From: Planctomycetota bacterium
GTDB taxonomy: Bacteria; Planctomycetota; UBA1135; UBA2386
Assembly (NCBI GenBank): GCA_046290465.1
Contig: JBKAGP010000001.1
Span: 5,152,001 to 5,216,000, forward strand
Length of the DNA stretch: 64,000 nucleotides
Direction of reading: 5' to 3'
This document shows, one piece after another, positions 1-64,000 of this stretch (its first letter is position 1; the number at the start of each line of letters is the position of its first letter). The notes beneath the pieces were generated by a model. It saw only the letters and a list, made by a program, of their open reading frames with translations. It was not told the DNA's origin and searched no databases. The position numbers and the translations under genes are program-made.

Positions 1-10
1 TGGTCGGGGT

Positions 11-1069
11 TCATCGGCGGGGGCGGCGGCGCACCCGCGCCTTGCCGTTGGTCCTGACGGTCGCGACCGCGTCGAGTTCGAGCGGCGAGGTCTCGCCCCG
101 GCCGAAGTGGATCGCGCCGAGGCCGGCGATCATCGCGCCGTTGTCGGCGCAGAGCGACAACGGCGGCAGCACCAGCTCCAGTTCGCGCAGCCGCGCGTCC
201 TCGGCCAGCCGTTCGCGCAGGCGCAGGTTCTTGGCGACGCCGCCGCCGATGCACAGCGAACGGACCTCGTGCCGTTCGGCGGCGCGGCGCAGCTTGGTGA
301 CCAGCACGTCGACGATCGCCTCCTGGTAGGACGCGGCGAGGTCGCGCACCTGCTGCGCGGTCGGCGGCGCCTCGGGCTTGGGCCGACCCGGCGGCTCGAG
401 CGTGTAGAGCAGCGCCGTCTTGAGGCCCGAGAACGAGAAGTCGAGCGACTCCTTGTCGAGCAGCGTGCGCGGAAAGCGGTGCGCCTTGCGGTCGCCGGCC
501 ATCGCCTGCTCCTGGATCGACGGGCCACCCGGATAGGGCAGGCCGAGCAGGGCCGCGCCCTTGTCGAGCGCCTCGCCGGCGGCGTCGTCGCGGGTGGTGC
601 CGAGACGTTCGCTGCTGCCGGGCTCGGTCAGCCGGTAGAGCGCGGTGTGGCCGCCGGACGCGACCAGGCACAGCGCGGGCAGCGGCATGTCGGGCTCGGC
701 GAGCAGGCCGGTGTGCACGTGGGCCTGCACGTGGTCGACGCCGACCAGCGGCTTGTCGAACCGCCAGGCCAGCGCCTTGGCGGCGGCCATGCCGACCAGC
801 AGGCAGCCGACCATGCCCGGGCGGTGGGTGACCGCGATCGCATCGAGGTCCTCGGGCGCGACGTCGGCGTCCTCGAGCGCCTGCGTGACGATCGGCAGGA
901 TGCGCTCGGTGTGCGAACGGCTCGCCACTTCCGGCACGACGCCGCGCCAGCGCTTGTGCAGATCCACCTGCGAGTGGATCACGTTGCTGAGCACGCGATG
1001 GCCGTCCTGCACGACGGCGGCCGCGGTCTCGTCGCAGCTGGTCTCGATGCCGAGGATGTTCTGGGGCAC
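11..1069 (-). CDS. tsaD: tRNA N6-adenosine threonylcarbamoyltransferase TsaD
   Basis: ILGIETSCDETA N-terminus, HxxxH (HVQAH), SGGHT, DDAAGEA, FSFSGLKT, GGGV and DNGAMIA motifs; GTG start chosen at 1069 (the ORF track extends to 1105). Confidence 0.95.
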   Translation of the reverse strand: MPQNILGIETSCDETAAAVVQDGHRVLSNVIHSQVDLHKRWRGVVPEVASRSHTERILPIVTQALEDADVAPEDLDAIAVTHRPGMVGCLLVGMAAAKALAWRFDKPLVGVDHVQAHVHTGLLAEPDMPLPALCLVASGGHTALYRLTEPGSSERLGTTRDDAAGEALDKGAALLGLPYPGGPSIQEQAMAGDRKAHRFPRTLLDKESLDFSFSGLKTALLYTLEPPGRPKPEAPPTAQQVRDLAASYQEAIVDVLVTKLRRAAERHEVRSLCIGGGVAKNLRLRERLAEDARLRELELVLPPLSLCADNGAMIAGLGAIHFGRGETSPLELDAVATVRTNGKARVRRRPRR

Positions 1070-1174
1070 GGCCCCAGCATGGCGGCGCGACGCGCGCCGT
1101 GCCACCGTCGGCCCGGCCGCGTCGACGCCGACGCGGTCGAACGGGCGGCAGCGACGGGGCTCCGCCGCGAACGA

Positions 1175-2500
1175 TCAGTCGAGCTGCTTGCGCAGCGCCT
1201 CGAGCGCGGCCTGCAGCTGCGGGTCCTGGTCCGGCTTCAGCGGTGCTGCGACCGCCAGGTCGTGACGCTCGGCGACCGCCTGGAAACCCTCGCGGTAGGC
1301 GTCGGGCACCTCGGTCGCATGCAGGGCCGCATACAGGCGCACGTTGTCCTCGTGCGACACCGCGACCTCGACGTCCGGCAGGATGCCGCCCTTCTCCTTG
1401 TCGGCCGGGTTGCCGTCGGTCGCGTGGTTGCGCTCGATGTTGCGGCCGTTGGGCGTGCGGTAGCTGCCGGTCGTCAGCTTGAGCTTGAAGTCGTGGTCGG
1501 TCCACGAATAGACGGTGTTGACGTAGCCCTTGCCGTGCGTGCGCACGCCTACGACGACCGCGCGGCGATGGTCCTGCAGCGCCCCGGACAGCACCTCGCT
1601 GGCGCTCGCCGACTGCTCGTTGACGAGCAGCACCAGCGGCAGGTCCGGCCACTTGACCTCTTTGGGGCGCGCCTCGTAGACCTCGTCCTTGCCCTTGCGC
1701 CGGTGCTGCGTCGCGATCACGCCCTCGCGCAGGAAGCCGCGCGCGATCGCGAGGCACTGGTCGAGGCTGCCGCCGCCGTCGAAGCGCAGGTCGACGATCA
1801 GGCCGCGCAGCTCGCGCTGCTTCTCGAGCGCGCGAACGGCGTCGAACAGCTGCTTGCCGGCGGTCGGGTGGAAATCGGACAGGTAGAGGTAGCCGAGCCC
1901 CTGCGCCTCGTCGACGAAGTGCGTCCACTTGACGCACGGCCGCTGCACGTCGCCGCGTTCGACCTCGACCTGCAGCTGCCGTTCGCCGCGCCGCACGGTC
2001 AGCGCCACGGTCGTGCCGGCCTCGCCGCGCACCAGCTGGTGCACGTTCTGCCGCGATTCGGCGTCGTCGAGCGCCTTGCCGTCGACGGCGACGATCACGT
2101 CGCCGGGCAGCAGCCCGGCCTGCTCGGCGGGGCTGCCGTCGAACGGGAAGTGCAGCACGACCTGGTCCTCGAGCGCGGTCATCACGGCGCCGATGCCCTG
2201 GTAGTGGCCACTGCTGCTCTCGTCGTAGGCGGCGACCTTTTGCGGCGGGATGTAGCGGCTGTAGTCGTCGAGGCCGTCGACCATCCCGGCGATCGCGCGT
2301 TCGAGCAGTTCGTGTTCGTCCTGCTGCTCGATGTACGACTGCAGCACCTCGTGGTAGACGAGCTCCAGCGCCGACCGCTGGGGATCGGGCAGGTGCACGG
2401 AGCGGGAGCTGCCCAGGTAGGTGCCGATGGCGAACGCGGCGAGGATCAGCGCCCAGTTGACCACCAGGAACCACAGTGGCAGGCGCGGTTGCTGTGACAT
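1175..2500 (-). CDS. S41 family C-terminal processing peptidase (PDZ + S41 domain)
   Basis: N-terminal TM segment, GMVDGLDDYSRY, PDZ (GIGA, GSPAEQAGLLPGDVI), DLRFDGGG, SASASE catalytic Ser and THGKG; start MSQQPR at 2500. Confidence 0.9.
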   Translation of the reverse strand: MSQQPRLPLWFLVVNWALILAAFAIGTYLGSSRSVHLPDPQRSALELVYHEVLQSYIEQQDEHELLERAIAGMVDGLDDYSRYIPPQKVAAYDESSSGHYQGIGAVMTALEDQVVLHFPFDGSPAEQAGLLPGDVIVAVDGKALDDAESRQNVHQLVRGEAGTTVALTVRRGERQLQVEVERGDVQRPCVKWTHFVDEAQGLGYLYLSDFHPTAGKQLFDAVRALEKQRELRGLIVDLRFDGGGSLDQCLAIARGFLREGVIATQHRRKGKDEVYEARPKEVKWPDLPLVLLVNEQSASASEVLSGALQDHRRAVVVGVRTHGKGYVNTVYSWTDHDFKLKLTTGSYRTPNGRNIERNHATDGNPADKEKGGILPDVEVAVSHEDNVRLYAALHATEVPDAYREGFQAVAERHDLAVAAPLKPDQDPQLQAALEALRKQLD

Positions 2501-2524
2501 GCGGACAGCGTATGGTGAAGGGCG
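2501..2524. promoter_or_regulatory. Putative bidirectional leaderless promoter (overlapping -10 hexamers)
   Basis: 24-bp gap between divergent ATGs; TATGGT (+, 2511-2516) and TACGCT (-, 2507-2512) share one TA and lie 8 and 6 nt before the start codons. Confidence 0.55.
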
Positions 2525-4384
<1,860 letters not shown>

Positions 4385-4435
4385 GGATCGGGCGCGCTCG
4401 TTCGGGTCCCTTGGACGGGTTCGGAAGACCGTGGA

Positions 4436-5257
4436 TCAGAACGTCACCAGCGCCCCGAACTGGAAGCCGTCGACGACGAGATCGGTGTCGTAGCGGAAGC
4501 CGTTGGCGATGCCGCTCGCCGAGAACTCGCTGTAGCGCACGCCGGCGAACAGCTGGATGTCGCGCTGCGGCAGCTGGTAACTGAAGCGGGCCTCGAAGTC
4601 CTGCGACAGGTCCTCCATGTCGCCGCCGATCACGAACGACTCCGGCGCGATCGCGTAGTCGAGGTCGAGCGAGAAGTCCATCCAGGTGGCGCGCGCGCGC
4701 ACCGCGATGTAGACGATGTCGCCGTCGAGCTTGAGGTTCTGCGTGCGCGTGTTGGTGCTCTCACGACCGCGCATGTCCATCTCACGGGTCGCGAACACGC
4801 CGCCGGCGCCGAACTGCAGCCGCAGGTCCTCGTCGCGGTACTTGGTGCGGATGTCGGCGAACGGCTCGACGTAGCCGACCCGCAGTTCGTCCATCTCGGC
4901 GTAGATGCTCGCGAAGTCGCCGGCCAGCAGCCGGCCCCAGTCCGCCTGCAGCTCGTTGCTGCGCGACGTGTTCATGTCGAGCTTGTAGTACTCGCCGCGC
5001 AGGCCGCCGAAGCCGTCGCCGATGTCGACGCGCACGCCGACGTCCTCGCGAAAGCGGTCCTGTCCGAACCGCCGCAGCGGCTGTCGCGGGTTGTTGACGA
5101 TGTCGCTCGGCAGGGTGCCCTGCGACTGCATCTTGGTGTCGCCGCGCAGCTGGTAGAGCGCGAGGTACGGAGAGACGTGGATGACCGGTTCGGTCAGCAC
5201 CGTCGAGGTGCATCCCGTGAACGCCGCCGCCGCCAGGAGCACGACCAGTTGCCGCAT
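4436..5257 (-). CDS. Hypothetical outer-membrane beta-barrel-like lipoprotein
   Basis: Signal with lipobox-like FTGC, alternating amphipathic beta-strands, terminal Phe (GFQFGALVTF). Confidence 0.6.
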   Translation of the reverse strand: MRQLVVLLAAAAFTGCTSTVLTEPVIHVSPYLALYQLRGDTKMQSQGTLPSDIVNNPRQPLRRFGQDRFREDVGVRVDIGDGFGGLRGEYYKLDMNTSRSNELQADWGRLLAGDFASIYAEMDELRVGYVEPFADIRTKYRDEDLRLQFGAGGVFATREMDMRGRESTNTRTQNLKLDGDIVYIAVRARATWMDFSLDLDYAIAPESFVIGGDMEDLSQDFEARFSYQLPQRDIQLFAGVRYSEFSASGIANGFRYDTDLVVDGFQFGALVTF

Positions 5258-5334
5258 GCGGGGAGCGTAGGAGGCCGCGCAGCCGTGCGCCAGACCGCTG
5301 GCTTCGTGCGGCACGTTTCCTACGCTGGTGCGCG

Positions 5335-6039
5335 ATGACCGAAGCCTTCCTCGAACGCGACTTCAAGGCCTACGAGCGCCACCGCCAGGACGACCCCGAG
5401 TACAACGCGCTGCGCCTGAGCGTGCGCCGCAAGCTCAAGGCGATGGCGGACAAGGTCAAGAAGGAGGCCAAGGCGCTCGGCACCGACATGGGGGCGCAGG
5501 CCGGTCTGCACCATCCCTACACGTTCAACAGCTATCGGGTGCGCGAGCAGCGCGCTTACCTGTGCCGCGGTGCCAAGGAGCGCAAGAAGCTCGCGACGTT
5601 CTTCGGCGAGGCGCTCGGCAAGGACGCGGAGACGCACTACATCCAGACCGTGCTCGAGGTGTGTCTCGACGACGAGATCGTCGAGGCCGCGCTGCGCATC
5701 CACCCGCAGGCGTGGTGGGACGGCGAGAACCTCAAGAAGAAGCTGCTCAACGACCCGGAGGCGCTCGACGAGTTCTGCCAGAAGCTGAAGGCGTTGCCCG
5801 GTGGCTTCAACCTCAAGCTGCACGACTGGCGCGCGGACCACTGGTGCGCGTCGATCACGCCGGGTCACGTCAAGGAGCTGATGCAGCACTACACGCCGGG
5901 CGAGCACTGGCTGCACGTGCAGCGGCAGTTGCCGAAGGAGGACGCGCTCGAGATGGGCGAGGAGGCGGAGACGTGGGTCAGCAGCTCGCTGCTGTCGCTG
6001 CTGCCCGTCTACCACATGATCCTCTGGGACCCGAGCTAG
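5335..6039 (+). CDS. Conserved-looking hypothetical cytoplasmic protein
   Basis: 234-aa ORF with host-like codon usage; TACGCT -10-like hexamer 8 nt upstream; family not recognised. Confidence 0.75.
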   Translation: MTEAFLERDFKAYERHRQDDPEYNALRLSVRRKLKAMADKVKKEAKALGTDMGAQAGLHHPYTFNSYRVREQRAYLCRGAKERKKLATFFGEALGKDAETHYIQTVLEVCLDDEIVEAALRIHPQAWWDGENLKKKLLNDPEALDEFCQKLKALPGGFNLKLHDWRADHWCASITPGHVKELMQHYTPGEHWLHVQRQLPKEDALEMGEEAETWVSSSLLSLLPVYHMILWDPS

Positions 6040-6053
6040 GGGACCCGAGCTAG
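6026..6053 (+). repeat. 14-bp perfect tandem duplication GGGACCCGAGCTAG x2
   Basis: Copies at 6026-6039 and 6040-6053; the first contains the stop codon of the upstream CDS. Confidence 0.9.
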
Positions 6054-6113
6054 TGTAGTGCGTCCGATATCAGGGGCATTCTGCGGGCCCGAGGACGCCC
6101 GTGGGTGCGGCCG

Positions 6114-6146
6114 AAACGAAACGAGGCAGCCCCGGTGGCTGCCTCG
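6114..6146 (-). terminator. Intrinsic terminator-like hairpin
   Basis: 10-bp stem CGAGGCAGCC/GGCTGCCTCG (6122-6146) followed on the minus strand by TTTCGTTT. Confidence 0.7.
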
Positions 6147-6188
6147 CGCGTCTTGGACGTTCGGTCCGGATCGTCGTGGGCCCACCCG

Positions 6189-6248
6189 CTACGAGCGGGC
6201 GGGATAGCGGCCCTGGTGCGGGCACACGGCGGATCGGACGGTCGTCAT
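6189..6248 (-). CDS. Putative 19-aa leaderless leader peptide MTTVRSAVCPHQGRYPARS
   Basis: ATG 6 nt downstream of a TTGACA-17-TACCAA promoter; stop inside the hairpin CCCGCT-CGT-AGCGGG; terminator follows. Confidence 0.45.
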   Translation of the reverse strand: MTTVRSAVCPHQGRYPARS

Positions 6249-6254
6249 GCAGAC

Positions 6255-6283
6255 TTGGTAGGCGCGATCGGGCCGGCTGTCAA
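6255..6283 (-). promoter_or_regulatory. Sigma-70-type promoter
   Basis: Perfect -35 TTGACA (6278-6283), 17-nt spacer, -10 TACCAA (6255-6260). Confidence 0.65.
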
Positions 6284-6307
6284 TCGGCCCGGGCGCGGTC
6301 GGCGGCG

Positions 6308-7606
6308 CTACTTGCTCGGGTAGGTCTCCTTGACCCAGTCCGCCCAGCGCTCGTCGAAGTTCAGGAACGACAGCCCGTAGGCCTTCTTCAGGCCGTCGCG
6401 GGTGGCGCCGACCAGGTCGGTCTGGTCCGCCTGCCAGCTGGCGTTGACGCGGCCCTTCACCGTCATCAGGAACTCCTGCCACTTCTTCGGCCCCTTCGAC
6501 ATCAGGAAGTCGATGCGCGAGAAGATCATCACGTGGTCGTTGAACTTGATCTCGCCGAAGTCCCGCCACGCCGCGACCGTCGGGAACGGTTCGTACTTCT
6601 TGGTGTTGTGGAGCAGGTTCTTCGCGAACGGCTTCCACTTGGAGATCTTGCGCATGTCGGCGACCGAGCCCTCGTTCTGGTCGAAGCTCGACCAGCGGCC
6701 GTCGATGCGGCGTGAGTTCCAGTGGCCGAAGCCCTCCTTGATCCAGACCGGGATGTCGTAGGCGTAGTAGCGGAAGCCGTCGAGCAGGTTCTGGCTGACG
6801 TTGAACGCGAGCGCGCAGTGCAGCGCGGTGTCGTGCTTGAGCGGGAAGTCGTTGGACTCGGTCGGGCACGCGAACAGCAGGCAGCTGGCCTCGGTGAAGT
6901 GCCAGCGCTGCGGGAACTTCGAATTGCGGCCGACCCACGCGCTCAGGTACTGCCGGTAGGTCGCCTCCTTCTCGAAGACCAGCACCAGGTACTTGCCGCG
7001 CATGCCCAGGTACGGGCCGTAGCCCATGTAGGTCTTCTTCGGGTCGACGACGACCTTGCTCGGATCCTGCGGGAAGCTCTCGTCGGTGACGCCGAACAGC
7101 TCCATCGTCTCGGAGTAGAGCTTCTCCATCCGATACGCGGTCAGGTGCGCGCGAAGCCACGGGTCGAGCCGCCGCGTCTTCGGGTTGATCTTCGGCATCA
7201 CCTTCTTCAGCTCGGTGAGCTCGGCGCGGATCTTCTTCTTGGTGGCCGCTTCGGTCGGCACCTGCCACTGCGGCAGCTCGATGCCGAACCGGAAGTGCTT
7301 CGTCTCCATCCAGATGATGTTGACGTACTCGAGCTTCTGAGCGATGTCCTGCGATTGCACCGGGTCGGCCGCCAGGCTGCCGAACTCGAACGGCCCGTAG
7401 TTCAGGTAGCCGGCCTTCGCCATCGCCTTCGGGTCGTTCTTGGTGTAGGGGTCGATCTTCCACTTGTCCTTGCGGCTCTGCGCCGGCAGCGCGGCGGCGC
7501 CGGCGACCAGGACCGCCAGCAGCAGTCGCGGCAGCAATCGCGGCAGCACTTGCAGGCTGGGCTTCGGCACGAGGGCGGACGAACGGGTCGATGGGGTGTG
7601 GTTCAC
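6308..7606 (-). CDS. Secreted hypothetical protein with degenerate gluzincin-like region
   Basis: Signal peptide ending ALPA-Q; IPVWIKEGFGHW resembles the PxWxxEG motif of MA peptidases, but no HExxH; GTG start is inferred. Confidence 0.75.
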   Translation of the reverse strand: MNHTPSTRSSALVPKPSLQVLPRLLPRLLLAVLVAGAAALPAQSRKDKWKIDPYTKNDPKAMAKAGYLNYGPFEFGSLAADPVQSQDIAQKLEYVNIIWMETKHFRFGIELPQWQVPTEAATKKKIRAELTELKKVMPKINPKTRRLDPWLRAHLTAYRMEKLYSETMELFGVTDESFPQDPSKVVVDPKKTYMGYGPYLGMRGKYLVLVFEKEATYRQYLSAWVGRNSKFPQRWHFTEASCLLFACPTESNDFPLKHDTALHCALAFNVSQNLLDGFRYYAYDIPVWIKEGFGHWNSRRIDGRWSSFDQNEGSVADMRKISKWKPFAKNLLHNTKKYEPFPTVAAWRDFGEIKFNDHVMIFSRIDFLMSKGPKKWQEFLMTVKGRVNASWQADQTDLVGATRDGLKKAYGLSFLNFDERWADWVKETYPSK

Positions 7607-7617
7607 GGCGGTGGTTC

Positions 7618-8553
7618 CTACAGCTTGTCGAGCCATTGCTTGGCGAGGTTGATGGCCTGGAAGCTCGACAGCTTCTCGAGCGGCTTCTCGCCGTGCAGCA
7701 CGCGGGCGGTGTTGATCGCCTCGCGTTTGACCGCGAAGTCCGGGGACTCGAGGTAGCTGCGCAGCAGCATCTTCTGCTCCTTGACCATCAGGTGGCGCAG
7801 CAGCCGCAGGCCGGCCATCTGGTCGGTCGGCCGGGCCTGGCCGATGCGCTCCCAGACCTTCATCGCGGTCTTCGCCGAGCGCGCGGGCGCCAGCGTCGCG
7901 GCGAGCAGGTCTTTGTGCTCGGCCCAGCGGCGCTTGGCGACGCCGATCACGGTGTCGAGGCCGTCGGGCTCGCCGAGCGCGAGCATGCCCAGCGCGGCGT
8001 AGAACGCGATGTCCTGGTCCTTGTCCTTCAGCGTCGCCTTCAGCACGGGCTTCAGGTCGCCGTCGTGCATGCCGGCGAGGCGGCGCATCAGCCAGCGGCG
8101 CCACTCGACGCTCTTGCGCTGGGTCTCTCGCGCCAGCAGTGCTGTGTGGCGGCGGTCGGTGACCTGCTCGAGCACCGCGAACACCGACTCGTTGGCGTTG
8201 TCGGCCTTGTCGTTGACCAGCGGGATCAGCACCGGCGCCGCGCCGGCGCCGATCTTGACGAGCTTCTTTACGGCGGCCTCGCGCAGCTTCTCCTGCTTCT
8301 TGCGGAACTGCTTGGCGATCGCGCGCACGCGGTCGTTCTCGGCCTTCTTGAGGTCGGGCCACTCGGACAGCTTCTCGACCTTCTGCTGGCCGGGATCCTG
8401 CTTCTGGCCGGCATCACGCTGGCACGTGGCCGGGGCGCCGAGGGCCAGCGACAGGGTCGCCAGCAGCGCGAGTTTCAGCAGCGCGAGTTTCAGCAGGGAG
8501 AGTTTCGGGAGCGAGAGGTTCCGGAGCGAAGGGGTCACGGCGGTGCGGTTCAC
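7618..8553 (-). CDS. Secreted HEAT/ARM-repeat-like hypothetical protein
   Basis: Signal peptide and helical repeats (LREAAVKKLVKIG, LKDKDQDIAFYAALGM, LESPDFAVKREAI); GTG overlaps the upstream stop (GTGA). Confidence 0.75.
   Translation of the reverse strand: MNRTAVTPSLRNLSLPKLSLLKLALLKLALLATLSLALGAPATCQRDAGQKQDPGQQKVEKLSEWPDLKKAENDRVRAIAKQFRKKQEKLREAAVKKLVKIGAGAAPVLIPLVNDKADNANESVFAVLEQVTDRRHTALLARETQRKSVEWRRWLMRRLAGMHDGDLKPVLKATLKDKDQDIAFYAALGMLALGEPDGLDTVIGVAKRRWAEHKDLLAATLAPARSAKTAMKVWERIGQARPTDQMAGLRLLRHLMVKEQKMLLRSYLESPDFAVKREAINTARVLHGEKPLEKLSSFQAINLAKQWLDKL
8461..8520. repeat. 15-bp tandem repeat (about 4 copies, degenerating) within a signal-peptide coding region
   Basis: CAGCAGCGCGAGTTT x2, then CAGCAGGGAGAGTTT and CGGGAGCGAGAGGTT; encodes NLSLP-KLSLL-KLALL-KLALL. 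Confidence 0.8.
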
Positions 8554-9236
8554 GGGTTCTCGGGTTGCGGGGGCTGGATCCAGTCGGGCATGTCGTCGCG
8601 GTAGTCGGGGTGCAGGAAGGTGACCTTCTTGCCGATCTCCTTGCGCTTCTGCCGCCAGTACTGCTGCCACTCGACGGCGCTGTGCGTGATGAAGCCGACC
8701 TGCAGCGCGTCGACGTAGTCCGCCATCACCAGCTGCGACTCGTAGCGTTCGAAGGCGCTGACGACGAAGAAGCCGTGCGGCAGCTCGATCGGCTCGCTGA
8801 CGGCGTTGAGGGTCAGTTCGTCGAACAAGAACATCGCGACCGGCAGCAGCGCCGACTGGCGCGTCAGGTTGCTGCGCGACTTGTGTTCGATCAGCTTGGA
8901 GCGTTCTTCGAGTTCCTTGATGTTGGTCGCGACCGAGCGCAGGCCCTCGGCCAGCGACTTCTGTTCGGCGCGTTGCTCGGGGAACTCACGCTGCGCCAGC
9001 TTCAGCTGCAGCACGTGCTCGCGCATCGCCCACACGTACTTGGTGCGCACGCCGAGCTCGGGGCGGTACGACGCCAGCCATTCGTAGTACGGCTGCAGCT
9101 CGTCGAACGTGATGGTGATGCCGTCGATCTCGATCAGGCGCGGGTCCTGGCGCGGATCGGGCCGCTGGTCGCAGGCCGCCAGCAGCAGCGTCGCGGCGAT
9201 CGCGGTCGAGGAGAGGATGGAGGGGCGTGCGTTCAC
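8550..9236 (-). CDS. Lipoprotein with parvulin/SurA-like remnant
   Basis: Lipobox LAAC; IDGITITFDEL (SurA N-like) and VSEPIELPHGFFVV (parvulin C-terminal-like). Confidence 0.7.
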   Translation of the reverse strand: MNARPSILSSTAIAATLLLAACDQRPDPRQDPRLIEIDGITITFDELQPYYEWLASYRPELGVRTKYVWAMREHVLQLKLAQREFPEQRAEQKSLAEGLRSVATNIKELEERSKLIEHKSRSNLTRQSALLPVAMFLFDELTLNAVSEPIELPHGFFVVSAFERYESQLVMADYVDALQVGFITHSAVEWQQYWRQKRKEIGKKVTFLHPDYRDDMPDWIQPPQPENP

Positions 9237-9916
9237 GGGGTGTCCAGCTTCGAGAGGAACGAACAGACCGGGCCGGTCACGTGCTGATATGTCGCTGCCA
9301 GCTGGTCGGCAACGCGCGGCATGTCGGCGACCGCCAGCGGCGTCGGGTAGCTGCTGGTGTTCTCGATCCAGATCGAGCGCTGGTCCTGCGGCCAGGTCTC
9401 GATGCGGACCTGGAAGGTCTCCTGCTGCGCGTCGTGCGGCGGGAACACGTAGCGCACCCCGAGCGATGCCATCGGCCGTCCGAACGCGTTGCCGCCGTCG
9501 GCGACCGAAGGCATCAGCCGCCGCGACAGGAACTCGCGGCCGTCCTGGAAGTGCCGCGGCGCGACCAGCGAGCGCACCACGAACTGCTGCATCACCGTCT
9601 GCGGGATGTTCAGCGTCTGCAGCGCGGTGGTGGCGACATTGACGGCGCGGGTCGCGAAGTCCTCGACGGTGGTGCCCCGCATCTCCTCGCGCAGCACGAG
9701 CCGGTCGAACCGGAAGCTCGCCATCGAGACCTGGCCGGGTGTCTGCGGCAGGTTGCTCAGGTGGATGCCGTCCGGCGCAACCTGGAAGTTCTGGTAGCCG
9801 AGTTGGGGCTGACGGTACAGCGTGTTGTGGACGTTCTGGACGAGGTCCGCCCGCAGCTGCTGCGGCGGGTAGAGGATCTCGGCCGCGAAGGCGATCGTGC
9901 GGGGGTCGTAGCTCAT
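9233..9916 (-). CDS. Hypothetical cytoplasmic protein (possibly TIGR04255-like)
   Basis: 227-aa ORF with host codon usage; first gene of a translationally coupled operon; family call is tentative. Confidence 0.7.
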   Translation of the reverse strand: MSYDPRTIAFAAEILYPPQQLRADLVQNVHNTLYRQPQLGYQNFQVAPDGIHLSNLPQTPGQVSMASFRFDRLVLREEMRGTTVEDFATRAVNVATTALQTLNIPQTVMQQFVVRSLVAPRHFQDGREFLSRRLMPSVADGGNAFGRPMASLGVRYVFPPHDAQQETFQVRIETWPQDQRSIWIENTSSYPTPLAVADMPRVADQLAATYQHVTGPVCSFLSKLDTP

Positions 9917-10142
9917 TGCCCGCGGCCCATGCTAAGGGCCGTGTCCGGCCACACTAGTGCCGCCCGGGGATTCGCGTCTCCGATCGGGCCGGCTCGATGC
10001 GAGCAGCTGCGGCAAAACGGGAGGGATCGGTTCGGTGCTGCGTCTGCTCGACCCGATAGGGCGACAATTGGCCGCCCTGGCTGGCCTTGCCGGTAGCAGT
10101 GGCTAAGCTGCTCGCCCCATTTCCCTCGATCCCGATCCCAAG

Positions 10143-11750
10143 ATGCATCGCGCTTTCGTCTGTGCCGCCACGCTCGTCGCGGCCTCTGCCTTCGCCCTTC
10201 CAGAAGCCACTGCCCAGAACGAGCAGGAGCAGGTCAAGCAGCTGCAGCAGGAGGTCGACCGCCTCAACGACCAGCTGATCGACGAGCGCTCCAAGCTGCT
10301 GCGCACGCTGAAGGTCAACGGCCAGCAGCTCGATCCGCTCGAAGTGATGCGTGAGTGCGTCTACCTGGCCGGCGGCAAGCTGGTCGAGGCCAAGGTCGCC
10401 AACTTCTTCATCCTCGAGGAGATCATGAAGCAGGTGAACTCGGGCCAGCGCAAGGCCGACGAGTTCCTGGTCACCGAGGAGGAGGTGCTCGAGAACCTCG
10501 CGCCGATGCAGAAGGAGTTCGAGACCAAGAACCCGGGCGTCGACTTCTGGGAGGTCGTGCGCACGCAATACGGCCTCAGCAAGGAGACCTTCATCGAGCA
10601 GCGCAAGGAGTCGATCCTGTTCGATCGCGTGTTCTTCCCGGGCTCGCCGAAGGACTGGCCGGTGATCACCAAGGAAGCCATCAAGGCCCAGACGCAGAGC
10701 GAGCAGGGCCCGGAGTTCCTGAAGCAGCTCGAGAAGGCCACCGAGGGCGTCGACGAGAACGGCAACCCGAAGAAGCTGCCCGAGTTCTGGATCAACATGA
10801 TGCGCCAGTTCGTGCAGAAGGGTCTGCGCAGCTGGAGTGACATCAAGTACGCCTCGCACGGCCTGCCGTCGGAGACGGTGCTGCGCGTCAACGACCTCGA
10901 GTGGGGCACCCAAGAGGCCTTCGACTTCATCAAGAAGGGCCTGTTCGTGCATGACCTCGAGCGCGCGATGCAGGAGGTCGCCGTGCGTGCGGCGCTCCGC
11001 CAGGAGCTGATCAGCAAGGGCGTCTACATCGACGACGACGAGTTCACCCGCCGCTACGACGAGTACCGCGAGCCCTACGATTCGACCCCGTTCACGGTCG
11101 AGGTGATCGCGACCCGCTTCAAGGGCTACCCGTGCCTCGAGGCGTTCCGCGCCCGCTGGCGCCTGATCTCGTCCTACACGGACCTGATCAAGGACGAGAT
11201 CAACGACGAGAACCTGCAGGCGCACGCCGACAAGCGCGCCGCGTTCTTCGCCGACGGCCAGTGCGACGTCAGCATCATCCCGTTCCAGGGCCGCAGCCAG
11301 CGCACCGGCGCGTGGACGCCGGGTGGCATGGACGAGGCGAAGAAGCGCTGCGAAGCGGTGTTCGCCAAGATGGAGGCGGGCGAGCTGACGTTCGACCAGG
11401 CGCTCGAGCAGCACACCGAGTTCTTCGCCAACGACGAGAAGCGCGGCCTGCTCGGCATGCTGCCGCTCAACCAGCTGCGCCAGCAGCTGCGCGAGAACGA
11501 GTTCACCCAGCTGCTCGACGGCTTCTCGATCGCCGAGCACCTGTTCTTCGACGCCGAGGTCGGCAAGACGATCGGCCCGATCCAGGGTCCGGAGTCGTGG
11601 CTGATCTGCCGCGTCAACTCGCGCACCCCGGCGCGTCGCAAGATCAGCGTCAAGATCGAGCGCGAGAAGGAGCTGGTCCGCGAGGACTACATCACCTACC
11701 GCTTCCTGCAATGGGCGAACGGCGTCATCGCGAAGGCGAAGTTCGAATAG
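10143..11750 (+). CDS. Secreted SurA/PrsA-like foldase (parvulin-type PPIase domain)
   Basis: Signal peptide (ATA-Q); C-terminal region with TFDQALEQH, GLLG and IGPIQGPESWLICRV resembling a parvulin domain. Confidence 0.65.
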   Translation: MHRAFVCAATLVAASAFALPEATAQNEQEQVKQLQQEVDRLNDQLIDERSKLLRTLKVNGQQLDPLEVMRECVYLAGGKLVEAKVANFFILEEIMKQVNSGQRKADEFLVTEEEVLENLAPMQKEFETKNPGVDFWEVVRTQYGLSKETFIEQRKESILFDRVFFPGSPKDWPVITKEAIKAQTQSEQGPEFLKQLEKATEGVDENGNPKKLPEFWINMMRQFVQKGLRSWSDIKYASHGLPSETVLRVNDLEWGTQEAFDFIKKGLFVHDLERAMQEVAVRAALRQELISKGVYIDDDEFTRRYDEYREPYDSTPFTVEVIATRFKGYPCLEAFRARWRLISSYTDLIKDEINDENLQAHADKRAAFFADGQCDVSIIPFQGRSQRTGAWTPGGMDEAKKRCEAVFAKMEAGELTFDQALEQHTEFFANDEKRGLLGMLPLNQLRQQLRENEFTQLLDGFSIAEHLFFDAEVGKTIGPIQGPESWLICRVNSRTPARRKISVKIEREKELVREDYITYRFLQWANGVIAKAKFE

Positions 11751-11768
11751 TAGCAGCGACGGTCTACG

Positions 11769-13670
11769 ATGGGCTCCGTGTCGGAGTCCCAGGACGATCG
11801 TCGTGATGTAGAGGCGCTGCTGCGCCGCATCTGGGCCGCTGTCGTGCGCTACCGGCGCATGGTGGCGGCCATGATTGGTTTTAGCCTGCTGCAGGTCGTC
11901 TTCACCAAGCTGCCGTTCTTGGTGGTGGAGCCGCTGCTGGCGGTGATGGGGGAGAAGGCCGGCGCCGGGCCGCCGGTCGAGCCGACCGAGAACGAGGGCT
12001 TCTTCGCGCACCTGCGCTGGGAGTTCACGGTCTGGTTCCGCAACTTCGCGGAGGACCTGTCGGCCGGGCTCGGCCTCGAGTTCGAACACCAGGGCATGCC
12101 GGTCGTCGTGGCGTGCGGCGTGGTGACGCTGATCTGCGGCGTGCTCGGCGCGTTCGTCATCTACATGGTGCAGACCGTGTCGCGGTTCTTCGCCTACCGC
12201 GTGGTCGCCGACCTGCGCTGCGAGCTGGCGCGCCACTTCCTCGACCTGCCGCTGCGCTTCTTCGGCAAGCGCCGCATGGGCGAGATGATCAGCAGGGTCA
12301 CCAACGACACGCAGGTGATGCAGCGGTCGTTCGAGATGGCCGCCGACAACGTCATCGTCGACCCGCTGATGGTGCTCGGCAACATGGTGATCATCCTGTT
12401 CGTGATCCCCGAGGCCATCCTGGTGATGCTGGTGATGCTGCCGCTGATGGTGATCCCGATGTACCGGCAGGGACGGAAGGTCCAGAAGCGCAGCAGCAAG
12501 AGCCTGAAGGCGATGGGGGAGACGACCGAGTCGCTCAACCAGATCCTCACCGGCATCCGCACCGTCAAGGCCTACCAGCTCGAGGACGAGCGCTATCGCG
12601 ACTTCGAGACGACGACGGGCACGTTCTTGGAGCGGACCCAGCGGGTGCTTCATGCCAAGGGGCGCTCGATCGCCCAGTCGTTCATCGGCTACCAGTTCGC
12701 GACCGCGATCATCCTGGTGCTGCTCGGCTACTACGTGCTGTCCGACAGCGGCGTGACGTTCGCGGCGGTGGCGGCCATCATCGCGCCGCTGGCGACCAAC
12801 TATCAGCACGTCAAGCGCGTCACCCGCGCCTACAACGTGCTGCGCGAGTCGGCCGGGGCGCTGTCCGGCATCGAGGACATCCTGCGGGCCGAGCCCGACC
12901 GGGCGCTGGTCGGCGGCGCGCCGATGGAGCAGCTGCGCGGCGACGTCGAGGTGCGCGACGTGCACTTCAGCTACGAGGAGAAGCCGGTGCTGCAGGGCGT
13001 CTCGCTGAAGGTGCACGCCGGCCAGACGATCGCATTCGTCGGCGAGTCCGGCGGCGGCAAGTCGACCACGCTCGACCTGCTGATGCGGTTCCACGACCCG
13101 GAGTCGGGCGCGGTGCTGATCGACGGGCGCGACCTGCGCGAGGTGCGGCTGGCGGACTACCGCAGCCGGACCGCGGTGGTCAGCCAGCAGCCGTTCCTGT
13201 TCAACACGACGCTGCGCGAGAACATCAGCTGCGGCCGGCCCGGTGCCAGCCAGGAGGAGGTCGAGCGGGCGGCGCGCGCCGCCAACATCCACGACTTCAT
13301 CGTGCAGCAGCCGAACGGCTACGACACGCTCGCCGGCGAGCTCGGCAGCAACCTGTCCGGCGGCCAGCGCCAGCGCATCACGATCGCGCGCGCGATCCTG
13401 CGCAACCCGGCGATCCTGTTCCTCGACGAGGCGACCTCGGCGCTCGACAACGAGAGCGAGGAGGTCGTGCAGCGTGCGCTCAACGAGCTGATGAAGGGCC
13501 GCACGTCGTTCGTCATCGCGCACCGTCTGTCGACCATCGTCGACGCCGACCAGATCTTCGTGTTCGAGGAAGGGCGCGTGGTCGAGTCGGGCACGCATCA
13601 GGAGCTGTTGGCGCGCGGCGGCGTCTACCGGCGGATGTTCGACAAGTCGGTGCGCCCGGACGCGGGCTGA
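11769..13670 (+). CDS. MsbA-like ABC exporter (TMD + NBD fusion)
   Basis: GEMISRVTND, Walker A GESGGGKST, LSGGQRQR, LFLDEATSALD, IAHRLST; the true start may be GTG 11778. Confidence 0.92.
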   Translation: MGSVSESQDDRRDVEALLRRIWAAVVRYRRMVAAMIGFSLLQVVFTKLPFLVVEPLLAVMGEKAGAGPPVEPTENEGFFAHLRWEFTVWFRNFAEDLSAGLGLEFEHQGMPVVVACGVVTLICGVLGAFVIYMVQTVSRFFAYRVVADLRCELARHFLDLPLRFFGKRRMGEMISRVTNDTQVMQRSFEMAADNVIVDPLMVLGNMVIILFVIPEAILVMLVMLPLMVIPMYRQGRKVQKRSSKSLKAMGETTESLNQILTGIRTVKAYQLEDERYRDFETTTGTFLERTQRVLHAKGRSIAQSFIGYQFATAIILVLLGYYVLSDSGVTFAAVAAIIAPLATNYQHVKRVTRAYNVLRESAGALSGIEDILRAEPDRALVGGAPMEQLRGDVEVRDVHFSYEEKPVLQGVSLKVHAGQTIAFVGESGGGKSTTLDLLMRFHDPESGAVLIDGRDLREVRLADYRSRTAVVSQQPFLFNTTLRENISCGRPGASQEEVERAARAANIHDFIVQQPNGYDTLAGELGSNLSGGQRQRITIARAILRNPAILFLDEATSALDNESEEVVQRALNELMKGRTSFVIAHRLSTIVDADQIFVFEEGRVVESGTHQELLARGGVYRRMFDKSVRPDAG

Positions 13671-13688
13671 CGCTACCTTTTCGCGGTC

Positions 13689-14063
13689 ATGCTCCGCGCC
13701 CTCGCGTTGTTCTCGTTCCTGCTCCTCGGAGCCTGCCAAGCCATGCCCACCGCCGGACTCGCCCACGACGTCTACTTCGAGCTGATCGACGCCTCGCCCG
13801 CCGCGCAGCAGCGCCTCGTCGACAGCTGCCGCGCCAAGCTCGCGCCGATCCCGGGCATCACGTTCTTCGCCGTCGGCAGCCGCGACGAGGAGCTGAACCG
13901 CGACGTCAACGACCAGGCGTTCCACGTCGCCCTGCACGTCTACTTCGCCGACCGCGCCGCCCACGACGTCTACCAGGACCACCCCGACCACCTCGCCTTC
14001 ATCGAGGCCAACAAGGCCAACTGGAAGTCCGTCCGCGTCTTCGACTCCACCACCCGGAAGTAG
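13689..14063 (+). CDS. Dabb (stress-responsive A/B barrel) family lipoprotein
   Basis: Lipobox LGAC; HDVYF...IPGI...YQDHPDH...VRVFDS pattern. Confidence 0.85.
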   Translation: MLRALALFSFLLLGACQAMPTAGLAHDVYFELIDASPAAQQRLVDSCRAKLAPIPGITFFAVGSRDEELNRDVNDQAFHVALHVYFADRAAHDVYQDHPDHLAFIEANKANWKSVRVFDSTTRK

Positions 14064-14153
14064 CGGTACTGCGAGTTCATCCTCCAACTTCCGCGAGCGC
14101 GAGCGCTCGCGGAAGTTGGAGGATGAACCGCGTACCGTACCGCTACTTTCCGG
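14054..14153. repeat. Long palindrome / REPIN-like hairpin between convergent genes
   Basis: Perfect 26-bp arms (14075-14100 and 14103-14128) plus outer arms GTAGCGGTAC (14060-14069) and GTACCGCTAC (14137-14146). Confidence 0.9.
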
Positions 14154-14634
14154 GGCCGAGGAGGGCGACGACGGTGGCGCGGCAGGCTTCGCGGCGGCCT
14201 ACGGCGTCGACCTTCTCGCCGGTCTTGCCCTTGACGTTGACGCGGTCGACGTCGAGTTCGAACAGCTCGGCGATGCGCGCGCGCATCTCGGCGCGGCGCG
14301 GCTTGAGCTTCGGCAGTTCGGTCTCGAGCACGACGTCGAGCGACCAGACCTGCAGGTCCTTCTGCCGGACGCGTGCCATCGCCTCGCGGCAGAACTCCGC
14401 CGAGTCGCGGTCGGCGTGCGCCGGGTCGCGGTCGGAGAACAGCGTGCCGAGGTCGTCGAGGCCGGCGGCGCCGAGCACCGCGTCGCAGGCGGCGTGCAGC
14501 ACCGCGTCGCCGTCGCTGTGGCCGATCGGGCCGACCTCGCTGTCGAACGTCACGCCGCCCAGCACGCACGGGCGGCCGGGCTGCAGGCGGTGCATGTCGA
14601 CGCCGAGGCCGACGCGGGGGAGGTCGTTCATCAT
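14143..14634 (-). CDS. ispF: 2-C-methyl-D-erythritol 2,4-cyclodiphosphate synthase
   Basis: RVGLGVDMHRL, GHSDGDAVLHAACDA, VNVKGKTGEK; ATGA overlap with ispD. Confidence 0.95.
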   Translation of the reverse strand: MMNDLPRVGLGVDMHRLQPGRPCVLGGVTFDSEVGPIGHSDGDAVLHAACDAVLGAAGLDDLGTLFSDRDPAHADRDSAEFCREAMARVRQKDLQVWSLDVVLETELPKLKPRRAEMRARIAELFELDVDRVNVKGKTGEKVDAVGRREACRATVVALLGPGK

Positions 14635-15356
14635 GCTTCTGGGAACGGGGTCGGATCGCGCTCGAGCAGGGCTTCGGCGAGCGGCAGGTCGTCCGGACGG
14701 GTGATCTTGAGGTTGCCGGCGGTGCCGGGCACGACCGCGATGTCGAGGCCGGCGTGTTCGAGCAGCGAGACGTCGTCGGTGACCACGAAGCCGGTCGCGC
14801 GCGCCTTCGCCGCGGCCTGCAGCAGCCAGTCGCGTCGCGCGATCTGCGGCGTCTGCGCGTACCAGATCGGGCTGCGGTCGACGGTCTCGACGACCCGGCC
14901 GTCCTGCACCCGCTTCAACGTGTCCGCGGCCGGGATCGCCAGCAGCGCGCCGCCGACGGCCTGCGCCGTGCGCAGGCACTCGCGCGTCTGTGCGACCGGC
15001 ACCAGCGCGCGCGCGGCATCGTGAACGCACACCAGCTCGACGTCGTCCGACGTCGCTGCGAGGCCGCGCTCCATCGACTCCTGGCGGGTCGCGCCGCCGT
15101 CGACGAAGCGCGGCTCGACGCCGGTCGGCATCACCGCGCAAAGCCGGTCGAGGCACGACGGCACCAGGTCCTGCCGGTCCTCGGGCTGGACCAGGACCAG
15201 CACTTCGCAGCGCTCGGCCGCGGGCACCGCAGCGAGCAGGCGCGCCGCGCTGTGCACGAGCAGCGTGTCGCCGCCGAGCTCGAGGAACGCCTTGGGAACG
15301 TCCGCGCCGAGGCGGGTGCCGCGTCCGGCCGCGAGCAACAAGATGGCGACCTTCAC
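14631..15356 (-). CDS. ispD: 2-C-methyl-D-erythritol 4-phosphate cytidylyltransferase
   Basis: LLAAGRGTRLG, PKAF, GGATRQES, VHDAAR, QTPQ, TDD, NLKIT. Confidence 0.95.
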   Translation of the reverse strand: MKVAILLLAAGRGTRLGADVPKAFLELGGDTLLVHSAARLLAAVPAAERCEVLVLVQPEDRQDLVPSCLDRLCAVMPTGVEPRFVDGGATRQESMERGLAATSDDVELVCVHDAARALVPVAQTRECLRTAQAVGGALLAIPAADTLKRVQDGRVVETVDRSPIWYAQTPQIARRDWLLQAAAKARATGFVVTDDVSLLEHAGLDIAVVPGTAGNLKITRPDDLPLAEALLERDPTPFPEA

Positions 15357-15381
15357 GGCGCGCGACCTTACACTCGGCCCC
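15357..15381. promoter_or_regulatory. Putative bidirectional leaderless promoter (ispD/ruvC)
   Basis: TACACT (+, 15369-15374) and TAAGGT (-, 15365-15370) share one TA and lie 7 and 8 nt before GTG starts. Confidence 0.55.
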
Positions 15382-16041
15382 GTGGCGGTGGTGCGGATTC
15401 TCGGTATCGACCCGGGCACGCAGGTGGTGGGCTACGGTTGCCTCGAGCTGGCGGCCGGCGCGCTTCCTGGCGTGGGCGGTGCCGCGTCCGCGGTGCCGCT
15501 GGCGATGCGCGGCAGCAACGTCGTGCGCGCCGCTGGGTCGGGCGGCGGCGGCGTGCGGCTGGTGGCGGCCGGCGTGCTGCGACTCGGCAAGCGCGGCGCC
15601 GATCTGACCACGCGGCTGCTCGCGCTGTCGACGCAGTTCGCCGCCCTGGTGCGCGAACTGCAGCCGTCCGAGGTCGCCGTCGAGGAGGCGTTCTACGGCA
15701 AGAGCGTGCAGGCGGCGCTCCGCATCGGCGAGGCGCGCGGTGTCGTGCTCGCCGAGTCGGCGCGCTCGGGCCTCGACGTGCACCAATACGCCCCGGCCCG
15801 CGTCAAGCGCTGCGTCGCCGGCCACGGTGCTGCTCGCAAGGACTCCATTGCCAGCATGTTGGGGCAGTTGCTGCCCGAACTCGCCGGGCCGGCGGCGGCG
15901 CAGTTGCCGGCCGATGCGACCGATGCCGTCGCCGTCGCATGGACGCGACTCGAGGAGCGTCGATCGCCGCTGCTGGTCGCCGAACGGCAGGGCGGCCGCC
16001 GCAGCAAGCGCGGGCTCGACAACGGTCTCACCGGACCCTGA
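15382..16041 (+). CDS. ruvC: Holliday junction resolvase RuvC (with insertion)
   Basis: RILGIDPG, VAVEEAF, GEARGV, GHGAARK, DATDAVAVA; start is GTG 15382 or 15391. Confidence 0.92.
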   Translation: MAVVRILGIDPGTQVVGYGCLELAAGALPGVGGAASAVPLAMRGSNVVRAAGSGGGGVRLVAAGVLRLGKRGADLTTRLLALSTQFAALVRELQPSEVAVEEAFYGKSVQAALRIGEARGVVLAESARSGLDVHQYAPARVKRCVAGHGAARKDSIASMLGQLLPELAGPAAAQLPADATDAVAVAWTRLEERRSPLLVAERQGGRRSKRGLDNGLTGP

Positions 16042-16242
16042 CGGCCCCGATCCCGCGCACCGTGGTTGCATTTTCGGTCGTCAGTCCATGTAATGCGGCA
16101 ACCGGTCAGCGAGGCATTCGCCCTTGTACAACCTCAACCAGTCGGCATACGCGACCCAGGATCGCGAGCATGACGACGGACGTCGGACCTCGAGGTCCGC
16201 ATCCGCCGCGCGGCTTCGCCGACTACGCGCAGGAGTCGCCCC

Positions 16243-17439
16243 ATGATCCGAGGACCCGTGTTGCCGCAGATGCGAGACAGCCTGTGGTCCCTGGTCTCTT
16301 CGCGTCTCGACCGCATCGAATCCGGTCTGACGCTCGTGATGGAATCGCTCGACTGCAGCGACGGCGAACTGGGCGCGGTCGATGGCCTCGCTCGCGATGC
16401 GATGGGCGGCCCCGTGCTGGTGATGCTCGCGGTCGAGGGCGATGCGCTGCTGCCGGCGCGCGCGCTCGCTGCCGGCAAGTTCCTGCGGCGGGTCGGAGAC
16501 GCGCTCGCGCGCGCCGTGCCCGAAGCCAACTTCTGTCCCGGCATTGCGGGGCGGGTGCTGCTGATCGGCAACGAGACGGCCACCGCGACCATCGAACAGG
16601 TCTGTGCGCTGCCGATCCCGGGCCTGCACGCCTGCACGCTCGAGCCGTTCCGCATCGCCGGCAGCGAGCGCTTCGCGGTCCGCTGGGCCACGGCGCAACG
16701 CGACCGAGACGCGATCGACGCATCGTCGCCGTCGCCGTCGGGTGCCGACGAGTCCGCGCCCGAGTTCGTCGTGCCGCAGGCGCGCGCAGAGATCTGGGAC
16801 GCGGTGCAGGAGATCTGCGAGCGCATCGATCCGGACGTGCGCGTGCACGGGGACCGCTACGCGCGCCAGGTCTCGTGGAACGGCTTCCCGCTCGGCGATA
16901 TCCGCACCGTCGGCGGTGCGCTGGTCGCGAGCGCCGCAACCGGCGTCGTGCGCGACCTGCGCGATGCGCACGACGTGCGCCGCTTCGGCGACCAGCTGCT
17001 GCGCGCGTTCGCGCAGCACGCCCGGATCGACCTCGGCCCGTTCGATCGCGATACGGCCGATCCCGATTCGTCCGGTCACCATCCGTCCGGTCACTATCCG
17101 TCCGAGGGCGGTCCCGACGATCGGGGCCGCCGCGGTCGCAACCGCCAACACGAACAGGATCGTCGCGCGGCCGATGCCGGCGCCGATCGACTTGCTGCGA
17201 CTCGCCACGCAGTTGGGGGCCGCCACGACGTGGCGGAACGTGGGCTGCTGTCCGACGCCGCCGCGAGCGGCGGCGAGAGCCTGCGTTCGAGCCTGGCCGC
17301 GTCCCGGCTCTCCCCGGAAGAGTATTCCGCCCTCGGCGAGCCGGCTTCGTTGGCCGGCCCGGACTCCGAGGGCTCCGTGGCAAACGATCGTTCGCAGTCG
17401 GCTCCTCTGCCGGACTCGTCGGTCGGTCGCTCCGACTGA
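16243..17439 (+). CDS. Hypothetical protein with degenerate PD-(D/E)xK-like N-terminus and low-complexity tail
   Basis: GAVDGLARDAMGGPVLVML resembles NucS-type GxIDLLAxDxxGxxVVIELK but lacks E/K. Confidence 0.6.
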   Translation: MIRGPVLPQMRDSLWSLVSSRLDRIESGLTLVMESLDCSDGELGAVDGLARDAMGGPVLVMLAVEGDALLPARALAAGKFLRRVGDALARAVPEANFCPGIAGRVLLIGNETATATIEQVCALPIPGLHACTLEPFRIAGSERFAVRWATAQRDRDAIDASSPSPSGADESAPEFVVPQARAEIWDAVQEICERIDPDVRVHGDRYARQVSWNGFPLGDIRTVGGALVASAATGVVRDLRDAHDVRRFGDQLLRAFAQHARIDLGPFDRDTADPDSSGHHPSGHYPSEGGPDDRGRRGRNRQHEQDRRAADAGADRLAATRHAVGGRHDVAERGLLSDAAASGGESLRSSLAASRLSPEEYSALGEPASLAGPDSEGSVANDRSQSAPLPDSSVGRSD

Positions 17440-17463
17440 ACCGCCGTCCCGCAGGGGCCCGGC

Positions 17464-18420
17464 GTGCGGCTGCGTCCGCGCGCCCGGATCGTCGTCTGCT
17501 GTTCGCAATCCAGCAGAGGTCTCGTGGAATCGGACCTGGAAGTCGAACGCACCGCGCGTGGGTTCCTGCGGCGACTGTTGCGGCGGCCGCCTCCGGAGGT
17601 GCGCACGCGGGAGGCCGCGGTGGTCGCGTTCGCCAGCGGCAAGGGCGGCACCGGCAAGTCGTTCCTGACGACCAACGTCGCCATCGGCCTGCACCAGCGC
17701 GGCCTGCGCGTCGCGGTCGTCGACTGCGACTTCGGTCTGGCCAACGCCCACCTGCTGTTCGGCGCGAACCCGAGGTTCTCGATGCAGCACCTGCTCGGCG
17801 GCCAGCGCACCGTGTCGGAGGTGATGACGCCGACGCCGTACGGGCCGAGCCTGATCGCCGGCGGCTCGGGCATCTCGAGCCTCGCCGAGCTGGGCCAAAA
17901 GCACATGCAGATGCTGGCGCGCGCGCTCAGCCAGGTGGCCGAGCGCTGTGACGTCGTGCTGATCGACTGCGCGGCGGGCCTGGCGCCGCAGTCGATGATC
18001 ACGGTGCTGGCGGCGCAGCACGTCGTGATGGTGACCAACCCGGAGATCGCCGCGCTGACCGACGCCTATGCGGTGATCAAGTGCCTGTCGCGGCAGGTCG
18101 AACGGCCCGACATCCGGCTGGTCGTCAACCGCGCGACCAGCGCCGAACTCGGCCGCGCGACGTTCGAGCGGTTGTCCGAGGTTTCGAGCCGCTTTGCGAG
18201 CCTGCCGATCCACTACCTCGGGTACGTGCCCGAAGACCCGGCGGTGAGTCACCGGCGGCTCGGACAGGCGCCGATGTTGGTGGGGATGCCGGAATGCGAG
18301 ACCTCGAAGGCGCTCGACCTGCTGGTGACGGGGCTCGAGGCGCAGGTCCGTGCGACCCGCGCGCGGCCGGCCTCGCGCGGGGTCGAGGCGCGCATGCTGA
18401 CGCAGATCCGCCGCTGGTAG
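17464..18420 (+). CDS. FlhG/MinD-family ATPase
   Basis: Deviant Walker A SGKGGTGKS, DCDFGLAN, LIDCAAG, PEIAALTDAYAVIK; the true start is probably downstream (about 17524). Confidence 0.9.
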   Translation: MRLRPRARIVVCCSQSSRGLVESDLEVERTARGFLRRLLRRPPPEVRTREAAVVAFASGKGGTGKSFLTTNVAIGLHQRGLRVAVVDCDFGLANAHLLFGANPRFSMQHLLGGQRTVSEVMTPTPYGPSLIAGGSGISSLAELGQKHMQMLARALSQVAERCDVVLIDCAAGLAPQSMITVLAAQHVVMVTNPEIAALTDAYAVIKCLSRQVERPDIRLVVNRATSAELGRATFERLSEVSSRFASLPIHYLGYVPEDPAVSHRRLGQAPMLVGMPECETSKALDLLVTGLEAQVRATRARPASRGVEARMLTQIRRW

Positions 18421-18455
18421 CGCGGCAGCGACGGCTGCTGGGGCTCTGGGCCGCG

Positions 18456-18722
18456 GTGGTGGTGCTGTGCGCGGCGCGCGCGCTCTGGCGCGGGATCGTG
18501 CCGGCAACGCCCGGTGTGACCGTGGCTTCGTGCCCGATCGACGTCAACCGCGCGTCGGTCGGCGAGCTGCAGGCGCTGCCCGGCGTCGGCCCCGGACGGG
18601 CCGAGGCGCTGGTGCTCGAACGGATCCGCCACGGCCCGTTTGCACGGCTCGAACAGCTGGCGCGGGTGCACGGCTTCGGCCCCGAACTGCTGCGCCGGCT
18701 GGCGCCGCACGTGCGCTTCTGA
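18456..18722 (+). CDS. ComEA-like helix-hairpin-helix DNA-binding protein
   Basis: IDVNRASVGELQALPGVGP...HGPF...LARVHGFGP; hydrophobic N-terminus; start uncertain (could be about 18414). Confidence 0.8.
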   Translation: MVVLCAARALWRGIVPATPGVTVASCPIDVNRASVGELQALPGVGPGRAEALVLERIRHGPFARLEQLARVHGFGPELLRRLAPHVRF

Positions 18723-18778
18723 GCGCCCGGGCGCGCAACAATGCGTAGCGGCAGGCTTTCGGGTAGGCTGCTGGGCGA

Positions 18779-19666
18779 ATGACCAGCGTCGGAGCAGACC
18801 CACGCGAGTGCGTTCGCCGCGCGCTCGCCGAAGACCTTGGTTCGGATGGACTCGCCGTCACCAACGACGTGACGTCGGCGCTGTCGGTCGCCATCGAACA
18901 ACGCGGCCGCGGCGTGATCCGGGCCAAGTCGACCGGCGTGCTGGCCGGCATCGAGTGCGCCATCGAGAGCTTCCGCATGCTGGACGCCGGTTGCACGGTC
19001 GAGCCGCTGCTGCAGGACGGTGACCCGTTCGAGGCGGGCGTCGAGGTGCTGCGCTTCGAGGGCGCGATGGCGTCGCTGCTCGCCGCCGAGCGCACCGCGC
19101 TGAACTTCCTGCAGCGCCTGTCGGGTGTGGCGACGCGCACCCGGCAGTTCGTCGACCGGGTCGCCGGCACCGGCGCGCGCATCCTCGATACGCGCAAGAC
19201 CACGCCCGGCCTGCGCTACCTCGAGAAGGCCGCGGTCGTCGCCGGTGGCGGCGAGAACCACCGCATCGGCCTGTTCGATCAGGTGCTGCTCAAGGAGAAC
19301 CACTTCGGCTTCGCCAGGCCGACCAGCTACGAGGACGTGGTGCGTCGCTGCTGCGAGGGCCACGATCGACCGGTGATCGCCGAGGCCCGCACCGTCGACG
19401 AGGCGGTCGCCGCGGTCGCCGGTGGTGCCGGCGTCGTGCTGCTCGACAACTTCGAGGCGGGCGAACCGCTGCGCGCCGCCGTGGCGGCCGTTCGCGAAGC
19501 CGCGCGCACCGCCGGTCGCCGGGTCGAGACCGAGGCCTCCGGTGGCATCGACCTCGACACCGTGCGCAGCTACGCGGAGTGCGGCGTCGACCGGATCTCG
19601 GTCGGGTCGCTGACGCACTCGGCGCCCGCGGTCGACCTGTCGATGGTCGTGGAGGGCGTGCAGTGA
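18779..19666 (+). CDS. nadC: Nicotinate-nucleotide pyrophosphorylase (quinolinate phosphoribosyltransferase)
   Basis: AERTALNFLQRLSGVAT, DTRKTTPGLR, NHRIGL, LLDNF, EASGGI, SVGSLTHS. Confidence 0.96.
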   Translation: MTSVGADPRECVRRALAEDLGSDGLAVTNDVTSALSVAIEQRGRGVIRAKSTGVLAGIECAIESFRMLDAGCTVEPLLQDGDPFEAGVEVLRFEGAMASLLAAERTALNFLQRLSGVATRTRQFVDRVAGTGARILDTRKTTPGLRYLEKAAVVAGGGENHRIGLFDQVLLKENHFGFARPTSYEDVVRRCCEGHDRPVIAEARTVDEAVAAVAGGAGVVLLDNFEAGEPLRAAVAAVREAARTAGRRVETEASGGIDLDTVRSYAECGVDRISVGSLTHSAPAVDLSMVVEGVQ

Positions 19667-20094
19667 GCGCCAACGAACTGACGTTCCCTCCCGACGGAGC
19701 GGTGCTGCGCGAGGTCCGCGCGAACGTGCGCAAGATCGCCGCGTCGCTCGGCGCCGAGCCGAGCGTCTGCGACAACCTGGCGCTGGTCGTCGACGAACTG
19801 GTCAACAACGCGATCGAGCACGGCGCCTCCTACCGGAAGTCGAGTCAGGACCTGCGGGTGGCGATCGGTGTCGACGGGGACCGCCTGACGATCGACTTCT
19901 TCGATCCGGAGATGCCGGCGGACCAGGTGCAGGAGCTGTCCTCGGCGCTCGCCGAGACGGCCAACGGCATGCCGTCGCTCGACAGCGAGCGCGGCCGCGG
20001 CCTGTTCCTGCTGTCGGTCTACCTCGAGGACCTGCGCGCCGAGGCGGCGCCGCAAGGCGGCCTGCGCCTGTCGGGGCGCATCCAGCGGCAGTGA
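19663..20094 (+). CDS. RsbW-like anti-sigma factor / HATPase_c protein
   Basis: LVVDELVNNAIEHG and ERGRGLFL motifs; GTGA overlap with nadC. Confidence 0.85.
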   Translation: MSANELTFPPDGAVLREVRANVRKIAASLGAEPSVCDNLALVVDELVNNAIEHGASYRKSSQDLRVAIGVDGDRLTIDFFDPEMPADQVQELSSALAETANGMPSLDSERGRGLFLLSVYLEDLRAEAAPQGGLRLSGRIQRQ

Positions 20095-20582
20095 CCGCGC
20101 CCGCGCTGGCCGGCCTGGTCGACGCGTGGCTGCGGCTGCCGCGCGCGCTGCGCGCCTGCGTGCCGCTGATCGGCATGGCCGTGCTGTGGTGGTCGTCGTC
20201 GCGCGTGCCCGGCGACGAACCGCACAGCACCGCCCGCTCGTTGTTCCACAACTCGATGCACGTCATCGCCTACGGCTGCATCGGCGCGGCGGTCTGGCTG
20301 GCGTGGTCGCGTCGCCCCGCCGGCGAGCCGCAGCGGTTCCGTTCGTGGGGCTCGTGGCTGGTGGCGACCGCGTACGGCGTCGTCGACGAACTGCACCAGT
20401 CGTTCGTGCCCGGCCGCGACTGTTCGCTGTTCGACCTGGTGTCGGATGCCGCCGGCGCGGCGCTGGCCGTCGTGCTGCTGCGCGGCATCGTCGGCGTGTC
20501 GCGCAGCTGGCGCCGCGACGCATGGCTGTTCGTCGGTGTGGGGCTGGTCGGCGTGCTCACCGCGACGTTCGTCAGCTGGTGA
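20091..20582 (+). CDS. VanZ family membrane protein
   Basis: HVIAYG, YGVVDELHQSFVPGRDCSLFDLVSDAAG. Confidence 0.9.
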   Translation: MTAPALAGLVDAWLRLPRALRACVPLIGMAVLWWSSSRVPGDEPHSTARSLFHNSMHVIAYGCIGAAVWLAWSRRPAGEPQRFRSWGSWLVATAYGVVDELHQSFVPGRDCSLFDLVSDAAGAALAVVLLRGIVGVSRSWRRDAWLFVGVGLVGVLTATFVSW

Positions 20583-20692
20583 CTCGCTGCCGGGACACTG
20601 CGTGTAACGTCTGCGAGAACCTGACGCTAAGGGCGATTTGTTCACTCCTTCGCTGCCACGCGGCGCGCCGCTGCAGCGCTGTTGGGGGTGCC

Positions 20693-21202
20693 ATGAAGCG
20701 ATTCCCTTTGCTGTTGGCAGCCCTTCTCGGGGTTGTCGTCTCGGTGCCCGCGCAGAACCGTCGCTCCGGGCGCCACCACCAGGGCCAGGTCGTCACCGTG
20801 CAGCCGGCTGCGCGCGGCCCGGTCCAGAACCAGGCCTTCCGTCAGGGCCAGCCCGTTTCGGGGTCGCGCTCGGCGCGGCGCGGCGGCGTCGATCGGCGCG
20901 CCACCCGCAACGTCAACCGCGGCGCCATCCGCAGCGGTCGGCATGACGGGCGCGGCGTCTCGCGCCGCAGCTACGGTCGCCACGACGTCCATCGCCGAAG
21001 CTTCGGCAGGTGGGAGACCCGCTGCGAACGCGTGCTGGTGCCGGGCTACTGGGATCGGCAGCACGTGCCGGCCGTGTTCGGCTGGATCTACGACAGCTGC
21101 GGCCGCCGGCACTGGGGCATCGTGACCCCGGCGTGCTACCAGCGCGTGTGGGTGCCGGCGCGCTACGAAACCCGCAGCCGCCGCGTCTGGGTGCGCCACT
21201 GA
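20693..21202 (+). CDS. Secreted Arg/Gly-rich protein with C-terminal VPGxW-type beta-hairpin repeats
   Basis: Signal peptide MKRFPLLL...VPA-Q; VLVPGYW and VWVPARY repeats; SD-like GGGGG upstream. Confidence 0.7.
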   Translation: MKRFPLLLAALLGVVVSVPAQNRRSGRHHQGQVVTVQPAARGPVQNQAFRQGQPVSGSRSARRGGVDRRATRNVNRGAIRSGRHDGRGVSRRSYGRHDVHRRSFGRWETRCERVLVPGYWDRQHVPAVFGWIYDSCGRRHWGIVTPACYQRVWVPARYETRSRRVWVRH

Positions 21203-21241
21203 TCGTGGCGCGGCGGTCGCCCGTCCTGTTGGATAGCCGAC

Positions 21242-22675
21242 ATGGAACGCGGCGACCGCTTCGATCACCCCCTCATCGAACGCTACGCGAGCAAGGACAT
21301 GGCTCGCCTGTTCTCGCCCCGTGCCCGTCACGGCGCCTGGCGGGACCTCTGGATCTGCCTCGCCGAGGCCGAGCAGCGCCTGGGCTTTCCGGTCACCCAA
21401 GAGCAGATCGCCGAGCTGCGCAAGCACCGCGACACCTTCGACTGGGAGCGCGTCGCCGAGCTCGAGAAGGAGCTGCGCCACGACGTGATGGCGCACGTGC
21501 ACCACTACGGTGAGCTGGCGCCGTCCGCCAAGCCGATCATCCACCTCGGCGCGACCAGCTGCTACGTGACCGACAACGGCGACCTGGTCATCTACCGCGA
21601 GGCGCTGCGCCTGATCGCGCGCCGGCTGCAGGCGTGCATCCGCAACCTCGCCGCGTTCGCCAGGCAGTGGCGCGCCGAGCCGTGCCTCGGCTACACGCAC
21701 TTCCAGGTCGCGCAGCCGGTCACGGTCGGCAAGCGCGCGTGCCTGTGGGCGCAGGACCTCGCGCTCGACCTCGACGAGACGCTGCGCGTGGCCGAATGGC
21801 TGCCGTTCCGCGGCGTCAAGGGAACGACCGGCACGCAGGCGACGTTCTTGCTGCTCGCGGGCGGCGACCACGGCAAGGTCGAAGAACTCGACCGGCTGGT
21901 GACCGAGGGCATGGGATTCGGCCGATCGATCCCGGTCAGCGGTCAGACCTACACACGCAAGATCGACTGGAGCATCCACCAGGTGCTGTCGGCGATCGCG
22001 CAGTCGGCGAGCAAGTTCGCCAACGACCTGCGCCTGCTGTCGCACGAGGGCGAGATCGAGGAGCCGAGCGAGTCGAAGCAGATCGGCAGCTCGGCGATGG
22101 CCTACAAGAAGAACCCGATGCGCTGCGAGCGCGTCAACTCGCTGGCGCGCTACGTCATCGAGGCCGCCAACACCAGCGCGCACACCGCGGCGACGCAGTG
22201 GCTCGAGCGCACGCTCGACGACTCGGCGATCCGCCGCATCGCGCTGCCCGAGTCGTTCCTGGCGATCGACGGCATCCTGATGCTGGTCGAGAACGTCACC
22301 AAGGGCCTGGTCGTCTACCCGAAGGTCATCGAGAAGAAGCTGACCGAGCAGCTGCCGTTCCTGGCGACCGAGGAGATCCTGATGGCCGGGGTCGCCGCCG
22401 GTGGCGACCGCCAGGATCTGCACGAACGGGTGCGCGTGCACAGCCGCGCCGCGGCGCATGCGGTCAAGGCCGAGGGCAAGGCCAACCCGCTGATGCAGCT
22501 GATCGCCGACGATCCGGCGTTCGCGGCGATCAAGGACCGCCTCCCGGACCTGCTGCAGCCGAGCCGCTTCGTCGGCCGCTGCGCCGAGCAGGTCGACGCG
22601 TTCGTGCAGAACGAGGTCGAGCCGCGGCTTTCGGGTGCCGAACTCGACGGGCTCGCCGGCGAGATCCGGGTCTAG
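21242..22675 (+). CDS. purB: Adenylosuccinate lyase
   Basis: RYAS, RHDVMAHVH, IHLGATS, GYTHFQ, GSSAMAYKKNP signature. Confidence 0.96.
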   Translation: MERGDRFDHPLIERYASKDMARLFSPRARHGAWRDLWICLAEAEQRLGFPVTQEQIAELRKHRDTFDWERVAELEKELRHDVMAHVHHYGELAPSAKPIIHLGATSCYVTDNGDLVIYREALRLIARRLQACIRNLAAFARQWRAEPCLGYTHFQVAQPVTVGKRACLWAQDLALDLDETLRVAEWLPFRGVKGTTGTQATFLLLAGGDHGKVEELDRLVTEGMGFGRSIPVSGQTYTRKIDWSIHQVLSAIAQSASKFANDLRLLSHEGEIEEPSESKQIGSSAMAYKKNPMRCERVNSLARYVIEAANTSAHTAATQWLERTLDDSAIRRIALPESFLAIDGILMLVENVTKGLVVYPKVIEKKLTEQLPFLATEEILMAGVAAGGDRQDLHERVRVHSRAAAHAVKAEGKANPLMQLIADDPAFAAIKDRLPDLLQPSRFVGRCAEQVDAFVQNEVEPRLSGAELDGLAGEIRV

Positions 22676-22758
22676 GAGCGCGTCCATGTAGTGGACGCGC
22701 TGCCGACCGTGATCGCGGAAGCGGCGTGTACGCGTGCGGACGGGGCTTTGCCCACTAG
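22675..22758. mobile_element. 84-bp MITE/REP-like element, copy 1
   Basis: 83 of 84 nt identical to 34220-34303; internal hairpin AGCGCGTCCA-TGTAG-TGGACGCGCT; CTAG at both ends (22672-22675, 22755-22758). Confidence 0.75.
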
Positions 22759-22807
22759 CTGGCCGGTCGGGCGCCTCGGGTCAGGCTCCGTCGCGCGCCA
22801 GAGGGTG

Positions 22808-24175
22808 TCAGGGGAGCACGGCGCCGCCGAGGATGTCGGTGAAGTAGATGACGCTGTTGCTATCGACCGCGACGGCCTGCGTCAGGAACACCTGGCCAAC
22901 GATGCCTGGAGTGCTGGGGACATCGATAGGTTGGTAGACGAGCCAGCTCGCGACGTCGCCCGAAACGGTGCGCAGCGACACCGGTAGATTCTGGGTGGTG
23001 TCGATGACGAACTGATCCGGTCCAAGTTGGACCAGGGGATAGGTTCCAGCCGATCCCGGTCCGGCGAGGGTGATGGTCGTTGCGATCAGTATCGGGGTCG
23101 GGACGTTGGCGGACACCGGGCAGCTCAGCTGCAGTGGTTGCCCTGCGGAGAACGGCCCCGAGAACTGAAGTTCTCCCAGTTCCAGGTCTGGAGTGCTGCT
23201 CGTCGAGCCTGGCGTGCCGAACCGCACCATGCATCGTTGTCGATGGATCTCGCCGGGAGACGAAGCGCGATGAACGCCGTAGACGACCCCTGCTTCCAGT
23301 GCGGTTGCCGCCGGGATGGTGACCGAGGTGTCCACCGGCAACTGCGTCGCCGTGCCCAGTGTCGCGCCGGTGTCCAGGCGCGACAGGATGTAGGTGTGGC
23401 TATGCCCTTGCCCGCAGTGAAGGTGCACGGAAGTGGCTCCTTCGCGAAACGACCTCTGGTTCAGCATGAACTGGTCGCCGCTGATTACCGTGGGCGTGAT
23501 CGGCGTGGATTGCGCGGTCGCGACGTCCACGAGTGCGAAAGCCGGGGTGCCGTAGACCTCGGCGGCAATGGAGACTCGAGGCGAGATCCGAAGCTTGGTG
23601 GCTGCAGTTGTGCGTGGTTCGAGTCCGAAGGCCAGGTCACCGAAGGGTAGGAGCTTCAGCGATGCCGTTGCCGTCGACAACGCAGGGATGTCGCCTGATG
23701 CGTCATACCAAGCCGAGAGCATGAGGCCGCTGAGTGGGGTCGTGCCGTCCCAAGTGGCGCGCCACGTAATTCGGCTCAGGTTGTCGATGCAATACAACGA
23801 TTCATCGACGCTGTCGAAGGCGACGCCGTCCGGTCGTTGGCCGGGCAGGAACAGCGTCGAGATCAGGCTGTAAGGATCCTGAGTGCCTGCCTTGCGGCGA
23901 AGGTGACGGATGCAGCCCACTCCCGGCTGCGATTCTCCGACGATCAGGACGTTGTCCTGAAGGGGGTGCGACGGTGTCGTGCGGGAATACCAAGAGGTTG
24001 CGCCGCGGGTCTCTTGCAGGCCCGTCGCCGTTGATGCAGACGTGCCCAACGGGGTCGCGGTTTCGGCCTGCGCATCGATGTAGCAATGTGGGTTGACGGT
24101 CCGGAAGTCGGGGTCTTGAGCGATACAGATGGTCCCCGCACATAGGGTCGCCCACAGGAAATGGCTAGCGTTCAT
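22808..24175 (-). CDS. Secreted beta-rich hypothetical protein in lower-GC island
   Basis: Signal peptide; atypical codon usage; C-terminal IDVPSTPGIVGQVFLTQAVAVD segment. Confidence 0.75.
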   Translation of the reverse strand: MNASHFLWATLCAGTICIAQDPDFRTVNPHCYIDAQAETATPLGTSASTATGLQETRGATSWYSRTTPSHPLQDNVLIVGESQPGVGCIRHLRRKAGTQDPYSLISTLFLPGQRPDGVAFDSVDESLYCIDNLSRITWRATWDGTTPLSGLMLSAWYDASGDIPALSTATASLKLLPFGDLAFGLEPRTTAATKLRISPRVSIAAEVYGTPAFALVDVATAQSTPITPTVISGDQFMLNQRSFREGATSVHLHCGQGHSHTYILSRLDTGATLGTATQLPVDTSVTIPAATALEAGVVYGVHRASSPGEIHRQRCMVRFGTPGSTSSTPDLELGELQFSGPFSAGQPLQLSCPVSANVPTPILIATTITLAGPGSAGTYPLVQLGPDQFVIDTTQNLPVSLRTVSGDVASWLVYQPIDVPSTPGIVGQVFLTQAVAVDSNSVIYFTDILGGAVLP

Positions 24176-24193
24176 GGTTGTCTGTTTGCCTGC

Positions 24194-25018
24194 TTAGATC
24201 TCAACGGGGAAAATCGGTTGGGGGCAGCCTGCAAGTAGCGAGAGGCGAATTGCCTCCCCCTTTGCTTTGAGCGCGTCAACTTGTAGTGTGAGAGACTGGA
24301 GGTTGGCGGCTGAGGGGTCGGGGTCAGTCGCTGGGCCGGCGTAGCTGTCGCGTAGAAACTCTAAGAAGCTGGCGTCAACACTGAGCATCACGGCCTGGTT
24401 GACTTGAATCGCAATGGTTGATTTGACTTGGTCGGGTGTCATTCCGAACTCAGGCGGAAGTCCCGCTATTGCGTTACCCTCAAGTATCTGTCGGTGAGCG
24501 TCATATTCCGTGAGTGTCTGGTCGAGCCGATGCATTTCGTGCGAGATCATCCAGGCCATAATGCTCGGTAGTTGTCCGAATACCTGGGGGTCAAATGCGG
24601 TCTCCTCTCCGTCTTGGATCCCCGGACGAAATGCTCGACACTTCCCCTGATCGATCAAGAGAGTGTCGAGTGTGGGTGGCATTGTGCATGCATACGCACT
24701 CAGCTTTCGCTCCTCCTCTTGTTGGGCGCGGTATCCCGGTAGAAGGCCCAACATCGGATGGCCTAGATATGCGCGCCCCTTGGCTTCTGCTAGCCGCTCA
24801 AATCGTTTCTTTGCGAATGGCAGCAGCTTCCCTGACCGTTCGGATGTAGGCGAGCCCGAGCTGGCGTCGGCTTCTAGGGAGGCGATCCACCCAGACATTT
24901 TATCAAACGCGACGCATAGTTGTTCAAACTGCGGCCCGAGAACTTGGATGGGGGCCGCTTGTGCGAGCAGCGGGGCCGCCATCATTGTATACAGGGCGAT
25001 GTGGGCGAGGTGACGCAT
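24194..25018 (-). CDS. Secreted hypothetical protein in lower-GC island
   Basis: Signal peptide (PLLA-Q); many A/T-ending codons; SHEMH segment. Confidence 0.65.
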   Translation of the reverse strand: MRHLAHIALYTMMAAPLLAQAAPIQVLGPQFEQLCVAFDKMSGWIASLEADASSGSPTSERSGKLLPFAKKRFERLAEAKGRAYLGHPMLGLLPGYRAQQEEERKLSAYACTMPPTLDTLLIDQGKCRAFRPGIQDGEETAFDPQVFGQLPSIMAWMISHEMHRLDQTLTEYDAHRQILEGNAIAGLPPEFGMTPDQVKSTIAIQVNQAVMLSVDASFLEFLRDSYAGPATDPDPSAANLQSLTLQVDALKAKGEAIRLSLLAGCPQPIFPVEI

Positions 25019-25359
25019 CGTGCAGTGCTCGGTTGCTGTGTGATGAGTGTAGGGGTGTTGTTCTTGCGCGAGTTGCGCGTCGATTCACGGTAGCTTGAGA
25101 AGGTGTAGCGGTTCAAGGGTCTCTTCGTTCAAGGTAGTGGGGTGTTGTTACCTGGAGCTGGGGGGCAATCAATGAATGCGTTGCGTTATTGTGTGATTCG
25201 GTGGGCGTCAAGTAGTTTGGCCATGCGGCTGGCGCGGTCGCGAACTCCGTCTCGCTTGCTTCGCCCAGGCGGATTCAGGCGGCAGACCTGAGTCTGGTAG
25301 GGATCCGATCGCGCCCCGGCCCGTATCAGGGCGGGTCCTCCCCGACCCCGCCCTTCGCC

Positions 25360-25779
25360 ATGAACGCCCACCGCCTCACCTGGATCGCGCGCATCGTCGT
25401 CGCGGTCATCCTGCTGCAGACCCTGACCTTCAAGTTCACCGCCGCGCCCGAGTCGGTCTACATCTTCGAAACCGTGGGCATGGAGCCGGTCGGCCGCATC
25501 GGCAGCGGTATCGCCGAACTGATCGCCGGCGTGCTGCTGCTGATCCCGGGTCGTCGCTTCGCCGCCGCCGGCGCGGCGCTGGCGCTCGGGGTGATCTCGG
25601 GCGCGATCTTCTTCCACCTGACGAAGCTCGGGATCGTCGTGCAGGACGACGGGGGCCAGCTGTTCGTGATGGCGGTCGTGGTCTTCGTCGGCTCGGCGTT
25701 CGTGCTGCTGCGCAACTTCGGCGGGCTGCTGGAGTGGCTGCCCGGCCGCACCACGCCGCCGCCGCCGGAAAACGCCTGA
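25360..25779 (+). CDS. DoxX-like membrane protein
   Basis: ILLQTLTFKFTAAPESVYIF...GRIGSGIAELIA...FHLTKLGI...DGGQLF. Confidence 0.88.
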   Translation: MNAHRLTWIARIVVAVILLQTLTFKFTAAPESVYIFETVGMEPVGRIGSGIAELIAGVLLLIPGRRFAAAGAALALGVISGAIFFHLTKLGIVVQDDGGQLFVMAVVVFVGSAFVLLRNFGGLLEWLPGRTTPPPPENA

Positions 25780-25840
25780 CGGCACCGGCGTTGCGGGGGT
25801 CCTTGCGCCTGACCCTTTCCGTCGCCAGAAGGACCCCTCG

Positions 25841-27589
25841 ATGACCGCGATCGCCTGCCTCCGCCCGTTCGTCCCGTTCGCCCTGCTGCTGTGCTTCGGC
25901 CATGCGCAGGAGGAACCCCAGAAGCCCCAGAAGCCCCAGAAGCCACTGACGACGCGCGTCTACGACGTGCGCGACGTGGTCCGGATCGAGCCCGACTACC
26001 AGCCGGCGACGGCGATCGAGGCGTCGTTCGTGCCGACCGAGCGCGAGGTCCGCGAGGACAGGCTGCAGGCGCTCGATCTCGGCGATGCGGTCACGCTCGC
26101 GATGATGGGGTCCTCGCCGATGTACTGGGAACGGGAGGGCGTCGAACTCCGTCCCGAGGACTCGGGCTTCCTGACCGTGACCTGTGACGCCGCGATGCAC
26201 CAGCGGGTGCAGCAGGTGCTGCAGCAGGTCCGGGCGATGCTGTTCGAGACCGTGCTGGTCGAGGTGCACGAGGTGCCGGGGGACGCGCTCGATGGCCGCC
26301 CGTCGGTGCTGAGCGAGGCGATGGCCGACGGCCTGCTCGCGCAGCTCGGCGAGCATCGCGTGCACTTCGGTCGCGCCAACGTGCAGCGGCCGCTGTTGCT
26401 CGAGTCCAAGCGCACCCAAAACCGCATCGCCGGGCTCGGAGTCCGGGTCGCACAGGGGGCGTCGGCGCCGCAGCCGGAGGTCGCCACCGCGTCGTACGGT
26501 TCGAGCTGGAGCGTGCTGGCGACGCGCACCGTCGGCGATGCCCTGCTGGTCTCGGTGACCGGCAGCGACCGCGCCCTCGAGGAGAGCACGTCGAAGCGTC
26601 GGGTGCCGACGAGCAACGACGACGGGCCGGCGGTGCTGGAGTTCGCGGCGACCCGCATCGCGACCTGCCACGCGAGCGCCTACCTGAAGCCGGGCCAGTC
26701 GATGCTGGTCGGCACCAACGCGGCCGACGGTGCTGCCCTGTGCATCCGGGTGCGGCGCGCCGGCGCTCCGGTGAAGGACGCGATCGGTGAGCTGCGTGCG
26801 TTCTCGATCCGGTCGCTGATCGCCGGGGCGCGGCGTCCCGCGGCGGTCGTGCTGCCCGGTGGCGAGGCGACGCTGTTCCCCGAGATCGAATCCGAGCCGA
26901 CGCCGGCCGTCTGCGACGACGGTCGGTTGATCGAGGCGATCACCAGCCAGGTCGCGCCCGACAGCTGGGACGGCGATCCGAACACGTTGAACGCGCGCGG
27001 TGGCTACCTGTTTGCCTACACGCCCAGTGGCGACGAGGTCGCCGAGCAGGTCGCCGCGATGCTGCAGAAGTTGCAGGACCTCGACGCGCGGCAGTACTCG
27101 CTGGAGGTGCGCTTCGGCAAGGTCGCCGCCGACGCGCTGCGCACGCGGCCCGACCTGCTCGCCGAAAAGCTGACCCAGCGATGCCTGACGACCGTCTCGG
27201 CGAGCCGCGGCGCGCAGGTCAGCGCCACCCGGCACACGCCCTACGTCCGGGACTTCGGTGCCGTGATGGCCAGCGCCAGCGCGGCGACCTACCCGGAGGT
27301 CGGCGGCTTCGCCGAGGGCTTCCTGATGCGCGGCGAGATCGCCAACTCGGGCCAGGGCACCGTGCGCCTCGATCTGCACCTGACCACGCTGTCGCGCGGC
27401 GTCGAGACGCAGCCGTTCAACCTGGAGCATCCTCGGATCGGCGCGATCGATCGTGTCGACGTCCGCGAGAACAAGGTGCGCGGCGTCGCCACCGTCGAAG
27501 TGGGCGAGTGGACCCTGCTGAGCGTGTCGCCAGTCGAGGGCGGTCCCGGCCACGTTGCGGTCGTGGCGCGGGTGTCTTTGCTGCAGTAG
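25841..27589 (+). CDS. Secretin-like secreted protein with internal duplication
   Basis: Signal peptide, (PQK)x3 linker, TRVYDVRD, LIEAITSQVAPDSWD; two N3-like + beta-rich modules. Confidence 0.6.
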   Translation: MTAIACLRPFVPFALLLCFGHAQEEPQKPQKPQKPLTTRVYDVRDVVRIEPDYQPATAIEASFVPTEREVREDRLQALDLGDAVTLAMMGSSPMYWEREGVELRPEDSGFLTVTCDAAMHQRVQQVLQQVRAMLFETVLVEVHEVPGDALDGRPSVLSEAMADGLLAQLGEHRVHFGRANVQRPLLLESKRTQNRIAGLGVRVAQGASAPQPEVATASYGSSWSVLATRTVGDALLVSVTGSDRALEESTSKRRVPTSNDDGPAVLEFAATRIATCHASAYLKPGQSMLVGTNAADGAALCIRVRRAGAPVKDAIGELRAFSIRSLIAGARRPAAVVLPGGEATLFPEIESEPTPAVCDDGRLIEAITSQVAPDSWDGDPNTLNARGGYLFAYTPSGDEVAEQVAAMLQKLQDLDARQYSLEVRFGKVAADALRTRPDLLAEKLTQRCLTTVSASRGAQVSATRHTPYVRDFGAVMASASAATYPEVGGFAEGFLMRGEIANSGQGTVRLDLHLTTLSRGVETQPFNLEHPRIGAIDRVDVRENKVRGVATVEVGEWTLLSVSPVEGGPGHVAVVARVSLLQ

Positions 27590-27598
27590 CGCTGGAAT

Positions 27599-27637
27599 GC
27601 CATTGTGGCAGCTTCTATCGATGGCTGCCATAATGGC
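27599..27637 (+). promoter_or_regulatory. Putative enhancer (UAS) pair upstream of clpB
   Basis: GCCATTGTGGCAG-13 nt-CTGCCATAATGGC inverted pair; a related pair lies upstream of hsp20. Confidence 0.65.
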
Positions 27638-27717
27638 GGTCTCTCGGGCTGGCATCCTGTGCCCCGAGCGATCTGTAAGCGATTGTAATCAAGGGCTTTG
27701 CGGGTTTCGTCCGGGCC

Positions 27718-27733
27718 CGGCACGCCGCTCGCT
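27718..27733 (+). promoter_or_regulatory. Sigma-54 -24/-12 promoter of clpB
   Basis: CGGCACGCCGCTCGCT with GG-N10-GC spacing; IHF-like AATCAAGGGCTTT at 27687-27699. Confidence 0.6.
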
Positions 27734-27768
27734 ATCCATGGGTCGTCGCCAACCAACGGAGGTCGCCC

Positions 27769-30408
<2,640 letters not shown>

Positions 30409-30491
30409 GGGGCTTCCCGCCGTCGTTCGGAACGGCTCATCTCTGGCGTTGCGGCGGCGGCTGCTCCATGCTCCGCTGCCCCACAGCGATC

Positions 30492-31499
<1,008 letters not shown>

Positions 31500-31512
31500 C
31501 GCGGCGATCGGT

Positions 31513-32820
31513 TCAGCGGCCGCGGCGCACGCGCGGTGGGTGGCCCTTGGGCGCGAGCAGCGTGAACCACGTGCTGAGGACTGCGGCCAGCAGCAGGTTG
31601 CCGCGGTAGCCCTTGAGGAACTCGAGCTGCTCGTCGCTGAACTCGTCGATCGGCGGCTCGGCGGAGTAGGCCTGGAACAGCCAGGCCCAGATCACCCACG
31701 CGGCGATCACGCCGACGCAGGTCGCCGATTGGACCCAGCGGCCCCAGCCGCTGAAGAATGCGCCGAGGCCCGCTACCGGCAACAAGAACACGGTCCAAGG
31801 CAGGGCCGACACGTGCATCCACGGCACCTCGAACGCATAGCCGATCCACATGGCGATGCAGACCGCGAGCGCCGCGCCCAGCATCAGCGCGTGCCGCTTC
31901 GAGAACGCGTCGAGCGCATGTCGGCCGATCGGGTGCAGCAGCAACAGCAGGTTGAAGATCGGCACCACGCACGCGGTCAGCAGCACGACGCCGAGCCAGC
32001 TGTATGCCGCCACGGTTGCTGCCGTCTCGTAGCCGGCGGCGGCGAGGGAGCGGCGGCCGATCTGCGCGACCACGAAGGCGCCGATCAGCACCTGCGTCTG
32101 CCGCTGCGGCGGGAACCGTTCCAACCAGACGAACGGCGCCAGCACCGCGCGGTAGATCGGGCTGTGTGAGCGCAACGCTTCGACCAGGCCGGCGCGCGCG
32201 CCGTCGAGCATCGGGTCGCGCCGCAGCGCCTCCTGGAAGTGCTGCAACGCCTCCTTGGGCTGACCCTGGCGCAGGCACGCGAAGCCGCGCGCCTGGTGGG
32301 TGTAGGGGTTGTCGGGGTCGTGGGCCAGCGACGCCTTGACGTCGGCCTGCGCCTCGTCGCTGCGGCCGAGCTTGGTCAGCGCCACGGAGCGCATGTTGAG
32401 GCAGTCGGTGTTCTGCGGGTCGATCGCGAGGCCGGCGTCGGCCGCGGTGATCGCGGCCTGCCAGCGGCTCTGCAGCAACAGGATCTGGGCGAGCGTGCCG
32501 CGGTGCTCGGCGTCTTCGGGGGCGAGGTCGATCGCGATGCGGATCGCTTCCTCGGCTGCCTTGTAGTCACGTCGCGTCATCTGCACGACGGCAATTGCCC
32601 GGAAGCCGAAGTCGAGCTCGGGGTCGATGGTGACCGCCTGCTTGCCGGCGGCGAGCGCTTCGTCCAGGTCGCCAGTCTGGGCCAGCACCTGCGCCAGCAG
32701 CGCGTGGGCCGGCGCGAAGTCGGGGTCCTGCGCCAGCAGCGCACGCAGCTCTTTCTCGGCCAGTTCGAAGCGTTGCTGCTCGTAGAGCAGCGCGGCACGT
32801 TGCCAGTGGGCGTCGATCAT
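31513..32820 (-). CDS. TPR-repeat protein with C-terminal multi-pass membrane domain
   Basis: About 6 TPR-like repeats followed by several hydrophobic helices. Confidence 0.85.
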   Translation of the reverse strand: MIDAHWQRAALLYEQQRFELAEKELRALLAQDPDFAPAHALLAQVLAQTGDLDEALAAGKQAVTIDPELDFGFRAIAVVQMTRRDYKAAEEAIRIAIDLAPEDAEHRGTLAQILLLQSRWQAAITAADAGLAIDPQNTDCLNMRSVALTKLGRSDEAQADVKASLAHDPDNPYTHQARGFACLRQGQPKEALQHFQEALRRDPMLDGARAGLVEALRSHSPIYRAVLAPFVWLERFPPQRQTQVLIGAFVVAQIGRRSLAAAGYETAATVAAYSWLGVVLLTACVVPIFNLLLLLHPIGRHALDAFSKRHALMLGAALAVCIAMWIGYAFEVPWMHVSALPWTVFLLPVAGLGAFFSGWGRWVQSATCVGVIAAWVIWAWLFQAYSAEPPIDEFSDEQLEFLKGYRGNLLLAAVLSTWFTLLAPKGHPPRVRRGR

Positions 32821-32833
32821 CGTGGGGTGCGAC

Positions 32834-34174
32834 TCAGAGCTTCAGGTAGCTCTTGAGCTCGTCGTAGAGCCCGGCTTCGTTGGCGTAGAGCACGTAGTTC
32901 TTGGCGGTGGCGAACCACTCCGCGGTGGTGGGGCGCTGCGCCTTGGCGGCGGTGAGCAGGTCCTTGGTGGTCAGCGGCGTCGGCTTGCCGGCCGCGATCG
33001 CCTCGTCGAGCTTGGCCTCGATCGCGCGGTCGACGACGGCCTTCAGGTCGGCGCCCGAGTAGCGGTCGGTCTTCTTCGCGACCGCCTGCACGTCGAGGTC
33101 CTGCTGTGGCTTGCCGGCGAGCATCAGCCGCAGGATCGCGGCGCGTGCCTTGAGGTCCGGCGGCGGCACGAAGATCACCCGGTCGAATCGACCCGGTCGA
33201 CGGAACGCGCTGTCCATGTGCCACGGCGCGTTGGTCGCCGCCAGCACCAGCAGGTCGTCGTTCTTGGCGTCGAGGCCGTCGAGCTCGGCGAGGAACTGGT
33301 TGATCGTCTGGCGACCGGCGCTGTGCTTGAGGTCGCCGCGGCTGGCGCCGAGCGCGTCGACTTCGTCGAAGAACAGCACGCACGGCCGGTGGTTGCGCGC
33401 CGACTCGAACACCGCGTGCAGGTTGCGTTCGCTCTGGCCGATCCACATCTCGAGGATCTCGTGGATGCCGATGCTCAGGAAGCGCGCATCGACCTCACCG
33501 GCGGTCGCCTTGGCCAGGAACGTCTTGCCGCAGCCGGGAGGGCCGTACATCAGGATGCCACCGCCGCCCTTCTTGCCGTACGCCTGGAACAGCTCCGGCT
33601 GCTGCATCGGCAGGATGATCTTCCTGGCGATCTCCTTCTTGAGGTCGTCGAGGCCGCCGACGTTGACGAACTTGACGTCCGAACGCACCGGCCGCAGGTC
33701 GGGGCCGCCGCCGCCGTCGTCGCCGGTGGAGTGGCGCAGGCGACCGTCGACCAGCTCGCTGCCGTCGGCGCCCGGCGCGTCGACGCCGAGGCGCTCGCTG
33801 AGCTCCTCGTCGCGCAGCGTCGGGTCGCTCTGCACCGCCTTGCGATACTGGCGGACCGCCTGCTCGACGTCGCCCTCGGACAGCAGCACCCGCGCCAGGT
33901 CGACGCGGGCGCGCTCGTTGCCGTTGTCGACCAGCTGTTCGAGCACGATCGCAGCGGCGGACTGCTTGCCCTGCGACCGGTAGCACTTCGCCAGCAGCAG
34001 CAAGAACGCCTCGTCGTCCGGCTGCTGCTTCAGCGCGGTCTTGCACTCGGCCTCGGCGTCGGCGTAGTGGCCATGCGCCAGCAGCGTCTCGCCCAGCAGC
34101 TTGCGCAGGGCGAGGTTGTCCGGGCTCTGGCTCAGCGCTTCCCGCAGCGACCGGATGGTGTCGTCGGCGTCCAT
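32834..34174 (-). CDS. TPR + classical AAA ATPase (CDC48/Vps4-like single domain)
   Basis: N-terminal TPRs, YGPPGCGKT, WIGQSE pore loop, FFDEVD, AATNAPW, RPGRFD. Confidence 0.92.
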   Translation of the reverse strand: MDADDTIRSLREALSQSPDNLALRKLLGETLLAHGHYADAEAECKTALKQQPDDEAFLLLLAKCYRSQGKQSAAAIVLEQLVDNGNERARVDLARVLLSEGDVEQAVRQYRKAVQSDPTLRDEELSERLGVDAPGADGSELVDGRLRHSTGDDGGGGPDLRPVRSDVKFVNVGGLDDLKKEIARKIILPMQQPELFQAYGKKGGGGILMYGPPGCGKTFLAKATAGEVDARFLSIGIHEILEMWIGQSERNLHAVFESARNHRPCVLFFDEVDALGASRGDLKHSAGRQTINQFLAELDGLDAKNDDLLVLAATNAPWHMDSAFRRPGRFDRVIFVPPPDLKARAAILRLMLAGKPQQDLDVQAVAKKTDRYSGADLKAVVDRAIEAKLDEAIAAGKPTPLTTKDLLTAAKAQRPTTAEWFATAKNYVLYANEAGLYDELKSYLKL

Positions 34175-34219
34175 GCGGGCACAGTACGACCGCGGCGCCG
34201 ACGCACAACAGGGCGCCTG

Positions 34220-34303
34220 GGAGCGCGTCCATGTAGTGGACGCGCTGCCGACCGTGATCGCGGAAGCGGCGTGTACGCGTGCGGACGGGGCTTTGCCCGC
34301 TAG
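34220..34303. mobile_element. 84-bp MITE/REP-like element, copy 2
   Basis: Same orientation and 83 of 84 nt identical to 22675-22758; ends in the CTAG carrying the stop codon of the adjacent gene. Confidence 0.75.
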
Positions 34304-35241
34304 TCCGCCCAGCGCTCGTACCAGCGCTCGAACTGCTCGAACTGCTCTTTGGCGAACGCGCGCTGGCTTGGGCTGAGCGCGTCGCTCTCGTTGAAGTGCA
34401 TCGCGTAGCGCTCGTCGCCCTGCAGCTCGAGCAGGTACTTGTAGTGCAGCACGAGGTCCGGGCCCTCGTCGAACGTCGACAGCACCGTCAGCGCCTCGCC
34501 GAGCTCGGTGGCGCGTCGGCGGGCGTCGGCGTCGCCCTGCTGTGCCTGCTGGCACAGCTCGACCAGCTTCAGCACCGGGCCCGGCAGCGCGTTGCCGATG
34601 CCGGTGATCGCGCCGGTGGCGCCGCAGTTGACGAAGCCGTGCACGACCTGCGTGTCGACGCCGACCATCAGCGTCAGGTCGTCGTCGCCGCTGGTGATGT
34701 TCTCGGCCGCGTAGGTCAGCGCCGGGCCACCGCCGAACTCCTTGAAGCCGACCAGGTTCGCGTGGCGTTCGCGCAGCGCGAAGAACAGCTCGGCGCGCGT
34801 CTCGAAGCCGTAGTAGGGGCTGTTGTAGATCACCGCCGGCAGCTTCGGCGCCGCCGACAGGATCGCCTCGAAGTGGGCGCGCTGCGCGGTCGCCGACGTG
34901 CCGCGCGACAACACGCGCGGGATCACCATCAGCCCGGCCGCGCCGACCTCGGCCGCGTGGCTGGCGTGCGCGACCGCGGTGCGCGTGTTGACCGCGCCGG
35001 TGCCGACCACCACGCGCAGGCCGGCCTGCACCAGTCGCGCGACGCCCTGCATGCGCTCGGCATCGCGCAGCAGCGGCCAGTCGCCCATCGAACCGCAGTA
35101 GACCACCGCGCTCATGCCGGCGTCGACGAGCTGTCGGCCCTTCTCGACCAGCGCGTCGAAGTCGGGCACGCGCTCGCCGTCGCGTTCGGTGCACGGAGTC
35201 ATCAGGGCCGGCATGCAGCCGGTGAACGGAGAGTCGGTCAT
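34300..35241 (-). CDS. Dihydrodipicolinate synthase-family protein (probable pyrroline-hydroxy-carboxylate deaminase type)
   Basis: PALMTP, YCGSMGDW, IYNSPYYG, Schiff-base Lys in GFKEFGG. Confidence 0.85.
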   Translation of the reverse strand: MTDSPFTGCMPALMTPCTERDGERVPDFDALVEKGRQLVDAGMSAVVYCGSMGDWPLLRDAERMQGVARLVQAGLRVVVGTGAVNTRTAVAHASHAAEVGAAGLMVIPRVLSRGTSATAQRAHFEAILSAAPKLPAVIYNSPYYGFETRAELFFALRERHANLVGFKEFGGGPALTYAAENITSGDDDLTLMVGVDTQVVHGFVNCGATGAITGIGNALPGPVLKLVELCQQAQQGDADARRRATELGEALTVLSTFDEGPDLVLHYKYLLELQGDERYAMHFNESDALSPSQRAFAKEQFEQFERWYERWAD

Positions 35242-36113
35242 GGTCTCGCTATCGGGTCAGGGGTGGCTTCGAGTCGGTCGATCGCGGCGCCGAGCACCGG
35301 CGCCTGGCTGTGGATGTGGTCCTGCAGGGCGGTGCGGGCGCGGGCCCAGCGGCGCGCCGCTGCGTGCCGCAGGATCTCGGTGTGCTGGCCGGCCATCTCG
35401 GCGAGGCGGTCGGCGCCGACCGCGGCGTAGTCGAACAGGCGGGCGTAGTAGCGGCCGTGCGACGCGAAGAACGCGGCGAGGTAGTGGTTGTCCGCCTGCT
35501 GCACGAAGTAGGCGTGCAGGTCGTTGTCGATGTGGCCGCGCGCGACGGCGTCGGCGTCGTTGCCGCGTCGCAGGCGCTGCAGCTCGTCGCGGTCGAGGCG
35601 GTCGCGCGCGAGGTCGAGGGCCTGCATCTCGAGCGTCGCACGCACGTCGAGGAAGGCACGCATGTCGTCGCGATGGAACGGCCGCGGCCGCCAGCCGCGC
35701 CGCTCGACGTGTTCGAGAACGCCCGCGCCGGCGAGCTCGTGGAGCACGCGTCGCAGGCGCGTGCGCCCGACGCCGAGGCGTTCGGCGAATGCCTCTTCGC
35801 GCAGGAAGTCGTGCTCGCCGCGCAGGCTCATGCGCAGCACGTGGTGTTCGACTTCGGCGCCGAGGTTCGGTGGGTCGGTCGAAAGGCGCGGGGAGCGGCG
35901 AGCCCGCGGCTTCTTCGGGCCTGCCTGCAGCCTGCCGTTCGGTCGCCGTTCGACCAGGCCGGCTTCGATCAGCTTCTCGACCGCGTGCCGGACCGGCGTC
36001 ACGCTGACGCCGTATGCGCTCGCCAACGCCCCGAGCGTCAGCCGGTCGGGCAGCGGCGCGGATCCGCGCAGGCGCTCCCGCAGGTCCTGCTCGATGTGTC
36101 GGGCGATCGTCAC
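35238..36113 (-). CDS. GntR-family regulator with two wHTH domains and FCD
   Basis: LASAYGVSVTPVRHA and FAERLGVGRTRLRRVL HTHs, then an FCD-like region (DNDLH, QHTEIL). Confidence 0.85.
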   Translation of the reverse strand: MTIARHIEQDLRERLRGSAPLPDRLTLGALASAYGVSVTPVRHAVEKLIEAGLVERRPNGRLQAGPKKPRARRSPRLSTDPPNLGAEVEHHVLRMSLRGEHDFLREEAFAERLGVGRTRLRRVLHELAGAGVLEHVERRGWRPRPFHRDDMRAFLDVRATLEMQALDLARDRLDRDELQRLRRGNDADAVARGHIDNDLHAYFVQQADNHYLAAFFASHGRYYARLFDYAAVGADRLAEMAGQHTEILRHAAARRWARARTALQDHIHSQAPVLGAAIDRLEATPDPIARP

Positions 36114-36118
36114 TGATG

Positions 36119-36138
36119 TGACTTTGTATACAAAGTCA
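36119..36138. promoter_or_regulatory. Perfect 20-bp palindromic operator (GntR/FadR-type)
   Basis: TGACTTTGTATACAAAGTCA, 5 nt upstream of the gntR start; TTGTATACAA core. Confidence 0.8.
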
Positions 36139-36219
36139 TGAAAGGAAACCAGTGCCACGGCCTGGCCTGGCCGCGGCCACAGCCCTGGACGCTGCGGTCG
36201 CGCCTGCGCGGCCGGCCTG

Positions 36220-37488
36220 CTAGCCGCGCCCGAGCGCCGTTCGCAGCGCGTCGAGCGAGGCCGCCAACGGCTCGGCACGGCTGGGCCGGGCCAGCAGTTC
36301 GGCCAGCGGTGCCGGCACGTCCGGCGCCGTGCCGACCAGCGGCTCGACGACCTCCGCGAACTTCGCCGCGTGGGCGGTTGCCGCGACGATCCAGGCGCGC
36401 TCGTCGCCCTGGTCCCGCAGCCGCTCGCGAACGGCCAGGCCGCAGGCCGAATGCGGGCAGACGATCTCGCCGGTGCGGCGGTGCGTCGCGCGGATCTGGG
36501 CCCGGATCGCATCGTCGTCGACCGAGTCGGCGCGCACGACCTCGGCGGGGCAGGCGAACCGCTGGCGCAGCCGTTCGAGGTTGCTCGGCGCGCCGACGTC
36601 CATCGCGTTGGCCAGCGTCGCGACGCTGGCGGTCGGCTCGTAGCGGCCGGTCGCCAGGAACTCCGGCAGCACCCGGTTGGCGTTGGTCGCCAGCACGACG
36701 TCGCCGATCGGCAGGCCGGCCTCGCGTGCCAGCAGGCAGGCCAGCGCGTTGCCGAGGTTGCCGGTCGGCACGACGTAGTTCGGCGCTGCGCGTCCCGCCG
36801 CGACGGCGGTCAGCGACGAGTGCACGTAGTAGCTCATCTGCGGCAGCAGCCGGCCGAGGCTGATGCTGTTGGCCGAGACCAGGCCGTGGCGTTCGTTGAG
36901 GTCGGCGTCGGCGAACGCGGCCTTGACCATCGCCTGGCAGTCGTCGAACGAGCCGGCGACGCGGTAGGCGGTGACGTTGTCGCCGAACGCGCCCAGCTGG
37001 TGCGCCTGGCGCGGCGAGACGCGGCCGTCCGGATACAGCACGGCGACCCGGAACCCGGGCCGATCGTGGAACGCGGCGGCGACGGCTGCGCCGGTGTCGC
37101 CCGAGGTCGCGACCAGCACGGTCCGTTCGCGGTCTGCCTCGCGCAGGCGCAGCAGGCAGCTCGCGAGGAACCGCGCCCCGAAGTCCTTGAAGGCCGCGGT
37201 CGGCCCCCAGAACAGCTCGAGCAGCGCCGTGTCGGGCTCGATCCAGCGGGTCGGCGCGTCGAACGTGAAGCTGTCGGCGACGATCGCCGGCAGGTGTTCG
37301 AGCAGCGCGTCGTCGGCGAAGAACGGCGCCAGCGCGGCTTCGGCGCGCTGCTGCAGCGTGGTGCCCCACGGCCCGTGCTGCCGGTCCGGTTGCGGCGGCA
37401 TGAACAGCCCGCCGTCCGGGGCCTGGCCCTTGGCGATGGCCTCGGCAAGCGGCACCGGTCCGGCGCCGCGCGTGCTGACTACCTGCAT
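36220..37488 (-). CDS. thrC: Threonine synthase
   Basis: GQAPDGGLFMP, ELFWGPTAAFKDFG (PLP Lys), ATSGDTG, SANSIS, VPTGNLGN. Confidence 0.95.
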   Translation of the reverse strand: MQVVSTRGAGPVPLAEAIAKGQAPDGGLFMPPQPDRQHGPWGTTLQQRAEAALAPFFADDALLEHLPAIVADSFTFDAPTRWIEPDTALLELFWGPTAAFKDFGARFLASCLLRLREADRERTVLVATSGDTGAAVAAAFHDRPGFRVAVLYPDGRVSPRQAHQLGAFGDNVTAYRVAGSFDDCQAMVKAAFADADLNERHGLVSANSISLGRLLPQMSYYVHSSLTAVAAGRAAPNYVVPTGNLGNALACLLAREAGLPIGDVVLATNANRVLPEFLATGRYEPTASVATLANAMDVGAPSNLERLRQRFACPAEVVRADSVDDDAIRAQIRATHRRTGEIVCPHSACGLAVRERLRDQGDERAWIVAATAHAAKFAEVVEPLVGTAPDVPAPLAELLARPSRAEPLAASLDALRTALGRG

Positions 37489-38417
37489 GACTCGACCTCC
37501 GCGCGCGGTCCTTGGACCGGCGAGACGAACACGTCGCTGGCCAGCGCGACGTCCGCGAACGCGCGCTGCATCGCCGCACCGCCGCGTTCGGCAGCCGCGC
37601 GCGAGGCGAACCAGCCGAACACGCTGGGGCCGCCGCCTGCGATGCTCGCACCGATGGCCTGGTGGTCGAGCGCCGCGCGCTGCACGGCCGCGAATCCCGG
37701 CACCAGCGGCGCGCGGCGCGGTTCGACCAGCACGTCGCGCAAGCCGCGGCGCAGCAGCGCCTCGTCACCGCGAAAGCAGCCGGCCAGCATCAGCGCGAGC
37801 GCTTCGGTCTGCTGGGTGATCGCCGTCAGCGCGAACGGCTCGGCGAGCACTTCGCGCGAGCGGCGCGTCTCGAGCTGGCAGTGTGGATGCACCAGCGCGA
37901 TGTGCAGCCATTCGGGCACCGGGACCGACACCGGCGCGCCGTGCTTGGGCGCGATCACCACGCCGCCGAGCAGGCTCGGGGCGACGTTGTCGCCGTGCGG
38001 TGCGCCGCTGGCCGCAGCCTCGCCGGCGCACGCCGCTGCATAGAGCACGTCGACCGGCTGCCGCGACGGCAGCAGTTCGTTGGCTGCGACGACCGCGGCG
38101 ACCGACGACGCCGCCGAGCCGCCCATGCCCGAGGCGAGCGGGATGCCCTTGTGGATCTCGAGGTCGACCCCGAGGTCGTCGGCGCCGGCCAGGCGGCGCA
38201 GTTCGAGCACCGCACGGCCGGCGGTGTTGCGCTCGGCGTCGCGCGGCAGCGCCGCTTCGGTGCCGTGGATGGCGACGATCTCGATCGTCGCGTCGGCCCT
38301 GCGCGTGCACGTGACGCGGTCGGACGGACCCGCGAACGAGTGGCCGAGCACGTCGAAGCCGGCGGCGCAGTTGCCGATCGACGCCGGCGCGCGGGCGGTC
38401 GCGAACGCCGCACTCAT
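37479..38417 (-). CDS. thrB: Homoserine kinase
   Basis: APASIGNCAAGFDVLG, KGIPLASGMGGSAAS, HGDNVAP, GGGPS. Confidence 0.95.
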   Translation of the reverse strand: MSAAFATARAPASIGNCAAGFDVLGHSFAGPSDRVTCTRRADATIEIVAIHGTEAALPRDAERNTAGRAVLELRRLAGADDLGVDLEIHKGIPLASGMGGSAASSVAAVVAANELLPSRQPVDVLYAAACAGEAAASGAPHGDNVAPSLLGGVVIAPKHGAPVSVPVPEWLHIALVHPHCQLETRRSREVLAEPFALTAITQQTEALALMLAGCFRGDEALLRRGLRDVLVEPRRAPLVPGFAAVQRAALDHQAIGASIAGGGPSVFGWFASRAAAERGGAAMQRAFADVALASDVFVSPVQGPRAEVESCR

Positions 38418-40900
38418 CGACGTGCCCCCAGGTGGTTGGCGACGGCCGGTGTGTCGGCGACTCCGAGCGCGCTGGCGACGCGCAGCAGATCGGCGAAGAT
38501 GCCCATCGCGGTGACCTCGGGGCCGGCGCCGGGGCCGCGCACGACCAGCGGATTGTCGCGGTAGCGTTCGGTCGTGAACTGCACGACGTTGTCGGTCGGT
38601 CGGATGTTGGCGAGCGCGTGGTCCTGCGCGACCTCGGTGAGGCCGACGGTCGCCGCGCCGCCGGCTTCGAGGCGCGCGACGTAGCGCAGCACCGAGCCGC
38701 GCGCCTGCGCCGCGCGCTGCCGTTCGCCGAGCTCGGCGTCGAGTTCGGGCAGCCGCTCGAGGAACGCCGCCTTGTCGAGGTCGCGCAGCCCATCGGGCAC
38801 CAGCGATTCGAGCCGGACGTCGTCGAGGCCGATCTGCCAGCCGTTCTCGCGCGCCAGGATCACCAGCTTGCGTGCGACATCGAGGCCGCTGAGGTCGTCG
38901 CGCGGATCGGGTTCGGTGAAGCCGCGCTGCATCGCGTCGCGCACCAGCTGCGAGAACGGCACCGCGCCGTCGAAGCTCGTGAACAGGAACGCCAGCGTGC
39001 CGGACAGGATGCCGTCGATCGCCAGCACGCGGTCGCCGGTGTCGATCAGGTCGCGCAGCGTCGTGACGATCGGCAGCCCGGCGCCGACGGTCGCCTCGTA
39101 GCAGAACTGCGCCGGCTGCCGCTGCAGGGACCGGTAGCGCTCGATCGGTCCCGAGCCCGCGTGCTTGTTCGGTGTGATCACGTGGATGCCGGCGCGCAGC
39201 CAGTCGGCGTAGCGATCGGCGACGGCGTCCGACGCGCTGCAGTCGACGATCACCGCGTGCGGCAGGTGCTCGGCGTGCACGTGCGCGGTCAGCTCGTCGA
39301 GGTCGGTGTCGTGATCGAGTTCGCGCTCGTAGCCGTCGGCCTGTTCTTCGAACAGGGCCATCCGTCGCGATCCGGCGATCGCACGCACGCGCAGGTCGAG
39401 GTTGTTCTGCTCGAGCAGCTGGCCGCGCGCCTCCTGCAGCTGGCGCAGGAACGTGCGGCCGACGTTGCCCGGGCCGATCACGCCGACCGACAGCGTGCGG
39501 GCCGACAGGTAGAAGCCGGCGTGCACGGCGCGCAGCGCGCGTTGCGCGCTCTGCTCGTCGAGCGCGACCGAGATGTTGCGCTCCGAGGATCCCTGCGCGA
39601 TCACCCGCACGTTGACGTTGGCGCGGCCGAGCGCCGCGAACATCTGCGACGCGACGCCGGGGCGGCCGGCCATGCCGTCGCCGACGGCGGCGAGCGCCGC
39701 GATGCCGCGTTCGACGCGCACGTCGCTGACCTGGCCGTTGCGCAGCTCGTGCGCGAACGCGCGCCGCACCGCGCGTTCGGCGGCGTCGGCGTCGTTGGCC
39801 CGGATCACCACGCAGATCGAGTGTTCGGACGAGCCCTGCGAGATCATCACCACCGACACGCGGGCCTGCTCGAGCGCGGAGAAGAGGCGCTGGGCGGTGC
39901 CCGGTACGCCGATCATGCCGGCGCCCTCTAGGTTGAGGATCGCGAGGCCCTTGACGGTGCTGACGCCCTTGACGAACGGCTCGGGTTCGACCGACGCCGC
40001 GATCCGGGTGCCGGGGTGGGACGGGTCGAACGTGTTGCGCGCGATGATCGCGATGCCGCGCTCGATCGCCGGCGCCATCGTCTGCGGGTGCAGCACCTTG
40101 GCGCCGAAGTAGGCGAGTTCGCAGGCCTCCGAGTACGACAGCTGCGGGATCTCGACGGCTTCGGGCACCACGCGCGGATCGGCGGAGAGGATGCCGTCGA
40201 CGTCGCTCCAGACGTGCAGCTCGGTCGCCGCGAACAGCGCGGCGAAGATCGCTCCCGAGTAGTCGCTGCCGTTGCGGCCGAGGTTGGTCACGCGGCCGTC
40301 GCGCGTGCGCGCGACGAACCCGGAGACGACCGTGATCGCGCCGGGCCGGTCGCAGTAGCGAGCGAGCCGCGTGCGGGTCTCGTCCCACACGACCGTTGCG
40401 CCGAGCTCGCTGGCCTCGACGACCAGCACCTTGCGCCCATCGAGCCATTGGCTGTCGCAGCCGCGCGCGCGCAGGGCGCCGTCGACGATCATCGCCGACC
40501 AGATCTCCCCGAGGCCCGAGACCAGCTGCAAAAGGTCGGGGGAGACGGCGCCGATCAGCGACTGGGCGTGCAGCAGTTCGTGCAGCGCCGTGAACTCCTC
40601 GGCCAGCCGTTCGGCGACCGGCTTGCAGTGCGTGCCGAGCAGCGCGTTGGCGGCGGCGAGGTGGCGCTGTTCGAGCTCGGTCGCGCGCGTCTGCCAGACC
40701 TCCGGGTCGGGGCCGGTGGCGGCCTGGTCGACCAGGTCGATCAACGTGTCGGTCACGCCGCCCATCGCGGACACGACGACGACCTGGCGACCGCTGCGCT
40801 GTTGCACGATGTCGACGACGCGGCCGATGCGCTCGGCGTCGCGCAGGCTGCTGCCGCCGAACTTGTGGGCGGTGGTGGATGGGGGCGCGGAGGTGCTCAT
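38414..40900 (-). CDS. thrA: Bifunctional aspartokinase/homoserine dehydrogenase I
   Basis: HKFGGSS, LGRNGSDYS, two ACT domains (QGSSE), GPGNVG, YEATVGAGLP, GFTEPDPRDDLSG, GPGAG. Confidence 0.96.
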   Translation of the reverse strand: MSTSAPPSTTAHKFGGSSLRDAERIGRVVDIVQQRSGRQVVVVSAMGGVTDTLIDLVDQAATGPDPEVWQTRATELEQRHLAAANALLGTHCKPVAERLAEEFTALHELLHAQSLIGAVSPDLLQLVSGLGEIWSAMIVDGALRARGCDSQWLDGRKVLVVEASELGATVVWDETRTRLARYCDRPGAITVVSGFVARTRDGRVTNLGRNGSDYSGAIFAALFAATELHVWSDVDGILSADPRVVPEAVEIPQLSYSEACELAYFGAKVLHPQTMAPAIERGIAIIARNTFDPSHPGTRIAASVEPEPFVKGVSTVKGLAILNLEGAGMIGVPGTAQRLFSALEQARVSVVMISQGSSEHSICVVIRANDADAAERAVRRAFAHELRNGQVSDVRVERGIAALAAVGDGMAGRPGVASQMFAALGRANVNVRVIAQGSSERNISVALDEQSAQRALRAVHAGFYLSARTLSVGVIGPGNVGRTFLRQLQEARGQLLEQNNLDLRVRAIAGSRRMALFEEQADGYERELDHDTDLDELTAHVHAEHLPHAVIVDCSASDAVADRYADWLRAGIHVITPNKHAGSGPIERYRSLQRQPAQFCYEATVGAGLPIVTTLRDLIDTGDRVLAIDGILSGTLAFLFTSFDGAVPFSQLVRDAMQRGFTEPDPRDDLSGLDVARKLVILARENGWQIGLDDVRLESLVPDGLRDLDKAAFLERLPELDAELGERQRAAQARGSVLRYVARLEAGGAATVGLTEVAQDHALANIRPTDNVVQFTTERYRDNPLVVRGPGAGPEVTAMGIFADLLRVASALGVADTPAVANHLGARR

Positions 40901-40961
40901 GCGGTGGGGGTATCAGAGCGTCGTCGGGCGCGAGCGGCGAGGGCGCGGCGGGACGACGGCG

Positions 40962-40987
40962 GGGGCCGCCAGCTGGGGCCGCCAGCT
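40962..40987. repeat. 13-bp tandem duplication GGGGCCGCCAGCT x2 upstream of thrA
   Basis: Read directly at 40962-40974 and 40975-40987. Confidence 0.8.
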
Positions 40988-41018
40988 GGGGTATGGTCGA
41001 GTCGTAACGACCGGGCCT

Positions 41019-41798
41019 CTATCGGCCGGATGCCGGGCCGGTCTGTCCCCGGTCCTGAGGAAGCACGCGCAGGTCCGCGATCAGCGGGATGTGGTCGGAC
41101 GCCGTGCGCGATCCGCGGCTGCGGGCCCGGTGCAGCGAGCCGAGTTCGCAGCCGCCGCGTACGAACACCGAGTCGAGGGCGCGCACGGGCGCCCACGCCG
41201 GGAACGTGCGCGGCGCCCGCCGCGGCCCGCGGAAGCCCTCGGGGACCAGCAGGCGCTTGCCGAGGTTGCCGAGCACGTCGTTGAAGTCGCCGGCGACGAC
41301 CACCGGGGTGTCCCGGTGGACGTGGGTCAGCTTCGGGTGCGCCAGCAGCTGGCGCAGTTGCTCGCGGCGTTCGCGCTCGCTGAGGCCGAGGTGGGCGTTG
41401 AACGCGTGCAGGGTGCGGCTGTGCCCGTCCGGCAGCGCCAGCCGGACCTCCGCGTGCAGCACGCTGCGGGGCTTGCGACCCGGGCGGGTCAGGTCGACGT
41501 TCTCGGTCGTCGTCAGCGGATGGTGGCTGAGGATCGCGTTGCCGTACTCGCCGCGCTTGGGACCGAAGCGAACGTTCACGAAGAAGCTGCGGTGGCGCAT
41601 GCCGAGCGCGTCGCCGAGCACGTCGACCTGGCGCTCGCGCTGGTACCAGCTGCCGTTCTGCGATACCTCCTGCAGCAGCACGAGGTCGGGTCGTTGTGCG
41701 GCGAGCACCGCTGCGATGCGCACAGGGTCGTAGCGACGATCGAGGCCGCCTACGCACTTGTGGATGTTCCAGCTGATCAGTCGGACGTCTAGTGGCAA
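41019..41798 (-). CDS. Endonuclease/exonuclease/phosphatase (EEP) family protein
   Basis: SWNIHK, LLQEV, GNAILS, AGDFND, LDSVF, ASDHIP; TTG start is inferred. Confidence 0.88.
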   Translation of the reverse strand: MPLDVRLISWNIHKCVGGLDRRYDPVRIAAVLAAQRPDLVLLQEVSQNGSWYQRERQVDVLGDALGMRHRSFFVNVRFGPKRGEYGNAILSHHPLTTTENVDLTRPGRKPRSVLHAEVRLALPDGHSRTLHAFNAHLGLSERERREQLRQLLAHPKLTHVHRDTPVVVAGDFNDVLGNLGKRLLVPEGFRGPRRAPRTFPAWAPVRALDSVFVRGGCELGSLHRARSRGSRTASDHIPLIADLRVLPQDRGQTGPASGR

Positions 41799-42430
41799 CA
41801 GCTCGCTCCGGACAGGCCGGTGATTCCTCGCCAGATCAGCATACCGGCGGCGAGCAGCATCGCGACACGCTGCAGCCACTGCAGCGTGCGCGGTCCGAAG
41901 CGCGCGGCGAGGCGACCGGCCTGGGTCTGCGCGAGCAGCAGCAGCGGCAGCGAGCCGAGCGCGAAGCCGAGCATCACGACGCTGCCCGCGACCGGTGAGC
42001 CGGCGACCGCGGCACCGGCGAACGCGGCCCATAGCAGGCCGCACGGCAGCAGCGGCGTGAACGCGCCGAGCACGCAGGCACGCGTCGTCGTCGACCAGGT
42101 TCTGGTCTTCGACATCGCGCGCTGCAGCATCGAACCGAGGCCGGGGATGTTGAGCGCGCCGCGTTCGCCGAGGGTCGCGAGCACGATCAGTCCGGCGGCG
42201 AGCACGAACGCGACGTAGGCCGTCGGTGTGCCCAACTCGCTGCTGCCGAGTGCGGCGCCGATCCCGCCGAGTGCGAAGCCGACCATCGCGTACGAACTCG
42301 TCCTGCCGAGTTGGTAGGTGACCGCACCCTTCGCTCCGCCTTGGAACGCGAGCGCGAGCGGTCCGCACATGCATGCGCAGTGCAGCGAGTTCGCGAAGCC
42401 GAAGACGAAACTTTCGAGCAAGGGTGTCAT
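41789..42430 (-). CDS. cbb3-associated DsbD_2 / TauE-SafE-like membrane protein
   Basis: SLHCACMCGP, YQLGR, LLPCGLLW, FALGSLP; divergent from ccoI. Confidence 0.85.
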   Translation of the reverse strand: MTPLLESFVFGFANSLHCACMCGPLALAFQGGAKGAVTYQLGRTSSYAMVGFALGGIGAALGSSELGTPTAYVAFVLAAGLIVLATLGERGALNIPGLGSMLQRAMSKTRTWSTTTRACVLGAFTPLLPCGLLWAAFAGAAVAGSPVAGSVVMLGFALGSLPLLLLAQTQAGRLAARFGPRTLQWLQRVAMLLAAGMLIWRGITGLSGASCCH

Positions 42431-42439
42431 TGCGAATGC

Positions 42440-44875
42440 ATGGGACGCCAGTGGGTGCTCTCTGACGAACGCAGCGGGCGCGCCCGCATTTCGCCGAGTG
42501 TCGCGAGCAGCAAGGGGAACGAGGCGACGCGCTGTAAGCACTGCGGCTTACCGGTTCCCGGCGAGCGACGTAGTTCGCCGTTCTGTTGTGCGGGGTGCGA
42601 AGCCGTGCACGGCCTGTTGGCCGAAGAAGGGCTGACGCGCTTCTACGATCTCGGCGGCAACGCGACCGGCGCGGTCGGCGCGGTGCCGCGTGTGCCTACG
42701 TTCGATTGGCTCGACGAATACGAACAACGGCACGCAGGCGGCGATCACGCGCGCTTCGTGCTCGACGTGCAAGGCATCCGCTGCGCAGCGTGCGTCTGGC
42801 TGCTGCGCGCGATCTGGGATCGCATCGACGGCGGCACGCTGCTGCACGTCTCGCCGTCGCTCGGCCAGGTGACCATCGCCTACCGCCGCAGCAGCGGCAC
42901 CGGCCGCGCCTTCCTCGAGATGGCGGCGCGGCTCGGCTACCCGATGGCGCCGCCATCGCGAACGGCTGCGCGCGACACCGGCCTGCTGGTCCGCCTCGGC
43001 ATCAGCGCGGCCGTCGCCATGAACGCGATGATCCTCGCGGTCAGCCTCTACTTCGGCCTCGACGCGGCGGCCGCCGGCGCCAGCGACGCGACGCTGCGCT
43101 CGCTGTTCGGTTGGGTGCTGCTCGGCCTCGGCACGGTCAGCGTCGTCGTCGGCGGCCCGGTGTTCTTCCGCGCGGCGCTCGCCGGCGTGCGCGCCGGCGT
43201 CGTGCACATGGACCTGCCGATCTCGCTCGGCATCCTGCTCGCCTACGTCGGCTCGGTGCACGGCCAGCTGACCGGTGGCGCGACCTACTTCGACACGCTG
43301 GCGATCTTCGTCGCGTTCATGCTCGGCGGCCGGTTCCTGCAGCAGCGCACGCTGGCCAAGAACCGCGACCAGGTGCTCGCCGACGACGGCGCCGAACACC
43401 TGCGCGCGCGCCGCGTGCGGCAGGGCGAGGTGCAGCTGACGCCGATCCAGAAGCTGGCGGTCGGCGACGAATTGCTGCTGGCGCCCGGCGACCTGGTGCC
43501 GACCCGGTGCGAACTGCTCGACGACGCGGGCGCGTTCTCGCTCGACTGGATCAACGGCGAGAGCGAACCGCGCGCGTTCGCCGCCGGCGAAGCCGTGCCG
43601 GCCGGTGCGTTCCACACCGGGCGCAGCGCGACGCGGGCGCGCGTCACCGCCGACTACCACGCCTCGGGCCTCGCCGCGCTGCTCAGCCAGGAGCCGATCG
43701 ACCGCGAGGACACGCGTGGCCGGGTGCGGTTCTGGCAACGGCTCAACCGCTACTACGCGATCGGCGTGCTGGTCGCGGCGGCGCTCGGCGCGGGCGTGTG
43801 GGCGCTGCTCGACCCGGCCCGGTCGATCCCCGTCGCCGTCGCGGTGCTGGTCGTGACCTGCCCGTGCGCGATGGGCATCGCCACGCCGCTGGCCTTCCAC
43901 CTGGCGCTGGCGCGGCTTCGCCGCCGCGGCGTGTTCGTGCGCACCCGCAGCCTGCTCGACAAGGTGCGGGTGCTGCGGCACGTGGTGTTCGACAAGACCG
44001 GCACGCTGACGTTCGGCGGCCTGAGCGCGCGGGCGCGCTGCGACGTGCCGCAACACGCGCTGCCGGTGCTGGCTTCGATGACCGCGTCGAGCAACCACCC
44101 GGTCAGCCAGGCGGTGCTCGCGTCGCTGCCGTCGGCGCCGATCCTCGACGGCATCGAGGTCGTCGAGCACGTCGGCGAAGGTCTTCAAGCGCGCTACGCC
44201 GGGGCCACCTGGCGGTTCGGCTCGCACCGCTTCGCCGGCGTCGCGGCGCCGGCCGGCGATCGACGCGAGGTCGTGCTGACCAGGAACGGCGAGCCGGTCG
44301 CGACGTTCGAACTCGACGAGGACTATCGCAGCGGCGTGCGCGACGAACTCGCGGCGCTGCAGCACCGCGGCCTCGACGTGCAGCTGATGTCGGGAGATCG
44401 CGCCGACCGCGTCGCCGACGCGGCCACAACGCTCGGCATCCCGGCCGACCGTGCCCGCGGCGGCATGTCGCCGCAGGACAAGGCCGACGCGGTCGCCGCG
44501 CTCGATCGCGACGACACGCTGATGGTCGGCGACGGCCTCAACGACGCGCCGGCGTTCCAGCAGGCCTGGTGCGCCGGCACGCCGGCGATGGATCGCCCGG
44601 TGCTGCCCGCGCGCGCGGACTTCTGCTTCCGCGGCGCGCAGGCGGGCGCGGTCGCGTCGCTGCTCGACGTCGCCGACCAGCACGCCCGCGTCGTGCGCGC
44701 CAACCTCACGATGGCCCTCGTCTACAACGCGAGCGTGCTGTCGCTCAGCTTCGCCGGCCTGATGACGCCGCTGCTCTGCGCGGTGCTGATGCCGGTCAGT
44801 TCGGTCGCGCTGGTGCTGCACACCAGCGTGCGCATGCAGCGGGCCCGGCCCGCGGCCCGAGGGGGCAATCGATGA
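42440..44875 (+). CDS. ccoI: cbb3 assembly P1B-type Cu ATPase (CcoI/FixI)
   Basis: CKHCG and FCCAGC metal site, CAAC HMA domain, VTCPCA, DKTGT, GDGLND; start uncertain. Confidence 0.9.
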   Translation: MGRQWVLSDERSGRARISPSVASSKGNEATRCKHCGLPVPGERRSSPFCCAGCEAVHGLLAEEGLTRFYDLGGNATGAVGAVPRVPTFDWLDEYEQRHAGGDHARFVLDVQGIRCAACVWLLRAIWDRIDGGTLLHVSPSLGQVTIAYRRSSGTGRAFLEMAARLGYPMAPPSRTAARDTGLLVRLGISAAVAMNAMILAVSLYFGLDAAAAGASDATLRSLFGWVLLGLGTVSVVVGGPVFFRAALAGVRAGVVHMDLPISLGILLAYVGSVHGQLTGGATYFDTLAIFVAFMLGGRFLQQRTLAKNRDQVLADDGAEHLRARRVRQGEVQLTPIQKLAVGDELLLAPGDLVPTRCELLDDAGAFSLDWINGESEPRAFAAGEAVPAGAFHTGRSATRARVTADYHASGLAALLSQEPIDREDTRGRVRFWQRLNRYYAIGVLVAAALGAGVWALLDPARSIPVAVAVLVVTCPCAMGIATPLAFHLALARLRRRGVFVRTRSLLDKVRVLRHVVFDKTGTLTFGGLSARARCDVPQHALPVLASMTASSNHPVSQAVLASLPSAPILDGIEVVEHVGEGLQARYAGATWRFGSHRFAGVAAPAGDRREVVLTRNGEPVATFELDEDYRSGVRDELAALQHRGLDVQLMSGDRADRVADAATTLGIPADRARGGMSPQDKADAVAALDRDDTLMVGDGLNDAPAFQQAWCAGTPAMDRPVLPARADFCFRGAQAGAVASLLDVADQHARVVRANLTMALVYNASVLSLSFAGLMTPLLCAVLMPVSSVALVLHTSVRMQRARPAARGGNR

Positions 44876-45066
44876 GCATCATCCCGGCACTACTGCTGTG
44901 CAGCCTGGCCCTCGTGATCGGCTCGATCGTGCTGTTCGTGTTCAGCGCGAAGCAGGGCGACTGCCACGAGTCCGACCGTCTCTGCCTGATGCCGCTCGAG
45001 GACGACACCGACGTCGCCGAGCCGCAGGCCAACGCAAACCAAACCACTCCTCCCTCCAACCACTAG
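44872..45066 (+). CDS. ccoS: cbb3 oxidase maturation protein CcoS/FixS
   Basis: 64 aa, one TM helix then KQGD; lies between ccoI and ccoN; ATGA overlap. Confidence 0.75.
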   Translation: MSIIPALLLCSLALVIGSIVLFVFSAKQGDCHESDRLCLMPLEDDTDVAEPQANANQTTPPSNH

Positions 45067-45070
45067 TTCC

Positions 45071-47467
45071 ATGGAAGTAGCAACCACTACCGAGACCCGG
45101 CGCATCACGTACGACGACGGTGTCGTGCGCGGTTTCGTCTGGGCCAGCGTCGCCTGGGGCGCGGTCGGCCTGCTCGTCGGCCTGATCATCGCGCTCCAGC
45201 TGAGCTTTCCGCAGCTCAACCTCGACACGTCGTTCACGACGTTCGGCCGTCTGCGTCCGCTGCACACCAACGCGGTGATCTTCGCGCTGGTCGGCAACAT
45301 GATGTTCGCGGGCATCTACTACAGCTCGCAGCGGCTGCTGAAGACGCGGATGGCGTCGGACCTGCTGAGCAAGGTGCACCTGTGGGGATGGCAGCTGATC
45401 ATCCTCGGCGCGGCGGTGACGCTGCCGCTCGGCATCACGCAGTCGAAGGAATACGCCGAACTCGAGTGGTTCCTGGACGTCGCGGTGGCGCTCGTCTGGG
45501 TCGCGTTCGCGATCAACTTCTTCTGGACGCTCGCGATCCGCAACGAGAAGAACCTCTACGTCAGCATCTGGTTCTACATCTCGACGATCCTGACGATCGC
45601 GGTGCTCTACATCGTCAACAACCTGTCGCTGCCGGTGACGGGCACCAAGAGCTACGGCGTGTTCTCGGGCGCGCAGGATGCGCTGACGCAGTGGTGGTAT
45701 GGCCACAACGCGGTCGCGTTCTTCCTGACGACGCCGATCCTCGGGATCATGTATTACTTCCTGCCCAAGGCAGCCGACCGGCCGGTGTTCAGCTACCGCC
45801 TGTCGATCGTGCACTTCTGGGCGCTGGTGTTCATCTACATCTGGGCCGGCCCGCACCACCTGCTCAACACCGCGCTGCCCGACTGGGCGCAGTCGCTCGG
45901 CATGCTGTTCAGCCTGATGCTGTGGGCGCCGTCGTGGGGCGGCATGCTCAACGGCCTGCTGACGCTGCGTGGCGCCTGGCACAAGGTGCGCACCGATCCG
46001 GTGCTCAAGTTCTTCGTCGCCGGCGTGACCTTCTACGGCATGGCGACGTTCGAAGGGCCGCTGCTGTCGATCAAGGCGGTCAGCGCGCTCGGCCACTACA
46101 CCGACTGGATCATCGGCCACGTGCACTCGGGTGCGCTCGGCTGGAACGGCTTCATGGCGGCGGGCATGTTCTACTGGTTGGTTCCGAAGCTGTTCGGCAC
46201 CAAGCTGCACAGCACCAAGATGGCCGACGCGCACTTCTGGCTCGGCATGGTGGGGATCCTGCTCTACGTCGCCTCGATGTGGATCAGCGGCATCAGCCAG
46301 GGGCTGATGTGGCGCGCGGAGACCGCCGACGGCGGCCTGCAGTACCCCGAGTGGAACCCGATCATCAACAGCCAGCAGCTGATGTACCTGGCCCGCAGCA
46401 TCGGCGGCGGCCTGTTCGTGGTCGGCTGGTTGCTGATGTTCTACAACCTGATCGTCACCGCGATGAAGGGCAAGGCGGTCGACGTCGAGACCGAGGTTGC
46501 CGTCGTCGACACCAGGCCGGTCGCCGGCACGCCGGGCACGATGGGCCTGCTGTTCAGCCGTCCGGTCGTGCTCTGCGCGCTGGGCATGGTCGCGGCGACG
46601 ATGTTCGCCGGCCCCAACGTCGGCCTGGCCGTGCTGGGCCTGATCCTGCTGCTGGCGGTCGTCGGGTTCGCCGCGGCGATGCTGTTCGGCTCGCTCGGCA
46701 AGGGCAAGCACGGCTGGCACGACATCATCGAGTCGCGCCCGCTGGCGTTCAGCGTGCTGACGCTGGTCGCGGTGCTGGTCGGTGGCCTGTTCGAGCTGCT
46801 GCCGGGCCTGATCACCGACAAGAAGGTGCCGTATGCGGCCAACGGCGAGATCGCCGTGAAGCCCTACACGCCGCTCGAGCTGACCGGTCGCGACATCTAC
46901 GTGCGCGAGGGCTGCTACGTGTGCCACTCGCAGATGATCCGCCCGTTCCGCAGCGAGCAGCTGCGCTACGGCGCGCCGAGCCGCATCGAGGAGTCGATGT
47001 GGGACCACCCGTTCCAGTGGGGCAGCAAGCGCACCGGGCCGGACCTGGCGCGGGTCGGCACCAAGCGCAACGAGGCGTGGCACTGGGACCACATGTTCGA
47101 TCCGCGCTACGGCGCCGACTACGTGCTGGGTGAGAGCCAGTCGATCATGCCGGCCTGTCCGTGGCTCTACACGGACAAGGCCGAGCCGGCCATCGCCACC
47201 GACAAGATGGCGGTGCTGAAGCGGCTGGGCACGCCGTACAGCGACGAAGAGGTCGCCGGCGCCGAGGATGCCTACCGCAGGCAGGCGGCGCAGGTGATCG
47301 CCAACCTCGCCAAGGACGGCAAGACCAACGTCGTGCTGAAGGACGGCACGAAGGTCGACGCAGATCCGGAGTCGGAGATCGTCGCCCTGATCGCATACCT
47401 GATGCGGCTCGGCCGCAACCTCGAACCGACCGACTACAAGGCGGTCGAGATCCAAGGAGGCAAGTGA
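45071..47467 (+). CDS. ccoN: cbb3-type cytochrome c oxidase, fused subunits I/II (CcoNO)
   Basis: GRLRPLHTN, WWYGHNAV, WAGPHH, GHVH; then EGCYVCHSQMIRP and WGSKRTGPDLAR of CcoO. Confidence 0.96.
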   Translation: MEVATTTETRRITYDDGVVRGFVWASVAWGAVGLLVGLIIALQLSFPQLNLDTSFTTFGRLRPLHTNAVIFALVGNMMFAGIYYSSQRLLKTRMASDLLSKVHLWGWQLIILGAAVTLPLGITQSKEYAELEWFLDVAVALVWVAFAINFFWTLAIRNEKNLYVSIWFYISTILTIAVLYIVNNLSLPVTGTKSYGVFSGAQDALTQWWYGHNAVAFFLTTPILGIMYYFLPKAADRPVFSYRLSIVHFWALVFIYIWAGPHHLLNTALPDWAQSLGMLFSLMLWAPSWGGMLNGLLTLRGAWHKVRTDPVLKFFVAGVTFYGMATFEGPLLSIKAVSALGHYTDWIIGHVHSGALGWNGFMAAGMFYWLVPKLFGTKLHSTKMADAHFWLGMVGILLYVASMWISGISQGLMWRAETADGGLQYPEWNPIINSQQLMYLARSIGGGLFVVGWLLMFYNLIVTAMKGKAVDVETEVAVVDTRPVAGTPGTMGLLFSRPVVLCALGMVAATMFAGPNVGLAVLGLILLLAVVGFAAAMLFGSLGKGKHGWHDIIESRPLAFSVLTLVAVLVGGLFELLPGLITDKKVPYAANGEIAVKPYTPLELTGRDIYVREGCYVCHSQMIRPFRSEQLRYGAPSRIEESMWDHPFQWGSKRTGPDLARVGTKRNEAWHWDHMFDPRYGADYVLGESQSIMPACPWLYTDKAEPAIATDKMAVLKRLGTPYSDEEVAGAEDAYRRQAAQVIANLAKDGKTNVVLKDGTKVDADPESEIVALIAYLMRLGRNLEPTDYKAVEIQGGK

Positions 47468-47649
47468 TGTTGAAGGAGTTCCTGAACGCGGTGTCGTGGT
47501 TCGACCTGCCGCTGATCTCGACGGCGTTGTTCGTCGCGATCTTTCTCGCCGTGCTGATCCGCGTCTGCCAGAAGGCGCGGCGGCCGGAATACGACCGCAT
47601 GGCCTCGCTGCCGCTCGAAGACGGCGCGATCGTCAAGGAGGACAACTAG
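47467..47649 (+). CDS. ccoQ: cbb3 oxidase subunit CcoQ
   Basis: 60 aa, single TM helix, YDRMASLPLED. Confidence 0.8.
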   Translation: MLKEFLNAVSWFDLPLISTALFVAIFLAVLIRVCQKARRPEYDRMASLPLEDGAIVKEDN

Positions 47650-47651
47650 TC

Positions 47652-48206
47652 ATGGCTGCGGAAGTTCGCGAGCACACGTTCGACGGCATCCAGGAGTTCG
47701 ACAACCGGCTGCCCAACTGGTGGCTGTGGACGTTCTACCTGGCCTGCATCTTCTCGGTCGGCTACTGGGTGCACTACCACACGCTCGGCACCGGGGACCT
47801 GCCGATCGAGGCATACCACGTCGAGCAGCAGGCTGCGGCCAAGGCGCTCGAAGAACGCCTGGCCAAGAACCCGATCACCGACGAGTCGCTGCTGGAGCTG
47901 GCCGCCAACCCCGCGTTCGTCGAGGAGGGCAAGGCCATCTTCACCAACCCGAAGCTGTGCGCGCAGTGCCACAACGCCGACGGCAGCGGCAACATCGGCC
48001 CCAACCTGACCGACGAGTTCTGGATCTACGGCGGCAAGCCGATGGACGTCTACACGACGATCATGGAAGGGCGGCCGGGCGGCATGGCGTCGTACAAGGC
48101 CAACGGCCTCGGCTTCGTGCAGCGCGCGACCGCCTACGTGCTGTCGATCAAGAACACCAAGGTGCCCGGCAAGGCACCGGAAGAGAACGCCAAGAAGGAG
48201 CAATAA
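47652..48206 (+). CDS. ccoP: cbb3 oxidase subunit III (short, mono-heme CcoP)
   Basis: HTFDGIQEFDNRLPNWW, a single CAQCH, GPNLTDEFWIYG. Confidence 0.92.
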   Translation: MAAEVREHTFDGIQEFDNRLPNWWLWTFYLACIFSVGYWVHYHTLGTGDLPIEAYHVEQQAAAKALEERLAKNPITDESLLELAANPAFVEEGKAIFTNPKLCAQCHNADGSGNIGPNLTDEFWIYGGKPMDVYTTIMEGRPGGMASYKANGLGFVQRATAYVLSIKNTKVPGKAPEENAKKEQ

Positions 48207-48233
48207 GCCCGCTTCGCGCGGCGTTGCACGACC

Positions 48234-49679
48234 ATGAGCGAGACCGTTCCTCCGCAGGACGATTCGGTGCAGAAGCCGATCGTGCAGCGCAACAAGAAGG
48301 TCGTGCGTCGTCCCGACGTCGACACCTTGTTCAGCATCAACGAGGATGGATCGCGAAACGTGATCCACCCCGCGGACGTCAAGGGGCGGTTCCAGCGCAT
48401 CAAGAACGCGCTGTGGGTCGTGCTGATCGGCGTCTACCTGGCGTTGCCGTGGATCAAGATCGACGGCAACCCGGCGTTCCTGATCGACGTCGACGCGCGC
48501 CACTTCTACCTGTTCGGCTTCACGTTCAACGCGCAGGACTTCTGGCTCGCGTTCTTCTTCGTGACCGGGCTCGGCTTCACGCTGTTCGTGGTCGCCGCGC
48601 TGTTCGGGCGCATGTGGTGCGGCTACGCGTGCCCGCAGACGGTGTTCCTCGAGGGCGTGTTCCGCAAGATCGAACGGTGGATCGAGGGCAACGCGCACGC
48701 CCGCGCAAAGCTCGACAAGGGCAGCGTCCGGCAGAAGCTGTTCCGTCGCGGCCTCAAGATGGTCGTGTTCTTCCTGATCGCCGCGCTGATCGCGCACTCG
48801 TTCGTCGGCTACTTCATGCCGGTCGAGGTGCTGCTCGAGGCGGTCACGTCGTCCCCGGGCAAGCACCCGACGGCGTTCGGGTTCGTGCTGGTCGCGACGC
48901 TGCTGATGTTCGTCAACTTCACCTGGTTCCGCGAGCAGCTGTGCATCGTCATCTGCCCGTACGGCCGTCTGCAGGGCGCGCTGTACGATCCGGACACGGT
49001 GCTGGTCGGCTACGACCAGCAGCGCGGCGAGCCGCGCGGGCCGGCCGGCAGCAGCGGTGCGGGGGACTGCGTCGACTGCTACCGCTGCGTCGCGGTCTGC
49101 CCGACCGGGATCGACATCCGCAACGGCACCCAGCTCGAGTGCGTCGGCTGCGCCAACTGCATCGACGCGTGTGACGACGTGATGGGCAAGCTCGGCCGCG
49201 ACAAGGGGCTGGTTCGCTACGACAGCCAGCGCGGCTTCGAGACCGGCAAGCGGCGGTTCCTGCGCGCGCGCGTGCTGATGTACGTGGTGCTGCTGCTGCT
49301 CGGGGTGTCGATGTTCACGCTGGCGCTGACGCGGCGGCGGCCGTTCGAAGCCGAACTGCAGCGCTCCGGTGGTCGTCCGTACGTGGTCGAGGGCGACCGC
49401 GTGCACAACGTGTTCAACCTGCAGCTGATCAACAAGCGGCCGGGTGGCCGCAGCTTCGCGATCGAAGCGGTCGGCCCCGAGTTCGCCGAGACGGTGATCG
49501 CGGTGCAGCAGGTCGACCTCGGCTCGCTCGAGTCGCGGCGCGTGCCGGTGCACGTGTTCGTGCCGCTCGAGCAGTTCCGCGCCGGCCTGCGCAGTGAGCT
49601 GCGGGTGGTCTGCGACGATCCCGACGGCGAACTCGAGCGGATCGCCACCGCGCCGATCCTGGGGCCGAGCTCCCGCTGA
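48234..49679 (+). CDS. ccoG: cbb3 oxidase accessory ferredoxin-like protein CcoG
   Basis: GRMWCGYACPQTVF, CPYGRLQ, CVDCYRCVAVCPTGIDIR, CVGCANCIDAC. Confidence 0.95.
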   Translation: MSETVPPQDDSVQKPIVQRNKKVVRRPDVDTLFSINEDGSRNVIHPADVKGRFQRIKNALWVVLIGVYLALPWIKIDGNPAFLIDVDARHFYLFGFTFNAQDFWLAFFFVTGLGFTLFVVAALFGRMWCGYACPQTVFLEGVFRKIERWIEGNAHARAKLDKGSVRQKLFRRGLKMVVFFLIAALIAHSFVGYFMPVEVLLEAVTSSPGKHPTAFGFVLVATLLMFVNFTWFREQLCIVICPYGRLQGALYDPDTVLVGYDQQRGEPRGPAGSSGAGDCVDCYRCVAVCPTGIDIRNGTQLECVGCANCIDACDDVMGKLGRDKGLVRYDSQRGFETGKRRFLRARVLMYVVLLLLGVSMFTLALTRRRPFEAELQRSGGRPYVVEGDRVHNVFNLQLINKRPGGRSFAIEAVGPEFAETVIAVQQVDLGSLESRRVPVHVFVPLEQFRAGLRSELRVVCDDPDGELERIATAPILGPSSR

Positions 49680-49727
49680 GCCCTTCCGGATGCTCCGACT
49701 GTCGGAGCCCCTCTCGTTGCGAGCCCC

Positions 49728-51065
49728 TTACTCGTTCGGGGCGAGCGGCAGCCAGACCACGAACGCCGCCCCGGATTCGGGTTCGCTGTCGACGCGGATC
49801 GTGCCGCCGTAGCCCTCGATGATGCTGCGGCTGATCGACAGGCCGAGGCCGGTGCCGCCGCGCGCGCGCTTGGTCGTCACGAACGGCTCGAAGATGCGGT
49901 CGCGCACCACCGGGTCGATGCCCGGACCGTTGTCGGAGACGGTCATCTGCACGCCGTGCATGCGACGCTCGGCTTGGATCGCGACCTGGCGACGCCGGCT
50001 GCTGTCCTGCTGCACCAGGATGTCCTTGGCGTTGATCATCAGGTTGAGCAGCACCTGCTGCACCTTCTGCGGGCGCGCGTAGACGTTGGGCAGGTCCTCG
50101 GAGACGTCGAGGTCGAGGTGGATGCCGTGGCGCTTCCAACTCTCGCCGATCAGGCTCATGGTGCGAGCGACGACCTCGGCCAGCGACGTCGGCTGCGCCT
50201 GGTCGCGGTCGTCGCGCGCGAACTGCAGCAGCGCCCGCACGATGTCGGCGATGCGTTCGCCCTCCTCGATGATGATGCGGCCGTTGTGCTCCGGTTCGTC
50301 GCCGTCCTGGATCAACTGCGCGCAGTTGATCATCGTGTTGATCGGGTTGTTGATCTCGTGCGCCACGCCGGCGGCGAGCTCGCCGACCGCGGCCAGCCGC
50401 TCGGACTGCGCCAGCTTGGACTGCAGTTCCTTGCGTTCGCTGACGTCGCGGATGACCGCCGTGAAGAACGGGCGTCCGTCCATCGAGCCTTCGCCGACCG
50501 ACAGGTCGATCGGGAACTCGGCACCGTCCTTGCGCAGACCGGTCACCTCGCGGCCGATGCCGATGATGCGTCGCTCGCCGGTGCGCAGGTAGCGTTCGAG
50601 GTAGCCGTCGTGCTCGCCCCGGTAGGGTTCGGGCATCAGTATCTTGACGTTCTGGCCGATCAGCTCGGCGCGTCCGTAACCGAACAGCTCGAGCGCGGCG
50701 TCGTTGACGGTCTCGACGTGGCCGCGGGCGTCGATCGTGACGATGCCCTCGGTCGCCGTGTCGACGATCGCGCGCCACGCCTCGACGTGCTTGGCGGCGG
50801 TCGCCAGCGCGTGCTCGCGCTCGCGCTCGGCGGCCCAGGTGGCGGCCTCGACCGATCGCTCGGCCAGCGAACGGCACCGCGGTCGCAGCACCGCGAGCGT
50901 CGTCAGGGCGGTGGCCGCGGTGACCGCTGCCGAGGTCGCCAGTCCGGCCGGCAGCAGCACGGCTGCTACCCAGCAGCCGACCGCCGCCGCGGTGATCCCC
51001 AGGTCGATCGAGCGGGCCCGTGCGCGGGCATGCTCCGAGAACCGGTGGGGAGGTTGTTCCGACAT
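49728..51065 (-). CDS. FixL-like heme-PAS sensor histidine kinase
   Basis: Two N-terminal TM helices; PAS LMPEPYRGEHDGYLERY...IIGIGREV (FixL-type proximal His); AHEINNP H-box, N/G boxes. Confidence 0.88.
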   Translation of the reverse strand: MSEQPPHRFSEHARARARSIDLGITAAAVGCWVAAVLLPAGLATSAAVTAATALTTLAVLRPRCRSLAERSVEAATWAAEREREHALATAAKHVEAWRAIVDTATEGIVTIDARGHVETVNDAALELFGYGRAELIGQNVKILMPEPYRGEHDGYLERYLRTGERRIIGIGREVTGLRKDGAEFPIDLSVGEGSMDGRPFFTAVIRDVSERKELQSKLAQSERLAAVGELAAGVAHEINNPINTMINCAQLIQDGDEPEHNGRIIIEEGERIADIVRALLQFARDDRDQAQPTSLAEVVARTMSLIGESWKRHGIHLDLDVSEDLPNVYARPQKVQQVLLNLMINAKDILVQQDSSRRRQVAIQAERRMHGVQMTVSDNGPGIDPVVRDRIFEPFVTTKRARGGTGLGLSISRSIIEGYGGTIRVDSEPESGAAFVVWLPLAPNE

Positions 51066-51209
51066 GTCGTTTTCCCTAACGGTTCGGGCGGTTGCGTTCC
51101 ACATACGACTAAGGGCCCGGGCTGCTTTCGCACGATGCCTTAGAGCGGGGTCTCGGGCAGCGGGTATGAATGAACGTGCCGCACGACTCGAGTGCGTGGC
51201 AAACGGCAT

Positions 51210-52325
51210 ATGGCAAAGGTGGTTCTGATCGACGACGAGGCGCGCCTGCTGGCGACGCTGGCACGCTTCCTGGAGCGTCAGGGCTGCGACGTCGTGCAGG
51301 CCACCAGCTTCGCGCAGGCCGACGAGCACCTGCAGCCCGGACGGTTCGAGGTGCTGGTCACCGACATCGTCATGCCCGACTACGACGGCATCCGCGTGCT
51401 GCGCGAGGTCGTCGAGGAGCGCAAGTGCCAGGAGCCGGTCATCCTGATCACCGGCGAACCCAACCTCGAGACCGCCTCGCAGGCCGTGCGCAGCGGCGCC
51501 TTCGACTACATCCAGAAGCCGGTCACCAAGGACCGCCTGCTCGAGGTCGTCAACCGCGGTCTGCGCCACGTCAAGCTGCTGCGCGAACGCGACCAGGCCC
51601 AGCAGCGAGAGCTGCAGTTGCTGAAGAACCTGGCCGAGCTCGGCGAGTCCGCGTCGGTGCTGAGCCACGAGATCAAGACGCCGATCAACGGCCTGCGCCA
51701 CGCGCTGCGGGCGGTCGGCGACAAGCTCGGCGTCGAGGACGGGGTGCTGATCGAGGAGTTCGTCGGCAACCTCGGCCGCATCGAGCGCCTGCTCGGCGAG
51801 ACGCTGTCGTTCGCCAAGCCGCTGATCCCCAAGCTGCAGATCGTGCCGCTGCGCGAGGTCGTCGAGCGCGCGGTCTCCGAGAGCCGCGCCCACGAGGCCT
51901 TCGCCAACATGCAGGTCGACGTCGACGTCGACGAACGGCTGCGCGTCGAGGTCGACCCGCAGATCCTCGGTGAGGTGTTCGCCAACCTGATGCGCAACGC
52001 CGCCGACGCGTGCGGTGGCACCGGTTCGGTCTCGGTGTGCGCCAGGCGCTGCGAGGCGGGCCTCAGCATCGACGTCGTCGACGACGGGCCGGGGGTGCCC
52101 GACGCCATGCGCGACGAAATCTTCAAGCCGTTCCGCAGTTCCAAGGACAGCGGCAATGGCATCGGCCTCGCGTTCTCGAGAAAGGTCGTCGAGGCGCACG
52201 GTGGCGCCATCGATCTCGTCGGCAGCACCGAGGGTGCCTGCTTCCGGATCGAGTTGCCCGACAAGGCGGTGATCGAATCGGGTTCGGGAGCGGCACGTTC
52301 GCGGGCCCGATCCACGACGGAGTAA
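51210..52325 (+). CDS. Hybrid receiver-histidine kinase
   Basis: LIDDE, TDIVMP receiver; SHEIKTP, NLMRNA, DDGPG, GIGL. Confidence 0.92.
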   Translation: MAKVVLIDDEARLLATLARFLERQGCDVVQATSFAQADEHLQPGRFEVLVTDIVMPDYDGIRVLREVVEERKCQEPVILITGEPNLETASQAVRSGAFDYIQKPVTKDRLLEVVNRGLRHVKLLRERDQAQQRELQLLKNLAELGESASVLSHEIKTPINGLRHALRAVGDKLGVEDGVLIEEFVGNLGRIERLLGETLSFAKPLIPKLQIVPLREVVERAVSESRAHEAFANMQVDVDVDERLRVEVDPQILGEVFANLMRNAADACGGTGSVSVCARRCEAGLSIDVVDDGPGVPDAMRDEIFKPFRSSKDSGNGIGLAFSRKVVEAHGGAIDLVGSTEGACFRIELPDKAVIESGSGAARSRARSTTE

Positions 52326-52327
52326 CC

Positions 52328-52993
52328 ATGGAAGAGACGAAGCAGATCAACATCGTCCTGATCGACGACCAGGCCATCGTCCGAGCAGCGTTCAAGTCGC
52401 TGCTCGAGAGCGTGGACCGGTTCCGTGTCGTCGGGGACGCGGGCGACGCGCGGTCGGGCATCGAGCTCGTCGGCGAGAAGCGGCCCGACGTCGTGATCCT
52501 CGACATCACCATGGCCGGCATGTCCGGCCTCGATGCGGTCGCGCCGATCAAGCGGGTGTCGCCCCGCACGCACGTGCTGATGGCGTCGCAGCACGAGGGC
52601 ATGAAGTTCGTGCAGCAGGCGCTGCAGGCGGGCGCCGACGGCTACCTGTCCAAGGACAGCGAGCCCGAAGAGCTCAGCCTGGCGATCGACTCGATCGTGC
52701 GCGGCGACTCCTACCTGTCGCCCAAGGTCGCCAACGGCTTCATGGCGCGCGCCGTGCGCGGCGAGGCGTCGCCGACCGACGAGGCTTCGGCGCTGGCGGT
52801 GCTGACGCCGCGGGAGCGCGAGGTGTTCCAGCTGCTCGCGCTGGGCAAGGCCAACAAGGAAGTGGCGGCGGTGCTCGACCTGTCGCTCGGCACCGTCAAG
52901 AAGCACCGCGAGAACCTGCAGCGCAAGCTCGACTGCCACTCGGCCGCGGAGCTCGCGCGGCTGGCGATCCGCGAAGGCCTGCTGGACGTCTGA
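52328..52993 (+). CDS. NarL/LuxR-family response regulator
   Basis: LIDDQ, ILDITM receiver; LTPREREV...NKEVA...TVKKHR HTH. Confidence 0.94.
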   Translation: MEETKQINIVLIDDQAIVRAAFKSLLESVDRFRVVGDAGDARSGIELVGEKRPDVVILDITMAGMSGLDAVAPIKRVSPRTHVLMASQHEGMKFVQQALQAGADGYLSKDSEPEELSLAIDSIVRGDSYLSPKVANGFMARAVRGEASPTDEASALAVLTPREREVFQLLALGKANKEVAAVLDLSLGTVKKHRENLQRKLDCHSAAELARLAIREGLLDV

Positions 52994-53047
52994 TCGCGCC
53001 CTGTTGGGGTGTCGGACCTGGCCCTCGTGCGAGGGGCCACGCCGCCG

Positions 53048-53500
53048 CTACGACGGCGCGCGGACCGTCAGCACCGGGCACTTGGACAGGCGCACGACCT
53101 TCTCCGCAGTGCTGCCGAGCAGCGCGTGCGTCAGGCCGGTGTGGCCGTGCGTGCCCATCACGATCATGTCGGCGCTCTCCTCGCTCGCGCACTTCATCGT
53201 CGCCTCGTGCGCCTCGCCGTCGCGCAGCACGCAGCGCACCCGCAGCTTCGGCAGCGCCTTGACCGCTTCCGTGGCGCGCTCCTGCAGCGTCTCCTTGGCC
53301 TTCTCGTGCAGCTCTTCCTGGATGTGTTCGAGCGAGTGCGACATGCCGAAGCTGCGCAGCGGGTAGCTCATCTCCGGGATCACGTGCAGCAGCACGAGCT
53401 CGGCGTCGAACGAGTCGGCCATCGTGGCGGCGTAGTCGACCGCCTTGGACGAAGTGGGGGAGAAGTCGGTCGGGCAGATGATGCGGTCGAGCTTGATCAT
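53048..53500 (-). CDS. Universal stress protein
   Basis: PTDFS, IVMGTHGHTG, LGSTAEKVVR..CPVLTV. Confidence 0.94.
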   Translation of the reverse strand: MIKLDRIICPTDFSPTSSKAVDYAATMADSFDAELVLLHVIPEMSYPLRSFGMSHSLEHIQEELHEKAKETLQERATEAVKALPKLRVRCVLRDGEAHEATMKCASEESADMIVMGTHGHTGLTHALLGSTAEKVVRLSKCPVLTVRAPS

Positions 53501-53619
53501 GGGGTCCTCGTTGGTTGCGACGCATCATCCAGCGAACGGCACGCCGTGTCCTCGCACAAGTACGCAGATCTGCGCAATGGCCTGTCGACAGTGCGCGCAT
53601 GCGGCGGTTGACTTCTGGC

Positions 53620-54474
53620 ATGGACCTCGAGCCCGAAGGCATCGTGCCGCCGGACACCGACCAGGGCGTCGGCGCGGATCCGGTCGTGCGCGACATCGAG
53701 CAGATGCTCGCCGACGGCAGGCTCGAACAGGCAGTTGCCGCGATCGACGCGGCGATCCGCGATGGCCACGGCATCGCATCGGACCTGACGTTCTTGCGCG
53801 GCGACGCCTACCTCGGCCTCGGCATGGCGCGCGAGGCGGAGGCGCAGTTCCGCGAGGTGCTGCGCTCGGACCCGGACTGTCCGTCGTCCCGCTGCTGGCT
53901 GGCGATGAGCCTGTTTCTGCAGTGGCGCTTCGACGAAGCGCAGGTCGCGATCGAGGCGGCGCGCGCGCTGCCCGACGCGCTGGCCGACGCCGACGTGATC
54001 GCCGGCTGCCTGCTCGAACGTCGCGGCGAGTTCGAAGCCGCGGAGGGGCTGTTCGAGCACGCGGCGACCGCGATGCCCGACAAGTACGTGGTGCCGACGC
54101 GCGTCAGCCGCAACGAGTTCGACAAGCAGGTGCAGCGGGCCGCGCGCGGCCTGCCGCGGCAGTTCCGCAAGAGCCTCGACCGGGTGCCGGTGGTCGTGCA
54201 GGACCTGCCAGAAGAAGAGCTGCTCGAGGGCGAGGATCGCGACGAGGTGTCGCCCGACATGCTCGGCCTGTTCGACGGCGTGCCGCTGCCGGAGACCGGC
54301 GACTACGACGGGGCCCTGCGGCCCAATCGCATCTACTTGTTCCAGCGCAACCTCGAGCGCATGTCGGCGACCCGCGAAGAGCTCGACGAGCAGATCCGGA
54401 TCACCCTCTACCACGAGTTGGGGCACTACCTCGGCTTCGAGGAGGAGGACATGGACGACCTCGGGCTCGCGTAG
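53620..54474 (+). CDS. TPR + minimal zincin metallopeptidase
   Basis: TPR-like N-half; LGLFDG, IYLFQRN, TLYHELGHYLG. Confidence 0.88.
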   Translation: MDLEPEGIVPPDTDQGVGADPVVRDIEQMLADGRLEQAVAAIDAAIRDGHGIASDLTFLRGDAYLGLGMAREAEAQFREVLRSDPDCPSSRCWLAMSLFLQWRFDEAQVAIEAARALPDALADADVIAGCLLERRGEFEAAEGLFEHAATAMPDKYVVPTRVSRNEFDKQVQRAARGLPRQFRKSLDRVPVVVQDLPEEELLEGEDRDEVSPDMLGLFDGVPLPETGDYDGALRPNRIYLFQRNLERMSATREELDEQIRITLYHELGHYLGFEEEDMDDLGLA

Positions 54475-54554
54475 CACGGCGGGCGCGCACAGCCGGCCGG
54501 CACAGCGGACTCGCACAGCTGGCTCTCGTCGGGGCGCGCGCCCTCCGGCGGTCG

Positions 54555-55772
54555 TCAGCGCGCGTCCGCGCGCACGTTCTCGCCGAGGTGCGTCATCAGT
54601 TCGCGCACCTTGTCGTAGTCCTCGTGCCGCAGCCGGAACCACGTGTTGACCAGCCAGCCGCGGTCGAGGCCCTTCGTCGGCGTGCCCGCCTTCGGGATCG
54701 AGTGCTCGTAGATCGCGTCGCCGCAGTGCTGCAGCGCTGCCTCGAGGCCGCGGTGGCCTACGTAGCGGCCGTCCTTGCTCGGGCGGATCTGGATCGAGCC
54801 CGCGGCGAAGCGGCGCGACGGCGTCTTTTGGCCCGGCTTGCCGAAGATCGCCAGCGCCCACTCGCGGTAGACGTCGAACTCATTGGCGACGCGATACATG
54901 TCCCAGATCTTCTCGCCGGCCGGGCGTGCGCCGATCTCGCCGAACTTCAGCCCCTTCGGCCCGAAGAACCACTCCATGTGCGTCGCGCAGTTGCGTAGCT
55001 GCAGCGCGTCGACGATGCGCTGGTTCATCGCGCGCAGCTCCTGGTAGCCCTTCTCGTCGAGGCGGTTGGTCACCGCGATCTGCGGCGAGATCCACCGGTG
55101 CAGCGTCGCCTCGAGGCAGCCGGGGTAGTAGTGCGAGCCGAACTCGTGGCGCACCCCGTCGTCGTCGCACATCGTGTCGAAGAAGCCCTCGTGGCCCTCG
55201 ATGAACTCCTCCAGCGCGATGCGGCGCTTGGGCGACGGCTTGAGCTTCTTCAGGGCCTCTTCGAGCTGCTTCTGGTCGTCGCAGCGGTAGGTCGCCAGCG
55301 AGCCGAAGCCGTCGACCGGTTTGGCGACGATCGGGTAGCCGCAGCGCTCGGCGAACGCGACCGCTTCGGCGACCGACGTGACCGACTCCGACATCGCGCA
55401 CGGCACGTCGTGTTCGCGCAGGAACTCCTTCATCGCGACCTTGTCGCGGCACAGCTTCGCGGTCGCCAGCGACAGGCCCGGCACGCCGAAGTGTTCGCGC
55501 AGGGCCGCGGCGGGGTCGACCAGCGGCTCGTCGATGGTCTCGATGCGGTCGAAGCCCGGCTGCGCCAGTTCGGTCGCAGCCGCCTGCATCGCCTTGCCGT
55601 CGAGCACGTTCGGGCAGGCCCGGTAGTCGTCGAGCAGGTGCCGTGCCTGCGGCGTCAGCTGTTCGCGGCCGGTCGGGCCGATGCCCGAGACTCGCGCGCC
55701 GAGGTCCTTGAGGCCACGCAGGAAGCCGTGGTTGTAGACGTGCGTGTCGGGCGCGAGGAAGAGAACGTTCAT
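54555..55772 (-). CDS. ATP-grasp domain protein
   Basis: CRDKVAMK, GYPIVAKPVDGFGS, EEFIEGHE, THMEWF, EIGARP. Confidence 0.9.
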   Translation of the reverse strand: MNVLFLAPDTHVYNHGFLRGLKDLGARVSGIGPTGREQLTPQARHLLDDYRACPNVLDGKAMQAAATELAQPGFDRIETIDEPLVDPAAALREHFGVPGLSLATAKLCRDKVAMKEFLREHDVPCAMSESVTSVAEAVAFAERCGYPIVAKPVDGFGSLATYRCDDQKQLEEALKKLKPSPKRRIALEEFIEGHEGFFDTMCDDDGVRHEFGSHYYPGCLEATLHRWISPQIAVTNRLDEKGYQELRAMNQRIVDALQLRNCATHMEWFFGPKGLKFGEIGARPAGEKIWDMYRVANEFDVYREWALAIFGKPGQKTPSRRFAAGSIQIRPSKDGRYVGHRGLEAALQHCGDAIYEHSIPKAGTPTKGLDRGWLVNTWFRLRHEDYDKVRELMTHLGENVRADAR

Positions 55773-55800
55773 GGCTGCACCCAAACGTAGCGCGGCGGCG

Positions 55801-55832
55801 CGCTCAGGGCATCAGCCGCTCAGGGCATCAGC
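55801..55832. repeat. 16-bp perfect tandem duplication CGCTCAGGGCATCAGC x2
   Basis: 55801-55816 and 55817-55832; overlaps the dtd stop codon. Confidence 0.88.
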
Positions 55833-56298
55833 GCTGTGGCACGCGCGGTTGCGCCTTGCCGTCGAGCACGCGCAGCAGGTAGGTCATCGGGCCGTCGTTG
55901 ACCAGTTCGACCTCCATCGATGCGGCGAACCGTCCGGTTGCGACGGTCAGGCCCGCGTCGCGCAGCCGTGCTGCGACCCGTTCGTAGAGCGGGCGCGCCA
56001 GGTCGGGGTGCGCGGCGGCGGTGAAGTCTGGCCGGTTGCCGCGCTGCAGTTCGGCGGCGAGCGTGAACTGGCTGACCACCAGACAGCCGCCGCCGATGTC
56101 CGCCACCGACAGGTCGGTCGGCTTGTCCTTGGGGAAGATGCGCAGGTTCTGCACCTTGCGCGCCGTCTCCTCGGCGTCTCGGGGCGTGTCGCCCTCTTCG
56201 ACGCCGACGAACAGCAGCAGCCCGCGGTCGATCTCGCCGACGGTCTCGCCGGCGACGACGACGCGGGCGCGCTGGACTCGTTGCACGACCGTGATCAC
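55828..56298 (-). CDS. dtd: D-aminoacyl-tRNA deacylase
   Basis: VVQRV, LRIF, VSQFTL, GNRPDF, TGRFAASMEVELVNDGP. Confidence 0.95.
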   Translation of the reverse strand: MITVVQRVQRARVVVAGETVGEIDRGLLLFVGVEEGDTPRDAEETARKVQNLRIFPKDKPTDLSVADIGGGCLVVSQFTLAAELQRGNRPDFTAAAHPDLARPLYERVAARLRDAGLTVATGRFAASMEVELVNDGPMTYLLRVLDGKAQPRVPQR

Positions 56299-56339
56299 GC
56301 CGGCAGGCTATCCGGCCCGCCGGCCTGTCGCGACGCGCG

Positions 56340-56798
56340 CTACTCGGCGCGCACGGTGATCTGCGCCGGCTTCGCCTCGGCCTGCTTGGGCACGGTGACC
56401 GTCAGCACGCCGTTCTTGTAGACCGCCTCGACGCCGTCGTCGGCGGCGTTCTTCGGCAGCTGGATCGCGCGCGAGAACTCGCCGTAGCGGTGCTCGACGC
56501 GGTGCCAGCGGCGCCCGTCGCTCGCCTCGTCGTCCGTCTTGCGGGCGTCCAGGCGGTTCGCCTTGACGGTCAGCGTGCGCTCGTGCAGCTGGACCTGGAT
56601 GTCGGCCTCGGCGACGCCCGGCAGCTCGAACGCCAGCTCGTAGCCGCCGTCGGTCTCGCTGATGTTGGTGCGCGGCATGTTGCCGCGCCGGGCCTCCTGG
56701 CCGTAGAAGTCGGCGAGCGAGTCGCCGAAGACGCGGCCGAACAGGTCGTCGAAGGAGCTACGGGTCTTGGGAAGGGAGCACTGGTTCTTGAGCATCAT
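56340..56798 (-). CDS. Hsp20/alpha-crystallin small heat shock protein
   Basis: ELPGV, HRVEHRYGEFSRAIQLP, AVYKNGVLTVTVPK; GAGAGG SD. Confidence 0.93.
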   Translation of the reverse strand: MMLKNQCSLPKTRSSFDDLFGRVFGDSLADFYGQEARRGNMPRTNISETDGGYELAFELPGVAEADIQVQLHERTLTVKANRLDARKTDDEASDGRRWHRVEHRYGEFSRAIQLPKNAADDGVEAVYKNGVLTVTVPKQAEAKPAQITVRAE

Positions 56799-56831
56799 GT
56801 TCTTGCCTCTCTCGTTTGGTGGGGGTCGAGA

Positions 56832-56847
56832 AGCAAGCGGTGTGCCA
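56832..56847 (-). promoter_or_regulatory. Consensus sigma-54 -24/-12 promoter of hsp20
   Basis: Minus strand reads TGGCACACCGCTTGCT, matching TGGCAC-N5-TTGC. Confidence 0.85.
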
Positions 56848-56927
56848 TGATGGCGAAGTAGTCGTAAATGGCGTTTCCAAAGATGGTTGATGGCGATAGC
56901 GAGCGCCGGCCATCGTCGCCTGAAGCG

Positions 56928-56956
56928 GTCAGTTTGGCAGTGGCTGCCAGAATGGC
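56928..56956 (-). promoter_or_regulatory. Putative enhancer (UAS) pair upstream of hsp20
   Basis: Minus strand GCCATTCTGGCAG-cca-CTGCCAAACTGAC, about 80 bp upstream of -24, as for clpB. Confidence 0.6.
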
Positions 56957-58527
56957 TACGCCGACGGGAACCGCTTCCACACCCGCTTGCGGTCGAGCCG
57001 CTCGACGGCGTCGGCAGCCACCGCGCGCGTGACCGTCGCCGCGACCGCGTGCACTGCCGAAAGCCCGCCGAGGGCCGCCGCCGTCCAGGCGCCGTCCGTG
57101 CTGTCGGCCGACGCCGCGTGCACCCAGCCGAGCAGCCGTTCACAGGCGACCTCGTGGTCGCAGACGACGCCGAGTCGCTGCTGCACGCGGGCGACCGCTC
57201 GCAGCGACTTGCGGTAGTCCATGCCCGGCAGGTCGGCGAACTGCTCGGCCAGGTAGCGCGTGCGCTTGGCGGTCAGGCGCAGCCGGTGCAGCGGTTCGGT
57301 GGGCAGCTCCGCGGGGATCGCCGCGACCTGCTTGCGCAGGTTCGCGACTTCGCGGGCCAGCAGGGCCGGCGCCGCCTGGGCCATCGGTTCGGCCGCGAGC
57401 GGCGCGCGCTCGTCGATCGCGGCGGCGTCGCGTTCGAACTGGTCGTTCGCCGTGAGTCGTTCCGGGCTGCGCAGCCAGGCCTGCATCTGCGCATGCGCGG
57501 CGGCGCGCTGTCGGTGCACCCAGTCGAGCGTGCGGCTGCCGGCCGGCTGCAGCTGCGGCGGCAGCGCCTCGAGTTCGGCGGGCAGCCGTTCGAGCATCAC
57601 GTCGAGGTCGCGCACCGTGCCGAGCCGTCGGCCGGTCTCACCGAGGTGGCAGAGCAGGCGGCTGGCGACCTCCTCCGGCCACAGGGCGCGGAACGCGCGG
57701 GCGAGGCTGCGCATGCGGCGGATCGTGACCCGCATCTGGTGCAGGTCCTCCGGATCGGAGCCCTCGCGCACACCGATCTCGTAGCGGCGCATCGTCGCGA
57801 GCCCGCCGCGCAGCTGTTCGACGACGGCCTGGCCGGCCGGCTGGTTGCCGCGTTCGCGCTTGGTTTGCTTCTTCGCCTGGCGATGCGGCGCCGCGTCGGG
57901 GTGTTCGATGCCGAGCAGGGCCGCCGCGTGGGTCGGCTTGTCGTCGGTCGCGAACTCGATCGGCAGCCGCTCGCGCAGCTCGTGGGCGATGCGTTCGTTG
58001 GTGGGGACGTCGTCGATCACCTCGAGTTCGACCTCCTGGAACGTCGCGCTGCGGCCGTTGGCCAGCGCCTCGACCGAGTCGATCGCCAGCTCGCAGAGGT
58101 CGGCGCCGCCCTCGGTCAGCACGCGGATCTCGCGCTGCACCTCGAGCCGCTGGCGCGGGCGCAGCGTGCGGTCGAGCACGAACGGCTGCACCACGTCGCG
58201 CAGTTCGTCCGGGAGTTCGGCGGCGCTGCGTGGCAGCTCCTCGCGGTGCCACGTCGCTTCGACCTCGCGTCGCACGTGCATAGTGCCCTCGAGCCTGCCG
58301 CGCGTCTTGCAGGTCAGCCGCCGCCCCTTGCGGCCCTCGCGCAGCCGCAGGCCGATGCTGTTGCGGTGCAGGGACCCGAACTCGTCGTCGAGGTAGGTGT
58401 CCGAGTGGTGCAGGCTCTCGCTCAGGCGGCAGGCGACGCCGAGCTCACGCAGCGCGGCGTCGACCGCGGCGACCTCGATGGCCTGGCGTGCGCGCAGCTT
58501 GAACTCGGACTCGGTGCTGTCGGCCAT
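56956..58527 (-). CDS. CYTH + CHAD domain protein (polyphosphate-associated)
   Basis: ESEFK, DTYLDD, LRLR, EVELE (CYTH); EDLHQMRVTIRRMRS, LHRLRLTAKRTRY (CHAD). Confidence 0.92.
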   Translation of the reverse strand: MADSTESEFKLRARQAIEVAAVDAALRELGVACRLSESLHHSDTYLDDEFGSLHRNSIGLRLREGRKGRRLTCKTRGRLEGTMHVRREVEATWHREELPRSAAELPDELRDVVQPFVLDRTLRPRQRLEVQREIRVLTEGGADLCELAIDSVEALANGRSATFQEVELEVIDDVPTNERIAHELRERLPIEFATDDKPTHAAALLGIEHPDAAPHRQAKKQTKRERGNQPAGQAVVEQLRGGLATMRRYEIGVREGSDPEDLHQMRVTIRRMRSLARAFRALWPEEVASRLLCHLGETGRRLGTVRDLDVMLERLPAELEALPPQLQPAGSRTLDWVHRQRAAAHAQMQAWLRSPERLTANDQFERDAAAIDERAPLAAEPMAQAAPALLAREVANLRKQVAAIPAELPTEPLHRLRLTAKRTRYLAEQFADLPGMDYRKSLRAVARVQQRLGVVCDHEVACERLLGWVHAASADSTDGAWTAAALGGLSAVHAVAATVTRAVAADAVERLDRKRVWKRFPSA

Positions 58528-58562
58528 GTTGCCCCTTCATCGGTGTCGTCGTCGGCGGTCGG

Positions 58563-60101
58563 TCACGGCAGGACCAGGGCCGGCTTGAGGCCGAAGAGCT
58601 GCGCGAACAGCGCGCCCTTGGCGGAGACGGCCTTGGCCTCGAGCGTCAGGCGGGTGATCTCGTCAGGGGCGACGACCGGCTGCAGCTCGAGCATGTCGTC
58701 GCCGATCGTAACCTCGACGCCGCGCACCACGCCGGCGTGCTGACGGTCGAGCGCGTCGGCGAGGCGGAGCAGCGCAGCGAGCCGCTCGATCATGCCGCGG
58801 TCGCGCCGGCGCAGCGCCATGTAGTCCTCGTGGTCCCGTGACGGCGCCGCCTTGCGGTGGTAGCGGGCCAGCATCGCGACCAGGTGCCGTTCGTAGCTGC
58901 CGAGGCCGACCAGGTCGGTCGACTCGATCAGGTACTGTGAGTGCTTGTGGTGGCCGTCGTTGTTGACGGCGACGCCGACGTCGTGCAGCAGCGCGGCGGC
59001 CTCGAGCAGCACGCGCGCGCGGTCGCCGAGGCCGTGCAGCTTGCTGGTCTGGTCGAACAGCTGGCGCGCCAGTTCGAGCACCGACTCGGCGTGCTGGGCC
59101 TCGTAGTGGAAGCGCTTGCCGAGCGCCCGGCACGAGCCGAGCACGACGTCGACGTGGTCCTCCGCCGCGAACTTCTCCTTGCGCCCGCGCACGACCTCGA
59201 CGAGCAGGCCGTCCTTGATGCCGGCGCGCGGCACCAGCACGTGCTCGGCGCCGGCGAGCTTGCCGAGGTGCACGTAGACGAGGCCGGCCGGCACGATCGT
59301 GTCAGCGCGGTCCTGGCGCAGGTCGTGCTTCTTGATCCGTTCTGCGACCTTCATGCCGGCGAGGTCGCGCACCTCGTCCTCGAGGTCCGCCAGCGTGCAT
59401 GCGTCGATGCCCTCCTTGCGGCGCGGGCCGACCCGTTGGCCGACCAGGTCGGCGAGGCTGTCGATGTTGCCGCCGACGGCGACGTAGCGGTCGATGCGGC
59501 CGCCGTCGAAGCTCTCGGCGATGCGGTGCTCGAGCGTCTTGAGGTGCTTCTGCATCAGGTCGACGAACGCCTCCTCGTCGGCCTCCTTGAACTGTGCGAG
59601 CATGCGCAGCGCGCCGAGGCGGTAGGAGTTGGCGTTGGCGACGTCGCCGTCCTCGACCACGACCACCTCGACCGAGCCGCCGCCGACGTCGATCAGCACC
59701 GAGCGTCCCTGTCGCAGGTCGACCCTGGTCTCGATGCCGAGTTTGAGCAGGTAGGCCTCCTGCGTGCCGGAGATCACGTCGATCTCAAAGCCCGAGGCCT
59801 CGCGCACGCGGTCGACCAGCAGGTCGCGGTTGCGCGCGTTGCGCATCGCCGACGTCGCGATCGCGCGGTGCATCTGGACGTCGTGACGTTCGCAGCTGCT
59901 GCGGAAGCGGCGGAAGGCGTCGACGGTGTCGGCCATCGCCGACTCCGGCAGGGTGCCGGTCTGGAACACGGCGCGGCCGAGGCGGACGGGCAGGCGGTGG
60001 GACTCGACGATGCGGTGCTCGTTGCCGCTGGCCTCGGCGATCATGAAGCGGATCGCGTTGGAGCCCATGTCGACGATGCCGATGCGCGCGTGTTCGACCA
60101 T
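58563..60101 (-). CDS. ppx: Ppx/GppA exopolyphosphatase with HD domain
   Basis: DMGSNAIR, ATSAMRNA, DVGGGSVE, AALLHDVG, HHKHS, RLADALD. Confidence 0.92.
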   Translation of the reverse strand: MVEHARIGIVDMGSNAIRFMIAEASGNEHRIVESHRLPVRLGRAVFQTGTLPESAMADTVDAFRRFRSSCERHDVQMHRAIATSAMRNARNRDLLVDRVREASGFEIDVISGTQEAYLLKLGIETRVDLRQGRSVLIDVGGGSVEVVVVEDGDVANANSYRLGALRMLAQFKEADEEAFVDLMQKHLKTLEHRIAESFDGGRIDRYVAVGGNIDSLADLVGQRVGPRRKEGIDACTLADLEDEVRDLAGMKVAERIKKHDLRQDRADTIVPAGLVYVHLGKLAGAEHVLVPRAGIKDGLLVEVVRGRKEKFAAEDHVDVVLGSCRALGKRFHYEAQHAESVLELARQLFDQTSKLHGLGDRARVLLEAAALLHDVGVAVNNDGHHKHSQYLIESTDLVGLGSYERHLVAMLARYHRKAAPSRDHEDYMALRRRDRGMIERLAALLRLADALDRQHAGVVRGVEVTIGDDMLELQPVVAPDEITRLTLEAKAVSAKGALFAQLFGLKPALVLP

Positions 60102-60207
60102 GCGGCTCCCGACACTAGCCCACCCGAGGCCCGCGCGCGATCGGCGAATCGGCGAGCCAGGAGGGCGGTCGGTGCGCGGCGGGGCCCGCTTCGCTATCGT
60201 CGGGGCC

Positions 60208-60885
60208 ATGAACTCCAGGCCGTCGGACGAAACGGACCAGCCCCAGAGCCGCTCGGGCGCAACGCCGAACGGCAAGCCCGACGAAGAGCTGTCGAGCACG
60301 CTGCAGCACGTGCAGAACGTGCAGGGCGAGGACGGCGAGGTCTCTTGGTCGAACCTGCACGACAAGATCGTCAAGTGGGTGGGCGAGGCGACCTACGGCC
60401 AGAACCTGCCGACCGACAAGAGCCGCGACGACCTGCAGCAGGAGGTGCTGATGCAGGTGTTCCGCGACATCGGCGAGTTCCAGGTCGAGCCCGGCGCGTC
60501 GTTCAGCGGCTGGGTGCGGATGATCGCGGACCGCAAGCTGAAGGACTACTGGCGGCGGACCCGTGCGAAGAAGCGCGGTGGCGGCAAGGTCAAGCACCTC
60601 GGCGATTTCGACGAGACCGGCGGGCGCGAGCGCTTCGCCGACGAGAAGGTCGAGCGGCAGAGCATGCTGGTGCGCTTCCAGGAGCTGCGCTGTGCGCTCG
60701 ACGCGGCGCTCGACAAGCTCAGCGACAAGCACAAGCGCGTGATCGAGATGCGCATGTTCCAGGGCAAGAGCTTCGCTGAGATCATGCCCGAGCTCGGCTA
60801 CACCAAGGAAGTGACCGTGCGTTCGCTGCACATGCGCGCGCTGCAGCGGCTGCAGGAGCTGATGTCGGAGTTCGGCCAGCCGTGA
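60208..60885 (+). CDS. ECF-type RNA polymerase sigma factor
   Basis: DDLQQEV, FSGWVRMIA..KLKDYWR (region 2); ALDKLSDKHKRVI...SFAEI...RALQRL (region 4). Confidence 0.88.
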   Translation: MNSRPSDETDQPQSRSGATPNGKPDEELSSTLQHVQNVQGEDGEVSWSNLHDKIVKWVGEATYGQNLPTDKSRDDLQQEVLMQVFRDIGEFQVEPGASFSGWVRMIADRKLKDYWRRTRAKKRGGGKVKHLGDFDETGGRERFADEKVERQSMLVRFQELRCALDAALDKLSDKHKRVIEMRMFQGKSFAEIMPELGYTKEVTVRSLHMRALQRLQELMSEFGQP

Positions 60886-61017
60886 AGCTGACGGCCGGTC
60901 CGTGAGGTCTGCCTCCGGAGCCAGACTCTCGGAACGGATCGGAAGATCCGGCGGCGCGGGCTCGCAAGGGCTAGACTGCTTGGCCGAATCCTCGTCCAGC
61001 TGCCGCCAGAAGTCCCA

Positions 61018-63195
61018 GTGCTCCGTCCCATCGCCTTTCTGCTGTTCGTTGCGTCCGGCTTCTGTGGCCTGCTGTACCAGGTCGTCTGGCTGCGTCTGGC
61101 GTTCGCCGATTTCGGCATCGTCACGCCGGTGCTGTCGGTGGTGCTGTCGGTGTTCATGCTCGGGCTCGCGCTCGGATCGTGGCTCGGTGGCCGCGTCGGC
61201 AACGCGCTGACCAGGCGTTCGGGCGGGGCTGCGGCGGTCGCCTACGGCATCGCCGAGTTCGGCATCGGCGCCGGCGCGCTGCTGGTGCCGTGGGCGTTCG
61301 ACGCCGGCGAGCAGTGGCTGCGCGGCCTCGGCGAGGCCTCGTCAGCCGGCTACCTCGGCGCGTCGGCGGTCGTCATCACGCTGTCGATCCTGCTGTTCAC
61401 GACGCTGATGGGCGCGACGTTCCCGCTGATGATGGCGTTCCTGCGGGCCGCGACGAAGGGCGACGAGGAGACCTTCAGCTACCTCTACCTCGGCAACGTC
61501 GTCGGGGCGATGGCGGGTGCGCTGGTCACGGCGATGGTGCTGATCGAGACGCTCGGCTTCCGCAACACGCTGCTGGTCGCGGCCGTGATCAACGCCACGA
61601 TCGGCGTGGTCGCGATGCTGATGCCGCGGCTGGTGCGCGCCGGCGACGTCGCCGACGAGCAGCCGCGCACGCTCGCTCCCGAGCCGCTCCTGGCCGAAGA
61701 ACGGCGCTCGGACCGCCGCCTGCGGCTGGCGCTGCTGTTCGCGACCGGCTTCACGTCGATGGCGATGGAAGTGGTCTGGACGCGCGCGTTCACGCCGGTG
61801 CTGAAGACGACCATCTACGCGTTTGCCGCGGTGCTGACGACCTACCTGCTGGCGACGTGGCTCGGCTCGGCGCTCTACCGCGTGCACCTGCGTCGCGGTC
61901 GCGCCGCGAGCGCGACGACGCTGCTGCCGATGCTGTTTCTCGCGTCGCTGCTGCCGCTGGTCTGCAACGACCCGCGCTGGCACGAGTCGTCGGTGGTGGT
62001 GCTGCTGAGCCTGGTGCCGATCTCGCTGCTGCTCGGCTACCTGACGCCGCAGCTGGTCGACGAGCACGCGCGCGGCGAGCCGGGTGCGGCCGGTAGGGCC
62101 TACGCGATCAACGTCGTCGGCTGCATCCTCGGCCCGCTGTTCAGCGGCTACGTGCTGCTGCCGATGGTCGGCGTCAAGTGGGCGCTGCTGTCGATGGCGC
62201 TGGTCTATCCGCTGTTCCTGTTCCGCCGCGCGCCGAAGAACGTCGCGCTCGAGCTCGGCACCAAGGTGGTCGCGGTCGCGGCGCTGCTGCTGGCGGTGTT
62301 CGCCACGCGAACGCACGAGGACCCGAGCGTCTACGAGCACGCCGAGGTGCGCCGCGACTCGACCGCCAGCGTGGTCGCGCACGGCGAGGGCATGGAGCGC
62401 CGGCTGCTGGTCAACGGGGTCGGCATCACCACGCTGACGCCGATCACCAAGGTGATGGCCCACCTGCCGCTGGTGATGCGCGATACGCCGCCGGAGTCGA
62501 CCTGCGTGATCTGCTTCGGCATGGGCACGACATTCCGGTCGCTGCTGTCGTGGGGCGGCAAGGCGACCGCGGTCGAGCTGGTGCCGAGCGTCACCGAGTC
62601 GTTCGGCTTCTTCTGGGACGACGCCGAACAGCAGCTCGCCAAGCCCGGCGCGCGCATCGTCATCGACGACGGCCGCCGCTTCCTGGCGCGCACCGAGGAG
62701 ACGTTCGACCTGATCACGATCGACCCGCCTCCGCCGGTCGAGGCCGGCGGCTCGAGCCTGCTCTACTCGTCGGAGTTCTACGAGGTCGTCAAGGCGCGCC
62801 TGTCGCAGAAGGGCATCCTGGCGCAGTGGTTCCCGGGCGGCGAGATGCGGATCGCGCGCGCGGTCATCAACACGCTGAACGAGAGCTTCCCGCACCTGCA
62901 GGTGATCCGTTCGTTCGAGCCGCCGCACGTCGGCCTGCACCTGCTCGCGTCGCTCGAGCCGCTCGACGTCCCGACGGTCGAGCAGGCGATCGCGCGCATG
63001 CCGGAGGCGGCCAGGAAGGACATGCTCGAGTGGAGCAACGGCTGGAAGCTCGGCTTCGCCTGGTCGCTGGTGCTCGCGCAGTTCAAGCCGGTCGAGGACT
63101 ACCTGCCCGAGGACCGCTCGATCAAGATCACCGACGACCGGCCCTACAACGAGTACTTCTGGCTGCGGCGGGCGTTCGGCGGCGACGACCGGTAG
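61018..63195 (+). CDS. Fused MFS-like membrane domain / spermidine synthase-like protein
   Basis: SGFCGLLYQVVW, LMGATFP TM repeats; SAM-fold CFGMGTT, VELVP, DDGRRFL, DLITIDPPPP. Confidence 0.9.
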   Translation: MLRPIAFLLFVASGFCGLLYQVVWLRLAFADFGIVTPVLSVVLSVFMLGLALGSWLGGRVGNALTRRSGGAAAVAYGIAEFGIGAGALLVPWAFDAGEQWLRGLGEASSAGYLGASAVVITLSILLFTTLMGATFPLMMAFLRAATKGDEETFSYLYLGNVVGAMAGALVTAMVLIETLGFRNTLLVAAVINATIGVVAMLMPRLVRAGDVADEQPRTLAPEPLLAEERRSDRRLRLALLFATGFTSMAMEVVWTRAFTPVLKTTIYAFAAVLTTYLLATWLGSALYRVHLRRGRAASATTLLPMLFLASLLPLVCNDPRWHESSVVVLLSLVPISLLLGYLTPQLVDEHARGEPGAAGRAYAINVVGCILGPLFSGYVLLPMVGVKWALLSMALVYPLFLFRRAPKNVALELGTKVVAVAALLLAVFATRTHEDPSVYEHAEVRRDSTASVVAHGEGMERRLLVNGVGITTLTPITKVMAHLPLVMRDTPPESTCVICFGMGTTFRSLLSWGGKATAVELVPSVTESFGFFWDDAEQQLAKPGARIVIDDGRRFLARTEETFDLITIDPPPPVEAGGSSLLYSSEFYEVVKARLSQKGILAQWFPGGEMRIARAVINTLNESFPHLQVIRSFEPPHVGLHLLASLEPLDVPTVEQAIARMPEAARKDMLEWSNGWKLGFAWSLVLAQFKPVEDYLPEDRSIKITDDRPYNEYFWLRRAFGGDDR

Positions 63196-63359
63196 CCGAG
63201 GCCGCGCGGCTGTCGCAGCCGCCGGCGGTACGGGAAGCGGGGCGACCGATGGCCGCCCCGTTCGCAGGTCGGGGCCCGCAGGCCCCGCGTGGCTCGAACG
63301 GCTGCGGTCCGAACGGACGATCTCAGGCCGCCCACCGACAGGGCTCAGGCCTCTCGATC

Positions 63360-63998
63360 TCAGGCCGACAGCGGCGCCTGTTCGTCGTTGATCTTCTTGT
63401 CCGACGGCGCGCGCGGGGCGCGGCGGCGGCGCTTTGCCGGCTGGCTCGCCGGCTTGCTGTCCTTCGGCGCGGTCAGGCGAACGCGGCGGGGGGCGTCGGT
63501 CGCCTTGGGCGAGCCCTTCGTGGGCAGCTGGTCGACTCCGATGCCGGTCGGCACGACGAAGCCACCGAACGACGGGGCCTTCGGCGCGGCCTTCGGCGGC
63601 GCGGGCTGCTCGGCGCCGCCGACGTGCACGTTCACGGTGCCGTCCTCGGCGTTGATGATCAGCGTGCCGATGCCGCCGTGCACGTGCACGTGGCCTTCGT
63701 CATCGTCGTCGTCATCGTCGCTGTGGCCCTCGTGCTCGTGCGCCCCTTCGTGCGCGTGGTCCTGCTGCTGGTGCCGCTGCGCGACCGCGGCCAGTTCCTG
63801 CTTCAGCGCGGCGACCAGGTCCTTCAGCTGCGCGTTCTCGGCCTGCAGCCGTCGCGACGCCTCGCTGTGGTCGCGCGCCTTCTCGCGGCGCGCGCGGGCG
63901 AGGTCGCGGTTGATCGTCGCGCGCAGGCGCTCGATCTCCTTGCGCTCCGCCTCGAGCTTGTCGAGGTCGGCATTGCCGCGCGAGGCGGCTCGCGTGGC
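63360..63998 (-). CDS. C-terminal part of a hypothetical protein (runs off window end)
   Basis: Open frame from the window edge: coiled coil, His/Asp-rich tract (HAHEGAHEHEGHSDDDDDDDEGHVHVH), Pro/Lys-rich tail. Confidence 0.6.
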   Translation of the reverse strand, partial: ATRAASRGNADLDKLEAERKEIERLRATINRDLARARREKARDHSEASRRLQAENAQLKDLVAALKQELAAVAQRHQQQDHAHEGAHEHEGHSDDDDDDDEGHVHVHGGIGTLIINAEDGTVNVHVGGAEQPAPPKAAPKAPSFGGFVVPTGIGVDQLPTKGSPKATDAPRRVRLTAPKDSKPASQPAKRRRRAPRAPSDKKINDEQAPLSA

Positions 63999-64000
63999 CT

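Follow-up and report, generated by a model that had tools for sequence, protein, structure and literature searches.

We find that clpB and hsp20 in the window (the whole stretch of 64,000 nucleotides analyzed here) very probably belong, as judged from their upstream sequences, to an enhancer-type sigma-54 chaperone regulon, whose activator dyad is a 15-bp palindrome, CTGYCA-N3-TGRCAG. The co-regulation of the sHsp-ClpB pair suggested in an initial annotation of this DNA is upheld, and the regulon is larger, additionally taking in dnaK and both groESL operons. The complete model that we favor, and regard as probable, is a five-operon sigma-54 regulon served by one bEBP, with a sensor-less kinase and a receiver-only shut-off.

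Sigma-54 and heat-shock machinery of the genome

The genome (G000) is one contig of 6.59 Mb with 70% G+C, for which 5018 genes were called with a simple coding model that misses some low-GC genes. The initial annotation had made its reading contingent on the presence of rpoN, of which there are two paralogs (G000:C1:1164519 and 6172362), along with 24 full-length bEBPs among 31 PF00158 matches and four IHF/HU genes. HrcA was found neither in this genome nor in any of 121 Planctomycetota genomes (control genomes: 7 of 14 positive). No CIRCE element had been seen at clpB or hsp20, and there is none genome-wide with up to three mismatches to the consensus; four HAIR-like sites occur in the genome at two mismatches, none of them at the five chaperone promoters.

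Two dyads upstream of clpB and hsp20

The strings and positions originally reported upstream of both genes are all correct. Upstream of clpB these are GCCATTGTGGCAG-N13-CTGCCATAATGGC (27599-27637), AATCAAGGGCTTT (27687-27699) and CGGCACGCCGCTCGCT (27718-27733); upstream of hsp20, on the minus strand, GCCATTCTGGCAG-N3-CTGCCAAACTGAC (56956-56928) and ATGGCACACCGCTTGCTT (56848-56831). The distance from the end of the pair to the -24 element, estimated at about 80 bp, measures exactly 81 bases in both promoters. What does not survive is the description of a single inverted pair: each arm forms a dyad by itself, which makes two dyad sites per promoter. The features are as follows:

27597..27611, no strand: putative distal activator site of clpB, the 15-bp dyad ATGCCA-TTG-TGGCAG, centred 115 bp before the -24 G; 13.3 bits
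27625..27639, no strand: putative proximal activator site of clpB (CTGCCA-TAA-TGGCGG), centred 87 bp before the -24 G; 17.0 bits
27675..27705, no strand: A+T-richer spacer with the IHF-like 13-mer at 27687-27699; probable bend
27717..27734, plus strand: clpB sigma-54 -24/-12 promoter; GG at 27719-27720, GC at 27731-27732; 12.1 bits; kept in relatives
27758..27762, plus strand: Shine-Dalgarno sequence GGAGG of clpB
27769..30408, plus strand: clpB, 879 aa; TIGR03346 at 1361.9 bits (cut-off 1232.1)
56340..56798, minus strand: hsp20, 152 aa; a single PF00011 match, the only HSP20 gene found in the genome
56831..56848, minus strand: hsp20 sigma-54 -24/-12 promoter, perfect consensus; 19.2 bits
56926..56940, no strand: putative proximal activator site of hsp20, centred 87 bp before the -24 G; 16.9 bits; 18 bp from the distal site
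56944..56958, no strand: putative distal activator site of hsp20, centred 105 bp before the -24 G; 9.6 bits

The two clpB sites lie 28 bp apart. The position of the distal one is kept in four family relatives and its core is unchanged in two close strains, and the proximal one, likewise unchanged in the close strains, keeps its position of 86-87 in five family relatives. The -12 element of clpB is TCGC, with one mismatch to the consensus (12.1 bits versus 19.2 at hsp20), and its transcription start is predicted near 27744. In one close strain, 14 substitutions have accumulated in the 179-bp clpB intergenic region, all of which miss both dyad cores as well as that of the promoter (P 0.025); 30 of 31 differences were visible in this comparison, and 18 of 25 in that with the second strain. 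In the window, GCCANNNTGGCAG has three exact matches, all within the clpB and hsp20 promoters; at one mismatch there are 12 against 6.5 expected, a mild enrichment that was reached by 2 of 100 shuffles. The distal hsp20 site abuts a CYTH-CHAD gene (56956-58527, minus strand), which ends exactly there, its stop codon overlapping the first bases of the dyad.

A probable regulon of five chaperone units

When the genome is scanned with the consensus, dnaK, clpB, hsp20, groEL-groES-groEL-dnaJ-grpE and REC-groES-groEL rank first, with a clear gap below them. The same five head the 499 sigma-54-like sites (35.3, 30.7, 30.3, 26.9 and 26.5 bits) in a scan with a held-out matrix, built from 29 sites in 18 dnaK upstream regions of other genomes, the sites having been chosen with the consensus seen here; ranks six and seven go to one island site (17.1 bits) and then to a score of 11.1. 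Unseeded palindromic Gibbs sampling of 18 dnaK upstream regions across the phylum returned CTGCCA-N3-TGGCAG in its best run (two of eight starts), and an even-width (16) palindrome search of these found only the end of a bEBP gene. With a composite test, which asks for a site of at least 9 bits located 40-185 bp upstream of a promoter of at least 6 bits, six of the 5018 genes pass, five of them being the chaperone units.

The motif scan proposed in the initial annotation thus succeeds at dnaK and groES and fails at lon and htpG: the genes that we take to be lon, htpG, clpP, clpX, clpC, ftsH, hslU and degP, located by short motifs, have neither site nor promoter directly upstream, with the region before lon scoring -2.7 bits for the site and -1.9 bits for the promoter. 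Genome-wide, 351 sites reach 9 bits and 15 reach 15 bits, and 34 promoters reach 17 bits. Two isolated intergenic dyads of about 17 bits (G000:C1:1346508 and 1772193) are not ranked with a sigma-54 site. A site near the bEBP at G000:2979338 was considered for autoregulation and rejected, as it scores just 8.8 bits.

Conservation in relatives and metagenomes

Conservation of palindrome and promoter is seen at clpB in 18 of 28 order relatives (30 of 69 matches taken, one without upstream DNA). At hsp20 the composite is present in 12 of 28 (30 of 50 matches taken, one too short, many paralogs), and at the REC gene leading groESL in 27 of 29 (30 of 32 matches taken). The relatives that fail, 10 of 28 at clpB and 16 of 28 at hsp20, include some operon-internal genes or paralogs; as kin are not independent, none of these counts is a probability. 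A gene-blind metagenome scan with the exact pattern gave 118 listed matches, 72 of which directly precede genes of the chaperone regulon (GroEL 34, Hsp20 15, DnaK 14, ClpB 5, GroES 2, REC gene 2); the others listed comprise 34 without a match to proteins of this genome, six that are too short and six before other genes. The composite also stands before genes that are probably htpX and before a zinc-ribbon gene at the head of groES (metagenome loci L324, L402 and L351), which may be further members elsewhere.

The enrichment at chaperone genes that had been anticipated is accordingly borne out in held-out, relative and gene-blind scans. These bear on the simplest alternative, namely chance similarity in a genome of 70% G+C, for which it could be said that the loose 13-mer is just twofold enriched in the window and that 351 sites of at least 9 bits occur genome-wide. 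The held-out and gene-blind tests refute it, as the ranking, the relatives, the metagenome scan and the close-strain substitutions that spare all three cores (P 0.025) speak against it, and we regard its likelihood as negligible.

Of 80 dnaK loci from many phyla, two of them too short, those with the strict composite number 8 among the 13 planctomycete-titled ones, six elsewhere, including KSB1, Ignavibacteria and Krumholzibacteriia, and none among 12 from Acidobacteriota; under relaxed criteria they are joined by Brocadiaceae, Lentisphaerota, Latescibacterota and Gemmatimonadota. The -12 element of dnaK promoters (G000:C1:366953; L151-L186) is often non-canonical, being TTGA, TTGT or TTGG in 9 of 17, and likewise in Flavobacteria; at hsp20 it is TTGC in 13 of 13, a contrast that may tune basal expression. 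Upstream of dnaK (L096, L111 and L115), Bacteroidota have a TGACA-N3-TGTCA variant of the dyad, which in two Flavobacteria lies about 10 bases from the -24 element; in Gemmatimonadota a planctomycete-type dyad is equally near that element at dnaK.

Promoter geometry and the spacer

Over 77 promoters with 130 sites, the distances of the dyads to the -24 G show a periodicity (R 0.36 at 10.5 bp, with the maximum of 0.43 at 10.9), which is weak (0.16) for clpB promoters alone. The initial annotation had remarked that the inter-site spacings of clpB and hsp20 differ by one helical turn, which holds for these two (28 versus 18 bp) but not for three other promoters here, where they are 33-34 bp. Pair spacings cluster at 18-21, 28-33 and 40-41 bp, and a whole-turn series is weak among them; yet the distances to the promoter are periodic overall.

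As the right half-site matches five of the six bases of the -24 consensus TGGCAC, the half-sites might be read as extra docking sites for sigma-54, with TGGCA as the start of a -24 box. However, TTGC stands at sigma-54 spacing from none of 98 TGGCA half-sites, TGACA/TGTCA variants are common, and the strict dyad with its three-base spacer is kept, which makes such docking extremely unlikely.

The 77 promoters have an A+T fraction of 0.46-0.47 at -21 to -50, versus about 0.34 further upstream, and a bend of the spacer between enhancer and promoter is likely. For the IHF site proposed within it, the 13-mer upstream of clpB is there, with one mismatch to the IHF consensus; however, it is altered in the close strain (27690 C>A, 27694 G>T) and there are few matches elsewhere, with none perfect and eight at one mismatch among the 77 promoters versus 2.7 in shuffled sequences. 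Accordingly, IHF can be named as the bending protein only with much reserve.

The candidate activator and its kinase

From synteny and co-distribution, we are fairly confident that the activator of the regulon would be the product of G000:6384238-6385590, a bEBP of the NtrC type with REC-AAA+-HTH architecture and the helix ERTLYRK. Its GAFTGA motif, Walker A and B motifs, R-finger and phospho-Asp are all intact, and against NCBIfam it stays below cut-off (best 409 bits versus the AtoC cut-off of 714). When 80 dnaK loci were searched with all 24 bEBPs, its orthologs appeared near dnaK in four planctomycete loci, and it has matches at E<1e-100 in 107 of 121 genomes of the phylum (14 candidates per genome scored); the remaining 14 genomes are for that reason not counted as losses. 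In a sample of 40 top-scoring matches with wider regions, one per genome, the activator gene is the immediate upstream neighbor of dnaK in 18, with the composite present between the two genes in 17 of these; it lies away from dnaK in the other 22 and in this genome. Its own operon has no dyad upstream.

Just before the activator gene is one for a kinase of 247 aa (G000:6383498-6384241), with HisKA and HATPase_c domains only, a neighbor that is adjacent in 30 of the 40 orthologs. Of 20 such kinases that could be measured, 18 have a methionine 17-85 residues ahead of the histidine, and at least four have a hydrophobic membrane anchor.

The recognition helix ERTL[YF]R[KR] is shared by 39 of the 40 orthologs, and among the 24 bEBPs encoded here the candidate alone has it. 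A whole-length ortholog search beyond the phylum was uninformative, with best matches at 37-45% in 23 of 24 genomes, and an HTH profile was used instead. This recovered the same helix in bEBPs, mostly receiver-less, of KSB1, Ignavibacteria, Bacteroidota, Fidelibacterota, Krumholzibacteriia and Gemmatimonadota, and no best match to the ERTLYRK helix in NC10, Rokubacteria, Acidobacteriota or Desulfobacterota. All six non-planctomycete-titled genomes with the composite at dnaK encode an ERTLYRK-type helix; four FCB-type genomes have the helix without a strict composite there. In a quick tree of 74 AAA cores, with the HTH excluded, 24 of 44 planctomycete orthologs used and moderate support, the ERTLYRK proteins of Planctomycetota (94) group with those of FCB-type phyla (97), at 89 with Lentisphaerae/Opitutae included, and the other 23 bEBPs of this genome fall outside this clade.

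One could still suppose that the sites and the regulon are real but that another of the 24 bEBPs binds, the dnaK-linked pair having some other job. The window itself encodes a REC-AAA-HTH bEBP with GSFTGA (2525-4384, plus strand), whose helix and clade differ from those of the favored activator and which would be an example of such a rival. This alternative draws on the sheer number of 24 candidates, and on the location of the favored gene 6 Mb from dnaK here, in a neighborhood with sua5 and a PTS-like gene that is separately conserved in 16 of 45 loci. However, no other bEBP of this genome has a best match adjoining dnaK in the 80 loci, the remaining 23 are outside the ERTLYRK clade, and a phylum-wide site needs an equally conserved recognition helix, for which the ERTLYRK helix qualifies. 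We therefore consider a different bEBP unlikely and retain the product of G000:6384238-6385590 as the candidate.

A receiver-only protein and the proposed mechanism

A receiver-only response regulator (G000:C1:3708791-3709234; L005:4792-5235) leads groES-groEL in 29 of 30 order loci and keeps the acidic pocket, Asp, Ser and Lys. In a crude comparison of 53 REC segments, its alpha-1 is the closest to that of the activator, by a one-point lead (12 versus 11). Because of its operon position and this lead we speculate that it may be a phosphate sink giving negative feedback.

In the mechanism that we propose, five units (dnaK; clpB; hsp20; groEL-groES-groEL-dnaJ-grpE; REC-groES-groEL) would be transcribed by sigma-54 RNA polymerase. 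Stress would lead to autophosphorylation of the kinase and thereby to phosphorylation of the activator, whose dimers would bind at one dyad or two (CTGYCA-N3-TGRCAG), some 40-170 bp upstream, and oligomerise. As in the NtrC-type enhancer mechanism, the activator would then loop to the promoter over the A+T-richer spacer, and ATP hydrolysis would open the five sigma-54 promoters. Since the kinase is without a sensor domain, the stress signal must come via a partner or via the kinase's own folding state; as a first guess, drawn by analogy, misfolding may be sensed through titration of chaperones. Finally, the receiver-only protein made from the groES-groEL promoter would probably drain phosphate, shutting the response off. 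What the analysis shows directly are the sites, the promoters, their conservation, the gene architecture and the synteny; the bEBP that binds, heat induction in this organism, the signal and the feedback are the parts of this scheme that we infer.

Relationship to known systems

The known designs for heat-shock control are sigma-32, HrcA/HspR and CtsR, and a sensor-less kinase driving the core chaperones would be a fourth beside them. HrcA/CIRCE, HspR/HAIR and sigma-32 control the same chaperone targets; in contrast to these, control here is proposed to be positive and ATP-dependent. NtrB-NtrC, AtoS-AtoC and ZraS-ZraR share with the present system the REC-AAA+-HTH architecture, tandem dyads about 100 bp upstream and a -24/-12 promoter, but differ from it in dyad, targets and input. 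For the Planctomycetota, which are without HrcA (0 of 121), a site, an activator-kinase pair and a candidate feedback protein can now be named, all of them testable in culturable members of the phylum.

A PSSM survey (PMC12316311) has predicted sigma-54 promoters for chaperone genes in Planctomycetota and in Bacteroidota. As here, its main text has groEL, groES, ibpA, grpE, dnaJ, dnaK and Clp ATPases, with enrichment in Planctomycetota; unlike here, it offers promoter prediction only, leaves the cognate activator unnamed in the text available and lists Lon, a nonmember in this genome. The terms 'UAS' and 'upstream activat' are absent from that main text. In Flavobacterium psychrophilum, promoters of groES, lon, dnaK, grpE, htpG and clpB with mapped starts have been ascribed to sigma-54 (motif SM4), which needs a bEBP, with the activator and site left unassigned in the text available (PMC9723704). 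The Bacteroidota thus resemble the present system in having core chaperones under sigma-54, as far as that text goes, and a bEBP whose recognition helix is the same and which falls together with the planctomycete protein in the tree; they differ in that this bEBP is without a receiver domain, lon and htpG are members there, and the dnaK dyad of Flavobacteria is TGACA-N3-TGTCA, unlike that of planctomycetes.

In Rhodopirellula baltica, clpB, groEL, dnaJ, grpE, hsp20 and dnaK are heat-induced, with no regulator known for them in the available text of a study that detected no sigma factor under regulation and put forward another cascade (PMC2754498). The initial annotation had drawn an analogy to HsfA of Myxococcus xanthus, where HsfB and HsfA are a kinase and an NtrC-like response regulator activating a heat-shock gene (PMC9109919). 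The analogy is weak, since kinase architecture and regulon differ: in the portion of that source at hand, HsfB is a hybrid REC-kinase, whereas the kinase here is without REC or sensor, and the HsfA targets are lonD, pilus and secondary-metabolite genes, whereas lon is outside the regulon here. The available text on the sigma-54 regulome of Desulfovibrio has nothing on clpB, dnaK or hsp20 (PMC4641369). In the literature searched, mostly open papers without supplements, we found no report of the dyad or the activator, and the supplements of PMC12316311 and PMC9723704 may bear on this. Relative to what is in print, as far as those sources go, the activator site and the activator-kinase pair appear to be new, the sigma-54 chaperone promoters having already been predicted.

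The dyad in a CBASS island and in phages

The island site that ranks sixth belongs to a CBASS operon (G000:C1:1621037-1623115; L004:9038-11116) with a cyclase (CD-NTase), an E2 and a 1TM effector according to PADLOC, which lies in an island of lower G+C, with tRNA-Met and a serine recombinase as neighbors. Upstream of it are dyads at G000:1621037 and 1621068 (17.1 and 12.5 bits; centres at -71 and -40) and a promoter of 17.4 bits. Although this is a single instance, its occurrence by chance is unlikely because only 15 sites of at least 15 bits and 34 promoters of at least 17 bits exist genome-wide. Conservation of this promoter was not seen: the cyclase was found in 1 of 401 genomes of the phylum and none was confirmed in metagenomes, and the upstream DNA gave only 21-48 base matches in 151 genomes. 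Plasmid relatives are mostly actinobacterial.

Among viruses, the composite pattern occurs at 26 loci in six groups, none of them before a chaperone gene. Three of these groups have a single composite each, which may be chance; in the other three, five records of large phages contain 20, 6, 12, 20 and 51 perfect dyads, with 0 in a reversed control. In G552, a complete genome of 159 kb, all 20 lie in 137.5-151.0 kb, next to the terminase. The phage dyads (G552:C1:137526-150992; G556; G553:C1:95214-100625, L490-L495) are set among small genes. Within pairs the distance is 29 bp in 14 of 15 cases in G552 and 32 of 34 in G556, which resembles clpB here, and the base frequencies of 108 phage sites follow those of 93 held-out host sites but are stricter, both sets having been picked with the same matrix. 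We found a phage-encoded bEBP in 0 of 5, sigma-54 in 0 of 5 and a matching HTH in 0 of 12, mostly fragments. G552 encodes a volactin-like protein (L485:6566-7564; actin-like, PF25216) with homologs in 8 of 14 Planctomycetota and in none of 20 other genomes; since they are confined to Planctomycetota among the 34 genomes searched, this hints at probable planctomycete hosts. The terminase was of no use as a host clue, as it matched only distant Bacillus-type phages (about 26%).

Downstream of the phage dyad units there are sigma-70-type promoters in 12 of 15 cases in G552, 14 of 32 in G556 and 0 of 5 in G553, against a background of 0.15-0.19, and sigma-54 boxes in 1, 10 and 3 cases, respectively. 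These sigma-70-type promoters speak against simple activation. They also lend themselves to the view that some separate protein, a repressor or an architectural one, uses the dyads as operators and that the genes are activated from other places or by an activator in solution, as does the presence in some Gemmatimonadota and Flavobacteria of a related dyad about 20 bp from the -24 element of dnaK. However, the sites of Planctomycetota, at 40-170 bp upstream and with a periodicity of about 10.5-11 bp (R 0.36, 130 sites), are placed as enhancers are; moreover, a bEBP is required at sigma-54 promoters, and the 18 dnaK regions yielded no further conserved upstream motif. We accordingly hold the operator reading to be very unlikely for the chaperone genes and prefer that of enhancer sites.

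For the phage dyads we can only speculate about recruitment, titration or an unrelated phage protein. It is conceivable, though we put it forward tentatively, that an ancient ERTLYRK family with its dyad is the chaperone switch of Planctomycetota, receiver-less in FCB-type phyla, whose activator phages recruit or soak up and to which CBASS has been tied. If true, this would link anti-phage defence in the form of CBASS to the chaperone signal, and phages would exploit the host's activator for proteotoxic stress through up to 51 perfect copies of its site ahead of their small early genes; phage early programmes and a CBASS system may thus read the folding-stress signal of the host, with the candidate activator also being the candidate binder of the twin palindromes of phages. 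Within the sigma-70-type promoters of the phages, GCCGATA recurs between the -35 and -10 elements.
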